This document shows positions 1 through 64,000 of a stretch of 64,000 nucleotides of DNA, one piece after another. The stretch is from Escherichia phage vB_EcoM_G2540-3. Positions within the stretch are counted from its first letter, which is position 1, and each line of letters begins with the position of its first letter. Location: sequence record MK327944.1; one strand, 5' to 3'. The notes under the pieces were generated by a model that was given only the letters and a program-made list of their open reading frames with translations, did not search any database and was not told the origin of the DNA. The position numbers and the translations under genes are program-made.

Positions 1-1
1 A

Positions 2-676
2 ACTGAAATGGCAGATGAAATTAATAAAGATATTCTACAGTCTTTGATTACAGTATCAAAACGCTATAAAGTTACAGGAATTACTGATACCGGATTCATT
101 GATTTGAGTTATGCATCTGCACCTGAAGCTGGTCGTTCATTATACCGAATGGTGTGTGAAATGGTTTCACATATCCAGAAAGAATCAACTTACACAGCAA
201 CGTTCTGTGTTGCTTCAGCTCGTGCCGCCGCGATTCTTGCTGCATCAGGTTGGTTAAAACATAAACCAGAAGATGACAAATATCTTTCACAAAATGCCTA
301 CGGGTTCTTAGCTAATGGTTTACCGCTTTATTGTGATACTAACAGCCCATTAGATTATGTAATCGTTGGTGTGGTAGAAAATATTGGCGAAAAAGAAATT
401 GTTGGATCAATTTTCTATGCTCCGTATACAGAAGGTCTTGACTTAGATGACCCTGAACATGTAGGTGCATTTAAAGTTGTAGTTGATCCAGAAAGTTTGC
501 AGCCATCTATCGGTTTATTAGTTAGATATGCTTTATCTGCAAATCCTTACACTGTAGCAAAAGATGAAAAAGAAGCAAGAATAATTGATGGTGGAGACAT
601 GGATAAAATGGCGGGTCGTTCAGATTTGTCTGTTTTATTAGGTGTTAAGCTACCAAAAATTATCGTTGATGAATAA
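2..676 (+). CDS. 24: Head vertex protein gp24, C-terminal part (ORF open to window start)
   Basis: Open frame runs from position 2 with no upstream stop; followed by rnlB as in T4; terminator hairpin immediately downstream. Confidence 0.75.
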   Translation, partial: TEMADEINKDILQSLITVSKRYKVTGITDTGFIDLSYASAPEAGRSLYRMVCEMVSHIQKESTYTATFCVASARAAAILAASGWLKHKPEDDKYLSQNAYGFLANGLPLYCDTNSPLDYVIVGVVENIGEKEIVGSIFYAPYTEGLDLDDPEHVGAFKVVVDPESLQPSIGLLVRYALSANPYTVAKDEKEARIIDGGDMDKMAGRSDLSVLLGVKLPKIIVDE

Positions 677-681
677 AACAA

Positions 682-707
682 AGGGACCTTTCGGTCCCTT
701 TTTATTT
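682..707 (+). terminator. Intrinsic terminator (hairpin agggacctttcggtccct plus T-run) between 24 and rnlB
   Basis: GC-rich inverted repeat followed by TTTTT; A-run on the other side so may act bidirectionally. Confidence 0.6.
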
Positions 708-1710
708 AACTTACCAATTCAATCCAAGCCGGACGAAGTACATCTTGTACCATTTTAACTAATTCCTTTTTAACCAAAGAAGGATTATCTGCTTGAGTTA
801 GAGTAATACCTTCACGAGAAGTTTCTTCCAAAATATCTTGAACAGTTAGTCCCATCACCTTTCCAAAATCCTTTGGACCAATTTCGCCAATTTTAGAAAT
901 AACGTTATTTACTCGGTTCAGTGTAACGTAACAAGCTAAAATTCCCACCAATTTGTTATCAGCTTCTGACAGTTCAACTTTAGCTTTAATAGGTTTATCA
1001 GACTTTTTCTTTTCGCTAAATTTAGAGTTCTTGCATTTAATCGCTACGCGATTGCCATTAGGCATCCAAGAAGGATAACAAGGTTTCAATACATATCCTT
1101 CAGCAGTAAATACTTCGCCTTTTGCTTCGGCATTCCAGACGCATTTATTTGCATCAACTAATCCAGCATGGTCTACTGTAAAATTATAATCTTGGACGAC
1201 AGAATCTAAATCATTTGGCAATTTAATAAGCTCTTCAAATTTACCGCGACCCAAAAGTGGAGCCATTTTAAATTTAAATGTATTACAGAATGATTCCATC
1301 ATATAATCATCGACATAAGTCACATCACCACTTTCGGTAGTAACAATAATGTCAAATACATAAAAATCTTTATCACCATAATCGACATTCTTCTGAATGC
1401 CAGGTCCAGCGAATTCGCCAAAGACTTGATAAAATACAACTGCCGAAGTTTCCATAATATCTTGTACTGCTTTAATGGAATCAGCGTAATTCTTTAGAAT
1501 AATTTCATACCCAAAGAAATCTTCAGCAGGAAGAATCGGTCCAGTACGTTTAGCACAAGTTGCTTTATCACGCTCAATAATCAATGAAAAGTTTGTACCG
1601 TGAATCTTTTCACGAGCTACCCATTCGCCACCAGTCAATCCTAAACTGTAAAGTTTTTCAATGAATTTAGAATTGTAATGATTTTCAAGACTGCTATACT
1701 TTTTAAACAT
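706..1710 (-). CDS. rnlB: RNA ligase 2 (Rnl2)
   Basis: 334 aa, N-terminus [20 protein letters not shown] with ligase KIHGTN lysine motif; matches T4 Rnl2 length and position. Confidence 0.93.
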
Positions 1711-1719
1711 AATTAATCC

Positions 1720-1998
1720 TCAGAATGTAATTTCTAACCAATCACCATCACGCTGATCACTATTGACTTTAAAGCTAAATCCTTCTTTTCTCAGCCAATT
1801 ACCAATTTCTTCAGTAATCAATTTATCACGAGCAGTACAATAATAACTAAAATATGTTTTACCTTGTTCAGCTGCTTTATTAGCAAGTTCCGAAAAATCT
1901 TTAATAAAACACTCTAGCTTAAACTGTTTGCTTTTAAGTGCTTTTTCGCGTAATTGATTAGCAAAAGATTCATTTTCATAAAGATCATACTGTTCCAT
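1720..1998 (-). CDS. Conserved hypothetical protein (T4 24.2 position)
   Basis: 92-aa ATG ORF, tightly packed downstream of rnlB neighbourhood. Confidence 0.55.
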   Translation of the reverse strand: MEQYDLYENESFANQLREKALKSKQFKLECFIKDFSELANKAAEQGKTYFSYYCTARDKLITEEIGNWLRKEGFSFKVNSDQRDGDWLEITF

Positions 1999-2200
1999 TT
2001 TTCACCTTTTTATTAATATGTCTTTTTCTATAGACAACTTTTTCTCGAGTCTCAAATTTATTCTTAGCAGTCATAGCTCGAGCCCATAATACAGCCACTT
2101 CTTTCGCCTGTAAGTTCAATTCACGAGCAATTTCAATGAATGACTTTCCAGACTCATGGAGTGTAAACACCACAACCTCAGTTCTCATAATCAATCTCAT
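1985..2200 (-). CDS. Conserved hypothetical protein (T4 24.3 position)
   Basis: 71-aa ATG ORF overlapping next gene. Confidence 0.5.
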   Translation of the reverse strand: MRLIMRTEVVVFTLHESGKSFIEIARELNLQAKEVAVLWARAMTAKNKFETREKVVYRKRHINKKVKNGTV

Positions 2201-2257
2201 GTTATCGAGTTGATGCCATTATATACATCGTTTTCTGATTGTGTTTTGTGTGCTTTC

Positions 2258-2285
2258 AAAATGAAGAAAGGGGCCGAAGCCCCTG
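2258..2285 (-). terminator. Intrinsic terminator downstream of hoc (aggggccgaagcccct)
   Basis: Hairpin followed by T-run on minus strand. Confidence 0.55.
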
Positions 2286-2288
2286 AGA

Positions 2289-3707
2289 TTATGGATAGGT
2301 ATAAATGATACCAGTTTCTAAAGCAGTTTTATGAATGATGTATCCATTGCGCGATTCTTGAACATCAACTTCTGGATAGTCTTTCATCATCTTCTGAAGA
2401 GTGTAACGATGCAGGTAGTATTTACTATCTGGATCTTCAGTTTTCCAATCTTTACCTTCTTCAGTCATTTTTTGGATTTCATCCATAACCCACCAACCGC
2501 ACCAGATATAAGCTGAGCTACGATGTGGAAGAGGATGAACATAAGGTAATTCACCTTCTGGTTCCGGAGCAACTTTATCAGTCACTTGAACTTGACCTGT
2601 GGCTTTAACTGTTTTACTATCATAGTCAGTTGCTGTAACGACAGCAGTAACTTCAATAGTTTGACTTCCAATAGATGAGGTATCAACAGTATATACGTTA
2701 GTTGACCCTTCCACAGGAGAAGAATCTTTCTTCCATGAGTAAGTAATTTGTGCTGCTTCAGGTGCGCCATTAACATTAGCAGTAAATGTAGCCGAAGCAT
2801 CTTGCTGAACATTAATAGAAGGAGGAGTCAATGTAACCTGTGGATTCATTGTCTTCTTATTAACTGTCAATGATACTTCATTGGAAGTAACTTCCTTTTC
2901 ATTATAATTTTCTGCAGTTACTTGGGCTACGCATTTAATTCTTTTTACTCCACTTGTAGTTGGAGTATAGTTAAATGTAGAGTTAGTTTCTCCACCAACT
3001 TGTGAATCATCTACATACCACTGATACGTAGCAGACGCTCCGTCAGGTTGAGAAGCTAATGCAGCAGTAAATTGAACCGGGGTTCCAATTACTCCAGCAG
3101 CAGGACTAGCAGGAGTTACTGCCAAGGTAGTTGTCTGTGTCTTTTTATTAACTGTCAATGATACTTCATTGGAAGTAACGCTCAGTGCATCATAATCTGT
3201 CGCAGTTACTTGAGCTACACACTTAATTTTTTTAACTCCGCTTGTAGTAGGAGTATAATTGAATGTAGCAGAAGTTGCTTCGCTCACAGGAGAACCGTCA
3301 ACGTACCATTGATACGTAGCAGATGCGCCCGATGGCTGTGAAGCTAAGGCAGCAGTAAATTCAACGGCTGTTCCGATTACTCCTTCTGGAGGACTATTAG
3401 GAGTTACAGCTAAAGTAGTTGTCTGTGTTTTATTTTGAACTGTAATAGTTGTACTAATTTCAGCTGTTTCAGCTTCAGAATCAGGAATAGTATTTGTTGC
3501 AACTACCTTAATAGTCTTTTGACCAGCAGGTCCTTTTAATACATAATCAAAAGTTGCTGCTGATCCTTCTTGGGGAGCATTATCTACGCTCCAAGCATAG
3601 GTAATAGTTCCACCTCCAGTTTCACCACTGGGTGTAGCAGTAAACTGCTTGGTTTCATCAATAACCCCTGTTGGTGTTTTAGGAGTTATATCAACTGTAA
3701 AAGCCAT
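2289..3707 (-). CDS. hoc: Highly immunogenic outer capsid protein Hoc with tandem Ig-like domains
   Basis: 472 aa with repeated Ig-like modules (…TYQWYVD…FNYTPTTSGVK.IKCVAQVTA…); position between rnlB and inh as in T4. Confidence 0.85.
   Translation of the reverse strand: MAFTVDITPKTPTGVIDETKQFTATPSGETGGGTITYAWSVDNAPQEGSAATFDYVLKGPAGQKTIKVVATNTIPDSEAETAEISTTITVQNKTQTTTLAVTPNSPPEGVIGTAVEFTAALASQPSGASATYQWYVDGSPVSEATSATFNYTPTTSGVKKIKCVAQVTATDYDALSVTSNEVSLTVNKKTQTTTLAVTPASPAAGVIGTPVQFTAALASQPDGASATYQWYVDDSQVGGETNSTFNYTPTTSGVKRIKCVAQVTAENYNEKEVTSNEVSLTVNKKTMNPQVTLTPPSINVQQDASATFTANVNGAPEAAQITYSWKKDSSPVEGSTNVYTVDTSSIGSQTIEVTAVVTATDYDSKTVKATGQVQVTDKVAPEPEGELPYVHPLPHRSSAYIWCGWWVMDEIQKMTEEGKDWKTEDPDSKYYLHRYTLQKMMKDYPEVDVQESRNGYIIHKTALETGIIYTYP
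2858..3433. repeat. Two tandem ~288-bp repeats (approx 85-90% identical) inside hoc encoding duplicated Ig-like domains
   Basis: Motif ttattaactgtcaatgatacttcattggaagtaac recurs at 2858 and 3146; protein shows two near-identical 96-aa modules. Confidence 0.8.
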
Positions 3708-3716
3708 AAGTTATCC

Positions 3717-4397
3717 TTATTTTAATGTTACGAAAGAAGAATTGCGTGTTTCACGAATTAGAACTGATCCGTCACGATTAATGTAGTAAATTAAGCTAAA
3801 TAAGGTTTGGTGTGCCGACGCGTGTTCAAAACTAGTTGGGTGAGATTTCCAATCCGGAGTTTCAGCAATCCACTGGTAAATCCACCAAGGAACCGTGCAA
3901 AATCCTGGATTTTTTCCAATCAACTGAAGATTCGGGCTAAAGTTTTCTGGAAGAGTGAATACAGACGGCTTTTCAGATTCAATAATCTCAGCTACAGCCT
4001 GTTCGAATTTTTCTTCAACAAAAGGAGTATCTTCAATCAAAACATCGATATTTTCAGGAATTTTATCCGTTTCTACTACTTCAATTTTAATGTCAGATTT
4101 AACCGGAGAATCAATCAGAAGTGCTGCTTCTGGATTGACTTCTTCATCGTCATATTTTAACCCCTCTGCGGCATCAGCAGCATTTATTAAGTCTTTAATA
4201 GATAACCCATCAGTCTCTGGCATAGGTTCACTAGCGAGCTTCTGGAGGGCTTCTTCAATATCAATAACGATATTATCAAAAGATTTATTCTTTTTGACCT
4301 TTATACCAAACTGTTCAGCATATTCAGCTAATTTAGCCTTAGCTTCTTTATTATCATCAAGAGCCTTCAGCTCTGCAATATAATCTTTATCTATCAT
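3717..4397 (-). CDS. inh: Inhibitor of prohead protease (Inh)
   Basis: 226 aa, same length and position as T4 Inh next to hoc. Confidence 0.75.
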   Translation of the reverse strand: MIDKDYIAELKALDDNKEAKAKLAEYAEQFGIKVKKNKSFDNIVIDIEEALQKLASEPMPETDGLSIKDLINAADAAEGLKYDDEEVNPEAALLIDSPVKSDIKIEVVETDKIPENIDVLIEDTPFVEEKFEQAVAEIIESEKPSVFTLPENFSPNLQLIGKNPGFCTVPWWIYQWIAETPDWKSHPTSFEHASAHQTLFSLIYYINRDGSVLIRETRNSSFVTLK

Positions 4398-4446
4398 AAT
4401 ATTTCCTCAGTATAAATATAGATATATTTATTACTCGGAAAATAGT

Positions 4447-5064
4447 ATGTACCACTTTGTATATGAAACAACAAATCTAATAAATGGTAAAAAGTATATA
4501 GGAAAACACTCTACTGATGACTTGAATGATGGTTACCTTGGTTCCGGTAAGGCAATTCAGCAGGCTATAAAGAAATATGGTGAAAACAATTTCTCTAGAA
4601 CAATACTAAAAGAGTTTAAAACTTCCGAAGAAGCGTACATGTATGAAGAAGAAATTATAACTCCTGAAATAATAAAAAGCAAAAATTATTATAATATGAA
4701 ACCTGGCGGAATTGGTGGAATTGTTATGACTACAGAGGTTATAGCAAAGATGAAAGAATCTTCCGCTAAGAGATTTGAAAACTCACCGGGCACGGTATTA
4801 GGTACAACTTGTTACACTAATGGAACTAAAAATATTTTTATTAAGCCTGGAGAACTTGTTCCAGAAGGATTTGTAAAAGGGATGGTTCATCCTAATAGAA
4901 AGTCCAGAAAAGGATGTAAAGTCAAACCGACTACCACAGGAACTTTTTGGGTCAATAATGGTGCAATAAATAAATTAATACAACCAGACGGTATTATTCC
5001 CGACGGATTTATTAAAGGTCGTCTCATGAAAAGAGATTCTAAAGGCAAATTTAGTAAGGCATAA
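4447..5064 (+). CDS. segE: GIY-YIG homing endonuclease, SegE-like
   Basis: N-terminal GIY-YIG module (YHFVYETTNLINGKKYIGKHS…); located between inh and uvsW exactly where T4 segE lies. Confidence 0.8.
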   Translation: MYHFVYETTNLINGKKYIGKHSTDDLNDGYLGSGKAIQQAIKKYGENNFSRTILKEFKTSEEAYMYEEEIITPEIIKSKNYYNMKPGGIGGIVMTTEVIAKMKESSAKRFENSPGTVLGTTCYTNGTKNIFIKPGELVPEGFVKGMVHPNRKSRKGCKVKPTTTGTFWVNNGAINKLIQPDGIIPDGFIKGRLMKRDSKGKFSKA

Positions 5065-5066
5065 TT

Positions 5067-6575
5067 ATGGATATTAAAGTACATTTTCACGACTTCAGTC
5101 ATGTACGCATCGATTGTGAAGAGAGCACGTTCCACGAATTAAGAGATTTCTTTTCGTTTGAGGCCGATGGATATAGATTTAACCCTCGCTTCAGATATGG
5201 CAACTGGGATGGACGAATCCGTCTTTTAGATTATAATCGTCTTCTTCCGTTTGGCTTAGTCGGGCAAATTAAAAAGTTCTGTGATAACTTTGGCTATAAA
5301 GCCTGGATTGACCCGCAAATTAACGAAAAAGAAGAATTATCAAGAAAAGATTTTGATGAATGGCTTTCTAAATTAGAAATCTATTCAGGAAATAAAAGAA
5401 TTGAACCGCACTGGTATCAAAAAGATGCAGTGTTCGAAGGATTAGTTAATCGTCGTAGAATTCTTAATCTTCCAACATCCGCAGGTAAATCTTTAATTCA
5501 AGCTTTGCTTGCACGTTATTATTTGGAAAATTATGAAGGTAAAATTCTTATCATTGTTCCAACAACTGCTCTGACAACTCAGATGGCTGATGACTTCGTC
5601 GACTATCGTTTATTCAGTCATGCAATGATAAAGAAAATTGGTGGCGGAGCATCAAAAGATGATAAATATAAAAATGATGCACCAGTCGTTGTTGGTACAT
5701 GGCAAACTGTAGTTAAACAACCGAAAGAATGGTTCTCACAGTTTGGAATGATGATGAATGATGAATGTCATCTTGCTACAGGAAAAAGTATTTCATCTAT
5801 CATATCAGGTTTAAATAACTGCATGTTCAAATTCGGTTTGTCTGGTTCATTACGTGATGGCAAAGCCAATATCATGCAGTATGTTGGAATGTTTGGTGAA
5901 ATATTTAAGCCAGTAACGACTTCTAAATTAATGGAAGATGGACAAGTAACTGAGCTAAAAATTAATAGTATTTTTCTTCGCTATCCAGATGAGTTCACTA
6001 CTAAATTAAAGGGAAAAACTTATCAAGAAGAAATAAAAATTATTACTGGGCTCAGTAAAAGAAATAAATGGATCGCTAAATTAGCTATTAAGCTTGCGCA
6101 AAAAGATGAAAACGCTTTTGTCATGTTTAAACATGTATCACATGGTAAAGCTATTTTCGATTTAATTAAAAACGAATACGATAAAGTTTATTACGTATCA
6201 GGGGAAGTTGATACAGAAACCCGCAATATAATGAAAACCTTAGCTGAAAACGGTAAAGGAATAATTATAGTAGCTAGTTATGGTGTATTTTCTACTGGTA
6301 TTTCAGTTAAAAATCTGCATCACGTTGTTTTAGCACACGGTGTTAAATCAAAAATCATTGTATTACAAACAATCGGTCGTGTATTACGTAAGCATGGTTC
6401 TAAAACAATCGCAACAGTCTGGGACCTCATAGATGACGCGGGTGTAGTTTCTAAATCAAAAACATCTTCTAAAAAATACTCGCATTTAAACTATCTTTTA
6501 AAACATGGACTTGATCGTATTCAGCGTTATGCTGATGAAAAGTTTAATTATGTGATGAAAGAGGTTAAACTTTGA
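5067..6575 (+). CDS. uvsW: UvsW RNA-DNA/DNA helicase
   Basis: 502 aa, SF2 helicase motifs (LNLPTSAGKS Walker A, DECH box); N-terminus MDIKVHFHDF. Confidence 0.92.
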   Translation: MDIKVHFHDFSHVRIDCEESTFHELRDFFSFEADGYRFNPRFRYGNWDGRIRLLDYNRLLPFGLVGQIKKFCDNFGYKAWIDPQINEKEELSRKDFDEWLSKLEIYSGNKRIEPHWYQKDAVFEGLVNRRRILNLPTSAGKSLIQALLARYYLENYEGKILIIVPTTALTTQMADDFVDYRLFSHAMIKKIGGGASKDDKYKNDAPVVVGTWQTVVKQPKEWFSQFGMMMNDECHLATGKSISSIISGLNNCMFKFGLSGSLRDGKANIMQYVGMFGEIFKPVTTSKLMEDGQVTELKINSIFLRYPDEFTTKLKGKTYQEEIKIITGLSKRNKWIAKLAIKLAQKDENAFVMFKHVSHGKAIFDLIKNEYDKVYYVSGEVDTETRNIMKTLAENGKGIIIVASYGVFSTGISVKNLHHVVLAHGVKSKIIVLQTIGRVLRKHGSKTIATVWDLIDDAGVVSKSKTSSKKYSHLNYLLKHGLDRIQRYADEKFNYVMKEVKL

Positions 6576-7264
6576 ATTATAAATTAATATATGATAATTT
6601 AATTAATAGAGCCCAAAATCGGGCTCGCCTTAATGGATACACTGAAACACATCATATAATTCCTAGATGTATGGGTGGTACAAATGATAAGTGTAATTTA
6701 GTAGAACTAACGGCTGAAGAACATTTTATAGCCCATAAACTTTTAGCTAAAATTCATCCAAACCATTACGGTATAATTAAAGCTGTTATATGTATGGGGA
6801 TGAATTCAAATACTCATGAAAGACACGTTAATAAATCTTACGCATGGGAACGTCGTAAAATGGCAGAACTTCAATCCGGCGAAGGTAATCCATTTTACGG
6901 AAAACACCATACGGAAGAACATAAACAATATATGTCAAAACTCATGAAAAGTCGTCCAATTACATGGGGAAATAAAATTAGTAAAACTAAAAGAATGAAC
7001 CCAACGAAATGGACTGAAGAAGCTAAAAGATTACATTCAATCAATCAATCGGGTAAAAATAACGGCATGTATGGAAGGAAACATTCCGCTAAATCTATTC
7101 AGAAAATTAAAGATAACATGCCAGATAATTCAGGAGCTAATAACCCAGCTGCTAAACCTATAGAAGTAAATGGTGTTAAGTATAAATGTATGAAAGATGC
7201 TTCTAAAGCTACTGGATTATCAATGTACAAACTAAGAATACTTAGAAAAACAGTTAATTTATAA
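6572..7264 (+). CDS. HNH homing endonuclease, MobE-like, apparent TTG start overlapping uvsW stop
   Basis: HNH motif HHIIPRCMGG…NLVELTAEEHFIAH; N-terminus nearly identical in pattern to MobE at 33443-34177; repeated NUMOD-like G.HH..E/KH motifs. Confidence 0.8.
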   Translation: MNYKLIYDNLINRAQNRARLNGYTETHHIIPRCMGGTNDKCNLVELTAEEHFIAHKLLAKIHPNHYGIIKAVICMGMNSNTHERHVNKSYAWERRKMAELQSGEGNPFYGKHHTEEHKQYMSKLMKSRPITWGNKISKTKRMNPTKWTEEAKRLHSINQSGKNNGMYGRKHSAKSIQKIKDNMPDNSGANNPAAKPIEVNGVKYKCMKDASKATGLSMYKLRILRKTVNL

Positions 7265-7289
7265 GGGCTTCGGCCCTTTGGAGAAAAAG

Positions 7290-7520
7290 ATGTTACTAAA
7301 ATTTAAACAATTTCTTTATGAAGCTTCTATTGATGAATTTATGGGTAAAATTGCCTCTTGTCAAACATTAGAAGGTTTAGAAGAACTTGAAGCTTATTAT
7401 AAGAAAAGAGTCAAAGAAACTGAATTAAAAGATACTGATGACATCTCTGTGAGAGATGCTTTGGCAGGAAAAAGAGCTGAATTAGAAGATTCAGACGATG
7501 AAGTAGAAGAAAGCTTTTAA
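7290..7520 (+). CDS. uvsW.1: UvsW.1 small protein
   Basis: 76 aa from ATG at 7290 with SD ggagaaaaag; the track ORF begins at an upstream TTG. Confidence 0.75.
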   Translation: MLLKFKQFLYEASIDEFMGKIASCQTLEGLEELEAYYKKRVKETELKDTDDISVRDALAGKRAELEDSDDEVEESF

Positions 7521-7575
7521 ATTAAAAAAGGCCCAACCAAAAAGGAAGGGCCAAAACTATAGACTAAAGGTCACA

Positions 7576-7743
7576 CTATAGCAAAAGTTGTGTTTCATTT
7601 AATTGTTCTTCCGAACTTTCTGAAACTGGTAGTTCTTTAATGTAATTATAGCAAGGCCCAGGATGTACAGGACCTTTGTCTGTTTCAACAACCAATGCAG
7701 AATCAATTGGAGTTTTACAGACAACACAAATCTTATCTGACAT
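7576..7743 (-). CDS. Small Cys-rich protein (uvsY.-2 position), 55 aa
   Basis: Hand-translated ATG ORF MSDKICVVCKTPIDSALVVETDKGPVHPGPCYNY…; below the 60-aa track cutoff. Confidence 0.5.
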   Translation of the reverse strand: MSDKICVVCKTPIDSALVVETDKGPVHPGPCYNYIKELPVSESSEEQLNETQLLL

Positions 7744-7866
7744 GATTGTCTCCTCTGAATTATATATCTATTTATAACCCCATCTTAAAACGCATTTCTT
7801 GTACACGCTTTAAACATGCTTCCATTTTTGCTAAAAGTCTAAATACTTCTTTATAATTTGTCATAT

Positions 7867-8094
7867 TTACCCCATATCTCTCATATGCATATTAATGCCC
7901 ATATCTTTAGAATAAAAATATTCATCAAGATATCCGGCAAATTTTCCTTTAATATAAAGGACATCTTCACCACACGGGTGGTCGGCCAGGATACGAATAT
8001 CCTGACGCTTGAGATTATACTTTTTCATTAAGAATTGAATTTCCGTTTCAAATTCTTCTTCATAATTAAAAGCATCATCAATGCTATATCTCAC
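7867..8094 (-). CDS. Conserved hypothetical protein (uvsY.-1 position)
   Basis: 75-aa ORF directly downstream of uvsY; start codon appears to be GTG overlapping the uvsY stop. Confidence 0.55.
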   Translation of the reverse strand: MRYSIDDAFNYEEEFETEIQFLMKKYNLKRQDIRILADHPCGEDVLYIKGKFAGYLDEYFYSKDMGINMHMRDMG

Positions 8095-8507
8095 TATTTT
8101 CCAGCCTCAAATGCCCGCATGTCTTGAATATGCTTAATAGCAAATCCGCGTGATTTAATAGCATCAAGAGCTCCGCTACAGAAATCTAATAAAATCCCCC
8201 AATACTGTAACGAGGTATCAACCTTTAAAACATCCTTATCAGCTGATAGAACTGTCTTCATTTCTGATTTCTCGTAACGATCCATACTAAATTCATCACC
8301 ATCTCCTCGTCCCGAGTAGTAGTCTAATTTAGCTTTAAGAGCAACTTTTTTCTGTGCTTCAATTCTAAGCATTTCCTTTTTAATACTTGAATGCTTATTA
8401 AGCCATTTACTATATAACATCACATTATTAGCTGCTTCATATTGTAATTTAGTCGAATCTATAAACACATCTTTCTTCAATTCTTCTTGAAGATCTTCTA
8501 ATTTCAT
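8094..8507 (-). CDS. uvsY: UvsY recombination mediator
   Basis: 137 aa; N-terminus MKLEDLQEELKKDVFIDSTKLQYEAANNVMLYSKWLNKH near-identical to T4 UvsY. Confidence 0.95.
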   Translation of the reverse strand: MKLEDLQEELKKDVFIDSTKLQYEAANNVMLYSKWLNKHSSIKKEMLRIEAQKKVALKAKLDYYSGRGDGDEFSMDRYEKSEMKTVLSADKDVLKVDTSLQYWGILLDFCSGALDAIKSRGFAIKHIQDMRAFEAGK

Positions 8508-8573
8508 ACTGTTCTCTATTCAATTGTTATTGGATGGACTTAGATTCATTATACCACGTTTATACGTGAAGCA

Positions 8574-8972
8574 TTATACTCTATTACTGGAAGCCAGTTG
8601 CAGTTTTATCTGCTCAATATCATCAGGGTTATCAATGACCGAAAAGCGTATTTCTACTATCAGAGTATAATCATCATAAACCGGTATTACATTAACTGCT
8701 AATTTATCAATACGTGGCTCATAGTTTCTTACTGCGCTTTCGATGTTACGCTCAACCGTATCAGCAGTAAGAGGAGTCATATTTTCAAAAAGCTGATCTG
8801 ATAAATCACATCCAAATTCAGGGTCAAACGGTCTTGAACCTTTTCTGGTTGTAATAATTCCTAAAAGGCTATTTTTAATTGACCTTAATCCAAGAGATCT
8901 GGAAACGTCTTTGTCCCAGTCCATTTTCATTTCTGGGTCGATGTCAGAATAAAGCTTATTAATATTTGCCAT
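8574..8972 (-). CDS. 25: Baseplate wedge protein gp25
   Basis: 132 aa, T4 gene order uvsY-25-26. Confidence 0.9.
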   Translation of the reverse strand: MANINKLYSDIDPEMKMDWDKDVSRSLGLRSIKNSLLGIITTRKGSRPFDPEFGCDLSDQLFENMTPLTADTVERNIESAVRNYEPRIDKLAVNVIPVYDDYTLIVEIRFSVIDNPDDIEQIKLQLASSNRV

Positions 8973-9598
8973 TATAGTAACTCAAAGAATTCTTTGAGTC
9001 CTCTTATTACATGAGCGTGAGTTTTTCCACACTCTGGACACTTAATTGGAACAGCCAAATAAACAGTAGGCTTTAAAAGCATATCTTTTATAGCTACAAT
9101 ATCTGACTCTGTGATGATAGAGTATAAATCTTCCAGTTCTTTTTCATTTAAGTCTTCAACTGGAATGCTTTCCCCGTTAGCATGAATCGTTTCTATGCAT
9201 GATACTATCATGTGGGCTATATTTTTATCATCAAAAATTTTAGGGTATCGGAATTTAATTTTAATGTCACCTAGTGTATACCAGAGGTCTTCTGGTGCAT
9301 CTATTTGTGTATGTAATAGATTTATATGGGTTGGTATTTCAGTTCCACAGGTGCACTTCCAGGAGTTTTCGTGATTAACTTCTCCAAGAGAATGCGCCCA
9401 TAAATGAATCAGTAATAGTTCTGATTCTTGGCGGTTTAAATCTTTTGCATTTGTACAGTCTTTGATTAGCTTTTTAACAATCTCTTCTACTGAACCATTC
9501 TTTTTAGCAGTAATAAGTTCTAGATATTCTTTAAGCGTGAATGCGCGACAATTGATTATTTTAGAACCAACTCTCACATCAAATTTGTATTCATACAT
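8972..9598 (-). CDS. 26: Baseplate hub protein gp26
   Basis: 208 aa, adjacent to 25, divergent from 51. Confidence 0.85.
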
Positions 9599-9624
9599 AT
9601 TTTAGCTCCTTTATTTATCATATT

Positions 9625-9632
9625 TATAAATA
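9625..9632 (+). promoter_or_regulatory. T4 late promoter box TATAAATA upstream of gene 51 (region also reads TATAAATA-like on minus strand for gene 26)
   Basis: Exact TATAAATA about 18 nt upstream of the 51 ATG with SD aaaggag. Confidence 0.6.
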
Positions 9633-9649
9633 GAATAAAAGGAGCATCT

Positions 9650-10402
9650 ATGGCAAACATTATTCGTTGTAAATTACCAGATGGTGTTCATCGTTTTAAA
9701 CCATTTACGGTAGAAGATTATCGAGATTTTTTGTTAGTTCGAAACGATATAGAGCATCGGTCACCACAAGAACAAAAAGAAATAATTACTGATTTAATTG
9801 ATGATTATTTTGGAGACTATCCGAAGACTTGGCAACCATTTATATTTTTGCAGGTATTTGTAGGGTCAATAGGTAAAACTAAAGTACCAGTCACATTTGT
9901 ATGTCCAAAATGTAAAAAAGAAAAGACAGTTCCATTTGAAATATATCAAAAAGAATTAAAGGAACCTATTTTTGATGTAGCTAATGTTAAAATTAAATTA
10001 AAGTTTCCTTCTGAGTTTTATGAAAATAAAGCAAAGATGATTACTGAAAATATTCATTCTGTTCAAGTAGATGAAATGTGGTATGATTGGAAGGAAATTA
10101 GTGAATCGAGTCAAATAGAACTTGTTGACGCCATCGAGATAGAAACATTAGAAAAAATTCTCGATGCAATGAATCCTATTAATTTAACATTGCACATGTC
10201 GTGTTGTGATAAGTACATTAAAAAATACACTGATATAGTAGATGTGTTTAAGCTATTAGTTAATCCAGATGAGATATTTACTTTTTATCAAATTAATCAC
10301 ACGCTTGTAAAAAGTAATTATAGCTTAAATTCAATAATGAAAATGATTCCTGCCGAGCGCGGATTCGTATTAAAACTGATTGAGAAGGATAAACATCAAT
10401 GA
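9650..10402 (+). CDS. 51: Baseplate hub assembly protein gp51
   Basis: 250 aa, Cys-rich, position. Confidence 0.85.
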
Positions 10403-11571
10403 GTATGTTACAACGTCCTGGATATCCAAATCTCAGCGTTAAATTATTTGAGAGTTATGACGCTTGGAGTAATAATAGATTTGTTGAATTAGCTGCTACT
10501 ATTACCACATTAACTATGCGTGACTCTCTTTATGGTCGAAATGAAGGAATGCTGCAGTTTTATGATTCTAAAAATATCCACACAAAAATGGATGGAAATG
10601 AAATAATTCAAATTTCTGTAGCTAATGCAAACGATATTAATAATGTTAAAACACGAATTTATGGATGCAAGCATTTTTCCGTGTCAGTAGATTCAAAAGG
10701 CGATAACATCATTGCTATTGAATTGGGAACTATTCATTCTATAGAAAATCTTAAATTTGGTAGACCATTTTTCCCTGATGCAGGTGAATCTATAAAAGAA
10801 ATGCTTGGTGTCATTTATCAAGACCGCACATTATTAACTCCAGCAATAAATGCTATAAATGCTTATGTTCCTGATATTCCATGGACTAGCACATTTGAAA
10901 ACTATTTGTCATATGTAAGAGAAGTTGCTCTAGCGGTAGGAAGCGATAAGTTCGTATTTGTATGGCAAGACATCATGGGAGTTAACATGATGGACTATGA
11001 TATGATGATAAATCAAGAACCATATCCAATGATTGTAGGTGAGCCAACTTTAATAGGTCAATTCGTCCAAGAATTGAAATATCCATTAGCATATGATTTT
11101 GTTTGGTTGACTAAATCAAACCCGCATAAACGTGATCCAATGAAAAATGCTACTATCTATGCTCATTCATTTTTAGATTCTTCACTGCCAATGATTACTA
11201 CAGGAAAGGGTGAAAACTCTATTGTGGTGTCAAGGTCAGGTGCTTATTCTGAAATGACTTATAGGAATGGATATGAAGAAGCTATTCGTCTTCAAACTAT
11301 GGCACAATATGACGGCTATGCTAAATGTTCTACTGTCGGTAATTTTAACTTGACTCCTGGTGTTAAAATTATTTTTAATGATAGTAAAAACCAATTTAAA
11401 ACAGAATTTTACGTTGATGAAGTTATCCATGAATTATCCAATAATAATTCAGTAACTCATCTATATATGTTCACTAATGCAACGAAACTGGAAACAATAG
11501 ACCCAGTTAAGGTTAAAAATGAATTTAAATCTGATACTACCACTGAAGAAAGTAGTTCTTCCAATAAGTAA
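10399..11571 (+). CDS. 27: Baseplate hub protein gp27
   Basis: 390 aa, T4 order 51-27-28-29. Confidence 0.9.
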
Positions 11572-12052
11572 TAAAGAAGTTTCTATTCCTAAAATGGGTC
11601 TTAAACATTATAACATTTTAAAGGATGTTAAAGGTCCTGATGAAAATTTAAAACTTCTTATTGATTCTATTTGTCCGAATTTATCACCGGCAGAAGTTGA
11701 TTTCGTTTCTATTCATTTATTGGAATTTAATGGAAAGATTAAATCTCGTAAAGAAATAGATGGTTATACTTATGACATTAATGATGTTTATGTGTGCCAA
11801 AGATTAGAATTTCAATACCAAGGAAATACATTTTATTTTAGACCTCCTGGAAAATTTGAACAATTTTTAACGGTGAGCGATATGTTATCCAAATGCTTGC
11901 TTAAGGTCAATGATGAAGTTAAAGAAATTAATTTTCTTGAGATGCCAGCATTCGTTTTAAAATGGGCAAATGATATTTTTACAACTTTAGCAATTCCTGG
12001 CCCTAATGGTCCAATAACCGGAATTGGCAATATTATTGGATTATTTGAATGA
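11519..12052 (+). CDS. 28: Baseplate hub distal protein gp28
   Basis: 177 aa, overlaps 27 end. Confidence 0.85.
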
Positions 12053-13821
12053 AAAAGCCACAAGAAATGCAAACGATGCGTAGAAAAGTTATTTCAGATA
12101 ATAAACCAACACAGGAAGCGGCTAAATCCGCTTCTAACACTTTATCTGGACTTAACGATATATCTACGAAATTGGATGATGCTCAAGCTGCTTCTGAATT
12201 AATTGCTCAAACTGTTGAAGAAAAATCGAATGAAATAATTGGAGCAATTGACAATGTAGAAAGCGCAGTGAGTGATACTACTGCTGGTTCTGAGTTAATT
12301 GCTGAAACTGTCGAAATTGGCAATAATATTAATAAAGAAATCGGTGAATCGCTCGGAAGTAAATTAGATAAATTAACGAGTTTACTCGAGCAAAAAATCC
12401 AGACAGCCGGAATTCAACAAACAGGAACTAGTTTAGCTACGGTTGAAAGCGCTATTCCTGTTAAAGTTGTTGAGGACGATACAGCTGAATCCGTGGGTCC
12501 TTTATTACCAGCTCCTGAAGCAGTTAATAATGATCCTGATGCTGATTTTTTCCCTACCCCTCAGCCAGTTGAACCTAAACAAGAATCGCCAGAAGAAAAA
12601 CAGAAAAAAGAAGCATTTAACTTAAAATTATCTCAAGCTTTAGATAAATTAACAAAGACTGTTGATTTTGGATTTAAGAAATCTATTTCAATTAGTGATA
12701 AAATATCAAGCATGTTATTTAAGTATACCGTTAGTGCTGCTATTGAAGCTGCTAAAATGACTGCAATGATATTGGCTGTTGTTGTTGGAATAGATCTGTT
12801 GATGGTTCACTTCAAATATTGGTCAGATAAATTTTCGCAGGCATGGGATTTGTTTAGTACAAACTTTACCAAATTCTCTAGCGAAACCGGAACGTGGGGT
12901 CCTTTATTACAGAGCATCTTTGATTCTATTGATAAAATTAAACAACTTTGGGAAGCGGGAGATTGGGGTGGATTGACAGCAGCTATTGTTGAAGGACTCG
13001 GAAGTGTTCTTTTTAATTTAGGTGAACTTATTCAATTAGGTATGGCTAAATTATCTGCTGCAATTCTTCGAGTCATTCCTGGTATGAAGGATACTGCTGA
13101 TGAAGTAGAAGGAAGAGCATTAGAAAATTTCCAAAATTCTACTGGAGCATCTCTCAATAAAGAAGACCAGGAAAAAGTTGCAAATTATCAAGATAAACGA
13201 ATGAATGGAGACCTTGGTCCGATAGCAAAAGGATTAGATAAAATTGCTAATTGGAAAACTCGTGCATCTAATTGGATTCGTGGAGTTGATAATAAAGAAG
13301 CACTAACTACTGACGAAGAGCGTGCGGCAGAAGAAGAAAAATTAAAGCAACTTTCACCTGAAGAAAGAAAAAATGCTTTAATGAAGGCTAATGAAGCCCG
13401 TGCCGCAATGATTCGCTTTGAAAAATATGCTGATTCAGCTGATATGAGTAAAGACTCAACGGTTAAATCAGTTGAAGCTGCCTATGAAGACCTTAAAAAA
13501 CGGATGGATGACCCGGATTTAAATAATTCACCGGCAGTTAAAAAAGAACTTGCTGCTAGATTTTCTAAAATTGATGCTACTTATCAAGAGCTCAAGAAAA
13601 ATCAGCCTAATGCCAAACCTGAAACTTCTGCTAAATCACCAGAAGCGAAACAAGTCCAGGTGATTGAAAAGAACAAAGCACAGCAAGCTCCTGTTCAACA
13701 AGCATCTCCTTCAATCAATAATACTAATAATGTTATTAAGAAAAATACTGTCGTTCATAATATGACACCCGTAACGAGCACGACTGCTCCTGGTGTATTT
13801 GATGCGACTGGAGTTAATTAA
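12049..13821 (+). CDS. 29: Tail tape-measure / baseplate hub protein gp29
   Basis: 590 aa. Confidence 0.9.
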   Translation: MKKPQEMQTMRRKVISDNKPTQEAAKSASNTLSGLNDISTKLDDAQAASELIAQTVEEKSNEIIGAIDNVESAVSDTTAGSELIAETVEIGNNINKEIGESLGSKLDKLTSLLEQKIQTAGIQQTGTSLATVESAIPVKVVEDDTAESVGPLLPAPEAVNNDPDADFFPTPQPVEPKQESPEEKQKKEAFNLKLSQALDKLTKTVDFGFKKSISISDKISSMLFKYTVSAAIEAAKMTAMILAVVVGIDLLMVHFKYWSDKFSQAWDLFSTNFTKFSSETGTWGPLLQSIFDSIDKIKQLWEAGDWGGLTAAIVEGLGSVLFNLGELIQLGMAKLSAAILRVIPGMKDTADEVEGRALENFQNSTGASLNKEDQEKVANYQDKRMNGDLGPIAKGLDKIANWKTRASNWIRGVDNKEALTTDEERAAEEEKLKQLSPEERKNALMKANEARAAMIRFEKYADSADMSKDSTVKSVEAAYEDLKKRMDDPDLNNSPAVKKELAARFSKIDATYQELKKNQPNAKPETSAKSPEAKQVQVIEKNKAQQAPVQQASPSINNTNNVIKKNTVVHNMTPVTSTTAPGVFDATGVN

Positions 13822-13829
13822 GGAATAAT

Positions 13830-14924
13830 ATGGCAATTGTTAAAGAAATAACTGCTGATTTAATTAAAAAGTCTGGTGAGAAAATTTCAGCCGGACAGAG
13901 TACTAAATCAGAAGTAGGAACTAAAACATACACTGCCCAGTTTCCAACTGGGCGTGCTAGTGGTAATGACACTACAGGGGACTTCCAGGTAACAGATCTA
14001 TATAAGAATGGATTATTATTTACTGCATACAATATGTCATCTAGGGATTCTGGAAGTCTTAGATCGATGAGATCTAACTACTCTTCTTCATCTTCGAGTA
14101 TTTTACGTACAGCTAGAAACACTATTAGTAGTACAGTATCAAAACTATCAAATGGATTAATATCAAATAATAATTCAGGAACAATAAGTAAAGCTCTTGT
14201 CGCAAACATTCTTTTACCGAGATCTAAATCTGATGTTGACACATCATCACATAGATTTAATGATGTTCAAGAAAGCCTTATCAGTAGAGGCGGAGGTACT
14301 GCTACTGGTGTGCTAAGTAATGTTGCTTCAACCGCAGTATTTGGGGCACTGGAAAGTATAACACAAGGTATAATGGCTGATAATAATGAACAGATTTATA
14401 CGACAGCCAGAAGTATGTATGGTGGTGCTGAAAATAGAACTAAAGTGTTTACATGGGATTTGACTCCACGTTCAACAGAAGATTTAATGGCTATTATTAA
14501 TATCTATCAATATTTTAACTATTTTTCTTATGGTGAAACAGGTAAATCTCAATACGCTGCTGAAATAAAGGGGTATTTAGATGATTGGTATCGTTCTACG
14601 TTAATTGAACCTTTATCTCCGGAAGACGCAGCTAAAAATAAAACACTATTTGAGAAAATGACAGCAAGTTTAACGAACGTTCTAGTAGTTTCAAACCCGA
14701 CAGTTTGGATGGTGAAAAACTTTGGCGCAACATCTAAGTTTGATGGAAAAACGGAAATATTTGGTCCATGCCAAATACAGAGCATTAGATTTGATAAAAC
14801 CCCTAATGGTAACTTTAACGGATTAGCTATTGCTCCAAACCTCCCTAGTACATTTACTCTCGAGATTACTATGAGAGAAATTATCACGTTAAACCGTGCT
14901 TCTTTATATGCGGGGACTTTTTAA
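13830..14924 (+). CDS. 48: Baseplate-tail tube junction protein gp48
   Basis: 364 aa. Confidence 0.85.
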   Translation: MAIVKEITADLIKKSGEKISAGQSTKSEVGTKTYTAQFPTGRASGNDTTGDFQVTDLYKNGLLFTAYNMSSRDSGSLRSMRSNYSSSSSSILRTARNTISSTVSKLSNGLISNNNSGTISKALVANILLPRSKSDVDTSSHRFNDVQESLISRGGGTATGVLSNVASTAVFGALESITQGIMADNNEQIYTTARSMYGGAENRTKVFTWDLTPRSTEDLMAIINIYQYFNYFSYGETGKSQYAAEIKGYLDDWYRSTLIEPLSPEDAAKNKTLFEKMTASLTNVLVVSNPTVWMVKNFGATSKFDGKTEIFGPCQIQSIRFDKTPNGNFNGLAIAPNLPSTFTLEITMREIITLNRASLYAGTF

Positions 14925-15889
14925 TGTATTCTTTAGAGGAATTTAATAATCAAGCAATAAACGCAGATTTCCAACGTAATAATATGTTTAGCTGCGTTTT
15001 TGCAACAACTCCATCAACTAAAAGCTCTTCGTTGATAAGTTCAATTAGCAACTTTTCTTATAATAACTTGGGCCTAAATTCAAATTGGTTAGGATTAACT
15101 CAAGGTGATATTAATCAGGGAATTACCACGCTAATTACCGCTGGCACACAAAAACTAATAAGAAAATCAGGAGTCAGTAAATATCTTATTGGTGCCATGA
15201 GTCAACGTACTGTCCAGAGTTTATTAGGCTCATTTACAGTCGGTACATATTTAATCGATTTCTTTAATATGGCGTATAATTCATCTGGATTGATGATATA
15301 TTCTGTAAAAATGCCAGAGAATAGATTATCCTATGAAACTGACTGGAACTATAATTCTCCTAATATTCGTATAACTGGGAGAGAATTAGACCCTTTGGTT
15401 ATTTCATTTAGAATGGATTCAGAAGCTTGTAACTATCGTGCAATGCAAGACTGGGTTAACTCCGTTCAAGACCCAGTAACTGGACTACGTGCTTTGCCGC
15501 AAGATGTCGAGGCAGATATTCAGGTTAATCTTCATTCTCGTAATGGATTGCCTCATACTGCGGTGATGTTCACCGGATGCATTCCAATATCAGTGAGCGC
15601 TCCTGAGTTATCGTATGATGGAGATAACCAAATAACTACATTTGATGTTACTTTTGCGTATAGAGTGATGCAGGCTGGAGCAGTTGATAGGCAAGCTGCG
15701 CTTGAATGGCTTGAATCTGCTGCTATAAATGGTATTCAAAGCGTTCTCGGAAATAGTGGAGGTGTTACTGGACTATCTAATTCGCTTTCACGACTCAGTA
15801 GATTAGGTGGAACTGCAGGAAGCATTTCAAACATTAATACTATGACAGGAATTGTCAATTCGCAAAGTAAAATATTAGGAGCAATATAA
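14924..15889 (+). CDS. 54: Baseplate-tail tube initiator gp54
   Basis: 321 aa. Confidence 0.88.
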   Translation: MYSLEEFNNQAINADFQRNNMFSCVFATTPSTKSSSLISSISNFSYNNLGLNSNWLGLTQGDINQGITTLITAGTQKLIRKSGVSKYLIGAMSQRTVQSLLGSFTVGTYLIDFFNMAYNSSGLMIYSVKMPENRLSYETDWNYNSPNIRITGRELDPLVISFRMDSEACNYRAMQDWVNSVQDPVTGLRALPQDVEADIQVNLHSRNGLPHTAVMFTGCIPISVSAPELSYDGDNQITTFDVTFAYRVMQAGAVDRQAALEWLESAAINGIQSVLGNSGGVTGLSNSLSRLSRLGGTAGSISNINTMTGIVNSQSKILGAI

Positions 15890-15893
15890 CAAT

Positions 15894-15923
15894 GGGGACC
15901 GAAAGGTCCCCATATTTTTATTT
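15894..15923 (+). terminator. Intrinsic terminator after gene 54 (ggggaccgaaaggtcccc plus T-run)
   Basis: Perfect hairpin followed by tttttattt. Confidence 0.65.
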
Positions 15924-16208
15924 ACGGAATGAAATGAAAGCAGCAACTGAAGCAACTAAACTGTCTTCAATATAAACTTCAATTTTTACCGGAGCTTCTG
16001 ACTCAAATTTACCTGTTACTACACCCTGAAAAATACTTTCAGTCTGTTCTGGCTTTGAAAAATTTTCAGAAGGAAAAATTCCAAACTTTTTATCTGTTCC
16101 GAAAATTTTGATAAATTCATCATAAACTGCTTCATTAAAAGCATTATCAGCAGGAATAACGCCTTCAACTACAAGTTCTTGACCTAAAAAGCGTAAAGAA
16201 GATTTCAT
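15918..16208 (-). CDS. Hypothetical protein (alt.-3 position)
   Basis: 96-aa ATG ORF with SD gagga; preceded by promoter/leader cassette identical to the one upstream of alc. Confidence 0.6.
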   Translation of the reverse strand: MKSSLRFLGQELVVEGVIPADNAFNEAVYDEFIKIFGTDKKFGIFPSENFSKPEQTESIFQGVVTGKFESEAPVKIEVYIEDSLVASVAAFISFRK

Positions 16209-16209
16209 T

Positions 16210-16262
16210 TTGTGTTCCTCATGTTATGTCAGTAAGACTACTATAACACAACACGAGGGACT
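16210..16262 (-). promoter_or_regulatory. Early-promoter-like cassette (GTTTAC…TATAGT) with leader and SD; 53-bp identical copy of 29508-29560
   Basis: Minus-strand reading gtttacaagtccctcgtgttgtgttatagtagtcttactgacataacatgagg; identical at both loci. Confidence 0.55.
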
Positions 16263-16626
16263 TGTAAACTACATTTTGAACTTTTTAGTACGCGTAATAG
16301 GCATGCGTCGATTTTATACTGTTTCATTGTTTGAAGAGCAGTATCAAAAACAGCATTAATGACACCAATTGGATTTCCACCCAAGTTTTTAAGCTTAACT
16401 AATGATAGTTTCTCATTAACACCTATCATTACGATATGCATCATTTTATCGCCCGGCTTAACGTTTTATTCGTATCACCGCCAGAGGTGTATGTACAAAA
16501 TCTAAATCCAGGAAGCACGCTTTCTTCGCCGGCTTGAATAGCAAAAATTTGTGGTATTTTATGCTTAGGATTTAAGTTAACAACCGGCGCCGAAGCGCCG
16601 TCAAATAATTCTGTAATAAGTTCCAT
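16241..16626 (-). pseudogene. Decayed partial copy of the alt 5' end (Alt N-terminal ~130 aa, internally frameshifted)
   Basis: Two ORFs (61 and 67 aa) in different frames that align with Alt residues ~2-62 and ~64-130. Confidence 0.6.
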
Positions 16627-16629
16627 GAT

Positions 16630-18739
16630 TTATCCTTGAACGAACTTGTAAGGCATGTTTGCAATATCTATGCAAGACGCAATAATTCCAAGAGATGATT
16701 CTACTTTCTGTTTAACATTTGATGAAACAAATGATGCAAAGTCAACTCTATCTTCTATATCACCTGTCATTGTAACCAATTCACCAGTTTCCATTAAACG
16801 GTCACCGTCATAGATTACCGATTCGGTGAGTTCTTCTGTGGTCATAACTTCAGCTTGAATAAGCTTGTTGTTAGTTCTAACTGTTCCATCGTTGTAAGAT
16901 GCATCGGTTATTTTATTAACTTTGACCATTAATCCACGTGGCAAAATGACTTCCATTTCATTTGAAGGCGCTAAACTTCCACCGGGTAAAACAACATTGA
17001 CCTTATCAGCCCCAGTAATAACCCGCTAAACTTCCACCGGGTAAAACAACATTGACCTTATCAGCCCCAGTAATAACCCATCCAATTCCAACTAAATTAT
17101 CGCTAGAATTTACTAGTCCTTCATCAGTTTTATCAATAGAAACACTTAGACGCTTTTCGTCTGGTAAAACACCTATAGATGAATCAGTCATCCAAGTACC
17201 AAAAATATTTGGATATAATGATGTTGACACAAAGTTTCTAAAATAAAAAACTCGATTTTTTACCATTGCTTCATATATTGAAGGTAACATTCGTTGTGAA
17301 CGATACAAAGTAATACCTTTTGGTAATCGTTCACCATTTTTAAAGGCTGAATCTAAATTATCAATGGCTTGTTCTATTTCAGGTGCTGTTAAAATACTTG
17401 TACGCTCATCTGGATTATATAATCCCAAAAGAGCATTATTTATGTCTACATATCCTGAACCTACATATTCACGAATTCCGCGTTTTTGCGCTGGTGTGTA
17501 TTTAGATGAATCTTTATTTTCGACTATAGGATGTAATGACCATCCAGCGGTAAGAGCATATCCACGTAATTCTCTTCGAATAATCTTTGTTTTTATTGCA
17601 TTCCAAGAATTTTGCACTAACTCATTATTCGCAGCGTCTTGATTTAAATGCGAATGTCTGTTAATATTTCTTTCAAACCAGGCACCTTTATATTTTTCTA
17701 AAGTATCATCGACGATAGAAGCAATAGTTTCTAAAGTTTTTATTGAAGTAATAGATTCTTTTCGTAATTTTTCTAAAGCTTTATTTTTTATTTCTGCATT
17801 AATAATGGATTCTTTATCTTCAGGAATTATAGAAGCTTCTCTGAATGCCATCCCAGCTGTAACACTGCTAAGAGCATTCTCTAGTGCAAATCCTGAAGTA
17901 GAAATTACCGTTAATTCATTAGAATCAGAAATTAAAGGCGCGTCCGCTGGTTTATTTAATTCTGCCGCTGAAGCCTCAAATTTTTGAAACATCGGTGTTT
18001 CAAATCTAGAAGATTCCAATGACTGACTTTGTGCAATTGCTCTACGGGAAATTTTAACTTTAACGATTACAGCTTGGTCAGAACGTTTATCATTTTCTTG
18101 TGCAATAGATGCTGCAATTGCCTCATTTTTAGTTACTTGAGCTCCAGTATCTTTATTGATATAAACATCACCGACCTTCGATTCAACTTTAGTAAAGAGC
18201 TCGGTACTAATTTCCGGAACCCCTGGAATGTCTTCTAGTGATACATTTTTGCGATGTATAAGAATATATGCATACTTTTTATCATAATCCCAGAGTTCCT
18301 TAAGAAGGACGTATCTGCCACCTGAACGACTACGGATAAGTCTATCAGCAATAACTTGAATTTGTCGAGCTTGGCCAGCAGTTTTAGACTTAAGAATACG
18401 AAGCATACAAGCATCAATTTTATACTGACGCATTGTTTGCATTGCAACAGTAAAAACCGAATTGATATAATTAATTGGGCTTGGACCAAGACCTTTCAAT
18501 TTAGCAATTGAACCTTTAGCGGTTAATGTAAAAGGAACAATATGCATCATTTTATCGCCCATCTTTAAATCACGATTAGTATCACCTCCAGATGTATAGG
18601 TACATAAACGAAAGCCTGGTTGTTCAATTGCGTCATCAACATGAACTGAAAAAATTTGCGGTATTTTCTTCTTTGGATTTAAGTTTGTAATCGGAAGAGT
18701 AGTATCTTCGTCAAATAATTCTGTAATTAGTTCCATCAT
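16630..18739 (-). pseudogene. alt: ADP-ribosyltransferase Alt, interrupted by a 55-bp tandem duplication (577-aa N-part plus 108-aa C-part in shifted frame)
   Basis: Removing one 55-bp copy restores one continuous ~684-aa frame (…VVLPGGSLAPSNEMEVILPRG…), close to the 682 aa recalled for T4 Alt. Confidence 0.8.
16970..17079. repeat. Perfect 2 x 55-bp direct tandem repeat
   Basis: gctaaacttccaccgggtaaaacaacattgaccttatcagccccagtaataaccc occurs twice back to back (16970-17024 and 17025-17079). Confidence 0.9.
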
Positions 18740-18749
18740 ATCCTCTCTA

Positions 18750-18780
18750 GTGTTTATTCTATTTATAAAATTAAAGGCCC
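18750..18780 (-). terminator. Intrinsic terminator upstream of alt (aaaggcccgaaggccttt)
   Basis: Hairpin followed by T-run on minus strand. Confidence 0.55.
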
Positions 18781-18788
18781 GAAGGCCT

Positions 18789-18977
18789 TTAGTAATCTAG
18801 TGGTAAGAGAGTACGATATATTTCAAACTTTGGTCCTTTTTCATAGGCATCAAATGTTTCTGTGAATTTATTATAAGCGTATGCATCTACAAATTCGAGA
18901 ATGACTTGTGATACAGAAGTAGAAACATCTCCACCTTCTTTTTGAGCAATGACAATTGTTTCTAAGTAAGCTTTCAT
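18789..18977 (-). CDS. Hypothetical protein
   Basis: 62-aa ATG ORF overlapping the ligase stop by 4 nt (ATGA coupling). Confidence 0.5.
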   Translation of the reverse strand: MKAYLETIVIAQKEGGDVSTSVSQVILEFVDAYAYNKFTETFDAYEKGPKFEIYRTLLPLDY

Positions 18978-20437
18978 AGACCAGTTACCTCATGAAAATC
19001 ACCAAATACATCTTCGAACGTATTAGCTTTAGTTTTATCTTCGCGTAAACGAATCGCAATCGGAAGAAATAATTTAACGTAATCAGTGCGGCCATCAGAT
19101 TTTAACCAACCGTTGCATTCGCACTCTAGAATTTTTCCAATATAATAATTTTGGTTTTCCATAATGCGAGTACGGTCAAGTTCATGCGATTTTACACCGG
19201 CTTTATCTTTTAAGCCTGAACCAGCATTTACCTTAATTTTTCCACACTCTGACTCAAGAATAAATCCACCTGCTTTAGTAGGGTCTTTACGGTGAGGATA
19301 AATTCCTACAATTTTTAAATCAACATCAATTACTTCTTTAAATTTATAGAGATTTTTTGAACGAGCATTTTCCCATAATCCATCGATATTTTTGAGAATA
19401 ATACCTTCAAGACCTTGGTCAATATACTTTTTATAAATTACCTTAGCTTCATCTAGGTTATTTACTACCTGGTTTTCAATTAAAATTACTTTATCATAGC
19501 CTGATGTCATTTGTTCTAGTTTAGAAAAACGTACATCATATTTCAAACGAAATGCAGGAAGACCGTATATTTCTACCAACGGAACATAATCCCAGACCTG
19601 AAACTTCATGCATTGAGCTTCTTTTTCAGAAATGGTTCCCTTTAAAGATTTATTGGCGATGCCATTAGATGCAGTACGTGATTCAGCTACTTCTGTGAAG
19701 TCTTTAACTTTACTGTTTTCAGGATGAGCATCAAAAAGAAAATCTAGGCCTTCTGGCTCCTTTTTAACTTGCTCATGGTATACCAATTCGCCATCAATTA
19801 ACACGCCTTCTGGATGAATCTGGCGGGCTTCAGCGGTCATTTTGATTAATTCTTCCTTAAGAAGATCTAATCCTAGATATTCATTACCGGCTCGTGATAA
19901 AAGACGAACATCATCTAATTCATCACCTCTGACTTCGGCAAAGCACCGAGCCCCATCAGCTTTTAACTGGGCAAAGGCTGGAAATTTGATATTCTTATTA
20001 ATGCCTTTTTCATCATAAGAACTTGCAAGCATTTGAGGTTGTTCAGGAATTAAACCTGGCCAAACTTTGTTTGCAATAGATACTGAAGCACCACATTCAA
20101 GGTCTCGCATCATCACTCGACGCAAAACTTCAACATCATCTTTTTTACCATCGGTGATATATCCAGATAATTCCTCAATTGCCGCATTTCCGGTCAATTT
20201 CCGAGTAGCTAACGTGAATTCAATGAAGTCAAGCATATCGGTAAGAGTCAACATTCCAAAACTCTGGGTAGCAATACCAGGTTTAGGCCATTTCTTAATA
20301 TAATACTGCAACCCACGAGAATAAGTCAGACGATATACTCGTTTAAGCAATTCATTATCTTTATTCTTTTCAAGAATTGCTTGCTTCTGCTTAGTTGAAC
20401 CAATAGATGCTATTTCGTTCAGAATTTTAAGAATCAT
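18974..20437 (-). CDS. 30: ATP-dependent DNA ligase
   Basis: 487 aa, adenylation motif KADGARC; N-terminus MILKILNEIASIGSTKQKQAILEKN as T4 ligase. Confidence 0.95.
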   Translation of the reverse strand: MILKILNEIASIGSTKQKQAILEKNKDNELLKRVYRLTYSRGLQYYIKKWPKPGIATQSFGMLTLTDMLDFIEFTLATRKLTGNAAIEELSGYITDGKKDDVEVLRRVMMRDLECGASVSIANKVWPGLIPEQPQMLASSYDEKGINKNIKFPAFAQLKADGARCFAEVRGDELDDVRLLSRAGNEYLGLDLLKEELIKMTAEARQIHPEGVLIDGELVYHEQVKKEPEGLDFLFDAHPENSKVKDFTEVAESRTASNGIANKSLKGTISEKEAQCMKFQVWDYVPLVEIYGLPAFRLKYDVRFSKLEQMTSGYDKVILIENQVVNNLDEAKVIYKKYIDQGLEGIILKNIDGLWENARSKNLYKFKEVIDVDLKIVGIYPHRKDPTKAGGFILESECGKIKVNAGSGLKDKAGVKSHELDRTRIMENQNYYIGKILECECNGWLKSDGRTDYVKLFLPIAIRLREDKTKANTFEDVFGDFHEVTGL

Positions 20438-20703
20438 TATTTATCCTTCAGAGTTTGATTTACAGTTCTATTATAAATCAATTCATCATTAAGCTCAGGC
20501 AAAGACTTATGATATGTAGTTCTAACTTTATTTCCTTGCATCCAGTGCTTGACGTAAATGAAACCTTGCTCTACACATTTTTTAAAAATTCGTTCGTCTT
20601 TTTGAGCTCGGAATTCTGGATTGCATCTAAAAAATTGATTTACGTGACCGTAATCACGTGTAGTATTACCTTCATTTTCATAAATAGTGTGAACAACAAA
20701 CAT
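20437..20703 (-). CDS. Hypothetical protein (30.1 position)
   Basis: 88-aa ORF. Confidence 0.6.
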   Translation of the reverse strand: MFVVHTIYENEGNTTRDYGHVNQFFRCNPEFRAQKDERIFKKCVEQGFIYVKHWMQGNKVRTTYHKSLPELNDELIYNRTVNQTLKDK

Positions 20704-21542
20704 TAGAATGCTCCTTGGAAAATATTATCACCACAAGTAGGTCTATTATACAAATACTCTATACCGCCGGGTTTAATATAGTTCCATGTCTGAAACGGAT
20801 GCGTCTGATATGGATGATATAGATGATTATAAGGATTAAATCCAGGAGTTCTCCAGGTAGTGTTCCAAGGAAAAGAATCGTTTTTAATCATCTTTTCAAT
20901 TACATCTTTTATAGCTTTTTCACTATCAAAACTTTCTTTATTTTCCTTTGGTGAAAAAAGCTTATTCTCTACATCGTTCCATGTATAAACTCGCTGAGCA
21001 GTTTTTGGAATACTGTCACGTTCCCCTCGAGCCATCCAATAAACAGGAACACTTAATATTTCACTCGCGTGGTCGCAGTGGTGAGCGAGATCGTCAATAT
21101 AACAAATTACGTTATATTTCTCTTTTGCCTTTTTGAACAACTCTTCTTTTGAAGAATCATGACCACACATCAGTACTTCTGAGAAGGCACCAGGAAAAAG
21201 AGCATTCAAATTAAATTGACGATTCAGCAGAGCGTCAATAGAATCACCCAGTGCTGTAACAGCTACAAAATTATAATCTTCTTTTAATTTGTTAATTACA
21301 CACAGGGCATCTTTATATGGCGACAAGTAACGAATAAAATCTGAACGATTGTATTTTTCAATTAGCTTAACGCCAAGTTCTTCATCACAATTAAAAAGTT
21401 TACCAGGAGAAATAAATTTCTCATCTTGGATCATTTTTAAAATATGTTCTAACGGAAGATTATATTTCTGAGCAAAATAAGGAAGGCCTGATTGCCAGCT
21501 TAAACATACTCCATCAATATCAGTTAAAATAGTAGGCTTCAT
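20703..21542 (-). CDS. HAD-superfamily phosphatase-like protein (30.2 position)
   Basis: 279 aa with N-terminal DxDGV motif (LTDIDGVC). Confidence 0.65.
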   Translation of the reverse strand: MKPTILTDIDGVCLSWQSGLPYFAQKYNLPLEHILKMIQDEKFISPGKLFNCDEELGVKLIEKYNRSDFIRYLSPYKDALCVINKLKEDYNFVAVTALGDSIDALLNRQFNLNALFPGAFSEVLMCGHDSSKEELFKKAKEKYNVICYIDDLAHHCDHASEILSVPVYWMARGERDSIPKTAQRVYTWNDVENKLFSPKENKESFDSEKAIKDVIEKMIKNDSFPWNTTWRTPGFNPYNHLYHPYQTHPFQTWNYIKPGGIEYLYNRPTCGDNIFQGAF

Positions 21543-22003
21543 AGAGAGTCTCTTAATAGGTTTAACACATCAATAAATTCAGCTTCGGTTAGTATTGTAT
21601 CATCTTTTGTTAGACCACTAGCCATGCTGTGCTTCAAAACTTTTCCTTTCGAGGCTAGTAATGCATCACGAAAGCCCTTGTTTTGAATCGCTGCTTCAAA
21701 ATATGCATTTGTGTATAATTCTTTCCACGCCGGGGAGTATCTTGAAAACGGAACTCCGAGCCAGAAGAGGGTCCCACGGTCCTGAGCTCTTGCATAAGAC
21801 CTTCCAGCTTGCTGTGCGGCAAGCCCGGATAACCCAAATATACGACGTTGTTGTTCAACATTTTTCACCTTACACCCTTGGAGGAATCCTTCGAGACCTC
21901 CAAATTGAATACCATCCATGACGAAAGGCCATTGGGCGAAATTACTTAATGCACATGATGGCCACCTAAAATTGCTTCTAATCTCTAACTCAGACATTTT
22001 CAA
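21539..22003 (-). CDS. YbiA/NADAR-like protein (30.3 position); likely true ATG start near 21997
   Basis: Motif CALSNFAQWPFVMDGIQFGGLEGFLQGCK resembles YbiA/NADAR core (FSNFAAWP…DG…); first track codon is TTG. Confidence 0.6.
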   Translation of the reverse strand: MKMSELEIRSNFRWPSCALSNFAQWPFVMDGIQFGGLEGFLQGCKVKNVEQQRRIFGLSGLAAQQAGRSYARAQDRGTLFWLGVPFSRYSPAWKELYTNAYFEAAIQNKGFRDALLASKGKVLKHSMASGLTKDDTILTEAEFIDVLNLLRDSL

Positions 22004-22196
22004 TGCTTATAATTTCAACATCAGCCCAATGACCATAGCAAGGAAGACGAAATTCAACTGGCCAGTTAGGGTCCTTTTCTAATATAATAGACTCAACTCG
22101 TGGTTCTTCACGTTCATCAGTATATGGATTTTTATCTGTTACTTTATATGTGACCTTAATGTACTGAATTCCAAAAATCTTATTAATTATATTCAT
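21990..22196 (-). CDS. Hypothetical protein
   Basis: 68-aa ATG ORF in operon-like array. Confidence 0.5.
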   Translation of the reverse strand: MNIINKIFGIQYIKVTYKVTDKNPYTDEREEPRVESIILEKDPNWPVEFRLPCYGHWADVEIISIENV

Positions 22197-22390
22197 ACTA
22201 ATTCCTTTAATCCGTAGATAGGAGATAATTCATCACCCATACGAAGGTCTTCATTTCCATCTACCCAGGAAACAATATAAGCCTCTTTTATTTGAATACC
22301 ACTCCATTTAAATGGAGGTAGAACCTTAGAAATTAATCCAGGTATACCAACTCCCTTTAATTCAACAGTTTGACCTAAAAAGAATTTCAT
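22193..22390 (-). CDS. Hypothetical protein
   Basis: 65-aa ATG ORF. Confidence 0.5.
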   Translation of the reverse strand: MKFFLGQTVELKGVGIPGLISKVLPPFKWSGIQIKEAYIVSWVDGNEDLRMGDELSPIYGLKELV

Positions 22391-22677
22391 TAGAACCTCA
22401 TCTGAAAACCGTGCGATTTAACATTACCGCCGCCAATATCAGAAATGTTAATTTCACGCGCAATTGAAGGGTCAATGTCAATTTCGCGATTGAGTTTAGT
22501 GATAGCTAAAGTATCACGCCCATTTACAGTACGGAACTCTAGAGGACAAACCACATTAACGTAGTTTTTAATCGATTCACTGGTAGGTTGCAAATGAGCA
22601 GGAAGGTCTTTAGGCGCCTTAGAAAAAACCACTTCACAGAAGTTTTTACGAGTATCAAAATAAGTAGTCATAAACAT
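22390..22677 (-). CDS. Hypothetical protein
   Basis: 95-aa ATG ORF. Confidence 0.5.
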   Translation of the reverse strand: MFMTTYFDTRKNFCEVVFSKAPKDLPAHLQPTSESIKNYVNVVCPLEFRTVNGRDTLAITKLNREIDIDPSIAREINISDIGGGNVKSHGFQMRF

Positions 22678-22718
22678 AGTATTTTCCTCAGCAAGGGGCC
22701 GAAGCCCCTCATTTTATT

Positions 22719-23084
22719 TTAAATATCAAATTCGTTAAGAACTACATCAAAGATTGCTTCAAGATGCTCAGGTTTAGCTCTATTACTCAGAATATGACGA
22801 ATCCAAGTTTTAACCAGAAGCTTGCGATTAACGCCATTCCAGCAAGGATGAGTCCCTAAATCGCGTTGACGAAAATCATCATCCAAAGCAATTTTGAAGT
22901 TGGAACCTTCCATTGTGATTGAAACCGTGATGCCATTTTCAAATCGCATATAAACGTAGTTAGGAGTCATATACTGTTCAATTTCGCATACTGATCCATT
23001 TTGATGTTTCCAAAGGCAGATAGTATCAATAGAACCTGCAATACCATTAGAAACATATTTACGTTCAAAGTTGATGTAGTTCAT
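22719..23084 (-). CDS. Hypothetical protein
   Basis: ATG at 23084 with SD ggaga (track ORF begins at upstream TTG). Confidence 0.5.
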   Translation of the reverse strand: MNYINFERKYVSNGIAGSIDTICLWKHQNGSVCEIEQYMTPNYVYMRFENGITVSITMEGSNFKIALDDDFRQRDLGTHPCWNGVNRKLLVKTWIRHILSNRAKPEHLEAIFDVVLNEFDI

Positions 23085-23151
23085 TTTATTCTCCAAGATG
23101 TTTAATTGCGGTACAGGTATATAATATCATATCCTGTACCAAAGTAAACAA

Positions 23152-23484
23152 TTATTTTACTACTTTCCAATGCTGCATGTCAAGTTTACCAACTTTTTTC
23201 ATCTTCTCAATTAAGCGTTCGGCACGTTGGCGAGCTGTAACATAATACCATTCACCTAATTCATTTTGTTCAATTTTTCCAACGATTACTGTATTCAATT
23301 CATAAATCCAACCAGTAAAGAAATTATGAACTTGAATTGTAAAGGTGAAATCTGTTCCCATACCTTCTGTTGTTTCTACTTCAATAATATCACCTTCAAC
23401 TGCCATTAAAAACCACATAGTTTCATCATATTTACCATTGAAGCATTTAGTTTTAACCGCAGCGTTCAGATTAATCGTTTTCAT
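23152..23484 (-). CDS. Hypothetical protein
   Basis: 110-aa ATG ORF. Confidence 0.5.
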   Translation of the reverse strand: MKTINLNAAVKTKCFNGKYDETMWFLMAVEGDIIEVETTEGMGTDFTFTIQVHNFFTGWIYELNTVIVGKIEQNELGEWYYVTARQRAERLIEKMKKVGKLDMQHWKVVK

Positions 23485-23557
23485 TTTATTCTCCTTTGTT
23501 TGTGTAAGATAATACTATCACAAAGGAACCATACTGTAAACAACTTTGTGCAATCTT

Positions 23558-23590
23558 TGGAAAATAAAAAAGGACTCCCGAAGGAGTCCT
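23558..23590 (-). terminator. Intrinsic terminator (aaggactcccgaaggagtcctt plus T-run) downstream of the basic small protein
   Basis: Perfect hairpin, T-run on minus strand. Confidence 0.6.
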
Positions 23591-23594
23591 TAAC

Positions 23595-23771
23595 TTATGC
23601 TTTCTGCTTACCAAAACGAGAAGCATCATCTCGAAGAACCGCACGTGCTCGGCGCATGATCTTCTCAACAGTTTGATTGATACGAGAGTTCGACCCACGC
23701 TTGTAACCAGCGCGTTTAGAATCACCAACTTTCTTTTCAACTGCTTTCTTTGCTTTAGCTTGTTTTGCCAT
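23595..23771 (-). CDS. Small lysine/arginine-rich protein (30.9 position)
   Basis: MAKQAKAKKAVEKK… 58 aa from ATG at 23771 with SD aaagag; followed by terminator. Confidence 0.55.
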   Translation of the reverse strand: MAKQAKAKKAVEKKVGDSKRAGYKRGSNSRINQTVEKIMRRARAVLRDDASRFGKQKA

Positions 23772-24016
23772 TATAAATTCTCTTTTAAATGAAAATGCAG
23801 GACTTATTGGCATTGCCTGCGCAAGCCCTCAAGGGGAACATAGGTTTTTGGATATTTAACGACCAGGATAACCATAAACCCGTCATCATTCACATTCAAG
23901 AGGTACACCATAAAACTGCCGGGGTCTTAAAACTATAATGATTCGCAAATCATTAATCAGACAGTTCGATGGCTCCTCGATTTTAGCTCACACTAAGGCA
24001 GTGACTCTCCAATAAA

Positions 24017-24265
24017 TTACTTCAGTGTTACCACAAAGTGACGAACTGCTTTTCGTGCAGCAGAAGCCAAAGGCTTAGCATATTTAAGTTCATCTTTTTC
24101 CTGAAGCTCAGCAGCTAATGCAGTTTGAGCAGGATTTAGATGTTTGAAATAACGCAGGATTTCAAGAGCTTCGGCTTCAACATCAATAGATGCGCCATAG
24201 TTTTCGTGACCATTATTCCATGCGTTTCGTTGCAGTTCAAGAGCGTGTTGTAATTGTTTAATCAT
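24017..24265 (-). CDS. rIII: rIII lysis-inhibition accessory protein
   Basis: 82 aa, MIKQLQHALELQRNAWNNGHENYG…, position next to gene 31. Confidence 0.85.
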   Translation of the reverse strand: MIKQLQHALELQRNAWNNGHENYGASIDVEAEALEILRYFKHLNPAQTALAAELQEKDELKYAKPLASAARKAVRHFVVTLK

Positions 24266-24412
24266 TTAAAAATTCTCGTTAGAGATTAAAACTCGGTAGT
24301 CACGTTCTTCTGAATTTCATCTTCTTTCGACAGATCTCTCAGTTGTAGACTACCACGTAGAATTGTTCGGTTAACTTATTATTCCGACACCCAATTCATA
24401 TTATTATTTATA

Positions 24413-24748
24413 TCACTTATAAAGACATGGAATAGCTTTATAGTGGCAAGTGACGAATTTTTGTTTAATTTCTTTTGGCTGCTTAAGACCCAGAGCTACA
24501 AAAGGATGCGGAACGTTTCGAATTTGACCAACTGGAAGAGAAGTCAAATCACCAACTTCACAAAAACCTTCAGGAACATCATGACCGACAGAGTGAATTA
24601 CACACAGTTCAGGAACTTCACCTTGAACACGTTTACCGATAATAAGTCCTGATTCTGTAACTTCTTCATCACCGGCTTGTGCAGGTTCAGAAACTAAAAT
24701 AACATATTCACCTACAGCACGAATTGGTAGCTGTTGTACTTCAGACAT
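24413..24748 (-). CDS. 31: Co-chaperonin gp31 (GroES analogue)
   Basis: 111 aa, [22 protein letters not shown]…. Confidence 0.9.
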
Positions 24749-24804
24749 CGTTTTTCCTTTTTGTTAACAGATGAATTAATAATAACAAATAATTCTTAAA
24801 GCAT

Positions 24805-25113
24805 TTATTTACCAATAAATTGAAGCAAATGCTCAACTTTCATACCATTAACGGAAATCAATTTGTCAATAGAAAAACCTCGCCATGCACCAAGCTCAAC
24901 ATCAAATACTGGAATCATGTCAGTAGATTCTTTCCGAGTAGATTCAGTCAATTTGCCAGTTTGCATGGTTGGCATAAAGTCTGCATCACGAGTACCTTTC
25001 ATAGTACGAATAGTACCGTCAGACTTTTCAAAAACTACGTTTGAAATACCCATGGACAATTTAGTTTTTAAAATTTCGCGAATTGCTACTTTCTGCTCAG
25101 TTGTCAGTTTCAT
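24805..25113 (-). CDS. Hypothetical protein (31.1 position)
   Basis: 102-aa ATG ORF. Confidence 0.55.
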   Translation of the reverse strand: MKLTTEQKVAIREILKTKLSMGISNVVFEKSDGTIRTMKGTRDADFMPTMQTGKLTESTRKESTDMIPVFDVELGAWRGFSIDKLISVNGMKVEHLLQFIGK

Positions 25114-25350
25114 TTATTTACCTATCACAGTTTTAATATGAGTTGTTCCACGTTCTTTAAGGGTGGAAAGTAATTTTTGGCATTTTTCTAAATCAGATTT
25201 CCAACTATATGGTCTATCAATACTAGTCCAATCAGTTTTATAATACTGTTTCCATTTAGAGAAAAAATATTTCTTATACTCTACAGCAAATGAGATGTTC
25301 TCATTAGAATAAGAACTAATTGCTGTGAGCTTTACCAAACGAAATTTCAT
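25114..25350 (-). CDS. Hypothetical protein (31.2 position)
   Basis: 78-aa ATG ORF. Confidence 0.5.
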   Translation of the reverse strand: MKFRLVKLTAISSYSNENISFAVEYKKYFFSKWKQYYKTDWTSIDRPYSWKSDLEKCQKLLSTLKERGTTHIKTVIGK

Positions 25351-25931
25351 TATTCACCACAGAATTCGTTGATATTTTCCCAGTTTAACTTATTCAAGTT
25401 TTTCTTAGGAACATTAAACACTTCAATACCTGCATTTCGCAGAATATCATCCCAACCAGGTTTATTTTTATCGTATGTTTCACAATAAACCAGCTTTTTA
25501 ATTCCAGATTGAGCTATTGCTTTTGCACAATCTGGGCAAGGAGAAAGTGTTACATACATAGTAGCACCTTCAATAGAAGAACCATTTCGTGCAGCAAACA
25601 AAATTGCATTTAGTTCAGCATGAATTTCATTTTTAGATGACCATTCCGAGTGAGCACTACGATGTTCTTTCGCCAAGACAAAACGATCAGTTGAACCAAA
25701 TGATACGCATTCAGGCTTATGGCCTTGAATGATAGTATGTTTAGGCTTATTCAACAACCATCCTTGCTCAGCAGCATAATCACAACAGTTCACACCTCCT
25801 GCGGGTGAACCATTATACCCAGTAGAAATAATACGTCCATTCTTTTCAATTACTGCTCCTACCTTCCAGGAGCAACATTTTGATTCCTGCGATACTAAAT
25901 ATGCAATTTGAAGTACTGTACTCGCTTTCAT
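25350..25931 (-). CDS. cd: dCMP deaminase
   Basis: 193 aa, zinc-binding motifs HAELNAI and PCPDCAKAI. Confidence 0.93.
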   Translation of the reverse strand: MKASTVLQIAYLVSQESKCCSWKVGAVIEKNGRIISTGYNGSPAGGVNCCDYAAEQGWLLNKPKHTIIQGHKPECVSFGSTDRFVLAKEHRSAHSEWSSKNEIHAELNAILFAARNGSSIEGATMYVTLSPCPDCAKAIAQSGIKKLVYCETYDKNKPGWDDILRNAGIEVFNVPKKNLNKLNWENINEFCGE

Positions 25932-26266
25932 TTCATAATCACCAGATAAGCAGATTTAGTAGTTTCAACACGATAAATTTCGTGACGAAGTTTAGTTATA
26001 CTTTTAATAACAGAACTAATTATATTCTGCCCATCTTTAAAGCGGTTTTTCTTATCAATAAAAACTGCGCCAGTCATCTTTTTGTGAAGCTCAACTGGAT
26101 ACTTCGTCACAATAATAGCATCATACACAGAAGGATGAATACTATTCACCAGAGTATCATTCATTAAAGTTATTCTAATGAACTTTGCTGTTTCAGAGTC
26201 AAGCGCTCTATGATCACCAGTATCATTTTCAAGACAATTATCAATTATATCAGTTAAATTCATCAT
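25928..26266 (-). CDS. Hypothetical protein (cd.1 position)
   Basis: 112-aa ATG ORF. Confidence 0.5.
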   Translation of the reverse strand: MMNLTDIIDNCLENDTGDHRALDSETAKFIRITLMNDTLVNSIHPSVYDAIIVTKYPVELHKKMTGAVFIDKKNRFKDGQNIISSVIKSITKLRHEIYRVETTKSAYLVIMK

Positions 26267-26502
26267 AGTACGCCATACACCCTTTGTGCTTCAACTAATC
26301 CATCAAAATCCAATTTGAGATGTGTTATTTGATCACCATCACCTGGATTCACAATTACTAATACTGAACGAGGAGTTTCGGTAATAACACGAACCGATGT
26401 TTCAGGAAATCGTTCAGAAACCTTATTTACTAATTCCTGTGCAAATAGTTTAACTTTTTCTTGGAATTCTTTAACAGTAATTGGTTTTTCACTTAGCAGC
26501 AT
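26263..26502 (-). CDS. Hypothetical protein
   Basis: 79-aa ATG ORF. Confidence 0.5.
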   Translation of the reverse strand: MLLSEKPITVKEFQEKVKLFAQELVNKVSERFPETSVRVITETPRSVLVIVNPGDGDQITHLKLDFDGLVEAQRVYGVL

Positions 26503-26563
26503 TTTGTTTTCCTCATTTGTTTGGTAGAGCTATAATATCACAACTCTACCGTAAAGTAAACTA

Positions 26564-26839
26564 TTAAATCGCTTTGAATTCCGCAGTTTGAGATTCAAAG
26601 CGAATGTCGCCTTTGATAACTAACTCAGCATCAAGACCGAATACAACAATGATATGCGCGGAACCTGGATACAGCGTAATGGCAACAGAATCCACCTGGT
26701 CTGGAAGCAAAGTGTTCAATACATGAGTCACTTGAGCGTGGATTCGAAGCTCAGCTGCATTATCAAGTTTTTCAAACATATTATTAGCTATAATTTGGCT
26801 AAACACTACTTCTACGATTTTAGAGTAAGTCGGAAACAT
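26564..26839 (-). CDS. Hypothetical protein
   Basis: 91-aa ATG ORF. Confidence 0.5.
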   Translation of the reverse strand: MFPTYSKIVEVVFSQIIANNMFEKLDNAAELRIHAQVTHVLNTLLPDQVDSVAITLYPGSAHIIVVFGLDAELVIKGDIRFESQTAEFKAI

Positions 26840-26903
26840 ATTTACCTCACATAATTTTCTTCAAGCCAATTAATAATATCCCAAGTTTCATGGTGCAAAG
26901 CCA

Positions 26904-28129
<1,226 letters not shown>

Positions 28130-28132
28130 TTA

Positions 28133-28363
28133 TTATTTCTCAACCAATGATTGAATATAATCATGCAGGTCTTTAGATGCTTTACCCCACTTATTTTGGT
28201 ATTCATTTTTAAGATTAGCCCGAGATTGAGCTAATAAAACATCATTAGTTGGAGGTAAAGATTCTAATCGCTGAATCTGGCGTCCATAAATCATTGCAGC
28301 CATCTCGGATTCATAAATCAATCCTTTGAGATGTTCAAATTGATGCCATGAAATCATTTGCAT
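28133..28363 (-). CDS. Hypothetical protein
   Basis: 76-aa ATG ORF. Confidence 0.45.
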   Translation of the reverse strand: MQMISWHQFEHLKGLIYESEMAAMIYGRQIQRLESLPPTNDVLLAQSRANLKNEYQNKWGKASKDLHDYIQSLVEK

Positions 28364-28653
28364 TTATCCTCTTTTAACTCTTGACGATAATAACATATCA
28401 TAGTTTTCTGATCATGTACATATCGTTTTACATCATTAAGCCAAATGCGAAATTCCTGGGAATCTTCAAATGGCATACCGACCCAAGCTTTACCATCAAT
28501 AACTTTAACTTGCCAGGATAGTTTAGCTTCATCGTATGACTTTATTTGTACTGGCCAATTAGGATGAACTGTTTCTTTCTTTACTTCTAGAGGCTTTGTC
28601 GAACAACCAACTAGAAGACCAATAGATAATATTACTGCTGATAGTCTAATCAT
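28354..28653 (-). CDS. Outer-membrane lipoprotein, probable o-spanin (pseT.2-like)
   Basis: Signal peptide with lipobox LLVGC; immediately downstream of a membrane-anchored coiled-coil protein. Confidence 0.6.
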   Translation of the reverse strand: MIRLSAVILSIGLLVGCSTKPLEVKKETVHPNWPVQIKSYDEAKLSWQVKVIDGKAWVGMPFEDSQEFRIWLNDVKRYVHDQKTMICYYRQELKEDKCK

Positions 28654-29003
28654 TTAGAAAGGTCCTGGATGTCTTCTGCGAACTTGTTGAAGGAGTTGTT
28701 GATTTGTTTTTCAACCAATCCTGGCTTATGAGCCACCACATCCGCCTTCTTTGCGTCTTTGCGCAGTTTTTCATTTTCACGCTCAATAGCAGCAATTGCC
28801 TCACGATTTTTATTATTCATCGCATCAATATAATTATACTGAATTCGCAAATTATTTAATGCTAAAGCGTTTTCATTGGCCGTTTTTGTAATTTCTACAA
28901 CAGACGTTTCTAATCTTTCAATTTTATTTTTTAAAATTAAAGAAGTTCCGCCCAATGCAATTACAATTAATAACAAGCCTGCTGTCGTATTACTTAATTG
29001 CAT
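28650..29003 (-). CDS. N-terminally membrane-anchored coiled-coil protein, probable i-spanin (pseT.3-like)
   Basis: N-terminal TM helix (GLLLIVIALGGTSLIL) followed by charged helical region; 4-nt overlap with the lipoprotein gene. Confidence 0.6.
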   Translation of the reverse strand: MQLSNTTAGLLLIVIALGGTSLILKNKIERLETSVVEITKTANENALALNNLRIQYNYIDAMNNKNREAIAAIERENEKLRKDAKKADVVAHKPGLVEKQINNSFNKFAEDIQDLSK

Positions 29004-29500
29004 AAAGTTTTAATAACCTCTATAATATCGTCTTGAGAAAGACCGTTAATTAAAATATGATGTTCAGCCGGAGATTTAGAAATTTTAAAGCATGCCTCAA
29101 CATCTTCTGCCATATCCGATGCGCTACGATTTGGATTACTAATCCCAAGGCGGTGTTTTCCCGTCAAAGGATTAACGATGATATAGCATTTACAACTATT
29201 GATATGAACATTAGGCTGAGTCTGATTAATGAACACTTCACAATCATACTTAGCGAGTTGATTTTCTAAAAAGACTTTCATCTCTTCAACCGCATCAGGA
29301 AGCATATCACGGGCTTGCTCAAGACGACGATTTCGATATTCTTTAATGGTCGTTTTCCGCTTGACTTGCTTAGCTAAATCTTTCTTAAGATCGGTGATAT
29401 ATCCAACTCGACGATTTCCTTTGAATACAGAAATCCCATCTGTAGTATCACCGTATGCTTCAACGACCATTTCAGTAGTAATAAGTTGTAAATCCATCAT
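28994..29500 (-). CDS. alc: Alc, inhibitor of host transcription
   Basis: 168 aa at the T4 alc position between pseT region and rnlA. Confidence 0.7.
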   Translation of the reverse strand: MMDLQLITTEMVVEAYGDTTDGISVFKGNRRVGYITDLKKDLAKQVKRKTTIKEYRNRRLEQARDMLPDAVEEMKVFLENQLAKYDCEVFINQTQPNVHINSCKCYIIVNPLTGKHRLGISNPNRSASDMAEDVEACFKISKSPAEHHILINGLSQDDIIEVIKTLCN

Positions 29501-29507
29501 AAAGTCC

Positions 29508-29560
29508 TCATGTTATGTCAGTAAGACTACTATAACACAACACGAGGGACTTGTAAACAG
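29508..29560 (-). promoter_or_regulatory. Early-promoter-like cassette upstream of alc; identical to 16210-16262
   Basis: Same 53-bp sequence including -35 GTTTAC, -10 TATAGT and SD gagga. Confidence 0.55.
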
Positions 29561-29561
29561 C

Positions 29562-31149
<1,588 letters not shown>

Positions 31150-31176
31150 AATAAAATGGGCCTTGCGGCCCACTCC

Positions 31177-31679
31177 TTAAAAGTATTTTTTAAAACTCAT
31201 CATAACTTTATCATCAACATCATTATCAATCTGTGCAACAAGGTAAGATGACAGTTCTACTTCTTGTGGCGCGGATTGAACATTATCAGAATTAAGATAT
31301 TCACGAATCCAAGGATATGGATGTTTAACCGGAGCATCGGTAATTGGGCATGGAAGACCGCACTGTTTCATACGAGATACAGTTAAGTAATCAATAAAGC
31401 TCCACATGCTATTTGTATTTAATCCAGGAACATCACCATCTTTAAATAAATGAACTGCCCAATCTTTTTCTTGGCGGTTAACTTCCATGAAAATATCAAC
31501 TGCTTCTTGTTCACACTCTTGAGCAATTTTAACCCATTCATCGCCATCAGTGCCAAGTTGAAGTTGACGAATAATATATTGAGTGCCTTTAAGGTGAAGC
31601 TGCTCATCACGTGCAATGAACTTCATAATCTTGGCATTACCTTCCATGATTTCCATATTCTTGTGGAAGTTAAAGGTAC
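31177..31679 (-). CDS. nrdB: Ribonucleotide reductase small subunit NrdB, exon 2
   Basis: Continues R2 sequence …(C)TFNFHKNMEIMEGNAKIMKFIARDEQLH…; 3' splice site inferred after G at 31680. Confidence 0.7.
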
Positions 31680-32770
31680 CGTTATGTTCGATTGAGCTCG
31701 CTAATTCTCAACCCGTTCTCTTATGAACTGCTACATATTACTATGCAGACCAGACTATATCACAATCCCAGAGGGATTCTCCCCATTTCGAGTCGCTTGA
31801 CCCTACGTCCGAAGACTAGTCGTTGAACCTTGCTTTGCAATTGTCGCCGTGCCATCGTTTATATGTTGATGGTGATAAATCTTTCTTATCACAATATGGA
31901 CAATTCAATTGAATTCTATTTGGATTTAATTTACATCTGTCATTATGTTTTAGATAAAATCCAGGACCTTTACCAATGTGACCGCAGAAATCACATGTGA
32001 TTTCTTTTTGTGCAGGATGGGTCCCGTTCTTAACCATTTCTAATGTTTTTGCTGATGTTCTTTTCTTATGGTCTTCTGACAAGAAATGATGTGAACTGTC
32101 ATTTACCCGTTTTGATTGAGTTTCTGACTGCATTTTACCACCGCAAAATACATGAGTACCTTCTTTTATAGCTGCAATATTGCGTTCTTTAACTTTTGCA
32201 ATATGCTCAGCTTGTTGAAAATTATGTATACCTAATGCAACTCTATTTAAATTAGATTTACGCTGTATTTCACCGTCTAAAAGATGAAATGTACCATTTT
32301 CTATCTTAGATTTAATAGAGGCAATATTTTTAGCTCGTACTTCAGGGATATTAAAAATCTGGATTTCTCTAGATTTTGCGGCTTTAGAAGCTAATTCAGA
32401 AATTTCTTCAGGAGAATATTTCATTCTAAGCTTTATAGCATGACAAGCCTGGTAATCTTTTTGAGCTAAATGTATATCATAATGTTCCTGTATAGAAAGG
32501 CACATCAAATTATCTAAATCATTATTTTCACGGTTACCGTCTTTATGATGGATTTCGTATGTTCTTCCATCGGAATCTTTAGGTATAGGTCCGTTAGCAT
32601 CTATCCAAATTTTTCTATAGTTCAATTGTGCATCCTCTTAAAAGTATAATCATATTTATATTATACTAATTAAAGGTGCAAGCAAAACCTTGGCTGCTAG
32701 TTTTCCTATAAAGGACTTTCCAGCAATTAAAGGAGTTTTCGATAAACGTTACCGTTTAAAGGCGCATTTT
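31680..32770 (-). mobile_element. Group I intron in nrdB (about 1091 bp) carrying I-TevIII
   Basis: nrdB frame interrupted by an in-frame stop right after …FYVSFA; exon 1 ends in U, intron ends in G, junction restores a Cys codon as in other R2 proteins. Confidence 0.65.
31816..32625 (-). CDS. I-TevIII: Intron-encoded HNH homing endonuclease I-TevIII (full length, apparent TTG start)
   Basis: 269 aa, HNH motif EIHHKDGNRENNDLDNLMCLSIQEH, C-terminal Zn-finger-like CxxC pairs; inside nrdB intron. Confidence 0.8.
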   Translation of the reverse strand: MNYRKIWIDANGPIPKDSDGRTYEIHHKDGNRENNDLDNLMCLSIQEHYDIHLAQKDYQACHAIKLRMKYSPEEISELASKAAKSREIQIFNIPEVRAKNIASIKSKIENGTFHLLDGEIQRKSNLNRVALGIHNFQQAEHIAKVKERNIAAIKEGTHVFCGGKMQSETQSKRVNDSSHHFLSEDHKKRTSAKTLEMVKNGTHPAQKEITCDFCGHIGKGPGFYLKHNDRCKLNPNRIQLNCPYCDKKDLSPSTYKRWHGDNCKARFND

Positions 32771-33446
32771 ACGCAAAAGATACATAAAAACGAATAGCTT
32801 CTAAGGCATTAATAACGTGTAAACAGAGGTAAAGAGACTTCATTAAAGCACGTTTAGCTTCGGCTTCTTGTTTAATAGCTCGGTTTAAACGAAAGTCGGC
32901 ATCAGGAGATTCTTTAGCTAGTTCTACAAATTCTTTAGCATTTTCCCATTCACGGGTTTTAACCAAGACATCATCATAATAACGTCCAATGGACTCAGCG
33001 CGTTTCATAATATCTTCATCTAATACAATCTCATCAAATACCTTTGATGGGTCAGTATAAAGATTTCGCATGATATGAGTATATGAACGGCTGTGAATAG
33101 TTTCACTAAAAGTCCATGTAGCAACCCATGTATCAAGACTTGGGTCTGAAATTAATGACATAAGTACTGCAGACGGTGCACGACCCTGAATGCTATCCAA
33201 AAGTGATTGATACTTCAGGTTATTAGTAAAAATATCTTGCTGATACTGAGGAAGCTTGTTAAATTGTGCAGCATCCATCATTAAGTTTACTTCTTCAGGA
33301 CGCCAGAAAAATGACAACTGCTTTTCGGTTAAATCTTCAAAAACTTTATGACGTTGAATATCATAACGCGCAATACCAAGACCTGAACCAAAAAACATAG
33401 GTTCTTTTAAAACATCAACTGGATTTGTATTAAAAACTGTGCTCAT
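32771..33446 (-). CDS. nrdB: Ribonucleotide reductase small subunit NrdB, exon 1
   Basis: MSTVFNTNPVDVLKEP… through …ALEAIRFYVSFA; start ATG at 33446 overlapping mobE stop. Confidence 0.75.
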
Positions 33447-34177
33447 AAATTTTTCCTCTTTAAAATTCTGCCGTGTTTCCAACCTGGCGGTATAATATCA
33501 TCTTTACCTATAAGCGTGCATTCACTTCCATTATTAATCCATTTCTTACCGCGGATTCCTTTATAATCTCTTGGTTTTATTTTGTCAAACTTTGCATCAA
33601 GTTGATATGACCATCTAAATCCATAAGCATATTGAAATTTACCCTCGGCACAATATTTGATATTTGACCCGTTTCCATTAACTGACCGGGACGCTGCCGC
33701 AATAGAGTGAAAGGTTTCTATGAAATCCCCATCTAATGAGAATTTATGTATTTCTACAGATGGGCACGCATATCTATTCACGTTAGATACATGCTGTTTA
33801 GTTTCGTTTTTATGATGCTTGCCTAGCATCCCTTTAGGATGAGGATTATTTTTCCAATATTTCTTAAAGAACTCAGAATTAGCTTTAGCAAATAATTTTC
33901 TGTGTAAGCTGTACAATCTGTTATTAATTCTATTGCCAGCTTTATCTGTTGCCATTAACGTTAACGCAGAGGCAAGACCAAAATGGCCTTCATTTATCTT
34001 ACATAGTAATAGATGAGCTATAAAATGTTCTCTGGCTGTTAATTCAACTAAATTTTCCTTATCATCAGAACCTCCCATACATTTAGGGATTATATGATGT
34101 GTCTCTTTATATTCTAGTAAAGATTCCCGAGCCTGAGCTCGGGAAATTAGGTCGTTATAGATTTTTTGATAATTCAT
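33443..34177 (-). CDS. mobE: HNH homing endonuclease MobE
   Basis: 244 aa, HNH motif HHIIPKCMGG…NLVELTAREHFIAH; sits between nrdA and nrdB as T4 mobE. Confidence 0.85.
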   Translation of the reverse strand: MNYQKIYNDLISRAQARESLLEYKETHHIIPKCMGGSDDKENLVELTAREHFIAHLLLCKINEGHFGLASALTLMATDKAGNRINNRLYSLHRKLFAKANSEFFKKYWKNNPHPKGMLGKHHKNETKQHVSNVNRYACPSVEIHKFSLDGDFIETFHSIAAASRSVNGNGSNIKYCAEGKFQYAYGFRWSYQLDAKFDKIKPRDYKGIRGKKWINNGSECTLIGKDDIIPPGWKHGRILKRKNL

Positions 34178-36441
34178 TACAATTTACACGCTGCGCAATC
34201 ATCGGCTTTTGGAGTTTCTATTTCATAATCATCAGTACCAGAACCATCGCGGGTATTATGATAATAGAAATTTTTAATGCCATAATACCATCCGTATAGC
34301 ATGTCATCAATCATTATTGACATTGGAACCTTTCCTTTTGGAAAAATCTGTGGGTCATAATATGTATTCGCTGAAGCTGATTGACACACCCATTTCAGCA
34401 TAATAGCTACCTGCGTAAGATAAGGTTTATTACCTTTCTTAGCTAATTTCCACGTATAATCATATAGGTCTATGTTATGCTCAATATTGGGCACGACTTG
34501 ATTAAAGGAACCCTCTTTTGATTCTTTAACAGAGACTGGTCCACGTGGAGGCTCGATACCGTTTGTACTGTTAGAAACTTGGGAAGATGACTCACATGGC
34601 ATAAGTGCTGATAATGTGCTATTACGGATGCCAAAGAGCTTAAGGTCTTCCCGCAGCGCCGACCAGTCACAAACGTATTTTGGAGCTGCGATTTGGTCAA
34701 TCTTTTTATTGTACCAGTCGATAGGTAATTCGCCTCGAGACCAACGAGTGTCTGAATAATATTCGCAAGGTCCTTTTTCTTTGGCGAGCTTAATGGATGC
34801 TTTAATGAGTCCATACTGTAATCTCTCAAATAGTTCATGTGTTAAATCGTTAGCATCTTCATAAGAAGCAAAGTTACTTGCCAGCCAAGCTGCATAGTTA
34901 GTAACACCTACACCAAGGTTTCGACGCTTTTTAGCTTTTTCTGCTTCAGGAACTGGATATCCTTGGTAATCCAAAAGATTATCAAGAGCACGAACTTGAA
35001 CTTCTGCTAATTCATTAATTTTATCTTGGTCTTGCCAATCGAAGTTATCCAGCACAAATGCAGATAACGTGCACAATCCAATTTCAGCATCAGGACTATT
35101 CACATCATTTGTTGGAATAGCAATTTCACAGCACAAGTTACTCTGACGAATAGGTGCCTTTTCACGAATAAACGGAGTATAGTTATTCGTATTATCAATG
35201 AACTGTACATAAATTCTTGCTGTTCCTGAACGTTCAGTCATGAGCAATTCAAATAGTTCACGGGCTTTAATACGCTTTTTACGAATATTAGGGTCTTTTT
35301 CTGCTGCTTCGTATAATTCACGGAAACGGTCTTGGTCTTTAAAATAAGAATAATAAAGCTCTCCACCCATTTCATGTGGACTAAACAAAGTAATGTAATC
35401 GTTCTTTCCAAAACGTTCCATCATCAAATCATTCAGCTGGACACCATAATCCATATGACGGATACGGTTTTCTTCTACGCCTTTGTTATTTTTCAAAACG
35501 AGAAGATTTTCAACTTCCAAATGCCAAATAGGATAATAAGCAGTAGCAGCGCCGCCACGAATTCCGCCCTGTGAACATGATTTAACAGCAGTCTGAAAAT
35601 GTTTCCAAAAAGGAATAACACCAGTATGACGCACTTCACCTGTGCCAATCTTAGAACCTTCGGCACGAATCATACCAACGTTAATGCCGATTCCAGCTCG
35701 CTTGGAGATATATTCAACAATTGAAGCAGAAGCTTTGTTGATAGACTTCAGCGAATCACCTGCCTCAATAACAACGCATGAACTAAACTGTCGAGTTGGA
35801 GTACGACATCCAGCCATAATAGGAGTTGGCAGTGAAATCTGTCGAGTAGATACTGCTTCATAAAAACGAATAACATGTTTTAATCTGTCAACAGGTTCAT
35901 CTTGATGCAATGCCATTCCAATAGTCATAAATGCAAACTGCGGAGTTTCATAAATTTGACCAGTGGTTTTATCTTTAACGAGATATTTTTCTTTTAATTG
36001 CATCGCTCCGGAATAAGTAAATTCCATATCCCGCTCGTGCTTAATTTTTGATTCTAAAAATGTAATTTCTTCTGCAGAATATTTTGACAACAATTCAGGG
36101 TCGTATTTACCTTCATTTACACAGTAAGAAATATGGTCAATAAATGAACGTGGTTCATATTGTCCATAAACATGCTTACGAAGAGCAAACATTAAACAGC
36201 GTGCAGCTACATATTGATAATCAGGCTCTTCAACCGAAATAGAATTCGCAGCAGCCTTAATTACAATGGTTTGAATGTCATCAGTGGTCATTCCATCACG
36301 GAGATATGATTTAATATTTTCATATAATTCATAAGGATCTACAGATGTTCCTTCAGCTGCCCAAGATAAAACTTTAATAATTTTTTGCGGGTCAAAGCTT
36401 TGAGAAACACCACTACTTTTGATAACATTAATTAATTGCAT
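34177..36441 (-). CDS. nrdA: Ribonucleotide reductase large subunit NrdA
   Basis: 754 aa, N-terminal ATP-cone, catalytic NLCCEI motif. Confidence 0.95.
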   Translation of the reverse strand: MQLINVIKSSGVSQSFDPQKIIKVLSWAAEGTSVDPYELYENIKSYLRDGMTTDDIQTIVIKAAANSISVEEPDYQYVAARCLMFALRKHVYGQYEPRSFIDHISYCVNEGKYDPELLSKYSAEEITFLESKIKHERDMEFTYSGAMQLKEKYLVKDKTTGQIYETPQFAFMTIGMALHQDEPVDRLKHVIRFYEAVSTRQISLPTPIMAGCRTPTRQFSSCVVIEAGDSLKSINKASASIVEYISKRAGIGINVGMIRAEGSKIGTGEVRHTGVIPFWKHFQTAVKSCSQGGIRGGAATAYYPIWHLEVENLLVLKNNKGVEENRIRHMDYGVQLNDLMMERFGKNDYITLFSPHEMGGELYYSYFKDQDRFRELYEAAEKDPNIRKKRIKARELFELLMTERSGTARIYVQFIDNTNNYTPFIREKAPIRQSNLCCEIAIPTNDVNSPDAEIGLCTLSAFVLDNFDWQDQDKINELAEVQVRALDNLLDYQGYPVPEAEKAKKRRNLGVGVTNYAAWLASNFASYEDANDLTHELFERLQYGLIKASIKLAKEKGPCEYYSDTRWSRGELPIDWYNKKIDQIAAPKYVCDWSALREDLKLFGIRNSTLSALMPCESSSQVSNSTNGIEPPRGPVSVKESKEGSFNQVVPNIEHNIDLYDYTWKLAKKGNKPYLTQVAIMLKWVCQSASANTYYDPQIFPKGKVPMSIMIDDMLYGWYYGIKNFYYHNTRDGSGTDDYEIETPKADDCAACKL

Positions 36442-36757
36442 AAGTCCTCAACTTGAAAATCGTCTTTAAACAATCGGTTAACTATATGAGCTATTATATC
36501 ACCATGACACGGCTTTGGTTTACATGTGCATCCTAGCCTCATTCCACGTAAAGGCTCTAAATGTGCTTTAGTTATTTCTCCGGATTTAATTCGACGTATA
36601 AAATCTTTTTTGAATAATTCAATGGCAGCCTCCCGGCTGCCAGCATCTTTACCGACGTAATTTCCCAAAATGTACCACGGTGAATATTAACATCAAAGTC
36701 GGATTTATATTTATTCACTACCTGGCATAGACGGCCCGCGCGGTGATAATTCGTCAT
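36432..36757 (-). CDS. DUF4326-like protein (nrdA.1 position), reading frame split by apparent 1-nt frameshift
   Basis: ATG-initiated frame [31 protein letters not shown] and a -1 frame continuing [18 protein letters not shown]…[16 protein letters not shown] together resemble one DUF4326 protein; junction at a G-run. Confidence 0.5.
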
Positions 36758-36974
36758 ATTGTTTTTCCGTTAAAACAGTAATATCATAGTAACAATCTGA
36801 AGAAGTTTTAACTGTAGAAATTTTATTATCAAAATACTCACGAGTCATTTTATGAGTATAATATTTTTTGCCATAAATGATAATAGGCTGATTTGGTCCT
36901 GGAACTTCTAATTCACTTGGGTTAGGAAGTGTAAAAAGAACTACACCAGAAGTATCTTTAAATCGTAAAATCAT
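36711..36974 (-). CDS. Hypothetical protein (nrdA.2 position)
   Basis: 87 aa from ATG at 36974 with SD gagga; track ORF starts at upstream TTG. Confidence 0.5.
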
Positions 36975-36997
36975 ATATCCTCGCAATTAAATTAAAA

Positions 36998-37309
36998 TTA
37001 TACCGCCATTTTTCCTTTCAAGACACCGTGGGACTGATAATCTTTGAGAACGAAATCTTTAGGCCTGAGTTTAAGAACATATTCCAATTGTTCTTTAGTA
37101 GAAAGATAACGGAATTTATAAGGCAATCCGCCTATTACCAGTTCACAAAGCTCTTTAGGTTCACGACGCAAAATTTCTTTGCACTGTTCTACATGATTCA
37201 TATAGATATGAGTATTACCACCAGAAAATATCAAATCTCCTGGAGTAAGATTACACATCTTAGCTACAATATGAACTAACGCAGCATATGATGCAATATT
37301 AAACGGTAG
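36998..37309 (-). CDS. td: Thymidylate synthase, exon 2
   Basis: Begins LPFNIASY… immediately after intron 3' end …AUG; C-terminal TS sequence. Confidence 0.9.
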   Translation of the reverse strand, partial: LPFNIASYAALVHIVAKMCNLTPGDLIFSGGNTHIYMNHVEQCKEILRREPKELCELVIGGLPYKFRYLSTKEQLEYVLKLRPKDFVLKDYQSHGVLKGKMAV

Positions 37310-38325
37310 CATTATGTTCAGATAAGGTCGTTAATCTTACCCCGGAATTATATCCAGCTGCATGTCACCATGCAGAGCAGACTATATCTCCAACTTGTTA
37401 AAGCAAGTTGTCTATCGTTTCGAGTCACTTGACCCTACTCCCAAAAGGGATAGTCGTTAGGCATTTATGTAGAACCAATTCCATTTATCAGATTTTACAC
37501 GATAAGTAACTAATCCAGACGAAATTTTAAAATGTCTAGCTGCATCTGCTGCACAATCAAAAATAACCCCATCACATGAAATCTTTTTAATATTACTAGG
37601 CTTTTTACCTTTCATCTTTTCTGATATTTTAGATTTAGTTATGTCTGAATGCTTATGATTAAAGAATGAATTATTTTCACCTGAACGATTTCTGCATTTA
37701 CTACAAGTATAAGCAGAAGTTTGTATGCGAACACCGCACTTACAAAACTTATGGGTTTCTGGATTCCAACGCCCGTTTTTACTTCCGGGTTTACTGTAAA
37801 GAGCTTTCCGACCATCAGGTCCAAGTTTAAGCATCTTAGCTTTAACAGTTTCAGAACGTTTCTTAATAATTTCTTCTTTTAATGGATGCGTAGAACATGT
37901 ATCACCAAACGTTGCATCAGCAATATTGTATCCATTAATTTTAGAATTAAGCTCTTTAATCCAAAAATTTTCTCGTTCAATAATCAAATCTTTCTCATAT
38001 GGAATTTCTTCCAAAATAGAACATTCAAACACATTACCATGTTTGTTAAAAGACCTCTGAAGTTTTATAGAAGAATGGCATCCTTTTTCTAAATCTTTAA
38101 AATGCCTCTTCCATCTCTTTTCAAAATCTTTAGCACTTCCTACATATACTTTATTGTTTAAAGTATTTTTAATCTGATAAATTCCGCTTTTCATAAATAC
38201 CTCTTTAAATATAGAAGTATTTATTAAAGGGCAGTCCTACAATTTAGCACGGGATTGTCTACTAGAGAGGTTCCCCGTTTAGATAGATTACAAGTATAAG
38301 TCACCTTATACTCAGGCCTCAATTA
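37310..38325 (-). mobile_element. td group I intron (1016 bp) carrying I-TevI
   Basis: 5' end reads UAAUUGAGGCCUGAGUAUAAGGUGACUUAUACUUG… after exon …CUUGGGU; 3' end …AUG; length 1016 nt as recalled for T4 td intron. Confidence 0.9.
37457..38194 (-). CDS. I-TevI: Intron-encoded GIY-YIG homing endonuclease I-TevI
   Basis: 245 aa, MKSGIYQIKNTLNNKVYVGSAKDFEKRWKRH… with C-terminal Zn finger and HTH. Confidence 0.95.
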   Translation of the reverse strand: MKSGIYQIKNTLNNKVYVGSAKDFEKRWKRHFKDLEKGCHSSIKLQRSFNKHGNVFECSILEEIPYEKDLIIERENFWIKELNSKINGYNIADATFGDTCSTHPLKEEIIKKRSETVKAKMLKLGPDGRKALYSKPGSKNGRWNPETHKFCKCGVRIQTSAYTCSKCRNRSGENNSFFNHKHSDITKSKISEKMKGKKPSNIKKISCDGVIFDCAADAARHFKISSGLVTYRVKSDKWNWFYINA

Positions 38326-38874
38326 ACCCAAGAAAACATCTACTGATCGTTGATACCACTGAAGGTCAAGATAACCATTACGCACATTAAACTGATAGAA
38401 CATATGACAGGGCGGTAATGCCATCTGCTTGAGTTCAGCTGGATTCCATGCCGACACAATTTGACGTCTATCATTGGGAAATGTTTTAATACGATTAACA
38501 ACTTCTACAATTTGATCTACACCACCAAAATCACGCCACTGTTTTCCGTAAATTGGACCAAGTTCACCGCTATGATAACCTAAGTCTTTGGCCTGGTTTT
38601 CGTAGTTTTCATCCCAAATTGTTTTTCCTGCAATTAAAGATCCATGAGTACGTTGACGTAAATCATTTACGTTAGTACTTCCTGATAAGAACCACAATAA
38701 CTCAGAAATACACGCATTCCAGGCGAGCTTCTTGGTTGTTACTGCAGGAAAACCTTTAGTTAAATCCCAGCGCAATTTAGTACCGAACAAAGCAATTGTT
38801 CCTGTGCCTGTTCGGTCATCAGTTTCATAGCCATTTTCAAAAATGTCTTTAATTAAATCTTGGTATTGTTTCAT
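38326..38874 (-). CDS. td: Thymidylate synthase, exon 1
   Basis: MKQYQDLIKDIFENGYETDDRTGTGT… through …QRSVDVFLG; catalytic PPCH motif. Confidence 0.92.
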
Positions 38875-38918
38875 TTAGTACCTTATATAAATTATAATAC
38901 ATTTTATGAAGCTAATAA

Positions 38919-39266
38919 TCAATACGGTTTAGCATCAAATTTTCTTTCAATTTCAGGCGTGAAATATAATTCTTTACCGCGTTTGGAAAAGCGACCAATA
39001 ATATGATAATTATTCTCATCAAACGTAATATTGCCAATATCCATAGCTTTCAACCAAATATCGATATTTCTGTCAAGCTTTATATCAAAATTCCAATACG
39101 GAGAACTATTACCGAAAATACTACAAGCGGATTCAGTGAAACAGCTGCTATAAATCTTGTCTTTAGGAACTACTAATTGATAGACGCCTTTAATAAACTG
39201 AGGACCCTGCCATTTTGGTTGTTTCGCGTCTTTTTCTAATAGAATAGGGTAATAATTAAAATTCAT
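38919..39266 (-). CDS. Hypothetical protein inserted between frd and td
   Basis: 115 aa from ATG at 39266 (track start is GTG); no similarity recognised; frd and td are recalled as directly abutting in T4. Confidence 0.5.
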   Translation of the reverse strand: MNFNYYPILLEKDAKQPKWQGPQFIKGVYQLVVPKDKIYSSCFTESACSIFGNSSPYWNFDIKLDRNIDIWLKAMDIGNITFDENNYHIIGRFSKRGKELYFTPEIERKFDAKPY

Positions 39267-39286
39267 ATTTTCCGCCACGCGTTATT

Positions 39287-39874
<588 letters not shown>

Positions 39875-40117
39875 TCAAAACCCCCTTTCAATAAACCATT
39901 CAGTGGCTTTATTAGCATCAAAGAATAATTCTTCATATGTCTTTTCTTTGTTTTCAAAGACTGTCACACAAACACGTTGACATTCTCCACAGTATTCTTC
40001 TGACATGCTCAAAGCGTCAGAAAACATTTCATTAAATTCATTTAAATCAGGATTATGCAATGCGTTAAAAATTGCATAATCGAATTCATCATTCATAAAT
40101 TCAAATACAAAAATCAT
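39875..40117 (-). CDS. Hypothetical protein (frd.1 position)
   Basis: 80-aa ATG ORF. Confidence 0.5.
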   Translation of the reverse strand: MIFVFEFMNDEFDYAIFNALHNPDLNEFNEMFSDALSMSEEYCGECQRVCVTVFENKEKTYEELFFDANKATEWFIERGF

Positions 40118-40125
40118 ATTATCTC

Positions 40126-40461
40126 CTAATATAAAGGATCGGGAATATATCCACTGGCTTTAATCATTTTAATTAACGTTAACATTCCTTTATTAACTGC
40201 TTGTGAGATTTCATTAAAAACTTCATCACTAAAAAGTTCTAACACGCCCTTCTGAACTTTTAATTTACAACCAACAATTTCGTCATCGCCTATAGTAAAT
40301 TCGTTTCCGCCAATTCCACCGAAAAACTTAATTACGCCAGTTAACTGTCTTCCACGAGAATATGGGTCGTGTGATAAAGTAATATGAGTCACCCCAGGTA
40401 CAGTTTTAAATTGGCAGCGAATGTTTACTTGTGAAATTCCAGTTACGTGAATGTCAGACAT
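40126..40461 (-). CDS. Hypothetical protein (frd.2 position)
   Basis: 111-aa ATG ORF. Confidence 0.5.
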   Translation of the reverse strand: MSDIHVTGISQVNIRCQFKTVPGVTHITLSHDPYSRGRQLTGVIKFFGGIGGNEFTIGDDEIVGCKLKVQKGVLELFSDEVFNEISQAVNKGMLTLIKMIKASGYIPDPLY

Positions 40462-40471
40462 AATATTTTCC

Positions 40472-40714
40472 TCAGACAGACTTTTTCACAATTTTCCAAT
40501 CAGCTTTAAACTGTTCAACGTCAGAGTGGTAAATCCAGAATCCTGCGCTTTCTCCATCTTCATAAAGAGGGCATCCATCGCATTCATCTTCCCATCCCAT
40601 ATCACGTAAAAGTTGTTCAGCTTTTTCAACAAGTTCAGAATCTTTACCGATGATATTAAAATACCATTTACCTCTAGCTTCTGAATCTTTAATGCTCTGA
40701 CGTTGTAATCTCAT
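40472..40714 (-). CDS. Hypothetical protein (frd.3 position)
   Basis: 80-aa ATG ORF. Confidence 0.5.
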   Translation of the reverse strand: MRLQRQSIKDSEARGKWYFNIIGKDSELVEKAEQLLRDMGWEDECDGCPLYEDGESAGFWIYHSDVEQFKADWKIVKKSV

Positions 40715-40717
40715 TTT

Positions 40718-40768
40718 ATTCTCCTTAGTTGATAGGGTAATAGTATCACACTACTACCCTTCTGTAAA
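40718..40768 (-). promoter_or_regulatory. Early-promoter-like element (GTTTAC … TA-rich -10) upstream of frd.3
   Basis: Minus-strand aaaaagtaGTTTACagaagggtagtagtgtgatactattaccc with upstream A-tract. Confidence 0.45.
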
Positions 40769-41149
40769 CTACTTTTTGAAAGTTTTTCGCAAAAGTTCAA
40801 TGATTTCATCTACATTGTTTTCGTCAACAATGCAGTGAATTTTTGTTACGCCAGAAATCTTGTCTTCGACTTCATCTTCTTCAGAAGTCGGTTCTTTATA
40901 CTCACGAAAACAATGAAATTCGTCTTCACAAATTTCTAAAAGTCTATCTTTGAGGTAAAAATGTTTTCCATTTGCGCATTCAATGTGTTTTACTGCTTTA
41001 TATCCATTAGCGACGGAAACTTCTTTAACTTCAAACCATCCGCCATTATCTCGAATAGCTTTAACTATTGATGAATTAGAACGTGGGCTATAATTAATAA
41101 ATGTATCAATAAGTCTTGGAACAAGTTCATACTTTCTACCAGTATACAT
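40769..41149 (-). CDS. Hypothetical protein
   Basis: 126-aa ATG ORF between frd.3 and gene 32 neighbourhood. Confidence 0.5.
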   Translation of the reverse strand: MYTGRKYELVPRLIDTFINYSPRSNSSIVKAIRDNGGWFEVKEVSVANGYKAVKHIECANGKHFYLKDRLLEICEDEFHCFREYKEPTSEEDEVEDKISGVTKIHCIVDENNVDEIIELLRKTFKK

Positions 41150-41192
41150 AATGTTTCCTCATTTTGATAGGGACTTGATAGCCCCTTGATAA

Positions 41193-41420
41193 TTATTGTT
41201 CAATCAGTCCCATATAAAATTCTGCGTCTTCAGAATCCATGCCATCACAATATTCATTAGCCATAAAGCGGGTGAGGTCTTCAAGAGGACCTTCAATAAC
41301 GATTTGAATACTCCAAAACTTAGAATCTTGTACGCTTGTGATACTAAGTTCAGGATAACGATTACGAATAATTTCTTCAATATATTCAAAATCAACGATG
41401 TCAATATCAACTTTAGCCAT
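41193..41420 (-). CDS. Hypothetical acidic protein
   Basis: 75 aa from ATG at 41420 ([13 protein letters not shown]…) with SD agagga downstream of promoter-like element. Confidence 0.5.
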
Positions 41421-41439
41421 ATTATTTTCCTCTTTAATC

Positions 41440-41545
41440 ATCAGCAGTATTGCCGATAGTTGTATAGTACCATGGAATGACAAGGATGTAAACCGTTTTG
41501 TGAAAAAATTTTTGAAATAAAAAGGGGACCTCTAGGGTCCCCAAT
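41440..41545 (-). promoter_or_regulatory. PeSL-like cassette: terminator hairpin (ggggaccctagaggtcccc) after gene 32 plus early-promoter-like element; shares a 36-bp identical core with 58300-58335
   Basis: gtaaaccgttttgtgaaaaaatttttgaaataaaaa identical at both sites, each followed by a GC hairpin. Confidence 0.5.
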
Positions 41546-41564
41546 TAATTAGTAATATAATCTA

Positions 41565-42473
41565 TTAAAGGTCATTCAAAAGGTCATCCAGGTCTGTGTC
41601 ATCAGCACTAGATGAACTGCCAGAGCTTGAGCTCATAAAATCATCTTCAGTTTTTGTTTTGAAGTCATCAACATTGAATGCATCCAAATCATCAGCAACT
41701 TTATCGGCTTTCTTAGCGGCAGTTGCTGCGGCACCACCCATAGCAGCAGTTCCCATAACTTGACTGAACTTAGTGCTCAGTTCTTCAAACGATTTGAATT
41801 TATCTTTAGAAGTCATTTCAGAAAGGTCAACCATTTGTTCGAACAGTTCTTTCTGGAAAGATTCATCATCAATGTTTGGAATCGCAGATTGATTCAGGAA
41901 TTTAGATTCATCGTAGTTACTAAAACCAGAAACTTGTTTAACTTTCAGTACAAAGTTAGCACCTTCCCACGGACAAGTTACATCAACCGGAGTTTCACCC
42001 ATTTCAACATCAACTGCAATCATTGCATTGATTTTATCCCAGATTTTCTTACCAAAACGGTATTTAAATACTTTACCTTCATTTTCTGGAGCAGCTGGGT
42101 CTTTTACTACAAGAATGTTAGCCCAGTAAGAAGTTTTGCGTTTAACAAGACCGTACTCTTTATTGTCAGTGTTATACAAATCATTTTTACTGATGTACTG
42201 ACATACTGGACAAGAATCGTAATCACCGTGGGTAGATGAACAGTTTTCAATATACCATTTACCATTTTTCTTGAAACCGTGATTTACAAGAATTGCGAAT
42301 GGTGCTTGTTCATCATTTTTAGACGGAAGAAAACGAATTACTGCTTGACCGTTACCCGCATTGTCGAGTTTCAGTTTCCACTCGCCTTTATCTTCAGAAG
42401 AAAAACCACCTTTATTTCCAGCCAGTTTAGCCATTTGTGCAGCGAGTTCAGCAGTAGATTTACGTTTAAACAT
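41565..42473 (-). CDS. 32: Single-stranded DNA-binding protein gp32
   Basis: 302 aa, [51 protein letters not shown]…, acidic Ser-rich C-terminus. Confidence 0.96.
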
Positions 42474-42573
42474 TTTTATTTCCTTTTTTAATTTAATTAA
42501 CAGTTGGTGCTATGACGATGTATGACCTCATAGCTGGTCAGTGAGATAATTATAATCTATTTATAATAAGCAA
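42474..42573 (-). promoter_or_regulatory. Gene 32 leader: late promoter TATAAATA and AU-rich translational operator
   Basis: Minus-strand …gcttattataaatag… and uuaaauuaaaaaaggaaauaaaaAUG directly upstream of the 32 start. Confidence 0.55.
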
Positions 42574-43227
42574 TTAATACTTGCAAGATTTCACAGTTTC
42601 AATGAAAACACTTTTAGCTTTCTGTGAATCAATATTTAAAATTTTTCTATAAGCTTTTAACTTTATAGAATAATTATTCCAGACTAAATTATCAGTCTGT
42701 TCATCATGTTTATCAATTATATTTAAAAACGAATCAAGCAAGATAAACGTCTCAAACGAAATTATATTCGATTGAAGTAGTTTAAAAATATAACTTGATT
42801 GAACTTTTGGATTATACTCAAAGATTTCTTTAAAAGCAGAAACTTCAACTTTTTTACTAAAATAATAAATGTTGCGAATATCTTCTTCAAACTTAAATTT
42901 AATTTGCTTTAAGCGTCCGATATATTCACGATAAAACACAAGTGCATCAGCGTCAGAGATGTCACCAATCCAAGCATCCTGGTTAGCAACAAGATTGCTT
43001 ATAAAGATTAAAGCAAGTTCCTTTAATTTATATTTTTCTGATAACTTCTGGAAAAAATACTTATCCCTTCGCTTTTGATAAGCGGCATCAGACACCCGCA
43101 TGCACCAATTATACTTAATTACATCATACTTTCCATTCATATGTTGTTTTATCATTAAGTATAATTTATAAACTGATTTACCATCAATGTATCTTTCACC
43201 ACCAGCAGGCATGCGGAGTTTAATCAT
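42574..43227 (-). CDS. 59: Helicase loader gp59
   Basis: 217 aa, MIKLRMPAGGERYIDGKSVYKLYLMIKQH…. Confidence 0.9.
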   Translation of the reverse strand: MIKLRMPAGGERYIDGKSVYKLYLMIKQHMNGKYDVIKYNWCMRVSDAAYQKRRDKYFFQKLSEKYKLKELALIFISNLVANQDAWIGDISDADALVFYREYIGRLKQIKFKFEEDIRNIYYFSKKVEVSAFKEIFEYNPKVQSSYIFKLLQSNIISFETFILLDSFLNIIDKHDEQTDNLVWNNYSIKLKAYRKILNIDSQKAKSVFIETVKSCKY

Positions 43228-43562
43228 AGTAGAAAATCTAATGTATTAGTTTTTTCACAACGAACAACAGAAGGACGTAAAAGATTTTCGTCAATAGCTT
43301 CTGACTGAATTTTTTCAATTATACCCGAAGGAATAAATTTAGCAAATTGAGTTTCAGGAATAGAATTTTCTTCCAAGAATGCTGTTGTAGCTTCAAGATA
43401 ACTCATTCCAAATTCTTCTACCATTTTTTCAATAATAAATCCATTTTCTTGGCGGTCAAGAAGTTTTGCTATTTCATCCTTTTCTTTCTTAATTGAAAGT
43501 TCTTTTTCTGAAAGACCGGTCTCATCGACCGGACGAATATCATTTAGAGAAAACTGTGTCAT
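43224..43562 (-). CDS. 33: Late transcription co-activator gp33
   Basis: 112 aa from ATG at 43562 (MTQFSLNDIRPVDE…); track ORF starts at TTG. Confidence 0.8.
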   Translation of the reverse strand: MTQFSLNDIRPVDETGLSEKELSIKKEKDEIAKLLDRQENGFIIEKMVEEFGMSYLEATTAFLEENSIPETQFAKFIPSGIIEKIQSEAIDENLLRPSVVRCEKTNTLDFLL

Positions 43563-43809
43563 AAAGTTCAACTACCTCTTCAGTTTCAGCTTCAAACACA
43601 TCACGGTTATCTTTATGATACAAAGCTAATAGACGATTAAACATCTTACCATCAACGCCAAGTTCATCTTTAGCACGAATTCGAATATCTTTAATCAATT
43701 CATTATAACCGGAAATTTTCAGTTTATGGTCAGATGCTTCTTTGATAAATTTAGCCAAGTCTTCGCCATGGATAGCTTCATCAAATTCGACCATTTCTTT
43801 TTTAGCCAT
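43540..43809 (-). CDS. dsbA: Double-stranded DNA-binding protein DsbA
   Basis: 89 aa, position between 33 and rnh. Confidence 0.75.
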   Translation of the reverse strand: MAKKEMVEFDEAIHGEDLAKFIKEASDHKLKISGYNELIKDIRIRAKDELGVDGKMFNRLLALYHKDNRDVFEAETEEVVELYDTVFSK

Positions 43810-43817
43810 TATTCACC

Positions 43818-44735
43818 TCAAAATTCATTAATGCTATTAGTTAATTTAGAAAGACCCGCTTTTACAAAATATGAATAAATTTTGCCACGCGGTGGTAATT
43901 TATATGAATTATAGTAATTCACAATGTTTGAAGCAATATTATCAGGAATATAATCAAAATCAATTAGAACTAAATTTTCTTTGTATCGATTGTATTCAGA
44001 TTCGGTGAGAAGCACCTTAGCTTGCTCACGGTCATTAGCAATAGCTTCAACAATAGAGGTTTTCATTGAAGGAGTTCGTTCACCTTCAACTCTAGTAAAC
44101 CAAAAGTCAGATCGTACTTTAACTGAAGCAACGTTATCCTTTTTGTCGCCTTTAAGGATTTTAGTCATGCAATCAATTTCAGCAGAACCGCTTTTAATTT
44201 TAACCCATTTCTTATGCATCGGTGACCATTGCTTAACATTTGGATATTTGTGAAGTTGAGTAAAGTCACCATCCGACGAAATGATTAAAATCTTATGTCC
44301 TTCTAAAGAGAATTTTTTAACAAGAACAGCAATGTGGTCATCCGCTTCATACTTATCAATATCCATAACAATGTATGGCATATAAGCTTTTAATTCATCT
44401 ATAACTTTATGACTGGATTCAAAATAACCTTCCCAGTCCCAAGTAGATTCTTCTCGTGCTTTTCCACGGTTTTTCTTGTAATAATACGCGAAATCACGAC
44501 GCCAATATCCAGATTTCGCGTTATCAATACACAGTACAATTTTAGTGTATCCAAGCGTTTTTGCTTTTTTGACATTAAACTTAATTGAGTTCAATATCAA
44601 ATGACGAACCATCGATAAATTAATTTTTTCTTTATCTGGGAAGTTTACCAGAGCAGTTGAAAGAGCAATTTGACTAAAGTCAATAAAGCAAATTCCTTCT
44701 TTGTAATCTTCATCCAGCATCATTTCTAAATCCAT
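43818..44735 (-). CDS. rnh: RNase H (5'-3' exonuclease, FEN family)
   Basis: 305 aa from MDLEMMLDEDYKEG…; position before tail-fibre gene 34. Confidence 0.88.
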   Translation of the reverse strand: MDLEMMLDEDYKEGICFIDFSQIALSTALVNFPDKEKINLSMVRHLILNSIKFNVKKAKTLGYTKIVLCIDNAKSGYWRRDFAYYYKKNRGKAREESTWDWEGYFESSHKVIDELKAYMPYIVMDIDKYEADDHIAVLVKKFSLEGHKILIISSDGDFTQLHKYPNVKQWSPMHKKWVKIKSGSAEIDCMTKILKGDKKDNVASVKVRSDFWFTRVEGERTPSMKTSIVEAIANDREQAKVLLTESEYNRYKENLVLIDFDYIPDNIASNIVNYYNSYKLPPRGKIYSYFVKAGLSKLTNSINEF

Positions 44736-44797
44736 ATGAACCTCGTTCAATTAGTGAGATTTCTATTATATACTATCTAAATCTTAAAGTAAACAGG

Positions 44798-44805
44798 TAT
44801 AAATA
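44798..44805 (+). promoter_or_regulatory. T4 late promoter TATAAATA for gene 34
   Basis: Exact TATAAATA about 35 nt upstream of the gene 34 ATG. Confidence 0.65.
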
Positions 44806-44839
44806 CTTATTATTGAAAACACAATAGGAGCCCGGGAGA

Positions 44840-47800
44840 ATGGCCGAGATTAAAAGAAAGTTCAGAGCAGAAGATGGTCTGGACGCAGGTGGCGATAAAA
44901 TAATCAACGTAGCTTTAGCTGACCGTACCGTAGGAACTGACGGTGTTAACGTTGATTACTTAATTCAAGAAAACACAGTTCAGCAATATGATCCAACTCG
45001 TGGATATTTAAAAGATTTTGTAATCATTTATAATAATCGTTTTTGGGCAGCAACGGATAATATTCCAAAACCTGCTGGAAATTTTAATAGAATTCGTTGG
45101 AAAGCATTACGTACTGATGCCGTATATACAACCGTATCATCTGGACCATATCAATTAAAATCCGGAGAAGCAATTTCAGTAGATACATCAGTTGGCAATG
45201 ACATTGAGTTTACTTTACCACCTTCTCCGCTTGATGGAGAAACCGTAATAATTCAAGATATCGGTGGAAAACCTGGCATAAATCAGGTTAAAATAAATTC
45301 TTCAAATCAGAGTATTGTCAATTTTAGAGGTGAACAGGTACGTTCAGTTTTAATGACTCATCCAAAGTCACAGATGATATTCATTTTTAATAATCGTTTG
45401 TGGCAAATGTATGTTGCTGATTATAGCAGAGAAGCTGCGATTGTTACTCCATCGACTGCGTATCAAGCACAATCTAATGATTTTATCGTACGTAGATTTA
45501 CTTCTGCTGCACCAATTAATGTTAAACTTCCGAGATTTGCTAATCATGGCGATATTATTAATTTCGTTGATTTAGATAAACTGAATCCACTTTATCATAC
45601 AATTGTTACTACATACGATGAAACGACTTCAGTACAAGAAGTTGGAACTCATTCCATTGAAGGCCGTACATCGATTGACGGTTTCTTGATGTTTGACGAT
45701 AATGAGAAATTGTGGAGATTGTTTGACGGGGATAGTAAAGCACGTTTACGCATTATAACAACTAATTCAAATATTCGTCCAAATGAAGAAGTCATGGTAT
45801 TTGGCGCGAATAATGGAACAACCCAAACAATTGAACTTCAGCTTCCGACTGATATTTCTGTTGGTGATACTGTTAAAATTTCCATGAATTACATGAGAAA
45901 AGGACAAACAGTTAAAATCAAAGCTGCTGGTGAAGATAAAATTGCTTCTTCAGTTCAATTGCTGCAATTCCCAAAACGTTCAGAATATCCGCCTGAAGCT
46001 GAATGGGTAACAGTTCAAGAATTAGTTTTTAATGGTGAAACTAATTATGTACCAGTTTTGCAACTTGCTTATATAGAAGATTCTGATGGAAAATACTGGG
46101 TTGTACAGCAAAACGTTCCAACAGTTGAAAGAGTCGATTCTTTAAATAATTCTACTAGAGCAAGATTAGGCGTAATTGCTTTAGCTACACAAGCTCAAGC
46201 AAATGCTGATTTAGAAAATTCTCCACAAAAAGAATTAGCAATTACTCCAGAAACGTTAGCTAATCGTACTGCTACTGAAACTCGCAGAGGTATTGCAAGA
46301 ATAGCAACTACTGCTCAAGTAAATCAGAACACCACATTCTCTTTTGCAGATGACCTTATCATCACTCCTAAAAAGCTGAATGAAAGAACTGCTACAGAAA
46401 CTCGTAGAGGTGTTGCTGAAATTGCTACGCAGCAGGAAACTAATACAGGTATCGATGATACTACAATCATCACTCCTAAAAAGCTTCAAGCTCGTCAAGG
46501 TTCTGAAACATTATCGGGTATTGTAACTTTTGTATCTACTGCAGGAGCTACTCCAGCTTCTAGTCGTGAATTAAATGGTACAAATGTTTATAATAAAAAC
46601 ACTAATAATTTAGTTGTTTCACCTAAAGCTTTGGATCAGTATAAAGCTACTCCAACGCAACAAGGCGCAGTAATTTTAGCAGTTGAAAGTGAAGTAATTG
46701 CTGGACAAAGCCAAGAAGGATGGGCAAATGCGGTTGTAACACCAGAAACGTTACATAAAAAGACATCAACTGATGGAAGAATTGGTTTAATTGAAATTGC
46801 TACGCAAAGCGAAGTTAATACAGGAACTGATTATACTCGCGCAGTCACTCCTAAAACTTTAAATGACCGTAGAGCAACTGAAAGTTTAAGTGGTATAGCT
46901 GAAATTGCTACGCAAGTTGAATTCGACGCAGGCGTCGACGATACTCGTATCTCTACACCATTAAAAATTAAAACCAGATTTAATAGTACTGATCGTACTT
47001 CTGTTGTTGCTCTATCTGGATTAGTTGAATCAGGAACTCTCTGGGACCATTATACCCTTAATATTCTTGAAGCAAATGAGACACAGCGTGGTACACTTCG
47101 TGTAGCTACACAAGTTGAAGCTGCTGCAGGAACATTGGATAATGTTCTAATAACTCCTAAAAAGCTTTTAGGTACTAAATCTACTGAAGCACAGGAAGGC
47201 GTTATTAAAGTTGCAACTCGGTCTGAAACTGTAGCTGGAACGTCAGCAAATACTGCTGTATCTCCAAAAAATTTAAAATGGATTGTGCAGAGTGAACCTA
47301 CTTGGGCAGCGACTACTGCGATAAGAGGTTTTGTTAAAACTTCGTCTGGTTCAATTACATTCGTTGGTAATGATACAGCTGGTTCAACACAGCCATTAGA
47401 ATCATATGAGAAAAATGGTTATGCAGTATCACCATATGAATTAAATCGCGTATTAGCAAATTATTTGCCATTAAAAGCAAAAGCCGTAGATAGTAATTTA
47501 TTAGATGGTCTAGATTCGCTCCAGTTCATTCGTAGGGACATTGCACAAACAGTTAATGGTTCACTAACCTTAACCCAACAAACGAATCTGAGTGCCCCTC
47601 TTGTATCATCTAGTACTGCTACATTCGGTGGATCAGTTTCAGCAAATAGTACATTAACTATTTCTAATACTGGAACGGCAACTCGTCTGATTTTTGAGAA
47701 AGGACCTCAAACTGGAACAAACCCGGCTCAAACGATGACAGTCAGAGTGTGGGGAAATCAATTTAGCGGGGAATCAGACACAACACGTTCTACCGTATTT

Positions 47801-48709
47801 GAAGTTAGTGATGAAACGTCTAGTCATTTTTATTCTCAGCGTAATAAAGCTGGAAATATAACATTTAATATCAACGGTACAGTAACACCGATAAATGTTA
47901 ATGCTTCAGGAACATTGAATGCAAATGGTGTAGCAACATTTGGTAATTCAGTCACTGCAACTGGTGAAATTATTTCTCGAAGCGCAAATGCTTTCCGTGC
48001 TATTAACGGAAATTATGGTTTCATTGTTCGCAATGATGGATCAGTAACGAATTTTATGCTTACTGCATCGGGTGATCAGACTGGTGGATTTAATGGATTA
48101 CGTCCAGTATCAATTAATAATCAATCTGGTCAGGTTACAATTGGTGAAAGCTTAATCATTGCAAAAGGTGCTACTATAAGTTCAGGCGGTTTAACTGTTA
48201 ACTCGAGAATTCGTTCTCAAGGTACTAAAACTTCTGATTTATACACTCGCGCACCAACATCTGATACAGTAGGATTCTGGTCAATTGATATTAATGATTC
48301 AGCCACTTATAATCAATTCCCTGGTTATTTTAAAATGGTTGAAAAAACTAATGAAGTGACTGGTCTTCCATATTTAGAACGTGGCGAAGAAGTTAAATCT
48401 CCTGGTACATTGACTCAGTTTGGTAACACACTTGATTCACTTTACCAAGATTGGATTACTTATCCAACGACCCCAGAAGCACGTACCACTCGCTGGACAC
48501 GTACATGGCAGAAAACCAAAAACTCTTGGTCAAGTTTTGTTCAGGTATTTGACGGAGGTAACCCTCCTCAACCTTCAGATATAGGAGCGATCCCATCTGA
48601 TAATGGAATAATAGGTAATCTTACTATTCGCGATTTCTTGCGAATTGGTAATGTTCGCATTATTCCTGACCCAGTGAATAAAACTGTTAAATTTGAGTGG
48701 ATTGAATAA
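44840..48709 (+). CDS. 34: Long tail fibre proximal subunit gp34
   Basis: 1289 aa, same length as T4 gp34; repetitive …ETRRGIA.IAT… motifs. Confidence 0.93.
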   Translation: MAEIKRKFRAEDGLDAGGDKIINVALADRTVGTDGVNVDYLIQENTVQQYDPTRGYLKDFVIIYNNRFWAATDNIPKPAGNFNRIRWKALRTDAVYTTVSSGPYQLKSGEAISVDTSVGNDIEFTLPPSPLDGETVIIQDIGGKPGINQVKINSSNQSIVNFRGEQVRSVLMTHPKSQMIFIFNNRLWQMYVADYSREAAIVTPSTAYQAQSNDFIVRRFTSAAPINVKLPRFANHGDIINFVDLDKLNPLYHTIVTTYDETTSVQEVGTHSIEGRTSIDGFLMFDDNEKLWRLFDGDSKARLRIITTNSNIRPNEEVMVFGANNGTTQTIELQLPTDISVGDTVKISMNYMRKGQTVKIKAAGEDKIASSVQLLQFPKRSEYPPEAEWVTVQELVFNGETNYVPVLQLAYIEDSDGKYWVVQQNVPTVERVDSLNNSTRARLGVIALATQAQANADLENSPQKELAITPETLANRTATETRRGIARIATTAQVNQNTTFSFADDLIITPKKLNERTATETRRGVAEIATQQETNTGIDDTTIITPKKLQARQGSETLSGIVTFVSTAGATPASSRELNGTNVYNKNTNNLVVSPKALDQYKATPTQQGAVILAVESEVIAGQSQEGWANAVVTPETLHKKTSTDGRIGLIEIATQSEVNTGTDYTRAVTPKTLNDRRATESLSGIAEIATQVEFDAGVDDTRISTPLKIKTRFNSTDRTSVVALSGLVESGTLWDHYTLNILEANETQRGTLRVATQVEAAAGTLDNVLITPKKLLGTKSTEAQEGVIKVATRSETVAGTSANTAVSPKNLKWIVQSEPTWAATTAIRGFVKTSSGSITFVGNDTAGSTQPLESYEKNGYAVSPYELNRVLANYLPLKAKAVDSNLLDGLDSLQFIRRDIAQTVNGSLTLTQQTNLSAPLVSSSTATFGGSVSANSTLTISNTGTATRLIFEKGPQTGTNPAQTMTVRVWGNQFSGESDTTRSTVFEVSDETSSHFYSQRNKAGNITFNINGTVTPINVNASGTLNANGVATFGNSVTATGEIISRSANAFRAINGNYGFIVRNDGSVTNFMLTASGDQTGGFNGLRPVSINNQSGQVTIGESLIIAKGATISSGGLTVNSRIRSQGTKTSDLYTRAPTSDTVGFWSIDINDSATYNQFPGYFKMVEKTNEVTGLPYLERGEEVKSPGTLTQFGNTLDSLYQDWITYPTTPEARTTRWTRTWQKTKNSWSSFVQVFDGGNPPQPSDIGAIPSDNGIIGNLTIRDFLRIGNVRIIPDPVNKTVKFEWIE

Positions 48710-48717
48710 GAGGTATT

Positions 48718-49833
48718 ATGGAAAAATTTATGGCAGAGTTTGGACAAGGATATGTCCAAACGCCATTTTTATCGGAAAGCAATTCAGTAAGATATAAAAT
48801 AAGCATAGCGGGTTCTTGCCCGCTTTCTACTGCGGGGCCATATGTTAAATTTCAGGATAATCCCGTTGGAAATCAAACATTTAGTGCAGGTCTTCATTTA
48901 AGAGTTTTTGACCCTTCTACGGGAGCATTAGTTGATAGCAAGTCATATGCTTTTTCTGCTTCAAACAATACAACATCTGCCGCTTTTGTTAGTTTCATGA
49001 ATTCTTTGTCAAACAATAGACTTGTTGCTATATTAACTAGCGGAAAGGTTAATTTTCCTCCTGAAGTGGTATCTTGGTTAAGGGGAGCAGGAACTTCAGT
49101 TTTTCCATCAGATTCAGTATTGTCAAGATTTGACGTATCATATGCTGCTTTTTATACTTCTTCTAAAAGAGCTATTGCATTAGAGCATGTTAAACTAAGT
49201 AATAGAAAAAGCACAGATGATTATCAAACTATTTTAGATGTTGTATTTGATAGTTTAGAAGACGTCGGAGCGACAGGATTTCCAAAAAGAACTTATGAAA
49301 GTGTCGAGCAATTCATGTCAGCAGTTGGTGGAACTAATAACGAAATTGCGCGATTGCCAACTTCAGCTGCTATAAGTAAACTTTCTGACTATAATTTAAT
49401 TCCTGGTGATGTTCTTTATCTTAAAGCACAGTTATATGCTGATGCTGATTTACTTGATCTTGGAACTACAAACATATCCATTCGTTTTTATGATGCATCA
49501 AATGGATATATTTCCTCGACCCAAGCTGAGTTTACTGGGCAAGCTGGGTCTTGGGAATTAAAAGAAGACTATGTAGTTGTTCCAGAAAACGCCGTAGGAT
49601 TTACGATATATGCACAAAGAACTGCTCAAGCAGGTCAAGGCGGCATGAGAAATTTAAGTTTTTCTGAAGTATCAAGAAATGGCGGCATTTCAAAACCTGC
49701 CGAATTTGGCGTCAACGGTATTCGCGTTAATTATGTCTGTGAATCGGCTTCACCTCCAGATATAATGGTACTTCCTACACAAGCCTCTTCTAAAACTGGC
49801 AAAGTGTTTGGACAGGAATTTAGAGAAGTTTAA
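48718..49833 (+). CDS. 35: Long tail fibre hinge protein gp35
   Basis: 371 aa. Confidence 0.88.
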   Translation: MEKFMAEFGQGYVQTPFLSESNSVRYKISIAGSCPLSTAGPYVKFQDNPVGNQTFSAGLHLRVFDPSTGALVDSKSYAFSASNNTTSAAFVSFMNSLSNNRLVAILTSGKVNFPPEVVSWLRGAGTSVFPSDSVLSRFDVSYAAFYTSSKRAIALEHVKLSNRKSTDDYQTILDVVFDSLEDVGATGFPKRTYESVEQFMSAVGGTNNEIARLPTSAAISKLSDYNLIPGDVLYLKAQLYADADLLDLGTTNISIRFYDASNGYISSTQAEFTGQAGSWELKEDYVVVPENAVGFTIYAQRTAQAGQGGMRNLSFSEVSRNGGISKPAEFGVNGIRVNYVCESASPPDIMVLPTQASSKTGKVFGQEFREV

Positions 49834-49837
49834 ACTG

Positions 49838-49865
49838 AGGGAGCCTTCGGGTTCCCTTTTTCTTT
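49838..49865 (+). terminator. Intrinsic terminator after gene 35 (gggagccttcgggttccc plus T-run), overlapping late promoter TATAAATA (49865-49872) for gene 36
   Basis: Hairpin plus T-run; TATAAATA box immediately follows. Confidence 0.6.
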
Positions 49866-49895
49866 ATAAATAATATTAAAATAAAGGGGCATATA

Positions 49896-50546
49896 ATGGC
49901 TGATTTAAAAGTAGGTTCAACTGTAGGTGGATCTGTCATTTGGCATCAAGGAAATTTTCCATTGAATTCAGCCGGTGACGATGTACTCTACAAATCATTT
50001 AAAATATATTCAGAATATAATAAACCGCAGGCAGCTGATAACGATTTCGTTTCTAAAGCTAATGGTGGTACTTACACCGGTCCAATTACTATTAATTACG
50101 GGGTAAATAGTTATCTTCAATTAAGTAATAATGAAACCCCCATCCGAATTCGTTCTGGTGGCGGCACTGGTAATACTCTTGTAGTTGGTGGCTCTTCTGG
50201 CGGTATTAGTTTTAGACCAGCAGGTAGTGAAATCACTACTGGACAAATTACTATTACGCCAGAAGGTTTGACAACATTTACCAAAGCTGTAACGGCTCCA
50301 TCTGTAACTGTTACATCTACTCCTTCCGCAGCATCTGATGTTACTCGCAAAGATTATGTTGATGGAGCAATAAATACTGTTACAGCAAATGCAAACTCTA
50401 GGGTATTACGCTCTGGAGACACTATGACAGGAAATTTAACTGCGCCAAACCTTTTTTCACAGAATCCTGCATCTCAACCTTCACACGTTCCACGATTTGA
50501 CCAAATCGTAATTAAGGATTCTGTTCAAGATTTCGGCTATTATTAA
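49896..50546 (+). CDS. 36: Long tail fibre distal connector gp36
   Basis: 216 aa. Confidence 0.85.
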
Positions 50547-50554
50547 GAGGACTT

Positions 50555-53503
50555 ATGGCTACTTTAAAACAAATACAATTTAAAAGAAGCAAAACTGCAG
50601 GTCAACGTCCTGCTGCTTCAGTATTAGCCGAAGGTGAATTGGCTATAAACTTAAAAGATAAAACAATTTTCACAAAAGATGACTCAGGCAGTGTTATAGA
50701 ATTAGGTTTAAAATATGGAGGAACAATTGATGGTTCTTTAACTGTTAATGGAAATATAATTGGAAATTTAACAGGTAACGCTGCAACTGCAACGAAATTA
50801 AAAACAGCACGAAAAATTAATGGTATATCCTTTGATGGGTCAAAAGATATCACGCTAACTCCATCTGACATAAATGTCAATAGCACAACGTTTATAAAAA
50901 ATAATGGCGAATTACCTGTTGATGCTAATTTAGATACGTATGGGCCTGTTGAAGAATATCTTGGAGTTTGGTCGAAAGCAACTTCAACCAACGCTCAACC
51001 AGCAAATAAATTTCCAGAAGAAAATGCTGTAGGTGTGCTAGAAGTATTTGTGGCCGGTCAATTTGCTGGTACTCAGAGATATACAACTAGATACGGAAAT
51101 GTTTATATTCGTTCCTTGACTGCTACATGGAACGGAGTAAACGGTCCGTGGAGTGCGTGGCGAAATATTCAATCTGGTACTCGTCCACTGTCAACAACGA
51201 TTGATCTTAATGATCTAGGAGGCGCTGAACACCTTGGTTTGTGGCGAAATAGTTCAAATTCCATTGCTACCTTTGACAGAAATTTCCCAGAAGAAGGATC
51301 GTCCGCTCAAGGACTTTTAGAAGTATATGAAGGTGGAAACTATTCTCGCACACAGAGATATACGACCAGATTTGGTGTTGTTTATACTCGTTGTCTTGCT
51401 GCTGCGTGGGATGCTTCTGCGCCTAAATGGGGACCTTGGCAACAAGTCGGTAATGTCACACCGGCGACTTTCTATGACGGAGATCTGAATGATTTTAAAA
51501 CTCCTGGGTTATATAATATTTTAGGCACTGATGCCGTTATTAACTGTCCTACCGGTGAAGGTTTGCCGACTGTTATTGTTGGTTTGCTGGAAGTTAAACA
51601 GCGTGCTTCTGGCGGTGCTATTTTCCAAAAATTTACTACTGCCGGAACGGGTGCAACTACTCGCGATCGTATTTTTGAGCGTGCATATACTGGTGGTGTG
51701 TGGGGTGCATGGAACGAAGTATATACATCTTACTCTCTGCCAATTACTTTAGGTATGGGTGGTATTAAAACTCAATTAGCGGAGCTAGATTGGCAAACAT
51801 TTGATTTTGTTCCTGGTAGTATGTTTAGCGTTCCTTTGAACAAAATAAAGAACATGCCAGCTAATATGAATTGGGGCACGATTGACGGAAACTTAATTAT
51901 GTTTTCTGTTGGTCCTAGCGAGCACACCAGCACAGGACGTACTGTTCAGGTTTGGCGTGGAACTGTATCCCAGACAAACTATCGTTATTTTGTCGTTCGT
52001 GTGTTCGGTAATTCTGGAAATAGAACTTGCACAGTTCGCCGTGTTGTTCTTGAAGATGGATCACATACTTGGACTGCTCAACAAAACTTTAGGGGATTGT
52101 TGAATATCACTGCTGCTGTTAATCTTGGTGCTAATCAGAAAATTTCACTTGCTCCAGGAGCATATATTCAAGCCCCTGCTAGCGGTTCTGGTTCTAATAC
52201 TTACGCGAATCAGAATACTACCATTGCACCATTATATCAGGCCATTGACGATTCAAATAAAAACCAGTTTGCGCCAATTGTTAAACAGAAAAACACTGTA
52301 ACAAATATTACTATGGCTTCTGGTATGGATATTGCTAGTTCAGAATATCGTATCGTTGCTCAGGGTGATTTATCCGCTACTGGAACTACAGCCACTAAAT
52401 TAGCTACATGGCGTTTCTTGCCGTCTGGCCGATTCATGTCACAAAGCCGAGTTTATGCTGGCGCAGCATTCTTGAACACTGATGGTAACATTGCTGGTTC
52501 AATCTGGAAGAAATACAACGATGCAACCAATTTAGATGCTGCCTTGAATACTCGCCTAGGTAAAGGCGGTGATACGATGACAGGTCGGTTAACAATCAAT
52601 GCACCTAATGATTCTATCGTATTATCAACAACTGCTAGTAATTCTTTGCATATTCGCGGTGACATAGACGGGACTGGTAACTGGTATATTGGCAAGGGTG
52701 GTGCTGATAATTCGCTAGCATTTTATAGCTATGCTACTCAGGCGGCAGTACATATCACAAACAATGGTGAGATTTCGCTAAATCCACAAAATATCGCAAT
52801 GGTTAACGTTAACCGCGATCGTGTACACATTAACGGTTCTGGATGGATTGCTAGACAACCGGGTGATTGGGGCAACCAATGGCGAGTAGAAGCTCCATTA
52901 TTCGTCGATCATGGTTATGTTTCACAGGATTGTTATTATCCAATTATTAAAGGAAGAAGTGTAATCACCAATCAAGGGTTTGTAACTGCCGTCGATCTTG
53001 GTATTCGTCGTGTCCCTAACAATTGGGGGCAAGCAATTATTCGTGTTGGATCTGCAGAGGCATCGCCAGCGGCTGAACACCCTAACGCGGTATTTGAATT
53101 TCATTACGACGGTACTTTCTATTCTCCTGGTAATGGTAACTTTAACGATGTGTATATTCGTTCCGATGGTCGTCTTAAGATTAATAAAAAAGAGCTAGAA
53201 AACGGAGCACTTGAAAAAGTATGTCGACTGAAAGTTTATATTTACGATAAAGTTAAGTCTATTAAAGACCGTAGTGTTATTAAACGTGAAGTTGGTATTA
53301 TTGCTCAGGACCTTGAAAAGGAATTACCGGAAGCTGTATCTAAAGTTGAAGTTGATGGATCTGATGTTCTGACAATTTCTAACTCTACAGTGAATGCTCT
53401 TTTAATTAAGGCTATTCAGGAAATGAGTGAAGAAATTAAAGAATTGAAAACGCCTCTCTTTACTAAAATTGCTCGCAAAATTAGTAAATATTTTAAATTC
53501 TAA
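50555..53503 (+). CDS. 37: Long tail fibre distal subunit gp37 with C-terminal intramolecular-chaperone-like domain
   Basis: 982 aa; C-terminus …[36 protein letters not shown]… resembles autoproteolytic chaperone modules of phage fibres. Confidence 0.88.
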
Positions 53504-53539
53504 CAACAAGGGGGAAATGCCCCCTTTGGAGTATAAATT

Positions 53540-54319
53540 ATGGCAGTAGTTGGAGTTCCTGGCTGGATTGGAAGTTCAGCCGTAAATGAAACGGGTCAGC
53601 GCTGGATGAGTCAAGCAGCTGGTCAATTAAGATTGGGTGTTCCTTGCTGGATGAGTCAATTTGCAGGTCGCTCAAGAGAAATTATTCATACACTTGGAGC
53701 AGACCATAACTTCAATGGTCAATGGTTCCGAGATAGATGTTTTGAGGCAGGTAGTACACCTATAGTGTTTAATATCACTGGAGATTTAGTATCATATTCT
53801 AAAGATGTTCCTTTATTCTTCATGTACGGAGATACACCGAATGAATATGTTCAGTTGAATATACACGGCGTAACGATGTATGGACGTGGCGGTAATGGCG
53901 GTAGCAATAGTCCTGGTTCAGCTGGAGGTCATTGTATTCAAAACGATATTGGTGGGAGACTAAGAATTAATAATGGCGGAGCTATTGCTGGAGGCGGCGG
54001 CGGCGGCGGCGGCGGCAACAGGGGTAGACTATCCTTTGACGGCGGAGGCGGTCGTCCATTTGGCGCTGGTGGGTCTTCCTCTCATATGAGTGCTGGTGCA
54101 ACCAGCGGCACTATTTACGCTCCGGGTGCAGGATCTGTCGGTGAGGGGTCTCTTAGTGCATATACAGGCGGGAATGGCGGTGAAGTTGGCTCCGCAGGAG
54201 GTAGATGTAATACTCACGGTACCGGTACAGAATATGACGGCGGTGCTGCTGGTTATGCCGTCATAGGGTCTACACCGACATGGCAAAATGTTGGAGCAAT
54301 ATATGGTCCAAGAGTATAA
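53540..54319 (+). CDS. 38: Receptor-recognising adhesin gp38, T2-type, with glycine-rich motifs
   Basis: 259 aa; conserved N-terminus [43 protein letters not shown]…, C-terminal Gly-rich segments. Confidence 0.85.
53993..54016. repeat. (GGC)8 trinucleotide tract encoding poly-Gly inside gene 38
   Basis: ggcggcggcggcggcggcggcggc read directly. Confidence 0.85.
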
Positions 54320-54349
54320 TTTGAATAAATATCCTTAAAAGGAGGGTCT

Positions 54350-55006
54350 ATGGCAGCACCTAGAATATCATTTTCGCCCTCTGATATTCTGTTTGGTGTT
54401 CTAGATCGCTTGTTCAAAGATAACGCTACCGGGAAGGTTCTTGCTTCCCGAGTAGCTGTCGTAATTCTTTTATTTATGATGGCGATTGTTTGGTATAGGG
54501 GAGATAGTTTCTTTGAGTACTATAAGCAATCAAAGTATGAAACATACAGTGAAATTATTGAAAAGGAAAGAAATGCACGCTTTGAATCTGTCGCCCTGGA
54601 ACAACTCCAGATAGTTCATATATCATCTGAGGCAGACTTTAGTGCGGTGTATTCTTTCCGCCCTAAAAACTTAAACTATTTTGTTGATATTATAGCATAT
54701 GAAGGAAAATTACCTTCAACAATAAGTGAAAAATCACTTGGAGGATATCCTGTTGATAAAACTATGGATGAATATACAGTTCATTTAAATGGACGTCATT
54801 ATTATTCCGACTCAAAATTTGCTTTTTTACCAACTAAAAAGCCTACTCCCGAAATAAACTACATGTACAGTTGTCCATATTTTAATTTGGATAATATCTA
54901 TGCTGGAACGATAACCATGTACTGGTATAGAAATGATCATATAAGTAATGACCGCCTTGAATCAATATGTGCTCAGGCGGCCAGAATATTAGGAAGGGCT
55001 AAATAA
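54350..55006 (+). CDS. t: Holin T
   Basis: 218 aa, N-terminal TM segment VAVVILLFMMAIVWY, large periplasmic domain. Confidence 0.92.
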   Translation: MAAPRISFSPSDILFGVLDRLFKDNATGKVLASRVAVVILLFMMAIVWYRGDSFFEYYKQSKYETYSEIIEKERNARFESVALEQLQIVHISSEADFSAVYSFRPKNLNYFVDIIAYEGKLPSTISEKSLGGYPVDKTMDEYTVHLNGRHYYSDSKFAFLPTKKPTPEINYMYSCPYFNLDNIYAGTITMYWYRNDHISNDRLESICAQAARILGRAK

Positions 55007-55279
55007 TTATTTGTTCGTATACATTTCTAGATATCGATATACACCCTCAAAACCCTCGTTGAATTCATCGATGAGGGTTTTCTTATCTTCTTGAGTTAAT
55101 TCAGAAACAATTTTACGAAATGAATTCTGATTTAACTTTCTACCTTCATGCGTTACTCCAATCTCATTAAGAAATGCAATAAAATTAGCACGATTCTCAA
55201 CAATATCTTCTCTGGAAAATTTAATCAAAATAGATGCAACAGTAATAATTTCACGAACTGTATCAATGTTTTTATTCAT
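55007..55279 (-). CDS. asiA: Anti-sigma70 factor AsiA
   Basis: 90 aa, MNKNIDTVREIITVASILIKFSREDIVENRANFIAFLNEIG…. Confidence 0.93.
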   Translation of the reverse strand: MNKNIDTVREIITVASILIKFSREDIVENRANFIAFLNEIGVTHEGRKLNQNSFRKIVSELTQEDKKTLIDEFNEGFEGVYRYLEMYTNK

Positions 55280-55291
55280 TAACTATACCAC

Positions 55292-55444
55292 TCAATTAGT
55301 TGACTTTGTTATAATATCATCAGACGCTTGATTTGTAAACTGGTCTGTGTTATTTTCTTCAAAAATTTTTTCTACGAATTCCTTGAACGACTCGCGTTCC
55401 TGAGCTACATTATGCTCGATTACCTTTTCAAGATTATGACTCAT
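55292..55444 (-). CDS. Small hypothetical protein, 50 aa
   Basis: Hand-translated ATG ORF MSHNLEKVIEHNVAQERESFKEF… abutting the arn stop. Confidence 0.4.
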   Translation of the reverse strand: MSHNLEKVIEHNVAQERESFKEFVEKIFEENNTDQFTNQASDDIITKSTN

Positions 55445-55719
55445 TCGAAATAATCTTCAATTTCGTAATCATGGACATAAATCATTATAGTTTTTAATAC
55501 ATCATCAATGCTTTTTCCTGGAGCTGGAATTACGTAAAAATATCCTGCTTTTGAGAGGTCTTTATAAGTTCCAATCAAGAAATCATTATTCTCAAGATGT
55601 AACTCTTCAACTAATTCATTGACAATTGAATGGTATAGGTTTGGTAGAAACTTATATAGCTTTTCTAGAATATCAATTTTGATTGTGTATTGAACCACGG
55701 GCTGAGAATCAATAATCAT
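55441..55719 (-). CDS. arn: Probable Arn (anti-restriction, McrBC inhibitor)
   Basis: 92 aa at T4 arn position upstream of asiA; acidic. Confidence 0.6.
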   Translation of the reverse strand: MIIDSQPVVQYTIKIDILEKLYKFLPNLYHSIVNELVEELHLENNDFLIGTYKDLSKAGYFYVIPAPGKSIDDVLKTIMIYVHDYEIEDYFE

Positions 55720-55802
55720 AGACCTTCCCCTTATGTTTCTGTTTGCGATTAGATTCTTTAAACGCTTTCTTCTTATCCTTATGAACAGAAGCTTTATTAA
55801 AA

Positions 55803-56021
55803 TTATGCTTTGCGACTAAATTGTTCATAGTGCTGAATTACCTCTCTTAAACATTTGCATGTGAATGAAAACTTTTTAGCTACACCACATTCAAATATAT
55901 GTTCTCTTAAATCGCGTGTATCGGTATATCCCATCTCAACAATAAAATGCCGTATTAGATTTTTATCTTTATCGTTGAGAGAATTAAAATAATCGGATTT
56001 TGAATTAATTTCCCTGGCCAA
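55803..56021 (-). CDS. Hypothetical protein (apparent TTG start coupled to upstream stop)
   Basis: 72-aa ORF, Cys-containing. Confidence 0.4.
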   Translation of the reverse strand: MAREINSKSDYFNSLNDKDKNLIRHFIVEMGYTDTRDLREHIFECGVAKKFSFTCKCLREVIQHYEQFSRKA

Positions 56022-56301
56022 TTTGAATCACCTTCAGTTGGCGTTTTAGCTCTTTTATCATCTCTTCGTTCATCGCAATATAAAGATCGCGTAAAGCAAG
56101 TTTTAGCATTCCATTTACTGGATAACTAAATGGACATACATAATCTTTTCCTACGAGCTTTTTAGTGAATTCCATATCACAGAACTGAAATGCCGGTTCA
56201 TTTGTATAAATTCCCCAATTAGTTGACATCATTTTATTGGCATATTCCAACGCCTGGATTTGATTCTTAATTCCATCAATTTGAAACTTTTTAATATTCA
56301 T
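56005..56301 (-). CDS. Hypothetical protein
   Basis: 98-aa ATG ORF. Confidence 0.5.
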   Translation of the reverse strand: MNIKKFQIDGIKNQIQALEYANKMMSTNWGIYTNEPAFQFCDMEFTKKLVGKDYVCPFSYPVNGMLKLALRDLYIAMNEEMIKELKRQLKVIQIGQGN

Positions 56302-56768
56302 TAGTAAAGGTCCTCAGAGTAAAGTTCTTTTTCACTACCACCACGTTCAATACGCACTTGTCCAGCGTAAGTTGCAATAATCATTGCTTCTTCACGTGTC
56401 CAGTAATTGCTATACTGGTCAATAAATCCTTGGTCTTCACCACAAACATGGTCTGATACAAGTTTATCACTTACCTGGTCAAGAACTTCAGCCATATCTT
56501 TAGAATAATGACGAGCACCAGGAATAACCAGAGTCCCACCATCTTTTAACTTAAAGCGGTTGGCTGCACACACAATTCGACGTTGATATTTTTCATTATT
56601 GTTCCAATGAGCTACTTGCCAACAGATTTCAGGAACCTCTTCTAAAACATCCTCTTCCGTATATTCGGTGTAGTCGCCATAGGCCTGTAATTTAGCTGCT
56701 AGACTTTCTGGAGTTTCACGTAATAAAGCCAGGTCTAATAATTCAAGACGCTCTTTGAAGGTTTTCAT
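56301..56768 (-). CDS. Hypothetical acidic protein
   Basis: 155-aa ATG ORF. Confidence 0.55.
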
Positions 56769-56922
56769 TTGGTTTCCTCAACACTTTTAATTTTTTTATA
56801 GCTTGTTTAGAACTTTCAAAGCATTGACAATATACTCTTACCGCATCAAACTGGTTGGCCGCTTTAAGATGGACTACACCTTCGCCGTTATAAAATTCTA
56901 CGACAATTTTAAATGTTTTCAT
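56743..56922 (-). CDS. Small hypothetical protein, 59 aa
   Basis: Hand-translated [34 protein letters not shown]… with ATGA coupling to upstream gene. Confidence 0.4.
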
Positions 56923-57248
56923 TTAAACCATCCTTTAATACGTTGCCATAAAGTTTTCTGTTGAGCTTTGTTAACACCAATTGAGCGAATAACTGGTTGA
57001 GATTCATGGAATTCTTTATAATCAGCAAGGTAAATTTCGTAAGCTGAATCCATAAAGGAACTTATAGCTGCCATGAAATTATTGCGAATACCTACTGGAG
57101 CATCTTTACTTTCACGAATAATCATGTATTTGCCAGTCTTAATCTTTACAATAGTTCCAAGATAAGCCCCATGGTACCAGATGTCCCACCCCTCCTGAGT
57201 GGGTTCTGCACAACGACGAAGTTCATTGACAATTTCTAACTTGTTCAT
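56919..57248 (-). CDS. Hypothetical protein
   Basis: 109-aa ATG ORF directly downstream of motA. Confidence 0.5.
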   Translation of the reverse strand: MNKLEIVNELRRCAEPTQEGWDIWYHGAYLGTIVKIKTGKYMIIRESKDAPVGIRNNFMAAISSFMDSAYEIYLADYKEFHESQPVIRSIGVNKAQQKTLWQRIKGWFK

Positions 57249-57258
57249 TATTTATTCC

Positions 57259-57894
57259 TCACAGTTCAGATGCTACAGTGATTACAGCTTCAATGTTTTC
57301 TGCCGAGCGTTTAATGTCAAGATACACATTACCGTTTTTAGCGATTTTACATGACATTCCGATGTCAGTAAATTTCTGAATATGATGTTCCATCATTTTG
57401 TATCCAAAAATTCGCATATTTCCATTGTTGTTAATTTCAAAATTACGAATTCCGTGAGTGCGTTTTTCTAAAATAGCGAGATAGTTACTGCGGTAAGTTT
57501 CAACCTTTTTAAGAACAAATCCATTTTCATCTAAAAGTTTTAACATGAAGTCTTTATCTTCTTCCATATCAGAAGTAATTTCGCGAGCTTTACGAGTTGC
57601 TCGTTTTTTCAGCAGTTCCGGAGCGTTTTCCTGTGCGTATAAAGTTGCTGCATTTGAAATAATATCCTGAGCTTCACCAGTAATGATTAATCCATCACCA
57701 GATTTCTCCACCAGGCCTTTTTTAATCAATACCCCAATATTACTATTAACTACTGCATTACCTAAATCTGGATGCACCTCACGAACTTCTGCAGCTGTAA
57801 TGAAATCTTTCTTAGCAATGGTAATTAAAATCGCAGCAGTTTTTTCATTCAGAATATCGTTAGAAGCTTTGATGATGTAAGTTACTTTAGACAT
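57259..57894 (-). CDS. motA: Middle transcription activator MotA
   Basis: 211 aa, MSKVTYIIKASNDILNEKTAAILITIAKKDFITAAEVREVHP…. Confidence 0.93.
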   Translation of the reverse strand: MSKVTYIIKASNDILNEKTAAILITIAKKDFITAAEVREVHPDLGNAVVNSNIGVLIKKGLVEKSGDGLIITGEAQDIISNAATLYAQENAPELLKKRATRKAREITSDMEEDKDFMLKLLDENGFVLKKVETYRSNYLAILEKRTHGIRNFEINNNGNMRIFGYKMMEHHIQKFTDIGMSCKIAKNGNVYLDIKRSAENIEAVITVASEL

Positions 57895-57899
57895 TTTAA

Positions 57900-57955
57900 T
57901 CTCCGTTTCAGTTCATTTATTTGATAGGTCTATAGTATCATGTTTAAAGCAGAAG
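57900..57955 (-). promoter_or_regulatory. Early-promoter-like element upstream of motA
   Basis: Minus-strand aaaaagtGTTTACttctgctttaaacatgatactatagacc. Confidence 0.45.
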
Positions 57956-57999
57956 TAAACACTTTTTTGCACTCTTTTTCAAGAGCTCTAATAAAGTAC

Positions 58000-58227
58000 T
58001 TACTTAATGTTCAGATTACGAACTTCGATTTCGTCTTCATGGGCAAAATCAAACTGTTTGAATTCTGTGTCACCTTTAAATTTAAAAATCATTGTGAAGA
58101 AAGTCAGAACACCAGGTTTTTCTTCACGAACTCCACAGATATCATATTCAATACCATCTACAACCAGTTTGTTAGCAGTCAGAGCATTTTTAGCTTTAAC
58201 GATTTCGTTTTCGATTTTAAATTTCAT
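58000..58227 (-). CDS. Hypothetical protein (motA.1 position)
   Basis: 75-aa ATG ORF. Confidence 0.5.
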   Translation of the reverse strand: MKFKIENEIVKAKNALTANKLVVDGIEYDICGVREEKPGVLTFFTMIFKFKGDTEFKQFDFAHEDEIEVRNLNIK

Positions 58228-58254
58228 TTTTTGTATCTCCGGGTTGTTTGTTTC

Positions 58255-58360
58255 AGTTCATTTATTTGATAGTTGTATAGTACCACAGTATGCTTTGGTT
58301 GTAAACCGTTTTGTGAAAAAATTTTTGAAATAAAAAAGGGAGAGCCTCGGCTCTCCCTAA
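58255..58360 (-). promoter_or_regulatory. PeSL-like cassette: terminator hairpin (gggagagccgaggctctccc plus T-run) and early-promoter-like element
   Basis: Shares 36-bp identical core with 41491-41526. Confidence 0.5.
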
Positions 58361-58362
58361 AA

Positions 58363-58512
58363 TTACTGCATGACTGTGATAACTGTCATGATAACACGTT
58401 GAATTCCGAACGCAAGAAGACCTCCTGCTACGGCAGGAACAACACCTAAACCCGCCAGTAAAATGCCACCAGATACTAATGCAGCGCTTGTGATACCAAT
58501 GAATGGACTCAT
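58363..58512 (-). CDS. Small hydrophobic membrane peptide, 49 aa (ac/52.1-like position)
   Basis: Hand-translated MSPFIGITSAALVSGGILLAGLGVVPAVAGGLLAFGIQRVIMTVITVMQ; ATGA overlap with gene 52 stop. Confidence 0.45.
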   Translation of the reverse strand: MSPFIGITSAALVSGGILLAGLGVVPAVAGGLLAFGIQRVIMTVITVMQ

Positions 58513-59837
58513 TTGATTTCCTCTAAATCTTTGGTGTATTCTGTAACTACATCAGTAGTTTTCCAATATTCGTTTTCTTCTTTTTTGGCTTTAGCTTCTT
58601 CAGCAAGTTTCTTTGCTTCGTCGGAAGTCATATGAAAAATGTTCATTCCAACTAGTTTATCAACATAAGAAGAATACATATCGATTTTCGAAAGTTCTTC
58701 GGTCAGTTCTTTGCGAGTTTTACCCTGTACAACGATTTCACCTGAAATTACTTTCTTAATGAAATGTGCCTTGGCAAAGGCTAAACGAAAAGCTGATTCA
58801 GTTTCTTTGATTTTGTTATCAATTCGTTTTTGGACATAAGTTTTACGAACTTCAACAAAGTCTTTAATTAAATCAACTACGTTATCGTAAACTTGCAGCT
58901 TTCCTTTCTCATTAATGACTGTAATATTTTGGGAACGACGCTCAATCAACCCGAAGTCTTTCATGATTTTTGCATGGCGTTCTTCTTCGTTATCACTCAA
59001 AGCGTATTCTTTGCGGAATTTAACTTTAAAGCCAAAGCCATGCTCACCACAAGCATCATCCCACGTAATGAAGCCTTTATCTTCAAGTGGGTCTAAGATT
59101 TTACTCACATAAGTTTCACGATCATACTTATACGGAATCTCAGTGATATGCATTTGAGTTCGTGAAGTAAACTTATATGTTCCACGAATTTCATATTGTC
59201 CATCAATTTCAACGACTTCACCACGAAATTCTGGGAATTCTACCTTCGGTTTAGTTACTTTCTTTCCTTGAAGAGCTTGCAGTACAGCTTTCTTAACAGA
59301 AGAAACACTATGAGGAAGAATGTAAGTTGCATAACCAGTTGCAATACCGGAAACGCCATTAAGAAGAACAGTAGGAATAATAGGCAAATAGAAAGCAGGC
59401 GGAATGTGTTCTTTATCTTGATGTACCGGAGCATATTCAGTATCTTTATATACGTTATAGAAATTTTTACTTACACGAGCAAAAATATAACGACTTGCCG
59501 CTGCTTTTTGAACAGTACGAGAACCAAAGTTTCCTTGACCGTCTAACAGAGGAAAGTTATTATTCCAAGTGTTAGCCATCAAAGCACCTGCGTCTTGCGC
59601 AGAGTTTTCACCATGATGATATCCAAGGTCCGCTACACCGCCTGCGATAGAAGCGAGTTTGTGAAACTTATCTTTATTTCCTCGTGCCAAATCAAGAGCT
59701 CGAGCAATAACAAATCGTTGAACTGGCTTAAATCCGTCAATCATATTTGGAATGGCACGATTTTCAACCGTGTACATAGCATAAGCCAATGCTTCATTAT
59801 CAATGATACTTTTTAAATCGCGATTATTCAGTTGCAT
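58509..59837 (-). CDS. 52: DNA topoisomerase II medium subunit gp52
   Basis: 442 aa, topo IIA DNA-cleavage-domain homology. Confidence 0.92.
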   Translation of the reverse strand: MQLNNRDLKSIIDNEALAYAMYTVENRAIPNMIDGFKPVQRFVIARALDLARGNKDKFHKLASIAGGVADLGYHHGENSAQDAGALMANTWNNNFPLLDGQGNFGSRTVQKAAASRYIFARVSKNFYNVYKDTEYAPVHQDKEHIPPAFYLPIIPTVLLNGVSGIATGYATYILPHSVSSVKKAVLQALQGKKVTKPKVEFPEFRGEVVEIDGQYEIRGTYKFTSRTQMHITEIPYKYDRETYVSKILDPLEDKGFITWDDACGEHGFGFKVKFRKEYALSDNEEERHAKIMKDFGLIERRSQNITVINEKGKLQVYDNVVDLIKDFVEVRKTYVQKRIDNKIKETESAFRLAFAKAHFIKKVISGEIVVQGKTRKELTEELSKIDMYSSYVDKLVGMNIFHMTSDEAKKLAEEAKAKKEENEYWKTTDVVTEYTKDLEEIK

Positions 59838-59841
59838 AAAT

Positions 59842-59982
59842 TTACCATACTAGTGAATGTAGTGCCATAATAACATCAGAAATGAAAAGCACGACTTGAA
59901 TTAATCCGAACATTACTCCATAATATAGTGCTACTAATAAAGTAGCAAGGGCTAATGAATAGCCCAAGATTTTCTTAATCAT
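59842..59982 (-). CDS. Small hydrophobic peptide, 46 aa
   Basis: Hand-translated MIKKILGYSLALATLLVALYYGVMFGLIQVVLFISDVIMALHSLVW. Confidence 0.4.
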   Translation of the reverse strand: MIKKILGYSLALATLLVALYYGVMFGLIQVVLFISDVIMALHSLVW

Positions 59983-60133
59983 TAGTAGATAACAACACAA
60001 ATGTTAAATATGCACACATACCCTGGGCTAAAGCTTGTGAAAACACACTGCTAGCATCGATACAGATAGTTAAAACACATGCTACTATCCAACAAATAAA
60101 TGAAATAACTCCTAATAATTTTGCGATATTCAT
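59975..60133 (-). CDS. Small Cys-rich hydrophobic peptide, 52 aa
   Basis: Hand-translated MNIAKLLGVISFICWIVACVLTICIDASSVFSQALAQGMCAYLTFVLLSTND. Confidence 0.4.
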   Translation of the reverse strand: MNIAKLLGVISFICWIVACVLTICIDASSVFSQALAQGMCAYLTFVLLSTND

Positions 60134-60220
60134 ATTTTCCTCACTGGCGTCCGAAGACGCCTTTAGTTTTAAGATTATTACGATAGAACTGCATCACGTG
60201 TTCGTTGTGGAAATTACTCA

Positions 60221-60679
60221 TTAATATGCCTGCAAAACGAATTTAAAATTATCAGCCAACATACGGTTCATTTCTTCAAGTGTTTGATACTCAGAATGAT
60301 GATTACGAGTAAACGCTAAAGCTAACTGTCCTTTTCCAAATCCCGTCGTCAGAGGTTTCATCTTAGAAGCAAGCAGATAAAATACTGTGTATGGAACATT
60401 GTTATTTGCAATAGTACGTGCAAGCTGAGACCGACGTTGACGAATATGACTTAGAACTGCACTGAATCCTTGCTTAGAACGCTGATTACCTACATAAAAT
60501 CGTGCAGACACACATGGATTACTAAATGGACGACCATCTAATTTACTTACTAAAAAATAAAATCCAGGTTTAGATAAAATATCTTTATGCGGAGTTCCCA
60601 AAAACCATTCACCGCCCTTGATTGTGCCAATAACAGTAGCGCCTGCATTATTCAGATCAGTAACAGTCATGTATTTCAT
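60221..60679 (-). CDS. ndd: Nucleoid disruption protein Ndd
   Basis: [35 protein letters not shown]… from ATG at 60679 with SD gaggaaa; track ORF starts 16 codons upstream. Confidence 0.88.
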
Positions 60680-60739
60680 ATTAATTTCCTCTAAATTATT
60701 TTCTACTCCAAGGCCGCGTGTATTCATGCGGCCATTAAA

Positions 60740-60955
60740 TTAATCGTCGCAGTCGACGCTCAATTCCCAAAACTCTTCTACGGTATAAGTTTCAGTATCA
60801 TTTTCAATACAGAAACGTTCATTACTGTTATTTGCTAAAGTAGCGTTAACTGTCATTTTCTCGCTGGTGCTCTTAAGAGGTGAAATACGAATTAACTGAT
60901 CACCACTATCCAAGCAAAAAATTTCACCAACTTTTACATCTTTAAAGATTTTCAT
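60740..60955 (-). CDS. Hypothetical protein
   Basis: 71-aa ATG ORF. Confidence 0.5.
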   Translation of the reverse strand: MKIFKDVKVGEIFCLDSGDQLIRISPLKSTSEKMTVNATLANNSNERFCIENDTETYTVEEFWELSVDCDD

Positions 60956-61070
60956 AATTCACCTCAAGGAGTATAAAATCCAAATGCAGTTGTTGACCAT
61001 CCCATCCAATATGGAAAATTTGCGCCAATGTAAAACATAAGAATATAAAACCAACCACTCAGCAAATTCA

Positions 61071-61268
61071 TCATTTTACACCATTCCAAATTGTTTCAAC
61101 CACGGATTTTAAACCATTTTGATGAATATCCATTCCGACTACCGTCATCAAATAAATTCCAACTACAACTGAACCTAAGGCAAAAATCAGCATGAAAATG
61201 AATAAAGCCGGAAAAATATTATCGAAAAACCATTCAATAAATGTAAAAGCACTGCGTTTACGCTTCAT
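61071..61268 (-). CDS. Small membrane protein, 65 aa
   Basis: ATG at 61268 with SD gaggaaaat; hydrophobic core FPALFIFMLIFALGSVVVGIYLMTVV. Confidence 0.45.
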   Translation of the reverse strand: MKRKRSAFTFIEWFFDNIFPALFIFMLIFALGSVVVGIYLMTVVGMDIHQNGLKSVVETIWNGVK

Positions 61269-61275
61269 ATTTTCC

Positions 61276-61389
61276 TCACATAAATCCAAAGTAAACGTTT
61301 AATACATCAATCATTAAAACGATTGGGAATATACTCAAAACTATTAGTATTATAACTACATTCCATATAGCTTTAACAATCTTTTTCAT
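61276..61389 (-). CDS. Small hydrophobic peptide, 37 aa
   Basis: ATG at 61389 with SD ggagg downstream of promoter-like element; MKKIVKAIWNVVIILIVLSIFPIVLMIDVLNVYFGFM. Confidence 0.4.
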   Translation of the reverse strand: MKKIVKAIWNVVIILIVLSIFPIVLMIDVLNVYFGFM

Positions 61390-61394
61390 TTTCT

Positions 61395-61445
61395 GTTCCT
61401 CCGTAGTTGATAGGGTAATAGTACCACGGAAGAACAGTCTTGTAA
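61395..61445 (-). promoter_or_regulatory. Early-promoter-like element
   Basis: Minus-strand aaaaaagttGTTTACaagactgttcttccgtggtactattaccc. Confidence 0.45.
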
Positions 61446-61454
61446 ACAACTTTT

Positions 61455-61553
61455 TTAAAAATATTCGTAATAAATGTGAATACCAATCACTACTGCCGAA
61501 ACTTGTGCAACCCACCATGCACACGCAATAAGTACAGAATTCAAAATTTTCAT
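61455..61553 (-). CDS. Small hydrophobic peptide, about 32 aa
   Basis: Hand-translated MKILNSVLIACAWWVAQVSAVVIGIHIYYEYF. Confidence 0.3.
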   Translation of the reverse strand: MKILNSVLIACAWWVAQVSAVVIGIHIYYEYF

Positions 61554-61632
61554 AATAACCTCATCACAAAAGTAAATGTTAAACAAATTACTGGAATACT
61601 AATTAACCAAACAAAACACCAACATAATGAAC

Positions 61633-61896
61633 TCATAGTTCAATCTCAACGATTTCCAAGTGTTTTTGTTTTATTGCCTTTTTAACACAATCATGGACTA
61701 AATATGACCATGAATCATTATATTCTCCATTAACTAATCGTTGGAGATCTTCACGTGATGATAAGTAAGGTTGATCTGATTCCCATTTTGATAAAAATAC
61801 TGCAGTAAAAATATCTCCTTCATCTGTAGTTGAAGTCGTAAATGCAATAAATTCACCGGTAATTTTATGTTTAGCGTAATAAAATTTAAATTTCAT
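61633..61896 (-). CDS. Hypothetical protein, 87 aa
   Basis: ATG at 61896 with SD ggagg (MKFKFYYAKHKITGEF…); track ORF extends upstream over a promoter-like element. Confidence 0.5.
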   Translation of the reverse strand: MKFKFYYAKHKITGEFIAFTTSTTDEGDIFTAVFLSKWESDQPYLSSREDLQRLVNGEYNDSWSYLVHDCVKKAIKQKHLEIVEIEL

Positions 61897-61899
61897 TTT

Positions 61900-61960
61900 T
61901 ACTCCTCCGTAGCTGATAGTTGTATAGTACCACGGTCCTTGTGGTATGTAAACTGTTTTG
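61900..61960 (-). promoter_or_regulatory. Early-promoter-like element
   Basis: Minus-strand …cacaaaacaGTTTACataccacaaggaccgtggtactatacaac…. Confidence 0.45.
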
Positions 61961-61970
61961 TGAAAATTTT

Positions 61971-62528
61971 TTAAATGGAAAGATACCATCCATTGTAGTT
62001 GCTTTTTCTTACAACCTTACGAAGGTCTTCTCTGTCACCGATGAACTTCGGAGTGTACTGGATAACACCTGGATGAATTTCTTTAGTGTTGAATATAATT
62101 ATACAGTCAGCGACTTGATGATTTAGAATGGGCCCTAGATTTATTCCAGAACCGTATGGATACTCTCCGCTGCATCCTGTTGTTACAGAAATCCAACGTG
62201 AGCCAGTTTGATGTGTCTTAACTTCTACACGAAGCCCACAGTATTTTGGATGTGCTAAAACATCCCACGCGTATGTATATGGATCATCGACATCTTCTTG
62301 ACCTTTATTAACATACCCGCTTAGCCAATCTGCTACAAAAAACTCTGCGTATACAGCAATACGACATCTTTCAATAACTTCTGCTTTATCCTGGTTCGGG
62401 TTTTGTTTTAAAGAGTATCTTGCAGTATCAGCAATTTTGACCTTCATTTCGCTAGTCAAGTCACTGTTCGATAGGGTAAATGTCGGAATCTGAAATAGTC
62501 TCTGTAAACCCGGATTCGTTTTCTGCAT
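61971..62528 (-). CDS. denB: Endonuclease IV DenB
   Basis: 185 aa at T4 denB position upstream of ndd region, ATG with SD aaggaaag. Confidence 0.7.
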   Translation of the reverse strand: MQKTNPGLQRLFQIPTFTLSNSDLTSEMKVKIADTARYSLKQNPNQDKAEVIERCRIAVYAEFFVADWLSGYVNKGQEDVDDPYTYAWDVLAHPKYCGLRVEVKTHQTGSRWISVTTGCSGEYPYGSGINLGPILNHQVADCIIIFNTKEIHPGVIQYTPKFIGDREDLRKVVRKSNYNGWYLSI

Positions 62529-62790
62529 TTAGACTTTCCTTTTTACCACTGAGATAAGCGTTATATACTTTAAGAGTGCCGTAATAAATTCGGTCATTTT
62601 CATCTAAAGACTCGCGGTCAAGTTCATCGAGCTCCTTTTTATCCATGACTATAACATCATTACAGTAAAGAAACCCAAGTTTTTCGTGACCAAACTCAAA
62701 TTTATTACAGTACACAATATTAGCGTGATGATTTCCGTGCAGTTTAATCTCTTTTATGTCGGAATCACCGATATTCATACAATAAATCAT
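62461..62790 (-). CDS. Hypothetical protein (denB.1 position)
   Basis: 109-aa ATG ORF with SD aaggaaaa; 3' end overlaps denB start by 68 nt in another frame. Confidence 0.5.
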   Translation of the reverse strand: MIYCMNIGDSDIKEIKLHGNHHANIVYCNKFEFGHEKLGFLYCNDVIVMDKKELDELDRESLDENDRIYYGTLKVYNAYLSGKKESLNAENESGFTETISDSDIYPIEQ

Positions 62791-62804
62791 AATTTTTCCT
62801 TAAA

Positions 62805-62825
62805 ACAAAAGGGCCGAAGCCCTTA
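62805..62825. terminator. GC hairpin (agggccgaagccct) flanked by A/T runs
   Basis: Inverted repeat read directly; same hairpin motif recurs at 63041-63058, 22691-22710, 2269-2284 and 7264-7277. Confidence 0.45.
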
Positions 62826-62827
62826 TT

Positions 62828-63022
62828 TTATTTGAATTGTGCAATTCTTTTCTCTAGACATTCAGCATAAGATTTCATTGAGATAAACTGCGAAAGTAAC
62901 AGTTCTTGCTCAACTGCATTAACTGTTAGAAACTTTGTGCTTTCTAAAAATTTGCTCAGTGCATTAATTTTTAGCATTAATTGATCGTATTCTTCTTTTA
63001 CTCGTGCTTGATAACCTAACAT
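62828..63022 (-). CDS. Hypothetical protein
   Basis: 64-aa ATG ORF between rIIB and denB region. Confidence 0.5.
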   Translation of the reverse strand: MLGYQARVKEEYDQLMLKINALSKFLESTKFLTVNAVEQELLLSQFISMKSYAECLEKRIAQFK

Positions 63023-63050
63023 AATTTTCCTTAGTTAAGGGCCGAAGCCC

Positions 63051-63989
63051 TTATTTAAATTGTTCAGTAACGTCTTCAACTACTTCGTATTGACAGGTAC
63101 GCATTTTAGCATCGTTGTAATCAATCGGAATTGATACTACATCGCGAGGATGTACTTTAACTTTTACAACTCGGCTGGTTGAACTGCCAAAGTGACGAAT
63201 ATAAGATTTAGAACACACATGCAAACCACGAGAACAAGTTTGTGTATCATCGTCATTCACACGAGTACGTGGCATTTTAACTACTTTACCAGGGCTGTTA
63301 TCAAAAGTATTTGAATGACAGTCAAAGTAATTGCTGCGAACTACTTTCCAAGCATAGAAGTAGCCGTCTTCTGTAATTTCAATATCGTTTGCTACCAAGA
63401 AATCAAAGAGTCGAGATACTGCTTTTTGGCTTGGGTTTTCCAGCAGATTTTCCAAGAACGGAAAATAAAATTCAAAGTTTTCGCCTTTTTCCATCGAATC
63501 AAGAATACGATCAACTAAACCAGACCGCAATTCAATATTTTGATAGAACAAACTTCCACCTTCAATCCGAACATCACCGGAAATATATTTTTCAACAGCG
63601 CGACGAACGTTAATTTTTTGCGCTGCTTCTTCCAATTTATCTGCAACAAGCAGATTAAGAATTTCCTGGAAGTTTGAATGTGTATTAGGAGTTGCGTTAT
63701 AAGTTACGCCATCAACGGTAATTGAAATGAATTTTTTAGATGCATTCCAAATAATGTCAGATTTAGCAACTGGAGCAATAACTGTATCGTTATTAACTTT
63801 AACTGTAATATCACCGCTAATGGTAACTTTAGAGCGTTCAGCTTCTTCAGCATTTTTCAAAACACGACGGATTGTGTCAACCGATACACCTTGCCAATCA
63901 GCCAATTCCTGTTGGGTATAATTACCACTTGAATACAGTTTAACAATTTCAGCTTGTTCGTTTTTGGTCAGGCATTTAATATTGTACAT
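63051..63989 (-). CDS. rIIB: rIIB protein
   Basis: 312 aa, MYNIKCLTKNEQAEIVKLYSSGNYTQQELADWQGVSVDTIRRVLKN…. Confidence 0.95.
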   Translation of the reverse strand: MYNIKCLTKNEQAEIVKLYSSGNYTQQELADWQGVSVDTIRRVLKNAEEAERSKVTISGDITVKVNNDTVIAPVAKSDIIWNASKKFISITVDGVTYNATPNTHSNFQEILNLLVADKLEEAAQKINVRRAVEKYISGDVRIEGGSLFYQNIELRSGLVDRILDSMEKGENFEFYFPFLENLLENPSQKAVSRLFDFLVANDIEITEDGYFYAWKVVRSNYFDCHSNTFDNSPGKVVKMPRTRVNDDDTQTCSRGLHVCSKSYIRHFGSSTSRVVKVKVHPRDVVSIPIDYNDAKMRTCQYEVVEDVTEQFK

Positions 63990-64000
63990 AATTTTCCTTA

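Follow-up and report, generated by a model that had tools for sequence, protein, structure and literature searches.

The window, a stretch of 64,000 nucleotides from the genome of Escherichia phage vB_EcoM_G2540-3 (MK327944.1), carries the gene nrdB split by an insert of 1091 nt at 32770..31680. Reading both strands and listing all open reading frames (ORFs) places nrdB on the minus strand. The first-pass annotation had put an insert of about 1.09 kb at positions 31680-32770 without stating its strand; those limits prove exact against the gap in an intronless relative, described below. Exon 1 (32771..33446, minus strand, 676 nt) was delimited from the ORF list and its translation and by alignment to the nrdB genes of RB3, T4 and NBG2. 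It begins MSTVFNTNPVDV..., with its ATG at 33446, and closes with ...TTT GCG T; its reading frame ends ...ALEAIRFYVSFA and then meets a TAA codon. That codon, at 32771..32769, is composed of the last base of exon 1, a T, and the first two bases of the insert, and it follows directly upon ...FYVSFA. The insert itself opens with AAAAUGCGCC and closes with ...GAACAUAACG, the final base being the terminal G. Exon 2 (31177..31679, minus strand, 503 nt including the stop codon) starts GT ACC TTT AAC, and the frame containing ...MEIMEGNAKIMKFIARDEQLHL... extends to 31177. The interruption of the nrdB frame after ...FYVSFA and its resumption downstream, both remarked upon in the first pass, are thus placed at this TAA and at 31679, respectively.

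If the insert is removed, what protein is encoded? The T at 32771 joins the GT at 31679..31678 to give TGT, a cysteine codon at the junction, with TFNFHKNMEIMEGNAK next. The predicted spliced NrdB has 392 residues and matches the Pfam family Ribonuc_red_sm. Its alignment with E. coli R2 (1piy; E=1e-125) extends over the full length, gap-free at the junction and with the cysteine conserved: the window reads ...AIRFYVSFACTFNF where E. coli R2 reads ...AIRFYVSFACSFAF, and the spliced product reads ...FYVSFA-C-TFNF.

Intronless relatives were sought with a 300-nt query consisting of the two exon ends joined. In vB_EcoM_NBG2 nrdB is uninterrupted and is annotated as a single CDS of 1179 nt. When NBG2 is aligned with the window there is a single gap, which corresponds exactly to 32770..31680, and the NBG2 junction reads TTTTGCAT|GTACC. 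The position of this gap is fixed, for a shift of one base creates mismatches. Since the gap is pinned by the NBG2 alignment, the base before the insert is a U and the last base of the insert is a G. The proposal that splicing after a U and after a G recreates a Cys codon (T + GT) had been made from the interrupted gene, and the gap in the intronless one matches it. The predicted ligated exon junction is ...TCTTTTGCGT|GTACCTTTAAC, in RNA ...UUUGCGU|GUACC.

Is the insert a group I intron? At the Rfam gathering threshold a search of the whole window left it unmatched. We regard this miss as a false negative, the core being split by the 0.8-kb ORF. When 31500..32950 was searched by E-value, RF00028 matched 31971..31731 of the minus strand with 34 bits (E=1.4e-6), short of the gathering score of 50. 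That match aligns the 3' part of the core (J6/7, P7, P3', P8, P7', P9) correctly and puts the 5' half in the wrong place, its real position being 0.8 kb away. The ORF-less allele of phage PD112 scores 68.6 bits with RF00028 against the cutoff of 50 (E=1.3e-16) over model positions 1-253, the whole model; in the alignments, the PD112 intron outside its deletions matches the intron sequence of the window. The group I assignment made in the first pass is upheld by these two Rfam scores taken together.

When the core of the window was folded with loop L6a swapped for a tetraloop, the MFE structure comprised P1, P2, P3, P4, P5, P6, P6a, P7.1, P7.2, P8, P9, P9.1 and P9.2. In P1 (32762..32774, minus strand) the internal guide UGCGC pairs with GCGU|A, and a U-G wobble falls at the 5' splice site. 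Folding, the Rfam alignment and pair counts all give the P2 hairpin (32743..32758, minus strand; UAAACG-GUAA-CGUUUA). The 5' core (32682..32735, minus strand) holds the 5' strands of P3 (32735..32730), P6 (32693..32692) and P6a (32688..32682), together with both strands of P4 (5' 32725..32720, 3' 32700..32695) and of P5 (5' 32715..32712, 3' 32707..32704). The 3' core (31690..31838, minus strand), placed by the Rfam alignments, the ORF-excised fold and pair counts, supplies the 3' strands of P6a (31838..31832), P6 (31829..31828) and P3 (31784..31779). P3 is CUCCUU/GGGGAG, P8 is AUCCC/GGGAU, and the P7 pseudoknot, the guanosine-binding helix, joins GACUA at 31821..31817 to UAGUC at 31757..31753 on the same strand. 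Six hairpins are complete within the 3' core, all on the minus strand: P7.1 (31816..31807), P7.2 (31803..31790), P8 (31777..31765), P9 (31748..31731), P9.1 (31728..31715) and P9.2 (31713..31690).

The hairpins P7.1 (GUC-UUCG-GAC) and P7.2 (GGGUC-AAGC-GACUC) are predicted by the MFE fold, inside an insert relative to the Rfam consensus. Extra hairpins P7.1/P7.2 between P7 and P3' are the mark of subgroup IA2, the T4 td / nrdB / nrdD type, and the T4 introns belong to this subgroup. On this class criterion, the layout of P1-P9 with P7.1/P7.2 is that of subgroup IA2.

How well is the proposed pairing preserved? Four distinct but closely related alleles (window/RB3, T4, SEA1 and PD112) were compared, the structure having been derived from the same sequence. 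All of the proposed pairs (90/90) form in all four alleles, and no pair is broken; in slid controls 37-46% were paired. Two helices show a compensatory double change (P2 A-U to G-C in SEA1; P9 A-U to G-C in T4), and another four changes are single and leave the pair intact; these counts come from 4 related sequences only and are equalled in 36/500 shuffles. P7, P3 and P8 pair in the four alleles but are invariant, and so are without covariation support. We conclude, from its sequence, that the insert is a group I intron, and homology to the T4 intron predicts that it splices. Self-splicing of the T4 nrdB intron was reportedly shown experimentally by Gott, Shub and Belfort and by Sjoberg et al., both in 1986.

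By what route would the intron leave the message? The pre-mRNA would fold to the P1-P9 core, and exogenous guanosine would attack after the U of the P1 U-G pair (32771|32770). The freed exon 1 would then attack after the terminal G (31680), so joining T to GT, restoring the Cys codon and yielding the 392-residue NrdB. Ribosomes that translate the unspliced RNA would halt at the TAA spanning the 5' splice site.

Loop L6a contains the I-TevIII ORF (31816..32625, minus strand; 269 codons plus TAG, with a TTG start), the final eight codons and TAG of which overlap P6a', P6', J6/7 and P7. Its product matches Pfam HNH_3 over residues 4-48 (E=6e-13) and phrog_12324, ‘intron-like DNA endonuclease’, over 269/269 positions (E=1.4e-192), while phrog_27406, the family of the 97-residue T4 remnant, matches residues 173-269. 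It falls in the same 90%-identity cluster as TEV3_BPR03. The RB3 protein AIT72961.1 is identical at 267/269 residues, the changes being D23Y and G177S; G177S alone separates the protein from that of AV121, with which Y23 is common. The first-pass reading of the ORF as a 269-residue HNH/zinc-finger endonuclease, I-TevIII, therefore stands. Exactly this protein, S177 included, is deposited as QBO65636.1 (Escherichia phage vB_EcoM_G2540-3) under the label ‘hypothetical protein’. A PDB sequence search with I-TevIII gave no meaningful match, the best (E=0.28) being to an unrelated deaminase.

Which of the residues known to matter for function are retained? The HNH residues H26, H27, N39 and H48 are present in the I-TevIII of the window; replacement of any one of them by Ala in RB3 I-TevIII leads to loss of cleavage (PMC1865063). 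Two zinc fingers of the form CX2CX12-13HX3C lie at C211-C231 and C242-C263, and C211, C214, C242 and C245, the zinc ligands of the two such fingers in I-TevIII (PMC1865063), are present too. Residue 177 is situated beyond the HNH motif, which takes up the first ~50 residues, and ahead of the zinc fingers, which start at C211; it is outside the dimerisation region mapped to 194-241 (PMC1865063). For the RB3 enzyme, activity, dimerisation, cleavage site and mobility have all been published (PMC1865063). We conclude that the ORF, as read from its sequence, is full-length I-TevIII with its mutationally defined catalytic and zinc residues all intact, and that by homology its product would be an active endonuclease.

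At which codon would I-TevIII begin? The sequence around the start reads AAGAGG ATGCACAA TTG AAC TAT.... The Shine-Dalgarno (SD) element AAGAGG (32634..32639, minus strand) stands 8 nt before the TTG and abuts an out-of-frame ATG; an SD ~8 nt upstream has been described for the T4 intron endonucleases (PMC2988022). This ATG opens a mini-ORF, ATG CAC AAT TGA (MHN-stop; 32622..32633, minus strand), whose stop overlaps the TTG start codon. The first-pass annotation had picked out both the TTG and the out-of-frame ATG upstream of it, correctly in each case: the mini-ORF begins at 32633, and the annotations of RB3 and AV121 begin at the same TTG. The published numbering of the mutants (H26, H27, N39, H48, C211, C214, C242, C245; PMC1865063) fits the TTG start alone. 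The ATG at 32633..32631 was considered as the true start and rejected, being out of frame, closed after three codons and at zero spacing from the SD. On annotation and inference together, then, initiation of I-TevIII probably occurs at UUG. In the literature covered, neither an explicit statement of the I-TevIII start codon nor a discussion of the overlap of the mini-ORF with the UUG was found.

How might synthesis of such an enzyme be timed? A T4 late-promoter motif, TATAAATA (32653..32660, minus strand), lies in the loop of a predicted RNA hairpin that pairs the SD (32629..32680, minus strand). In this hairpin GCACCUUU is paired with AAGAGG.UGC around an 8-bp inner stem. A fold of 101 nt that reach from the upstream sequence into the ORF (-19.1 kcal/mol) places it in both the MFE and the centroid structure, with a modest z=-1.91, and 18/18 pairs are kept in the 4 alleles, one of them through a U-A to U-G change. 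The motif TATAAATA occurs 11 times in the window, with 9.35 expected; it is thus not enriched, and a late promoter is called here because of where the motif lies and of what has been published. A layout of late promoter and hairpin is described for I-TevI, II and III, with the SD sequestered in early and middle transcripts and freed in late ones (PMC2988022). A scan of 31100..33600 for sigma-70 promoters and terminators found such sites no commoner than in shuffles. In transcripts from upstream, the SD of I-TevIII would be paired in the hairpin; the late promoter within the hairpin would give rise to a shorter RNA with a free SD, on which initiation at UUG could proceed. Once made, the endonuclease would promote homing, in which recombinational repair would copy the intron in. 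We infer splicing, the timing of expression, the use of UUG and endonuclease activity in this phage.

A putative I-TevIII operator, TTTTGCTTGCACCTTTAA (32670..32687, minus strand), matches the homing site TTTTGCGT|GTACCTTTAA at 16/18 positions, and the score of their local alignment is reached by 3/2000 shuffles. A review proposes the homing-site copy as the I-TevIII operator (PMC2988022), and autorepression by I-TevIII has been suggested by analogy with I-TevI. This 16/18 copy may be a relic of the first invasion of an ORF-less intron by the ORF. Do these elements act in concert? The start region of I-TevIII could work as one control module by which the level of a toxic endonuclease is held down until infection is late: the SD would be hidden in a hairpin with a late promoter in its loop, the weak UUG has its first bases in the stop of a three-codon AUG mini-ORF, and the 16/18 copy of the homing site just upstream would be bound by I-TevIII as autorepressor. 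We put this forward tentatively, as a suggestion that we think may well not hold.

Might the intron splice and nevertheless carry an I-TevIII allele that is inactive or barely expressed (UUG, G177S)? The intron would then spread only passively, or else by trans homing, driven by the HNH endonuclease encoded next to nrdB at 34177..33443 in the way that MobE mobilises the defective intron of T4. Shortened forms of I-TevIII are numerous in the 90%-identity cluster (97, 87, 229, 105 and 73 aa among them), and decay of the gene is therefore frequent; the ORF of the window, however, is full length. Its S177 differs from both RB3 and AV121, but at a position outside the HNH motif, the zinc fingers and the dimerisation region. 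As for the UUG, RB3 shares both the TTG and the sequence ahead of it, and its intron is mobile (PMC1865063). A free-standing ORF with HNH and NUMOD1 does lie directly upstream of nrdB, and T4 offers a documented case of trans homing, by MobE (PMC2790892), but this ORF has only ~55 N-terminal residues in common with T4 MobE. Because every known functional residue is intact, we do not favour an inactive allele and consider it improbable. The same upstream ORF was also considered as Hef, an identity that we rejected: Hef is described as being without known motifs (PMC2988022), and the ORF has HNH and NUMOD1.

We give scarcely any credence to a second alternative, in which the insert is not spliced and a free-standing endonuclease cassette splits nrdB into two separately expressed polypeptides (nrdB_1 / nrdB_2), as would suit the several GenBank records with two NrdB CDSs around a ‘homing endonuclease’ and the split ribonucleotide reductase gene of phage Aeh1, which is reported to be reassembled at the protein level (PMC3045599). 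Against it, the ORF is flanked by a complete, Rfam-recognised group I core with canonical U and G boundaries, the insert is absent to the base from intronless relatives, and exon 2 starts without a start codon or SD, the annotated ‘second CDS’ beginning at an internal Met 22 nt in. Against it, too, is the self-splicing reported for the homologous T4 intron.

The window almost certainly carries, therefore, a full-length, RB3-type nrdB group I intron of a T4-like phage (Tequatrovirus) with an intact I-TevIII. The RB3-type nrdB intron with I-TevIII is already known, a textbook element present, and annotated, in dozens of phage genomes; Eddy and Gold are said to have described it in RB3 in 1991. 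The RB3 intron (GenBank KM606994; PMC1865063) occupies the same host gene and the same insertion site and has the same length of 1091 nt. It is 99.73% identical to that of the window: there are 3/1091 differences, all of them in the ORF, and the RNA flanks are 100% identical. The RB3 I-TevIII is annotated at homologous coordinates, as the same 269-codon ORF with a TTG start, and the neighbourhood is the same (nrdA, HNH ORF, nrdB, denA, rnlA). The exons, on the other hand, differ by 2-5% (exon 1 at 34/676 nt, exon 2 at 11/503 nt).

How is the intron distributed among phages? In the phage collection, 634 records were matched by a 1451-nt region that included the exon flanks, 128 by the 3' core of the intron and 84 by the segment absent from T4, which serves as a marker of the long form. 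Salmonella phage SEA1 (Gelderlandvirus) is 96-97% identical to the window in the RNA parts of the intron and 87% in the ORF, as against 72% in exon 1 and 75% in exon 2. With both RB3 and SEA1 the intron is far closer than the exons; it follows that the intron moved between lineages much later than the host genes diverged. The lengths of the nrdB intron among relatives are 0, ~304, ~592-598 and 1091 nt, alleles that show the cycle of gain, decay and loss of homing endonuclease genes. Since the long form looks active, conversion of intronless relatives is to be expected in mixed infections. Many records, including that which holds QBO65636.1, give two nrdB fragments and an unnamed ORF, where the correct annotation is one spliced nrdB with an intron-encoded I-TevIII.

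The T4 nrdB intron (NC_000866) has the same insertion site and core, and the same upstream promoter, hairpin and SD region, with 98.66% identity over the aligned intron positions. The T4 gene spans 1765 nt and its intron 598 nt. That the T4 intron is about half the size, with a truncated ORF, and that RB3 has the long form had been stated in the first pass; the records and the literature (PMC1865063) agree, at 598 as against 1091 nt. Alignment locates the difference in a 491-nt deletion (window 32561..32071, minus strand, the ends being alignment-dependent within a few bases) and two gaps of a single base, at 32707 and 31683. The deletion removes approximately residues 22-185 of I-TevIII and, not being a multiple of three, shifts the frame. 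The remnant annotated in T4 is a 97-residue protein without the HNH domain; its ATG stands in a different frame, and past the deletion it is read in the frame of I-TevIII again. The nrdB intron of PD112 (vB_vPM_PD112, MH837626) has the same site and RNA core and both P6a arms. This allele is 304 nt long, 785 nt (window 32629..31845) having been deleted between two ACAATTG repeats and 2 nt lost from the TATAAATA motif.

A td intron with I-TevI is also found in the window, at 38325..37310. The T4 td intron is likewise a phage group I intron in a gene of nucleotide metabolism, containing an endonuclease ORF and meeting a stop codon right at the 5' splice site, and it likewise has a late promoter and an SD-sequestering hairpin (PMC2988022). 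The enzymes themselves differ: I-TevI is a monomeric GIY-YIG enzyme, whereas I-TevIII, of the HNH type, cleaves in dimeric form (PMC2988022, PMC1865063).

The nrdB locus of the window was compared with that of a phage from a different genus, the Salmonella phage SEA1, a Gelderlandvirus (OQ927978, positions 408..2679 of the stretch examined). The nrdB exons of the two phages are 72–75% identical; the RNA parts of the intron are 96–97% identical and its ORF 87%. The SEA1 intron ORF is annotated with a shortened N-terminus, starting at MCLSIQEHY, and the annotation thus misses the beginning of the HNH motif. In the phage-collection search, the 3' core of the intron returned matches of 80–90% identity in two records named Pseudoalteromonas phage. 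In a search for more distant matches, the P7-P3'-P8 core showed similarity to sequences from phages of Staphylococcus, Pectobacterium, Klebsiella, Yersinia and others; these are presumably group I introns related to this one.

The intron also exists naturally without its ORF. Phage PD112 (MH837626) carries a 304-nt ORF-less allele, at positions 1351..1654 of the stretch examined; its nrdB locus is annotated as two partial NrdB CDSs. The deletion is bounded by two ACAATTG direct repeats, which in the window lie at 32629..32623, holding the TTG start codon of I-TevIII, and at 31844..31838, adjoining the 3' arm of P6a. The TATAAATA motif of the PD112 intron has lost 2 nt.

What might be made of the Pfam FlgM (anti-sigma-28) match in I-TevIII? 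It covers residues 74–114 (window 32284..32406, minus strand), in the stretch that separates the HNH motif from the zinc fingers, and scores 26.2 bits, where the cutoff is 25. This is probably a chance similarity to a helical, charged stretch of the protein.

The td (thymidylate synthase) gene is split by a 1016-nt insert (window 37310..38325, minus strand), which begins with TAATTGAGGCC directly after TTGGGT and ends in ...ATAATG, followed by CTACCGTTTAAT. Within it lies a GIY-YIG-like ORF of 245 aa, beginning MKSGIYQIKNTLNNKVYVGSAKDFEKRW (37457..38194, minus strand). Insert and ORF together look like the td group I intron of T4 with I-TevI.

Between nrdA and nrdB lies a free-standing HNH + NUMOD1 endonuclease ORF of 244 aa (window 33443..34177, minus strand), whose TGA overlaps the nrdB ATG (ATGA). 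In phages AV121, NBG2 and PD112 the nrdA–nrdB gap contains no ORF. T4 MobE has only the first ~55 residues in common with the window ORF, at 56% nucleotide identity overall. Its counterpart in RB3 is the gene annotated mobE/nrdB.2. Downstream of nrdB, an ORF with a GIY-YIG domain (30742..31152, minus strand) is the counterpart of denA (endonuclease II) in RB3 and T4. RB3 and the window share the same gene order: nrdA, HNH ORF, nrdB, denA, rnlA.

Follow-up and report, generated by a model that had tools for sequence, protein, structure and literature searches.

A one-nucleotide frameshift divides the DUF4326 gene nrdA.1 of a T4-like phage and probably represents a genuine inactivated allele

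The nrdA.1 gene is a T4-family accessory gene that encodes a 108-aa single-domain DUF4326 protein. In phage T4 (NP_049846, T4p235) and in RB3 (RB3_228) it is a single gene of 327 nt and 108 codons, lying between nrdA.2 and nrdA and with its stop codon overlapping the nrdA start. The family is listed in PHROGs as being of unknown function, and a search of the literature on nrdA.1 and DUF4326 found no experimental work. The published proposals are computational only, and in one of these DUF4326 is proposed to belong to the rhodanese-phosphatase superfamily, as an enzymatic domain that would cleave terminal phosphates off molecules derived from ADP-ribose (PMC9503650). NrdA.1 homologues are present in 1,966 phage records, and in T4-like, Vi01-like and RaK2-like jumbo phages they often adjoin nrdA, nrdB/F, nrdG or thioredoxin genes; this recurring nrd-adjacent position, in phages so dissimilar, would also be consistent with a function in nucleotide metabolism. 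Two described kinds of frame change are relevant to the locus reported here. The first is the Streisinger-type frameshift mutation of T4, with hot spots at base runs in the rII and lysozyme genes; our locus is alike in having a one-base length change in a short homopolymer run of a non-essential T4-type gene, although those mutations were selected in the laboratory. The second is programmed −1 frameshifting of the dnaX type, in which the slippery site of Escherichia coli dnaX is the heptamer A_AAA_AAG.

The DNA analysed is a stretch of 64,000 nucleotides (the window) which the surrounding genes and comparison with sequence records place in a T4-like phage of the genus Tequatrovirus, with approximately 96% identity to RB3. 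RB3 and its near-identical relatives are the best-matching records over 24 kb, and since even these closest records are only ~96% identical, the source genome is evidently absent from the phage collection. The gene set of the window includes nrdB with its intron, a mobE-like HNH endonuclease gene, nrdA, the td gene split by the I-TevI intron, and frd, and the gene order td – nrdA.2 – nrdA.1 – nrdA is that of the T4 nrdA.1 orthologues, with near-identity to T4 and RB3. There are also differences in gene content from RB3: a 230-aa HNH (MobE-like) homing endonuclease gene (6572..7264, plus strand) is located between uvsW and uvsW.1 and is absent from RB3, and RB3 segG, RB3_214 and RB3_270 are without counterparts in the window.

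Where T4 and RB3 have a single nrdA.1 gene, the window is missing one G and contains two minus-strand ORFs, of 61 aa and 78 aa, which correspond to the two halves of T4 nrdA.1 (Table 1) and share 97–100% aa identity with the T4 and RB3 proteins. The 78-aa ORF is offset by 89 nt from the 61-aa ORF and is therefore in the −1 frame relative to it. In tblastn searches RB3 NrdA.1 residues 1–31 match 36757..36665 at 100% identity, and residues 30–108 match 36671..36435 in a frame that differs from that of the 5’ half. The 5’ fragment is composed of native residues 1–31 followed by 30 out-of-frame codons; the 3’ fragment contains the invariant GCTCxPxxCHGD motif and has a nominal TTG start without an evident purine-rich Shine-Dalgarno sequence ahead of it. 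Some depositors annotate a 95-aa NrdA.1 starting at a GTG codon (position 36718), and this start was considered and dropped in favour of the ATG at 36757, because Cys11 and Val13, which are encoded upstream of the GTG, show no or almost no variation among 44 homologues. Downstream, the nrdA ATG (36441..36439) overlaps the nrdA.1 stop codon, and nrdA has its own Shine-Dalgarno sequence (GAGGA, 36449..36445) 3 nt before its ATG. A scan of 36300..37400 for promoters and terminators gave no candidates above background.

Table 1. Coordinates in the window of nrdA.1, its neighbours and local sequence features.
Feature	Coordinates	Strand	Evidence
nrdA.1 5’ fragment, 61 aa	36572..36757	-	ORF list; ATG 36757, stop TAA 36574..36572
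nrdA.1 3’ fragment, 78 aa, native frame, residues 32-108	36432..36668	-	ORF list, Pfam, tblastn
G3 run, G4 in relatives; probable 1-nt deletion site	36664..36666	-	Alignments
nrdA.2 (DUF5496), intact upstream neighbour, overlaps nrdA.1 start	36711..36986	-	PF17600, 198 bits; 100% identity to RB3 NrdA.2
nrdA, intact	34177..36441	-	99.9% identity to RB3 NrdA, full length
A_AAA_AAG heptamer, in phase with the shifted frame (TCA AAA AAG, 36613..36605)	36605..36611	-	Translations
8-bp hairpin UGGCAGCC-GGGA-GGCUGCCA, 21 nt downstream of the G-run	36623..36642	-	Folding

Alignment of the window (36800..36420, minus strand) with RB3, P922, T4_ev240 and T4 reveals a sole indel, the window having TTTTGGGAAA and the others TTTTGGGGAAA. 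With the missing G restored, the sequence encodes a 108-aa protein that matches the Pfam family PF14216 (DUF4326) with a score of 77.5 bits (gathering threshold 25 bits) over profile positions 2–81 of 82. By itself the 3’ ORF matches profile positions 23–81 (57.3 bits), and the 5’ ORF by itself has no Pfam match. The domain is thus not whole in any one frame: positions 2–22 of the profile are in the ATG-started frame and positions 23–81 in the −1 frame, and this division over two frames identifies the window copy as a disrupted member of the family. The first-pass annotation had proposed that an ATG-started frame and an overlapping −1 frame constitute one DUF4326 gene, divided at a G-run by a single-nucleotide frameshift such that one additional G would fuse them, and the ORFs, the end-to-end profile match and the alignment are in agreement with each part of this. 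Its description of the gene as downstream of nrdA is correct only in plus-strand coordinates, as nrdA.1 is 5’ of nrdA and is transcribed ahead of it, and the G-run, which it had put near 36650–36665, is present with its exact place corrected to 36664..36666.

Among 44 aligned homologues the invariant residues are C11, N15-K16-Y17, S19-D20, D22, R27-G28-T29, G32-N33 and G76-C77-T78-C79...C84-H85-G86, and these columns are present on both sides of the break. The break itself sits between W31 and G32, within the invariant RGTxWGN motif. All of the T4-type invariant residues are still encoded in the window DNA, with G32, N33 and those that follow being out of frame with the start. Comparison with the PADLOC anti-phage defence HMMs gave no family matching NrdA.1 at E values up to 1.

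The ORF list is compatible at face value with two genes that are normally separate, and some depositors do annotate two small ORFs at this locus in phages carrying a different frameshift allele (the A7 allele described below). We regard this reading as exceedingly improbable, as nrdA.1 is annotated in T4 and RB3 as one gene of 327 nt, the alignment of the 44 homologues is that of one domain, invariant residues being found to either side of the break, and a single Pfam domain bridges the junction. The first-pass annotation had noted that its interpretation would fail if homologues had two separate genes; T4, RB3 and 459 phage records with GGGG at this site all have one uninterrupted ORF.

Those 459 records come from a control search with a GGGG query, of which 306 match at 100% identity. 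The corresponding 36-mer centred on GGG, in which each 28-nt word spans the GGG site, has no matches among 50,697 phage records. Similarly, a 25-mer carrying GGG is absent from IMG/VR, from metagenome contigs and from GTDB genomes, and the GGGG 26-mer control is found in five IMG/VR contigs. An index of 153 billion genes contains no record of the exact 61-aa product, nor of a truncated 577-aa Alt protein that is also encoded in the window. As the GGG allele is unmatched in all the collections searched, we treat it as a singleton.

One way to reconcile a split domain with a functional product is recoding, in which ribosomal −1 frameshifting or transcriptional slippage at TTTTGGGAAA generates full-length NrdA.1, or in which a −1 shift at an A_AAA_AAG heptamer produces a full-length protein with a scrambled interior. 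The shift required is indeed −1, and 54 nt beyond the break the shifted frame contains an in-phase A_AAA_AAG heptamer identical to the dnaX slippery site, where a −1 slip would rejoin the native frame at Asp51. The resemblance to dnaX ends there, as the window has no heptamer at the break, no properly spaced stimulator and no conserved split gene. The zero-frame codons at the break are ACA TTT TGG GAA, which contain no X_XXY_YYZ heptamer; a −1 shift at the G-run would leave tRNA-Phe and tRNA-Trp unable to pair again; and the T4, G3 and A3 runs are too short for transcriptional slippage. The sole stable hairpin starts 21 nt downstream rather than 5–9 nt, the regional folding z-score is −1.44, and the hairpin is unchanged in relatives in which the ORF is intact. 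A slip at the A_AAA_AAG heptamer would yield a product with residues 32–50 scrambled and without the invariant G32 and N33. The window moreover contains only 22 AAAAAAG heptamers where 44 would be expected by chance, and the in-phase copy is fortuitous and no evidence of recoding. Finally, the split-frame arrangement is not conserved, with GGGG in 459 phage records and GGG in none, and, the ORF of the relatives being uninterrupted, there is no conserved recoding signal. We therefore consider recoding very improbable. Of the three explanations that the first-pass annotation had offered, a genuine pseudogene is the best supported, and slippage at the G-run is without support in the sequence. We note as a separate matter that the hairpin has GGGA in its loop, and reads GGGAGG from the loop into its 3’ arm; the RegB endoribonuclease has GGAG as its target motif.

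The more substantial alternative is that the lesion is a sequencing or assembly artefact, with the consensus having lost one G of a GGGG run and nrdA.1 being intact in the phage itself. Homopolymers are the classic sites of indel errors, the flanks are otherwise identical to those of relatives, and the singleton status of the GGG allele over all collections searched is how an error would look. However, a run of four Gs is short for errors of this type, and the remainder of the window provides an internal control. Comparison of approximately 100 RB3 proteins with the window by tblastn identifies 90 other genes that are conserved with RB3 over their full length in a single frame, and within these genes there are 938 homopolymer runs of 4 nt or more (328 of at least 5 nt, and 55 of 6–7 nt), none of which is frameshifted. 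With all 938 runs in frame, systematic homopolymer error or an error-prone assembly is unlikely. Real frameshift alleles of nrdA.1 are also common in independent isolates and metagenomes, as described below. Weighing these points, we consider an artefact unlikely, albeit the only alternative of any real weight, and conclude that the frameshift is probably a genuine 1-nt deletion (G4 to G3) and the window copy a real inactivated allele. Elsewhere, isolated 1-nt differences in length relative to RB3 are confined to intergenic DNA or to the last few codons of a gene. For example, there is a harmless difference in a G/C-run at 39877..39885, with C5 in the window and C4 in RB3, such that a small ORF (39875..40117) ends in ...ERGF* instead of ...ERGFA*.

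The only other frame-broken gene in the window is alt, coding for the RNA polymerase ADP-ribosyltransferase (16630..18739, minus strand), where a perfect tandem duplication of 55 bp (16969..17079) divides the reading frame into ORFs of 577 aa and 108 aa. In phage e11/2 alt is intact as a single 683-aa ORF. The duplication junction was not found in the phage collection, and this second gene-breaking lesion in the window is not a homopolymer artefact, which adds to the case for a real mutation in nrdA.1. The adjacent alt.-2 (16241..16626, minus strand) is a 116-codon remnant containing two small ORFs (61 aa and 67 aa) in different frames, whereas in RB3 alt.-2 encodes 685 aa. The two ORFs are arranged in phage e11/2 as in the window, indicating that the remnant was inherited.

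Homology searches return truncated relatives of nrdA.1 from other phages, and the first half of nrdA.1 has at least four distinct frameshift alleles, that of the window included. The closest in position is in a clade of five phages (HY03, pSe_SNUABM_01, ELT1, SG1 and JEP6), in which TTTTGGGGAAAT is replaced by TTTAGAGCCTTT (TTTAGAGTCTTT in JEP6). This lesion is a cluster of substitutions with a net loss of 1 nt, and it affects the same 12 nt as in the window (aligned 36656..36670), with conserved flanks. The predicted product of HY03_0257 (AKJ72898) is likewise 61 aa long, with the same out-of-frame tail as that of the window, although most depositors annotate no gene at nrdA.1 in these phages. 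The HY03 allele is nevertheless an independent lesion that is clade-wide, whereas that of the window is a clean loss of a single G.

A second allele is an expansion of an A-run from A6 to A7 (equivalent to window positions 36606..36611), which is present in at least 15 isolates, including vB_EcoM_Lutter, Ec_MI-02, EC.W2-1, the PM and G3G series and S2_01, and in five Logan/ENA contigs that are from different studies and have differing SNP backgrounds. This is a +1 insertion, 54 nt downstream of the window lesion, and occurs in many isolates; both it and the window lesion are homopolymer-length changes in the first half of nrdA.1 that inactivate the gene. A third allele, GG to GGG in CCGGGAGGCT (equivalent to 36629..36630), occurs in four Logan metagenome contigs, and its junction has no match among phage records at 90% identity or above. 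For both the A7 and the GG-to-GGG alleles gene callers report an 87-aa chimeric ORF that begins at an ATG in another frame (MLIFT...). Counts of alleles using short junction peptides are uninformative, because tblastn joined both frames in one place.

The independent frameshift alleles in other T4-like phages indicate that nrdA.1 is dispensable, at least under some conditions, and with such recurrent breakage a real loss-of-function allele in the window is unsurprising. It is conceivable, though we think it doubtful, that loss of nrdA.1 is recurrently favoured in T4-like phages, for example if making NrdA.1 carries a cost in some hosts or if a host defence recognises the protein. If so, short runs such as T4G4A3, GGGAGG and A6 would provide a mutational route and the window allele would be one more independent hit, and the HY03-clade lesion within the same 12 nt would be better explained by a local hot spot or target than by neutral decay.

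Taking the G4-to-G3 deletion as genuine, strand slippage during replication would be its likeliest origin. The gene is otherwise undecayed, with the 3’ 240 nt identical to relatives, so that the lesion, if real, is recent. Ribosomes initiating at the ATG would stay in the native frame only as far as Trp31, and after 30 foreign codons would terminate at the TAA codon of the 5’ fragment. The 61-aa product is without Gly32-Asn33 and the whole of the GCTCxPxxCHGD motif, and the enzyme is therefore predicted to be lost. The 3’ ORF, having neither an ATG start nor an evident ribosome-binding site, is probably silent. Because nrdA has its own Shine-Dalgarno sequence and start codon it is presumably still translated and little affected, although it would lose any coupling to ribosomes that finish translating nrdA.1.

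The window sequence is most probably an ordinary pseudogene allele of a phage gene that is already known and annotated, and is no new type of feature; that nrdA.1 is repeatedly broken over the T4-like phages is a modest comparative note. In annotations the locus is best entered as an nrdA.1 (DUF4326) pseudogene with a frameshift, or marked for a check of the reads, and not described as two hypothetical proteins. The dispensability of a conserved, nrd-linked DUF4326 gene is not surprising, but is a useful constraint for the assignment of its function.

The two ends of nrdA.1 also differ in their conservation. Among T4, RB3, HY03, JEP6 and the window the 3’ ~240 nt (36432..36660) is almost invariant at the DNA level, with one SNP, and the 5’ 100 nt has approximately 10% differences. 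Among other possible causes, this contrast might stem from a tract of recombination or gene conversion, or from a constraint imposed by the initiation of nrdA translation.

Follow-up and report, generated by a model that had tools for sequence, protein, structure and literature searches.

A conserved gene of uncharacterised function between frd and td in Escherichia phage vB_EcoM_G2540-3 and its relation to the empty junction of phage T4

Introduction

In the reference genome of phage T4 (NC_000866), the genes for dihydrofolate reductase (DHFR; frd) and thymidylate synthase (TS; td) share a 4-nt ATGA overlap and nothing lies between them. In Escherichia phage vB_EcoM_G2540-3 (MK327944.1), of which a stretch of 64,000 nucleotides was analyzed (hereafter the window), the two genes are separated by an open reading frame (ORF) of 115 codons. 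An earlier note, made from the letters of this DNA, had correctly described frd and td of T4 as abutting. It had also described a minus-strand ORF with its own ATG that fills the frd-td gap in the same orientation, and both its coordinates and its translation were found to match. The same ORF is not present in the T4 reference (NC_000866). This raises the question of what the gene is, whether it entered the junction or was lost from that of T4, and what its product may do next to these two enzymes.

Results and Discussion

Organization of the frd-td junction

The ORF is located on the minus strand at positions 38919..39266, with the ATG at 39266 and the TGA stop at 38919-38921. The 115-aa translation begins MNFNYYPILLEKDAKQPKWQGPQFIKGVYQLVVPKDK, and the product, an orthologue of Td.1 and a member of phrog_1928, has a calculated mass of 13.6 kDa and a pI of 8.5. 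A GTG at 39278 lies in the same frame and a start there would yield 119 aa (four additional residues); the ATG start is used by nearly all public annotations. The upstream neighbour in the same direction is frd (39287..39871, minus strand; 194 aa, C-terminus ...VYK-TGA). Downstream follows the 5′ part of td (TS exon 1; 38323..38874, minus strand), for which the listed ORF extends into the group I intron. The I-TevI ORF inside this intron was found at 37457-38194. The intron itself must lie between approximately 37313 and 38322, around I-TevI, and was missed by the E-value-based Rfam scan of positions 36500-40500, in which a single sub-threshold Yar_1 match (39164-39235, plus strand) was taken as a chance hit.

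The spacer between frd and the ORF comprises 20 nt (39267..39286, minus strand) with a weak Shine-Dalgarno-like GGCGGA inside. The spacer between the ORF and td is 44 nt in length (38875..38918, minus strand) and contains the Shine-Dalgarno sequence AAGG for td as well as a candidate MotA-type middle promoter at 38889-38912 (minus strand), consisting of GCTTCA, 12 nt and TAATTT. This pattern was identified 17 times in the window, compared to 7.1 expected occurrences. A scan of 38300-40200 for sigma-70 promoters and terminators gave results no better than those of shuffled sequences.

Both flanks of the ORF carry the 9-mer TAAATGAAA. The upstream copy (39285..39293, minus strand) covers the frd stop and the downstream copy (38869..38877, minus strand) covers the td start codon. 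From the ATG of the upstream copy a dead mini-ORF, ATG AAA TAA, can be read (39282-39290, minus strand). It overlaps the frd stop (ATGA) and is in frame with the 115-aa ORF.

Further upstream, frd is preceded by a gene for an 80-aa phrog_3183 protein (39875-40117, minus strand), which is also present in RB32 and has no T4 counterpart, and by one for a 111-aa DUF7247 protein (40126-40461, minus strand; PF23905, E = 8e-44), which is absent from T4 and RB32. The interval from frd to gene 32 is a patchwork of variable small genes.

Identity and distribution of the ORF

The ORF had been described as unassigned in the earlier note. In fact, it is an already catalogued, conserved hypothetical gene of uncharacterised function, annotated in hundreds of genomes, among others as td.1 in T6 and as RB32ORF229c, and contained in PHROG 1928; as such, it is no discovery in itself. 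The match to phrog_1928, a family with the annotated function "unknown", has an E-value of 8.4e-36 and aligns residues 4-111 with profile positions 2-125 of 126. Using megablast with positions 38700-39500, 569 phage records were obtained, 355 of which covered the full stretch, and the closest was that of phage 121/2022-2B (99.1%). With tblastn, the ORF protein was found in 588 phage records. A 100% identical protein is encoded by T2, RB14, T6 and many others, and the exact sequence was detected on 341 contigs, where it is named hypothetical protein every time.

The T6 protein Td.1 (ABI48938.1, AY262134.2; 115 aa), whose record names the gene td.1, is 100% identical to that of the window. RB32ORF229c (ABI95053.1; 115 aa) shows 98% identity and is described in its record as "hypothetical protein, flanked by 9 bp repeat". 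The orthologue of phage KarlGJung (Bas37, MZ501089), bas37_0070, is identical in 114 of 115 residues, likewise with a length of 115 aa. The spacers of 20 and 44 nt are the same in RB32, T6 and Bas37 within 1 nt, and the 9-mer flanks of the RB32 and BYEP02 alleles match the window where checked. Thus, the orthologues of T6, RB32, T2, RB14 and Bas37 differ in nothing of substance from the ORF analyzed here.

The statement of the earlier note that no motif could be recognized was borne out, since neither the ORF nor its paralogue (see below) nor a homologue from a Klebsiella phage had a match in Pfam, NCBIfam or PADLOC. For 43 diverse family members, the Pfam scan gave scattered single matches only (E > 0.003). 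A profile search against all PDB sequences, solved anti-defence proteins included, reached a best E-value of 1.3. A literature search found no paper discussing the td.1/RB32ORF229c/phrog_1928 gene. Using HMMER, 51 members (E ≤ 0.001) were identified among 1.84 billion representative proteins clustered at 50% identity. Nearly all of them are 95-148 aa in length, and all those with phage matches belong to T4-like phages.

Coding capacity and selection

Substitution rates were calculated according to Nei and Gojobori for pairs among the copies of the window, RB32, T6, 121/2022-2B, F2, OLB35 and BYEP02. For the ORF, dN/dS was between 0.03 and 0.06 in most pairs from Tequatrovirus and Mosigvirus; the two highest values (0.17 and 0.23) were obtained for pairs that hardly differ in sequence and thus offer very few substitutions. 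The values of the neighbouring genes are comparable, with 0.04-0.08 for frd and 0.05-0.09 for td. The ORF is therefore a genuine protein-coding gene under strong purifying selection. A chance ORF or non-coding spacer, for which only the absence of a known motif could be cited, can practically be dismissed: synonymous differences far outnumber non-synonymous ones (33 versus 10 between the window and F2), the frame is conserved down to approximately 30% identity in many genera, and the structure prediction described below is confident.

Between genera, the identity of the ORF product (32-46%) is lower than that of DHFR (42-57%) and of TS (75-86%). Compared to the metagenomic contig L014, the ORF product is even better conserved than DHFR (63% versus 47% identity). 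A gene evolving fast in an arms race would not be expected to show this pattern of selection.

The phrog_1928 family as part of an frd-td cassette

A homologue of the ORF follows directly after frd in Kanagawavirus, Mosugukvirus, Jiaodavirus, Gelderlandvirus, Moonvirus, Winklervirus and Mosigvirus (OLB35), and also in the Klebsiella phage vB_KpnM_Clarke_MM3, whose record gives no genus. The identity of these homologues to the ORF is 27-46%. In T4-like phages of Serratia, Cronobacter, Proteus and Erwinia, too, the homologue adjoins an annotated dihydrofolate reductase gene. The position next to frd is thus fixed across eight named genera, and an overlap of the stop and start codons between frd and the homologue is usual.

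In most of these phages, a second ORF of approximately 115 aa precedes td. This ORF2 was found between the homologue of the present ORF (ORF1) and td in Kanagawa-, Mosuguk-, Gelderland-, Moon- and Winklervirus, in vB_KpnM_Clarke_MM3 and in contig L014. Both match phrog_1928 and were identified as paralogues by hhalign (probability 99.4%). They have the motifs D..Q.KW, HG(I/L)Y and GRFxKxGxE(I/L)xF in common. In ORF2, strand 1 is followed by an additional stretch of approximately 20 residues (PTIxxYKRNP insert), and the C-terminal DAKPY tail is lacking. The window contains paralogue 1 only. A putative remnant of an ORF2 start after the ORF ("MLNRIDY*") was considered and rejected, because conservation of the ORF1 C-terminus constrains these bases.

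Outside the 90%-identity cluster, the closest relatives were found on two metagenomic contigs (63-66% identity). One of them, L014, carries frd, ORF1, ORF2, ORF3 and td in this order, with all genes overlapping. Its ORF3 (4670-4879) belongs to phrog_9550, as does a 68-aa gene of phage ELT1. The full cassette consists of ORF1 (phrog_1928), ORF2 (its paralogue) and ORF3 (the 68-aa phrog_9550 gene), coupled to frd and td by stop/start overlaps. An ancestral cassette of three genes, from which different members were lost, is the simplest reading. Comparison of the family with the 68-aa ELT1 allele, frd.2 and DUF7247 using hhalign revealed no relationship.

Alleles of the junction in the E. coli T-even phages

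Four types of junction were distinguished. The type of the window, with ORF1 and spacers of 20 and 44 nt, forms the majority (355 of 569 records, approximately 60%). In the F2/OLB35 type, the usual stop of frd is lost through two additional A residues. As a result, frd encodes 205 aa and overlaps ORF1 by 11 nt; the ORF-td spacer, with 13 nt, is 31 nt shorter than in the window. The DHFR of F2 (L016:894-1511) and OLB35 (L017:1526-2143, Mosigvirus) thereby has an 11-residue extra tail, NEIATGGKYEF.

In the third type, found in ELT1, JS98, pSs-1 and others, an unrelated gene for a basic 68-aa protein (phrog_9550, a family listed with unknown function) overlaps both frd and td. This gene (ELT1 copy L011:774-980) was detected in 135 phage records at ≥90% identity. 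A protein of approximately 43% identity was observed in records of phAPEC8-like E. coli phages, two of them named Phapecoctavirus, and the gene thus appears more widely mobile than ORF1. The fourth type is the empty junction of T4 and RB69, which was present in about 5 of 60 evenly sampled rows (approximately 8%).

In addition, BYEP02 (L018:1557-1666) has a T4-like frd. Between this frd and ORF1 lies a duplicate of approximately 85 nt from the frd 3′ end, which is annotated as a 99-bp ORF. It is visibly a recombinant, and the ORF1 cassette is able to enter a T4-type background.

Origin of the empty and the occupied junction

T4 and RB69 contain exactly one copy of the 9-mer at the frd/td overlap, compared to two in the window. 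As judged from the sequence, recombination between the two copies would leave exactly the empty T4/RB69 junction. The 9-mer was found 12 times in the whole window, compared to 4.1 expected occurrences in shuffled sequences. It appears to be a generic stop/start junction motif of this genome and, as such, a ready substrate for deletions between short repeats.

The earlier note had regarded the ORF as an accessory gene inserted into a conserved operon. The term accessory holds, as T4 and RB69 naturally lack the gene and an orthologue of 99% identity was classified as non-essential (see below). The term insertion, however, reverses the broad polarity, since a homologue resides beside frd in the seven further named genera of the Tevenvirinae analyzed. 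Together with the usual stop/start overlap and a rate of evolution about as slow as that of frd, this makes it well supported that the gene is an old resident of the frd-td interval, with a deep residency beside frd. The empty T4 junction is a rare derived state.

In a proximate sense, an insertion may still have taken place, as indicated by the flanking duplication of the 9-mer, the dead ATG-AAA-TAA and the BYEP02 recombinant. The gene would then have been re-acquired secondarily in this lineage: a donor fragment comprising the 3′ end of frd, ORF1 and the beginning of the following gene would have entered an empty T4-like overlap by recombination and thereby duplicated the 9-mer. Such an event comes close to the insertion of the earlier note, concerns history only and is compatible with either of the functional hypotheses discussed below. 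It is a real possibility, though we would not expect it to be the correct account. It is in line with the 9-mer on both flanks of the insert and its single copy in T4 and RB69, although two copies of a generic motif (12 versus 4.1 expected) need not mean a target duplication. The mini-ORF beginning at the upstream 9-mer corresponds to the first two codons of td. The 20-nt frd-ORF spacer can be aligned colinearly with the 3′ end of frd in L014 and L015, the nearest relatives that carry the ORF; the 24 nt after TATAAA align to the L015 frd 3′ end without gaps, with 13 of 24 positions identical as counted on the alignment, a degree of identity that is weak in AT-rich DNA. The dS values between the window and F2 are discordant (ORF 0.87, frd 0.24, td 1.58), and BYEP02, as described above, is unmistakably recombinant. 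Against a re-acquisition, ORF1 junctions also occur in Mosigvirus (OLB35), and ORF1 is the majority state (355/569) in the E. coli T-even records, which are dominated by Tequatrovirus. Vertical descent with repeated loss is therefore at least as simple. From the dead mini-ORF, the L015-colinear spacer and BYEP02 it follows that, besides being an old resident, the cassette also re-enters empty junctions by recombination.

Dispensability under laboratory conditions

Phage Bas37 (KarlGJung, MZ501089) was transposon-mutagenised in the HIDEN-SEQ study (bioRxiv 10.1101/2025.11.20.689424). Another transposon study deals with phiKZ and has no bearing on this gene. On E. coli K-12 BW25113, 34 of the 36 TA sites of bas37_0070 were disrupted and the gene was classified as "Non-essential" (bioRxiv 10.1101/2025.11.20.689424). 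On uropathogenic isolates, log2 fold changes of 0.40, 0.18, −0.09 and 0.16 were listed (adjusted p = 1.0 each; bioRxiv 10.1101/2025.11.20.689424). The isolates were assigned by the order of the sheets, by which the first three are CFT073, CFE299 and CFE303 and the fourth is probably CFE331. [quoted passage not shown] The ORF is thus dispensable in the laboratory: T4 and RB69 exist without it, and insertions into the Bas37 orthologue were not measurably costly on K-12 in LB.

The mean insertion counts for K-12 in LB were 372 for bas37_0070, 117 for frd and about 30 for td (bioRxiv 10.1101/2025.11.20.689424). As the count of bas37_0070 exceeds those of frd and td, insertions upstream of td are, by these data, not polar on td. 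The candidate promoter in the ORF-td spacer would fit this lack of polarity, and td might have its own promoter downstream of the ORF; alternatively, read-through from the transposon would account for it.

For Bas37, the low mean counts of td and of the intron gene I-TevI (about 30 and 96, respectively) indicate that insertions there are costly on K-12 (bioRxiv 10.1101/2025.11.20.689424). Insertions into both were significantly enriched in the comparison presumed to be that with CFT073 (log2 fold changes of about 2.6 for td and 1.9 for I-TevI) and in a fourth comparison (bioRxiv 10.1101/2025.11.20.689424). This suggests that the need for the phage thymidylate synthase is host-dependent.

Predicted structure and conserved residues

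With AlphaFold2, an alignment of 29 sequences resulted in a pLDDT of 78.5, and one of 71 sequences in a pLDDT of 92.9 and a pTM of 0.86. The secondary structure assigned by DSSP to the latter model is E6-12, E27-34, E62-64, H68-77, (E80-82), E86-96 and E99-104. The order of elements known from OB folds, β1-β2-β3-α-β4-β5, is found in the predicted model. In the structural search, the model could not be superposed significantly on any solved OB domain, and neither a neighbour in the PDB nor a nuclease match was obtained; known anti-defence proteins with solved structures showed no similarity in sequence profile or fold.

W19, G91, K95 and G97 are invariant in the family, and Q16, L9, G27, Y29, R92, F93 and F102 are nearly so. 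In the model, conserved residues map to the β1-β2 loop (Q16, W19), to β2 (G27, Y29) and to the β4-β5 hairpin (G91-R92-F93-x-K95-x-G97). In OB folds, these three elements form the ligand-binding face. The predicted product thus resembles OB-fold domains such as Teb1 OB-B (3u4z), p204 HIN (5z7d), RPA and S1 in the order of strands and helix, the small size and the basic pI, and, if the model is correct, in the conserved aromatic and basic residues on the same three elements. Among the invariant positions, we see no set of residues typical of a catalytic site.

In four records of the BASEL collection (FriedrichMiescher, FelixPlatter, FriedrichZschokke and KarlGJung), the gene is labelled "putative homing endonuclease". 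Apart from this annotation text, a self-mobile element of that kind would agree with the indel polymorphism beside the I-TevI-containing td. However, no nuclease family was matched in Pfam, NCBIfam, PHROG or the structural search, the motifs of the GIY-YIG, HNH, LAGLIDADG and PD-(D/E)XK families are absent from the invariant positions, and 115 aa offer no room for a nuclease and a DNA-binding domain. The fixed position across genera is also unlike that of the free-standing seg and mob genes. Having no motif, domain or structural support, the annotation was rejected and a homing function is highly improbable, close to being refuted.

Possible functions of the product

The best explanation overall, held tentatively, is that of an old frd-td cassette gene whose product is a binding partner of the DHFR/TS module. 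More specifically, though with a little less confidence, the product may be a non-catalytic, single-domain binding protein acting on or with this module. It would be made together with DHFR and TS and would bind through a face formed by Q16, W19, G27, Y29 and the G91-R92-F93-x-K95-x-G97 hairpin. Candidate ligands would be a partner protein of the dNTP-synthesising complex, for which that of T4 is the reference case, or a nucleic acid (ssDNA or the frd-td mRNA). In this way, it might fine-tune the supply of thymidylate and would not be required for it.

The link to the DHFR/TS module consists of gene co-localisation and translational coupling only. As synteny is generally highly conserved in T4-like phages, adjacency to frd alone is weak evidence of a common function. 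Moreover, T4 works without the gene, insertions into the Bas37 orthologue were not measurably costly on K-12 in LB, and other phages have an unrelated 68-aa protein in this place, which would fit a permissive accessory slot equally well.

Such a slot is the basis of a competing functional explanation, according to which the product is a counter-defence or host-takeover protein, i.e., a small early or middle inhibitor of a host factor (for instance, of a nucleotide-depleting or nucleotide-sensing defence) unrelated to DHFR and TS, and the frd-td gap just tolerates cargo. This is somewhat unlikely, yet hardly less probable than a role with DHFR and TS. In its favour, the gene is present in some close relatives and absent from others, its site can be taken by an unrelated 68-aa gene, paralogues occur in tandem in other genera, and the adjacent slots hold variable small genes absent from T4 (phrog_3183, DUF7247). 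The same applies to the small family size (51 representatives among 1.84 billion proteins at 50% identity, nearly all 95-148 aa) and to a predicted fold that appears to have no known relative. On the other hand, a dN/dS of 0.03-0.06 and a divergence between genera no faster than that of DHFR are unlike those of typical arms-race genes, and the place beside frd is fixed in eight named genera. Neither PADLOC models nor PDB sequences, including those of solved anti-defence proteins, were matched, and the Bas37 orthologue showed no conditional fitness effect in the five comparisons given above.

A bolder form of the binding-partner explanation can be formulated, which we consider quite unlikely. 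Td.1/phrog_1928 would represent a new fold family restricted to enterobacterial T-even phages and act in trans as a coupler of the thymidylate cycle, either bridging DHFR and TS or tethering both, at the replication fork, to ssDNA coated with gp32. In that case, a deletion between 9-bp repeats would have deprived laboratory T4 of a native part of its dNTP machinery. An analogy is offered by the bifunctional DHFR-TS of protozoa, in which a junction region lies between the two enzymes. The order DHFR, small element, TS is the same, and in both cases the element would couple enzymes of the thymidylate cycle. In contrast to the protozoan junction, the element of the window is a separate and dispensable polypeptide, with no sequence or structural relationship to it.

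Significance

The T4 frd/td ATGA overlap of the textbooks is a minority state, present in approximately 8% of the sampled E. coli T-even records. Elsewhere, the same interval contains one to three small genes, and at least four alleles have been recombined among the E. coli T-even phages. The protein encoded by the ORF is as conserved as DHFR, and its fold is predicted with confidence and lacks a neighbour among PDB structures. It is therefore an inexpensive candidate for structural work and for the mapping of interactions. For Bas37, which carries the gene, transposon libraries already exist. The T4 reference lacks a gene that is kept by most of its relatives and is tightly linked to frd. Since its overlap is the minority state, models of thymidylate and dNTP synthesis based on T4 may lack native components.

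Follow-up and report, generated by a model that had tools for sequence, protein, structure and literature searches.

The long tail fibre tip of Escherichia phage vB_EcoM_G2540-3 is very probably of the T2/S16 type, with a predicted self-cleaving chaperone domain on gp37 and a separate gp38 adhesin

The DNA analysed here (the window, a stretch of 64,000 nucleotides from sequence record MK327944.1 of Escherichia phage vB_EcoM_G2540-3) was 95–97% identical across 24 kb to Tequatrovirus genomes such as those of Paracelsus/Bas36 and JB75. The tail fibre block in the window reads g34 (44840-48709), g35, g36, g37, g38 and the holin gene t (54350-55006), the last assigned by its match to the Phage_holin_T profile (E 2e-117). 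Gene 38 is placed directly 3' of gene 37, which ends at 53503, and 5' of t. The two genes considered here are:

50555..53503, + strand: gene 37, long tail fibre distal subunit precursor, an open reading frame of 982 aa
53540..54319, + strand: gene 38, T2-type tail fibre adhesin, 259 aa (assigned from PF05268, PF21721 and the PDB entries 9V85 and 6F45_D)

In PHROGs, gp37 fell into phrog_1699, labelled 'long tail fiber protein distal subunit' (E 2.5e-204). Its gene was 99.2% identical at the DNA level to g37 of phage G2540, and the protein differed from its relatives by 3 residues (G2540), 10 residues (JB75) and 26 residues (Bas36).

The 259 residues of gp38 were covered by two Pfam families, with residues 1-42 matching Gp38_N (PF21721, E 9.5e-21) and residues 47-259 matching GP38 (PF05268, E 2.8e-69). 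The PHROGs assignment was phrog_2056, 'host specificity' (E 5e-108). Searches against solved adhesins returned PP01 gp38 (PDB 9V85, E 1.3e-77) and S16 gp38 (6F45_D, E 9e-53), and the closest proteins overall were gp38 of NBG2 (99.6% identical, 1 residue different) and of T4_ev240 (99.2%). Two regions of gene 38 were delimited from these matches:

53540..53665, + strand: N-terminal attachment domain of gp38, residues 1-42, with Trp9, Trp22 and Trp37 (Gp38_N match; Trp residues aligned with S16)
53885..54244, + strand: glycine-rich motifs and hypervariable segments of gp38 (residues ~116-235), the receptor-binding polyglycine sandwich (alignments with S16 and PP01 gp38)

All three Trp residues of the N-terminal domain (W9, W22, W37) aligned with Trp residues of S16 gp38, where they are the prongs that enter pockets of the cleaved gp37 tip (PMC6851490). 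In the C-terminal half of gp38, the alignments showed conserved glycine-rich motifs alternating with variable stretches. Over residues 116-259 the protein was identical to gp38 of FL12 at 138/144 positions (96%), to that of FL20 at 127/144 (88%) and to that of G2540 at 71/144. The N-terminal domain scored 30-31 identities out of 46 against the T2/FL12 subtype. Judged from their sequences, both this domain and the chaperone domain of gp37 described below are of a subtype other than T2/FL12, which is consistent with the co-variation reported between gp37 C-terminal and gp38 N-terminal subtypes (PMC3157838).

Whole-length comparison of gp38 gave 93.0% identity to FL20 and 91.9% to FL12, two phages whose plating is lost on ompA deletion mutants (PMC12032242). 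This similarity to two OmpA-dependent adhesins leads us to propose OmpA as the probable receptor of gp38. We do not word the assignment more firmly because single hypervariable-segment substitutions can switch the specificity of gp38 (highlights of PMC10194368). The same susceptibility of gp38 to retargeting by small changes lends some weight to another reading, in which the T2-type architecture is right and the receptor is a different protein such as Tsx, OmpC, OmpF or FadL. Over residues 116-259, gp38 has 6 differences to FL12 and 17 to FL20. Also in favour of the other reading, the nearly identical proteins of NBG2 and T4_ev240 have no published receptor in the papers searched; PMC12032242 mentions none for these two or for the other nearest gp38 relatives (kvi, IME340, JB75 and RB14). 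Over these residues gp38 is nevertheless much like the adhesins of two OmpA-dependent phages, at the identities given above, and the receptor is reported to be predictable from gp38 phylogeny (PMC12032242). We consider a receptor other than OmpA unlikely, while allowing it a real chance, and keep OmpA as the probable one.

We then turn to the C-terminus of gp37, whose features are:

53162..53500, + strand: intramolecular chaperone / auto-processing domain of 113 aa, which would be released once the trimer has folded (PF13884, 6F45_A alignment, AF2, Foldseek)
53147..53161, + strand: DVYIR at residues 865-869, predicted to end mature gp37 as its last beta-strand and to form the gp38 docking face after cleavage (VYIR invariant in 16 homologues)
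53162..53164, + strand: Ser870 codon, predicted nucleophile at the scissile position R869/S870 (aligned with the cleavage Ser of S16 gp37)
53177..53179, + strand: Lys875 codon, predicted general base of a Ser-Lys dyad (i, i+5), spaced as in T5 pb1 and MYRF
53381..53491, + strand: long C-terminal helix (residues ~943-979), presumed trimeric coiled coil (positions 88-124 of the 127-aa query, helical by DSSP in the AF2 model)
53459..53500, + strand: basic amphipathic 14-residue tail ending the chaperone domain, common to gp37 of NBG2, G2540, JB75 and Bas36

The last 127 residues of gp37, encoded by 53120..53500 and containing the letters quoted in the earlier note, served as the query. Residues 870-928 matched Peptidase_S74 (PF13884), which Pfam describes as 'chaperone of endosialidase', with 47 bits (E 3e-12), and the match spanned model positions 1-57 of 58 with Ser870 at model position 1. 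The score lies above the curated cut-off of the family (gathering threshold, 22 bits), so that the profile search proposed in the earlier note came out positive. The domain as a whole occupies residues 870-982 of 982, the extreme C-terminus of the protein. The tail also aligned with the S16 gp37 construct in PDB 6F45_A, cleavage motif included, and more weakly with two further PDB entries, 8JOV (a tail fibre) and 7DC3 (the MyRF ICA domain).

In an AF2 model of the 127-residue tail (mean pLDDT 79.7), a helix of 37 residues comes after a small alpha/beta unit. When this model was compared with the PDB by Foldseek, the best 12 matches were all ICA/IMC domains, with MyRF ICA 7DC3 (TM 0.72, probability 1.00) in first place and GA-1 3GUD, K1F endosialidase 3GW6 and T5 pb1 4UW8 among the others. 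In K1F and T5, an Arg of the neighbouring subunit completes the oxyanion hole and acts as a folding sensor. The AF2 model is of a monomer, so that the trimer and this Arg lie outside its reach. From its family, the chaperone domain of gp37 is expected to be trimeric, and the IMC of T5 pb1 has a central trimeric coiled coil (PMC4690869). The earlier note had likened the last ~110 residues of gp37 to the self-cleaving chaperones of other fibres, and the Peptidase_S74 score, the intact dyad and the ICA/IMC fold bear this out. The length it gave also stood, at 113 residues, while its starting point at 53120 did not, the domain starting 14 codons further on at 53162.

At the start of the domain gp37 reads DVYIR/SDGRLK, with Ser870 and Lys875 in place, and the motif VYIRSDxRLK was invariant in 16 aligned homologues including those of T2, FL12 and NBG2. 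We used phmmer for the breadth of the family because a word-indexed search with the 127-aa tail gave just 19 close relatives, mostly fragments, which were used as the AF2 alignment only. The phmmer search (exhaustive, over 1.84 billion cluster representatives) returned 3669 representatives at E<=1e-3. Among the best 150 of these 3669, S-x4-K was kept in 146 and the stricter S[DNE]x[RK]xK in 137, and the dyad motif lay at a median of 98 aa before the C-terminus of mostly long proteins. The spacing matches the catalytic dyads S1264/K1269 of T5 pb1 (PMC4690869) and S578/K583 of MYRF (PMC3742443). In the Tequatrovirus fPS phages, a DVYIR^SDGRLKI site has been annotated, with the conclusion that we also reach, by analogy with DLNVS^SDRRIKK of S16 (PMC7917993, 2021), whose IMC comprises 113 residues and is autocleaved (PMC7917993).

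On the strength of the Peptidase_S74 profile match, the Ser-x4-Lys spacing, the conservation of the motif and the fold of the tail, we predict that gp37 is cut between R869 and S870 (nt 53161/53162), which would free 113 residues as in S16. Autoproteolytic release is experimental for T2, S16, T5 pb1 and K1F (PMC3157838, PMC7917993, PMC4690869), and gp37 of T2 and T6 is processed and then capped by gp38 (PMC3157838, citing Drexler, Riede and Henning 1986). We find it highly improbable that the domain of vB_EcoM_G2540-3 is instead a degenerate relic, left uncut and kept on the virion, with gp38 binding elsewhere or serving in assembly only. The strict motif is missing from 13 of the 150 best representatives, which speaks for such a relic, but the looser S-x4-K is retained in nearly all of them, as counted above, and in vB_EcoM_G2540-3 itself Ser870, Lys875 and the entire VYIRSDxRLK are intact as well as invariant in close homologues. 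Moreover, T2 gp37 carries the same motif and is experimentally processed (PMC3157838), and an uncut domain would block the gp38 docking face known from S16 (PMC7917993).

Predicted cleavage and a T2-type adhesin together set this tip apart from that of T4. The difference between the T4 and T2-type tips is long established (PMC3157838, PMC6851490, PMC7917993), and the T4/T2 dichotomy is also noted by RefSeq under T4 gene 38. vB_EcoM_G2540-3 and T4 have the same locus, g34-g35-g36-g37-g38-t, and the N-terminal and shaft parts of their fibres are homologous. In T4, however, gp37 bears its own receptor-binding tip, Peptidase_S74 is absent and gp38 is an unrelated assembly chaperone. The controls separated the two types: in Pfam, T4 gp37 gave no Peptidase_S74 match and T4 gp38 no adhesin-family match, whereas T2 gp37 carried Peptidase_S74 at residues 1243-1300 and T2 gp38 matched both adhesin families (GP38 and Gp38_N). 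BLASTP found no similarity of gp38 to T4 gp38 (E 1.8), nor of the gp37 tail to the T4 gp37 tip (E 6.8). The earlier note had called gp38 a T2-type adhesin rather than a T4-type chaperone and had deduced an architecture unlike that of T4; both statements agree with these comparisons and with the PF05268 and PF21721 matches, and the 259 residues, conserved N-terminus and Gly-rich C-terminus that it quoted for gp38 were found in the open reading frame at 53540..54319. It is scarcely credible that gp38 is a T4-like assembly chaperone missing from the virion, with gp37 itself binding the receptor, since the gene position and gene number, which are as in T4, stand against a gp38 that has no likeness to T4 gp38 and matches the adhesin families and the solved S16 and PP01 adhesins strongly, and against a gp37 C-terminus that is not related to the receptor-binding tip of T4 gp37.

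We are highly confident that the tail fibre tip of vB_EcoM_G2540-3 is the standard T2/S16 type of a Tequatrovirus. The analysis itself establishes which domains are present, with their catalytic residues and fold, in what order the genes lie and how nearly identical the phage is to characterised ones. Phage T2 gp37/gp38 were reportedly the subject of Riede et al. in 1987, and the crystal structure of Salmonella phage S16 gp37-gp38 (PDB 6F45) was reported by Dunne et al. in 2018. Experimentally, the architecture goes back to the observation that T2 gp37 is proteolytically processed (Drexler, Riede and Henning 1986, via PMC3157838), and the atomic picture of the tip comes from the S16 structure (PMC6851490).

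The tip shares with T2 the gene order, the Peptidase_S74 domain of gp37, the VYIRSDxRLK motif and a gp38 that belongs to both Pfam families. It differs in the N-terminal subtype of gp38 (30/46 identities) with the matching subtype of the gp37 IMC. T2 also lacks the 14-residue tail, its hairpin between the two genes is another one and its receptor is FadL. With S16 it has in common a gp37 that ends in a 113-residue chaperone, autocleaved in S16 and predicted to be so here, and the cleavage motif x^SDxRxK, together with a presumably monomeric gp38 in which three Trp for docking are combined with a beta-helix and a polyglycine sandwich. The gp37 shaft before the cut, on the other hand, is unrelated to that of S16 save for the last few residues, and S16 is a Salmonella phage classified in another genus and has other hypervariable segments in gp38, from which a different receptor specificity is expected. 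More distant systems, namely the K1F endosialidase, T5 pb1, GA-1 and the eukaryotic MYRF ICA, share the Pfam family, the Ser-x4-Lys dyad and the fold. In K1F, T5 pb1 and GA-1 the domain serves tailspikes or fibres with a receptor-binding function of their own, and in MYRF it serves a transcription factor. In vB_EcoM_G2540-3, unlike in any of these, cleavage of gp37 would also make the docking site of a separate adhesin.

By homology with these systems we infer gp37 cleavage, a 3:1 docking of gp37 with gp38 and the use of the receptor, in the following sequence of events. Gene 37 would be translated as a 982-residue precursor whose C-terminal 113 residues are the chaperone. Three chaperone domains would come together as a coiled-coil trimer and nucleate or template the triple beta-helix upstream of them. 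Correct folding of the trimer would set Lys875 to activate Ser870, upon which the R869/S870 bond would be cut and the chaperone would depart, leaving the DVYIR strands exposed as the flat end of the fibre. One gp38 monomer would then dock on the gp37 tip through its three Trp-tipped helices (W9, W22, W37), and the loops of its polyglycine sandwich, the hypervariable segments, would contact the outer-membrane protein, most probably OmpA.

The T2-type tip found here belongs to a system that was known before, its architecture, its mechanism and the exact cleavage motif having all been published. This follows from the 1986 processing of T2 gp37, the 2018 S16 structure, the 2021 DVYIR^SDGRLKI annotation and the near-identical proteins already deposited. 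For annotation, its value is that the mature end of gp37 can be set, as a prediction, at R869. Likewise, gp38 rather than gp37 would be the host-range determinant to compare or engineer in vB_EcoM_G2540-3. The locus also provides a further example of gp38 cassette exchange among Tequatrovirus lineages, to which two features at the boundary of the genes relate or lie close:

53365..53545, no strand: recombination junction at which a gene 37 like that of G2540 meets a gene 38 like that of NBG2 (60-nt identity bins)
53510..53524, + strand: GGGGG-AAATG-CCCCC, a GC hairpin between g37 and g38, kept in relatives and followed by the Shine-Dalgarno sequence GGAG (53528-53531)

When identity was followed in 60-nt bins, the window was 100% identical to G2540 up to ~53365 and 98-100% identical to NBG2 from ~53425 to 54346, every bin on the NBG2 side standing at 100% except one at 98%. 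The segment 53425-53545 is itself identical in G2540 and NBG2. Residue T945 of gp37 is as in NBG2, unlike in G2540, JB75 and Bas36. This switch of the bins from G2540 to NBG2 identity indicates that the gp38 cassette was exchanged, with a left crossover that would lie either within the final ~45 codons of gene 37 or between the two genes. In the phage collection, no record had exactly this pair of gp37 and gp38, and the best full-length match across 52500-54400 reached 92%. In gp38 of FL12, an N-terminus of the T2 type is joined to a receptor region, in the C-terminal part, that is near-identical to that of vB_EcoM_G2540-3, a mix which points to a second site of crossover close to gp38 residue ~47.

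T2 and FL12 have a hairpin at the same place in the intergenic region, GAGGGC-TTCG-GCCCTC with a UUCG tetraloop, so that the position is conserved and the sequence is not. The hairpin may serve in mRNA stability or processing. We do not call it a terminator, as the terminator scan made no call on the + strand, just three T following the hairpin. We also rejected TATAAAT before the gp38 ATG as a T4 late promoter; it sits between the Shine-Dalgarno sequence and the start codon and would leave no leader.

The basic 14-residue tail of the chaperone domain differs once within the tail in JB75 (A973T), and sequence alignment showed it to be absent from the T2/FL12 subtype of gp37. One could speculate that the released 113-residue fragment with its basic tail acts again after cleavage, in fibre assembly, at the membrane or in choosing the matching gp38 N-terminal subtype and, separately, that the crossover in the 3' end of g37 could mark the conserved helix out as a place where adhesin cassettes are regularly exchanged by recombination; we think these ideas very unlikely to hold.

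The N-terminal half of gp37 carries repeats. Residues ~134-298 (50954-51448) form 2 tandem modules of ~75 aa that are 42% identical (E 4e-20), and a degenerate third copy is possible at residues ~340-390. The modules gave no match among PDB sequences. Their pattern is ...GxLEVxxxGxxxxTQRYTTRxGxVYxRxLxAxW...W, and PHROGs names the module region (50954-51448) phrog_4618, 'tail collar fiber protein'.

Follow-up and report, generated by a model that had tools for sequence, protein, structure and literature searches.

A close, structurally described counterpart of the adhesin considered here is gp38 of phage S16 (PDB entry 6F45; Dunne et al., 2018, as summarised in PMC6851490). In that summary 'helix 3; 151-GGGGGGGG-158' is singled out as a long polyglycine-II (PGII) helix, and the central glycine-rich motif (GRM) 3 is described as joined to its neighbours in a three-layer polyglycine sandwich by a saturating network of main-chain hydrogen bonds between helices (PMC6851490). 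The hypervariable segments (HVSs) of S16 gp38 form distal loops, which are the proposed binding sites (PMC6851490). In gp38 of phage PP01, loop B starts directly after the glycine run (PMC12892980).

Conserved GRMs also alternate with HVSs in gp38 of T6, Ox2 and M1 type (Drexler, 1989; Tetart, 1998; Trojet, 2011; PMC3157838), and these authors reported mosaic junctions at or near the GRMs. GRM-coding DNA has been published as a candidate site of recombination (PMC3157838, PMC12032242). No viable T6 phages were obtained with GRM2, 3 or 4 deleted (Trojet et al.; PMC3157838). A small adhesin-domain duplication in gp37 of T4 is cited as expanding the host range (Tetart et al., 1996, as cited in PMC3157838).

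The locus described here lies in a stretch of 64,000 nucleotides from Escherichia phage vB_EcoM_G2540-3 (record MK327944.1), referred to below as the window. Its gene 38 contains eight consecutive GGC codons, which the initial annotation had proposed as a likely slippage hotspot that could plausibly make loop spacing and host range vary rapidly. Repeat-driven variable surface genes, for example those of Haemophilus and Neisseria, are simple-sequence contingency loci. The tract resembles such loci, and triplet repeats that slip through hairpins, in being a perfect short tandem repeat in a host-interaction gene, in the hairpin capacity of GGC/CGG and in the in-frame loss of units in relatives. 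It differs from them in that its purity is not conserved, copy-number polymorphism is almost absent, expansions were not seen, no phenotype switch is known, and the encoded element is structural and buried.

The reading that we prefer, with a probability of roughly 0.8, is that the tract codes for the long GRM (PGII helix 3) of a T2/T6-type gp38, is constrained in length and slips rarely. The tract is thus an already known feature (GRM/PGII helix) of a known protein and an ordinary conserved structural motif.

The gp38 gene and the place of the tract in the protein

The gene and its neighbours were assigned as follows.

50555-53503, plus strand: gp37, the distal long-tail-fibre subunit (982 residues), to the tip of which gp38 attaches; Pfam Peptidase_S74 and gp37_trimer
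53540-54319, plus strand: gene 38, a T2/T6-type tail-fibre adhesin gp38 (259 residues); open reading frame, Pfam GP38 and Gp38_N, relatives in the PDB, exact-sequence look-up
54350-55006, plus strand: holin t, the downstream neighbour of gp38; Pfam Phage_holin_T (1.9e-117)

The open reading frame at 53540-54319 matched Pfam GP38 (PF05268; E = 2.8e-69, 233.7 bits) and Gp38_N (PF21721; E = 9.5e-21, 74 bits), against curated cut-offs of 25, which places the product among the gp38 adhesins and bears out the gene assignment of the initial annotation. The order gp37, gp38, holin t is the canonical 37-38-t and was the same in annotated relatives. An exact-sequence look-up returned an identical protein, QBO65661.1, deposited as the tail-fibre adhesin of Escherichia phage vB_EcoM_G2540-3. 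The window belongs to a T-even (Tequatrovirus) phage; among the genomes of the phage collection vB_EcoM_NBG2 is the closest, its gp38 gene being 99.7% identical. One Krischvirus, kvi, has a gp38 gene with approximately 90% DNA identity to this Tequatrovirus gene, which indicates that the adhesin has been exchanged between the two genera.

Alignments to T6, PP01 and S16 and a survey of the family showed conserved glycine-rich motifs alternating with hypervariable segments in the C-terminal half of gp38, as in the T6, Ox2 and M1 types. By homology to the S16 and PP01 proteins, gp38 would be a monomer that caps the gp37 trimer and binds an outer-membrane protein. The segments of this half that are discussed below are as follows.

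53990-54016, plus strand: nine glycine codons, GGA followed by (GGC)8 at 53993-54016, residues 151-159; sequence, Tandem Repeats Finder, S16 alignment
54017-54037, plus strand: NRGRLSF, a hypervariable segment, residues 160-166, the equivalent of PP01 loop B and the presumed receptor-contact loop; alignments, PMC12892980
54038-54064, plus strand: D-GGGG-RPFG, the next glycine-rich motif, residues 167-175, the downstream partner glycine run; sequence

Two solved structures were matched, those of PP01 gp38 (9v85, 1.3e-77) and S16 gp38 (6f45_D, 9e-53). The HMMER alignment to S16 is gap-free across the tract and pairs residue 151 of the query with S16 residue 151, so that a run of about eight glycines falls at the S16 151-158 position. 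Placed by alignment to S16 and PP01, residues 151-158 would form the central PGII helix 3 of the polyglycine sandwich, and Gly159 would be one further glycine leading into loop B. The statement of the initial annotation that the tract belongs to the glycine-rich scaffold of the receptor-binding domain is therefore upheld by the gap-free alignment to S16 helix 3. The tract is predicted to be a core strut and not a loop, because S16 residues 151-158 are helix 3 and PP01 loop B begins after the glycine run; the loop would be the NRGRLSF that follows. This corrects the view of the gp38 polyglycine runs as adjustable spacers: in the receptor-binding tip they make up the rigid core, and therefore the prediction or engineering of host range should target the loops and recombination at the glycine-coding DNA.

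The window protein shares with S16 gp38 the N-terminal attachment, beta-helix and polyglycine-sandwich architecture, the eight-glycine run at residues 151-158 and a spacing of 16 residues between the xIx anchor before the run and the GGGGGRPxG motif after it. They differ in that S16 has Phe159 where the window has a ninth glycine, and in the loop, which reads FRVGHTEA in S16 and NRGRLSF in the window. S16 targets Salmonella OmpC, whereas the loop class of the window is linked to OmpA through FL12, FL18 and FL20, phages of the same loop class that depend on OmpA (PMC12032242). By analogy with these three, the window phage would be expected to use OmpA. T6 gp38 is 82% identical to the window protein, with an identical 12-letter motif. 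The T6, Ox2 and M1 types differ from it in the loop after the tract, which has 12 residues in place of seven, and in that G167D is unique to the window.

This G167D substitution (codon GAC, 54038-54040) puts an aspartate in place of the first glycine of the next motif and occurred in one of the 237 gp38 sequences examined. It is also one of only two differences between the window and NBG2 over the whole gene. Lying next to loop B, it could be a host-range mutation or a passage mutation.

Composition and length of the glycine tract

The GGC codon was found exactly eight times at 53993-54016, as the initial annotation had noted, in frame with the gp38 reading frame and preceded by GGA at 53990-53992. 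Tandem Repeats Finder reported the array with period 3, 8.0 copies and 100% matches, as the sole period-3 array in the 64-kb window. A perfect tandem repeat inside a coding sequence, one property of a contingency locus, is thus present.

GGC makes up 15% of the glycine codons in the long open reading frames of the window, giving P of approximately 3e-7 for eight given codons all being GGC; with the 24% found for gp38 glycine codons outside the tract, P is approximately 1e-5. The bias is shared by relatives. In 19 distinct nine-codon tracts GGC and GGT account for 65 and 25% of the codons, respectively, and GGA and GGG nearly vanish from the interior, where GGC reaches 73%, GGT 26% and GGA 2%. 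Elsewhere in these genes the glycine codons divide into 22% GGC, 47% GGT, 22% GGA and 9% GGG. Under the tract bias a run of at least eight GGC codons is expected by chance in about 5% of lineages, and it was found in two of the 19 tract versions (the window and FL12). The glycine run and the GGC/GGT bias are real and beyond chance, and the perfect purity lies within drift. The near-exclusion of GGA and GGG from the interior possibly avoids GGAGG and homopolymers of G.

Of the 780 bases of the gene, two differ between NBG2 and the window, and one of these gives a synonymous GGT at tract codon 4. Because the tracts of the two phages differ by this single base, the perfect (GGC)8 is a transient synonymous state, one base away from the nearest relative.

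The third positions do not all change alike. Codons 157-158 (54008-54013), the seventh and eighth glycine codons of the tract, are GGC GGC in nearly all of 21 aligned sequences, with parsimony steps of 1 and 0, and codons 152-156 change 3-7 times.

One further reading frame lies over this part of the gene.

54029-54286, minus strand: antisense open reading frame of 85 codons with a TTG start, not a gene; stops in relatives, no Pfam match

It carries internal stops in eight of 15 sequences of the same length, has lost its start codon in others and gave no Pfam match at E <= 1. It was rejected as a gene on these grounds, in agreement with the initial annotation, which had called it an artefact of the region, and is a by-product of glycine- and alanine-rich coding on the opposite strand.

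For the length of the tract, 246 protein sequences were retrieved, comprising 120 cluster representatives and the members of nine clusters. Exactly nine glycines were present in 172 of the 176 distinct proteins of the nine-glycine classes, and more than nine in none. At the DNA level 26 relatives of these classes were compared, including Tequatrovirus and Krischvirus phages and metagenomic contigs; all 26 have nine glycine codons, in 19 different spellings with GGC, GGT and GGA. Thirteen of the relatives' loci came from a scan of viral sequences and 16 from a scan of metagenomes, most DNA comparisons being made with GenBank phage records; a scan of genome contigs for gp38 relatives found none. 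Across the family at large, glycine almost always occupies the first eight positions that follow the xIx anchor, with serine or alanine at the ends. Judged by this pattern, the classes came to differ in 'run length' mostly by substitution and probably not by insertion or deletion.

In the best 60 phage records the gp38 gene is 780 or 783 nt long, HP3.2 excepted, and the difference of 3 nt tracks the other loop class. With HP3.2 set aside, the 59 best records of cultured phages contained no gene-length change of the kind expected from an insertion or deletion in the tract. HP3.2 and HP3.1 are a directed-evolution pair; relative to HP3.1, HP3.2 has an 11-nt frameshifting deletion at gp38 nt 150-160, upstream of the tract, together with G497A, and the tract is unchanged in both phages.

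In HP3.2 the annotated gp38 coding sequence begins at an internal start. For the parent phage HP3, the RefSeq protein (P0170) shifts frame inside the polyglycine tract, and the GenBank record of HP3 is marked UNVERIFIED; judged from the RefSeq protein, this frameshift is probably a sequencing error at the repeat.

Probable slippage and codon turnover

The four exceptions to the nine-glycine rule are in-frame contractions. All lie in very regular tracts of period 3 or 6, and the open reading frames are otherwise intact.

L051 (protein P0156): eight glycines, (GGC)7GGT; internal in a 94.5-kb contig, with an identical protein on a second contig
L052 (P0225): seven glycines, repeat not pure; inside a 49-kb contig
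L049 (P0106): six glycines, (GGTGGC)-type; fills a 1.1-kb contig
L048 (P0079): four glycines, (GGTGGC)-type; at the end of a 60.7-kb contig

All four come from assembly contigs, and no named cultured phage is among them. As their reading frames are intact and two lie well inside long contigs, some shortened helices may be tolerated. The tract of L051, a Logan contig of ERR10879143, is one unit shorter than the (GGC)8GGT of FL12. L051 is 97.3% identical to Krischvirus kvi (L044), in which the tract is (GGTGGC)4GGT, so that the L051 tract is fully re-patterned as well as one unit shorter. The kvi record annotates its tract as a repeat_region.

That errors of sequencing or assembly in a low-complexity region produced the perfect repeat of the window is extremely improbable. 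This reading draws on the protein from the UNVERIFIED HP3 record that is frameshifted inside the homologous tract, and on two contraction variants, one of which lies at the edge of its contig and the other on a contig of 1.1 kb. Against an artefact in the window, the exact protein was deposited independently for phage G2540-3, NBG2, T4_ev240 and FL12 have nearly the same tract at the same length, and the reading frame is intact to the conserved C-terminus.

As single-stranded DNA the tract folds into an imperfect hairpin of -13.5 kcal/mol (z = -2.9). A role for the tract in mRNA structure was also considered and was dropped, RNA folding around it being no better than in shuffled sequences (z = -0.72). 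Third-position diversity is 0.347 in the tract and 0.192 at other fourfold sites (p = 0.01). Parsimony steps counted on neighbour-joining trees are 3.6 at the tract third positions and 1.8 at the other fourfold sites (p of approximately 0.01, nine tract sites). A literature search on slippage in gp38 found nothing relevant. Taken from these comparisons of sequences, replication slippage probably occurs in the tract and its products do not persist. The hotspot proposal therefore survives in part: slippage is plausible from the hairpin, the four contractions and an approximately twofold synonymous turnover, but the tract slips rarely and leaves no lasting products. The initial annotation had also named an absence of length polymorphism among relatives as the observation that would speak against it; with 172 of 176 proteins at nine glycines this absence is nearly complete, the four contractions being the remainder.

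The stronger form of the proposal, a contingency-type hotspot in which in-frame length changes alter the presentation of the loop and supply adaptive host-range variants, is unlikely. It draws on a perfect eight-unit triplet array with hairpin potential that directly precedes the receptor loop, and on contractions by one, two, three and five glycines in relatives, all in highly regular tracts. The copy-number polymorphism of a contingency locus was not found, however, as the nine-glycine length is kept in all but the four variants from assembly contigs and there are no expansions. The purity of the repeat is likewise not kept across relatives, as would be expected of a selected contingency locus: the 26 DNA sequences have 19 spellings, only two of which contain at least eight consecutive GGC codons. 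Receptor class follows the sequence of the loop and not the number of glycines, the GRM deletions of T6 were reported as non-viable (PMC3157838) and the directed-evolution pair HP3.1/HP3.2 kept the tract unchanged. The claim that the tract is a rapid source of variation in loop spacing and host range is not sustained: it encodes a core helix and not a loop, its length is nearly constant, its purity is not conserved and the best cultured phages show no tract-indel length change.

A further reading takes the tract as a length-constrained microsatellite in concerted turnover, by compensated slippage or short-patch gene conversion, with pure GGC as a functionless product; gene conversion between co-infecting phages, or between glycine runs, would homogenise and re-pattern the codons. 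We regard this reading as possible but doubtful. It is favoured by the number of spellings and their higher-order periodicity, with (GGCGGCGGT)3 in three relatives (L040-L042), (GGTGGC)4GGT in kvi and (GGC)8 in the window and FL12, by the twofold turnover of third positions over background, and by the complete re-patterning of L051 relative to kvi. The 27-nt tract also holds one of the two differences from NBG2 and two of the 11 differences from T4_ev240. For most of the transitions, however, point mutation at relaxed sites is about equally parsimonious with compensated slippage. The excess is modest (p of approximately 0.01, nine sites), the parsimony counts assume a tree, which recombination violates, and the near-invariant GGC at codons 157-158 is not predicted by simple slippage.

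A length-clamped microsatellite might also be imagined in which slippage or short-patch conversion re-patterns the codons and releases occasional in-frame contractions. Lineages with a perfect array would then transiently have a raised rate of helix-length variants, some of which might reposition loop B and alter receptor use. We consider this improbable.

Under the preferred reading of a length-constrained coding sequence for helix 3, the helix would hold up the receptor-binding loops within the three-layer PGII sandwich, and its length and glycine content would be under strong purifying selection, as the hydrogen-bond network and the pattern of conservation suggest. The third codon positions would be free within the GGC/GGT bias, (GGC)8 being one transient spelling. 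A perfect 24-nt GGC array would very probably mispair or form a hairpin, giving variants with a glycine more or fewer at low frequency, and such length variants would almost always be removed. Slippage at the tract is supported because rare contractions exist in relatives. Diversification of the locus would instead come from homologous exchange whose junctions lie at the conserved glycine-coding DNA or shortly before it, and from unequal exchange between neighbouring glycine runs, by which a whole loop module would be duplicated or deleted.

Recombination, module duplication and other repeats of the window

In pairwise maximum-chi-square scans 101 of 178 significant breakpoints fell at gene nt 450-479, which is the tract. 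Between the window and IME340 the divergence is 0.7% upstream of the tract and 9.9% downstream, with the switch in the interval of gene nt 378-481; between the window and FL12 it is 13.3% upstream and 6.6% downstream. As the discordance runs in both directions, the clustering of breakpoints is not due to rate heterogeneity alone. It is partly confounded, since the conserved N-terminal block ends at the tract and limits where a crossover can be placed. Subject to this confounding, the mosaic junctions coincide with conserved glycine-coding DNA, as expected of GRM-mediated recombination and in agreement with the published idea and with the junctions reported for the T6, Ox2 and M1 types.

Glycine runs also serve as the direct repeats at which loops are duplicated and deleted, in relatives only. 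A T6-like gp38 gene (L001, IMGVR_UViG_2974787500_000001) contains at 778-879 a perfect tandem duplication of a 51-nt unit encoding YYSPFSQMRLTF+GGGGG, that is, a loop and the next glycine run, flanked by identical GGCGGTGGCGGCGGG. The reciprocal deletion was found in L050/P0027, P0023, P0031 and P0118, which read AIAGGGG(GG)RPFG. The L001 duplication represents unequal exchange between the long glycine tract and the next glycine run. The window tract and its own downstream glycine run share only 8 nt of exact identity.

The domain duplication in T4 gp37 is comparable, in that the duplication in L001 and the deletion in L050 and the others also involve a module, here a loop plus a glycine run, bounded by short glycine-codon direct repeats; it differs in that the events described here are in gp38 of relatives and not in the window. 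In the sequences compared, the locus diversifies visibly in two ways, by recombination with junctions in the tract region or a little upstream, and by the duplication or deletion of whole loop modules between glycine runs.

For therapeutic T-even phage genomes, perfect GGC arrays are the likeliest places for rare in-frame deletions and for sequencing or assembly errors.

Two other repeats were observed in the window. At 16969-17079 a perfect 55-nt tandem duplication splits an Alt-like ADP-ribosyltransferase gene on the minus strand into open reading frames at 17006-18739 (577 residues) and 16630-16956 (108 residues), both of which match Pfam ADPrib_exo_Tox. A 351-nt query over this duplication maps to 296 nt in all 12 of the best phage matches listed, which are thus without it. 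The split gene is either a real pseudogene in this phage or an assembly artefact. At 2850-3443 a 288-nt unit is present in 2.1 copies with 79% identity, inside a minus-strand open reading frame (2289-3707, 472 residues) that has PKD and Ig-like domains; the pattern resembles the duplication of an Ig domain in a Hoc-like decoration protein.
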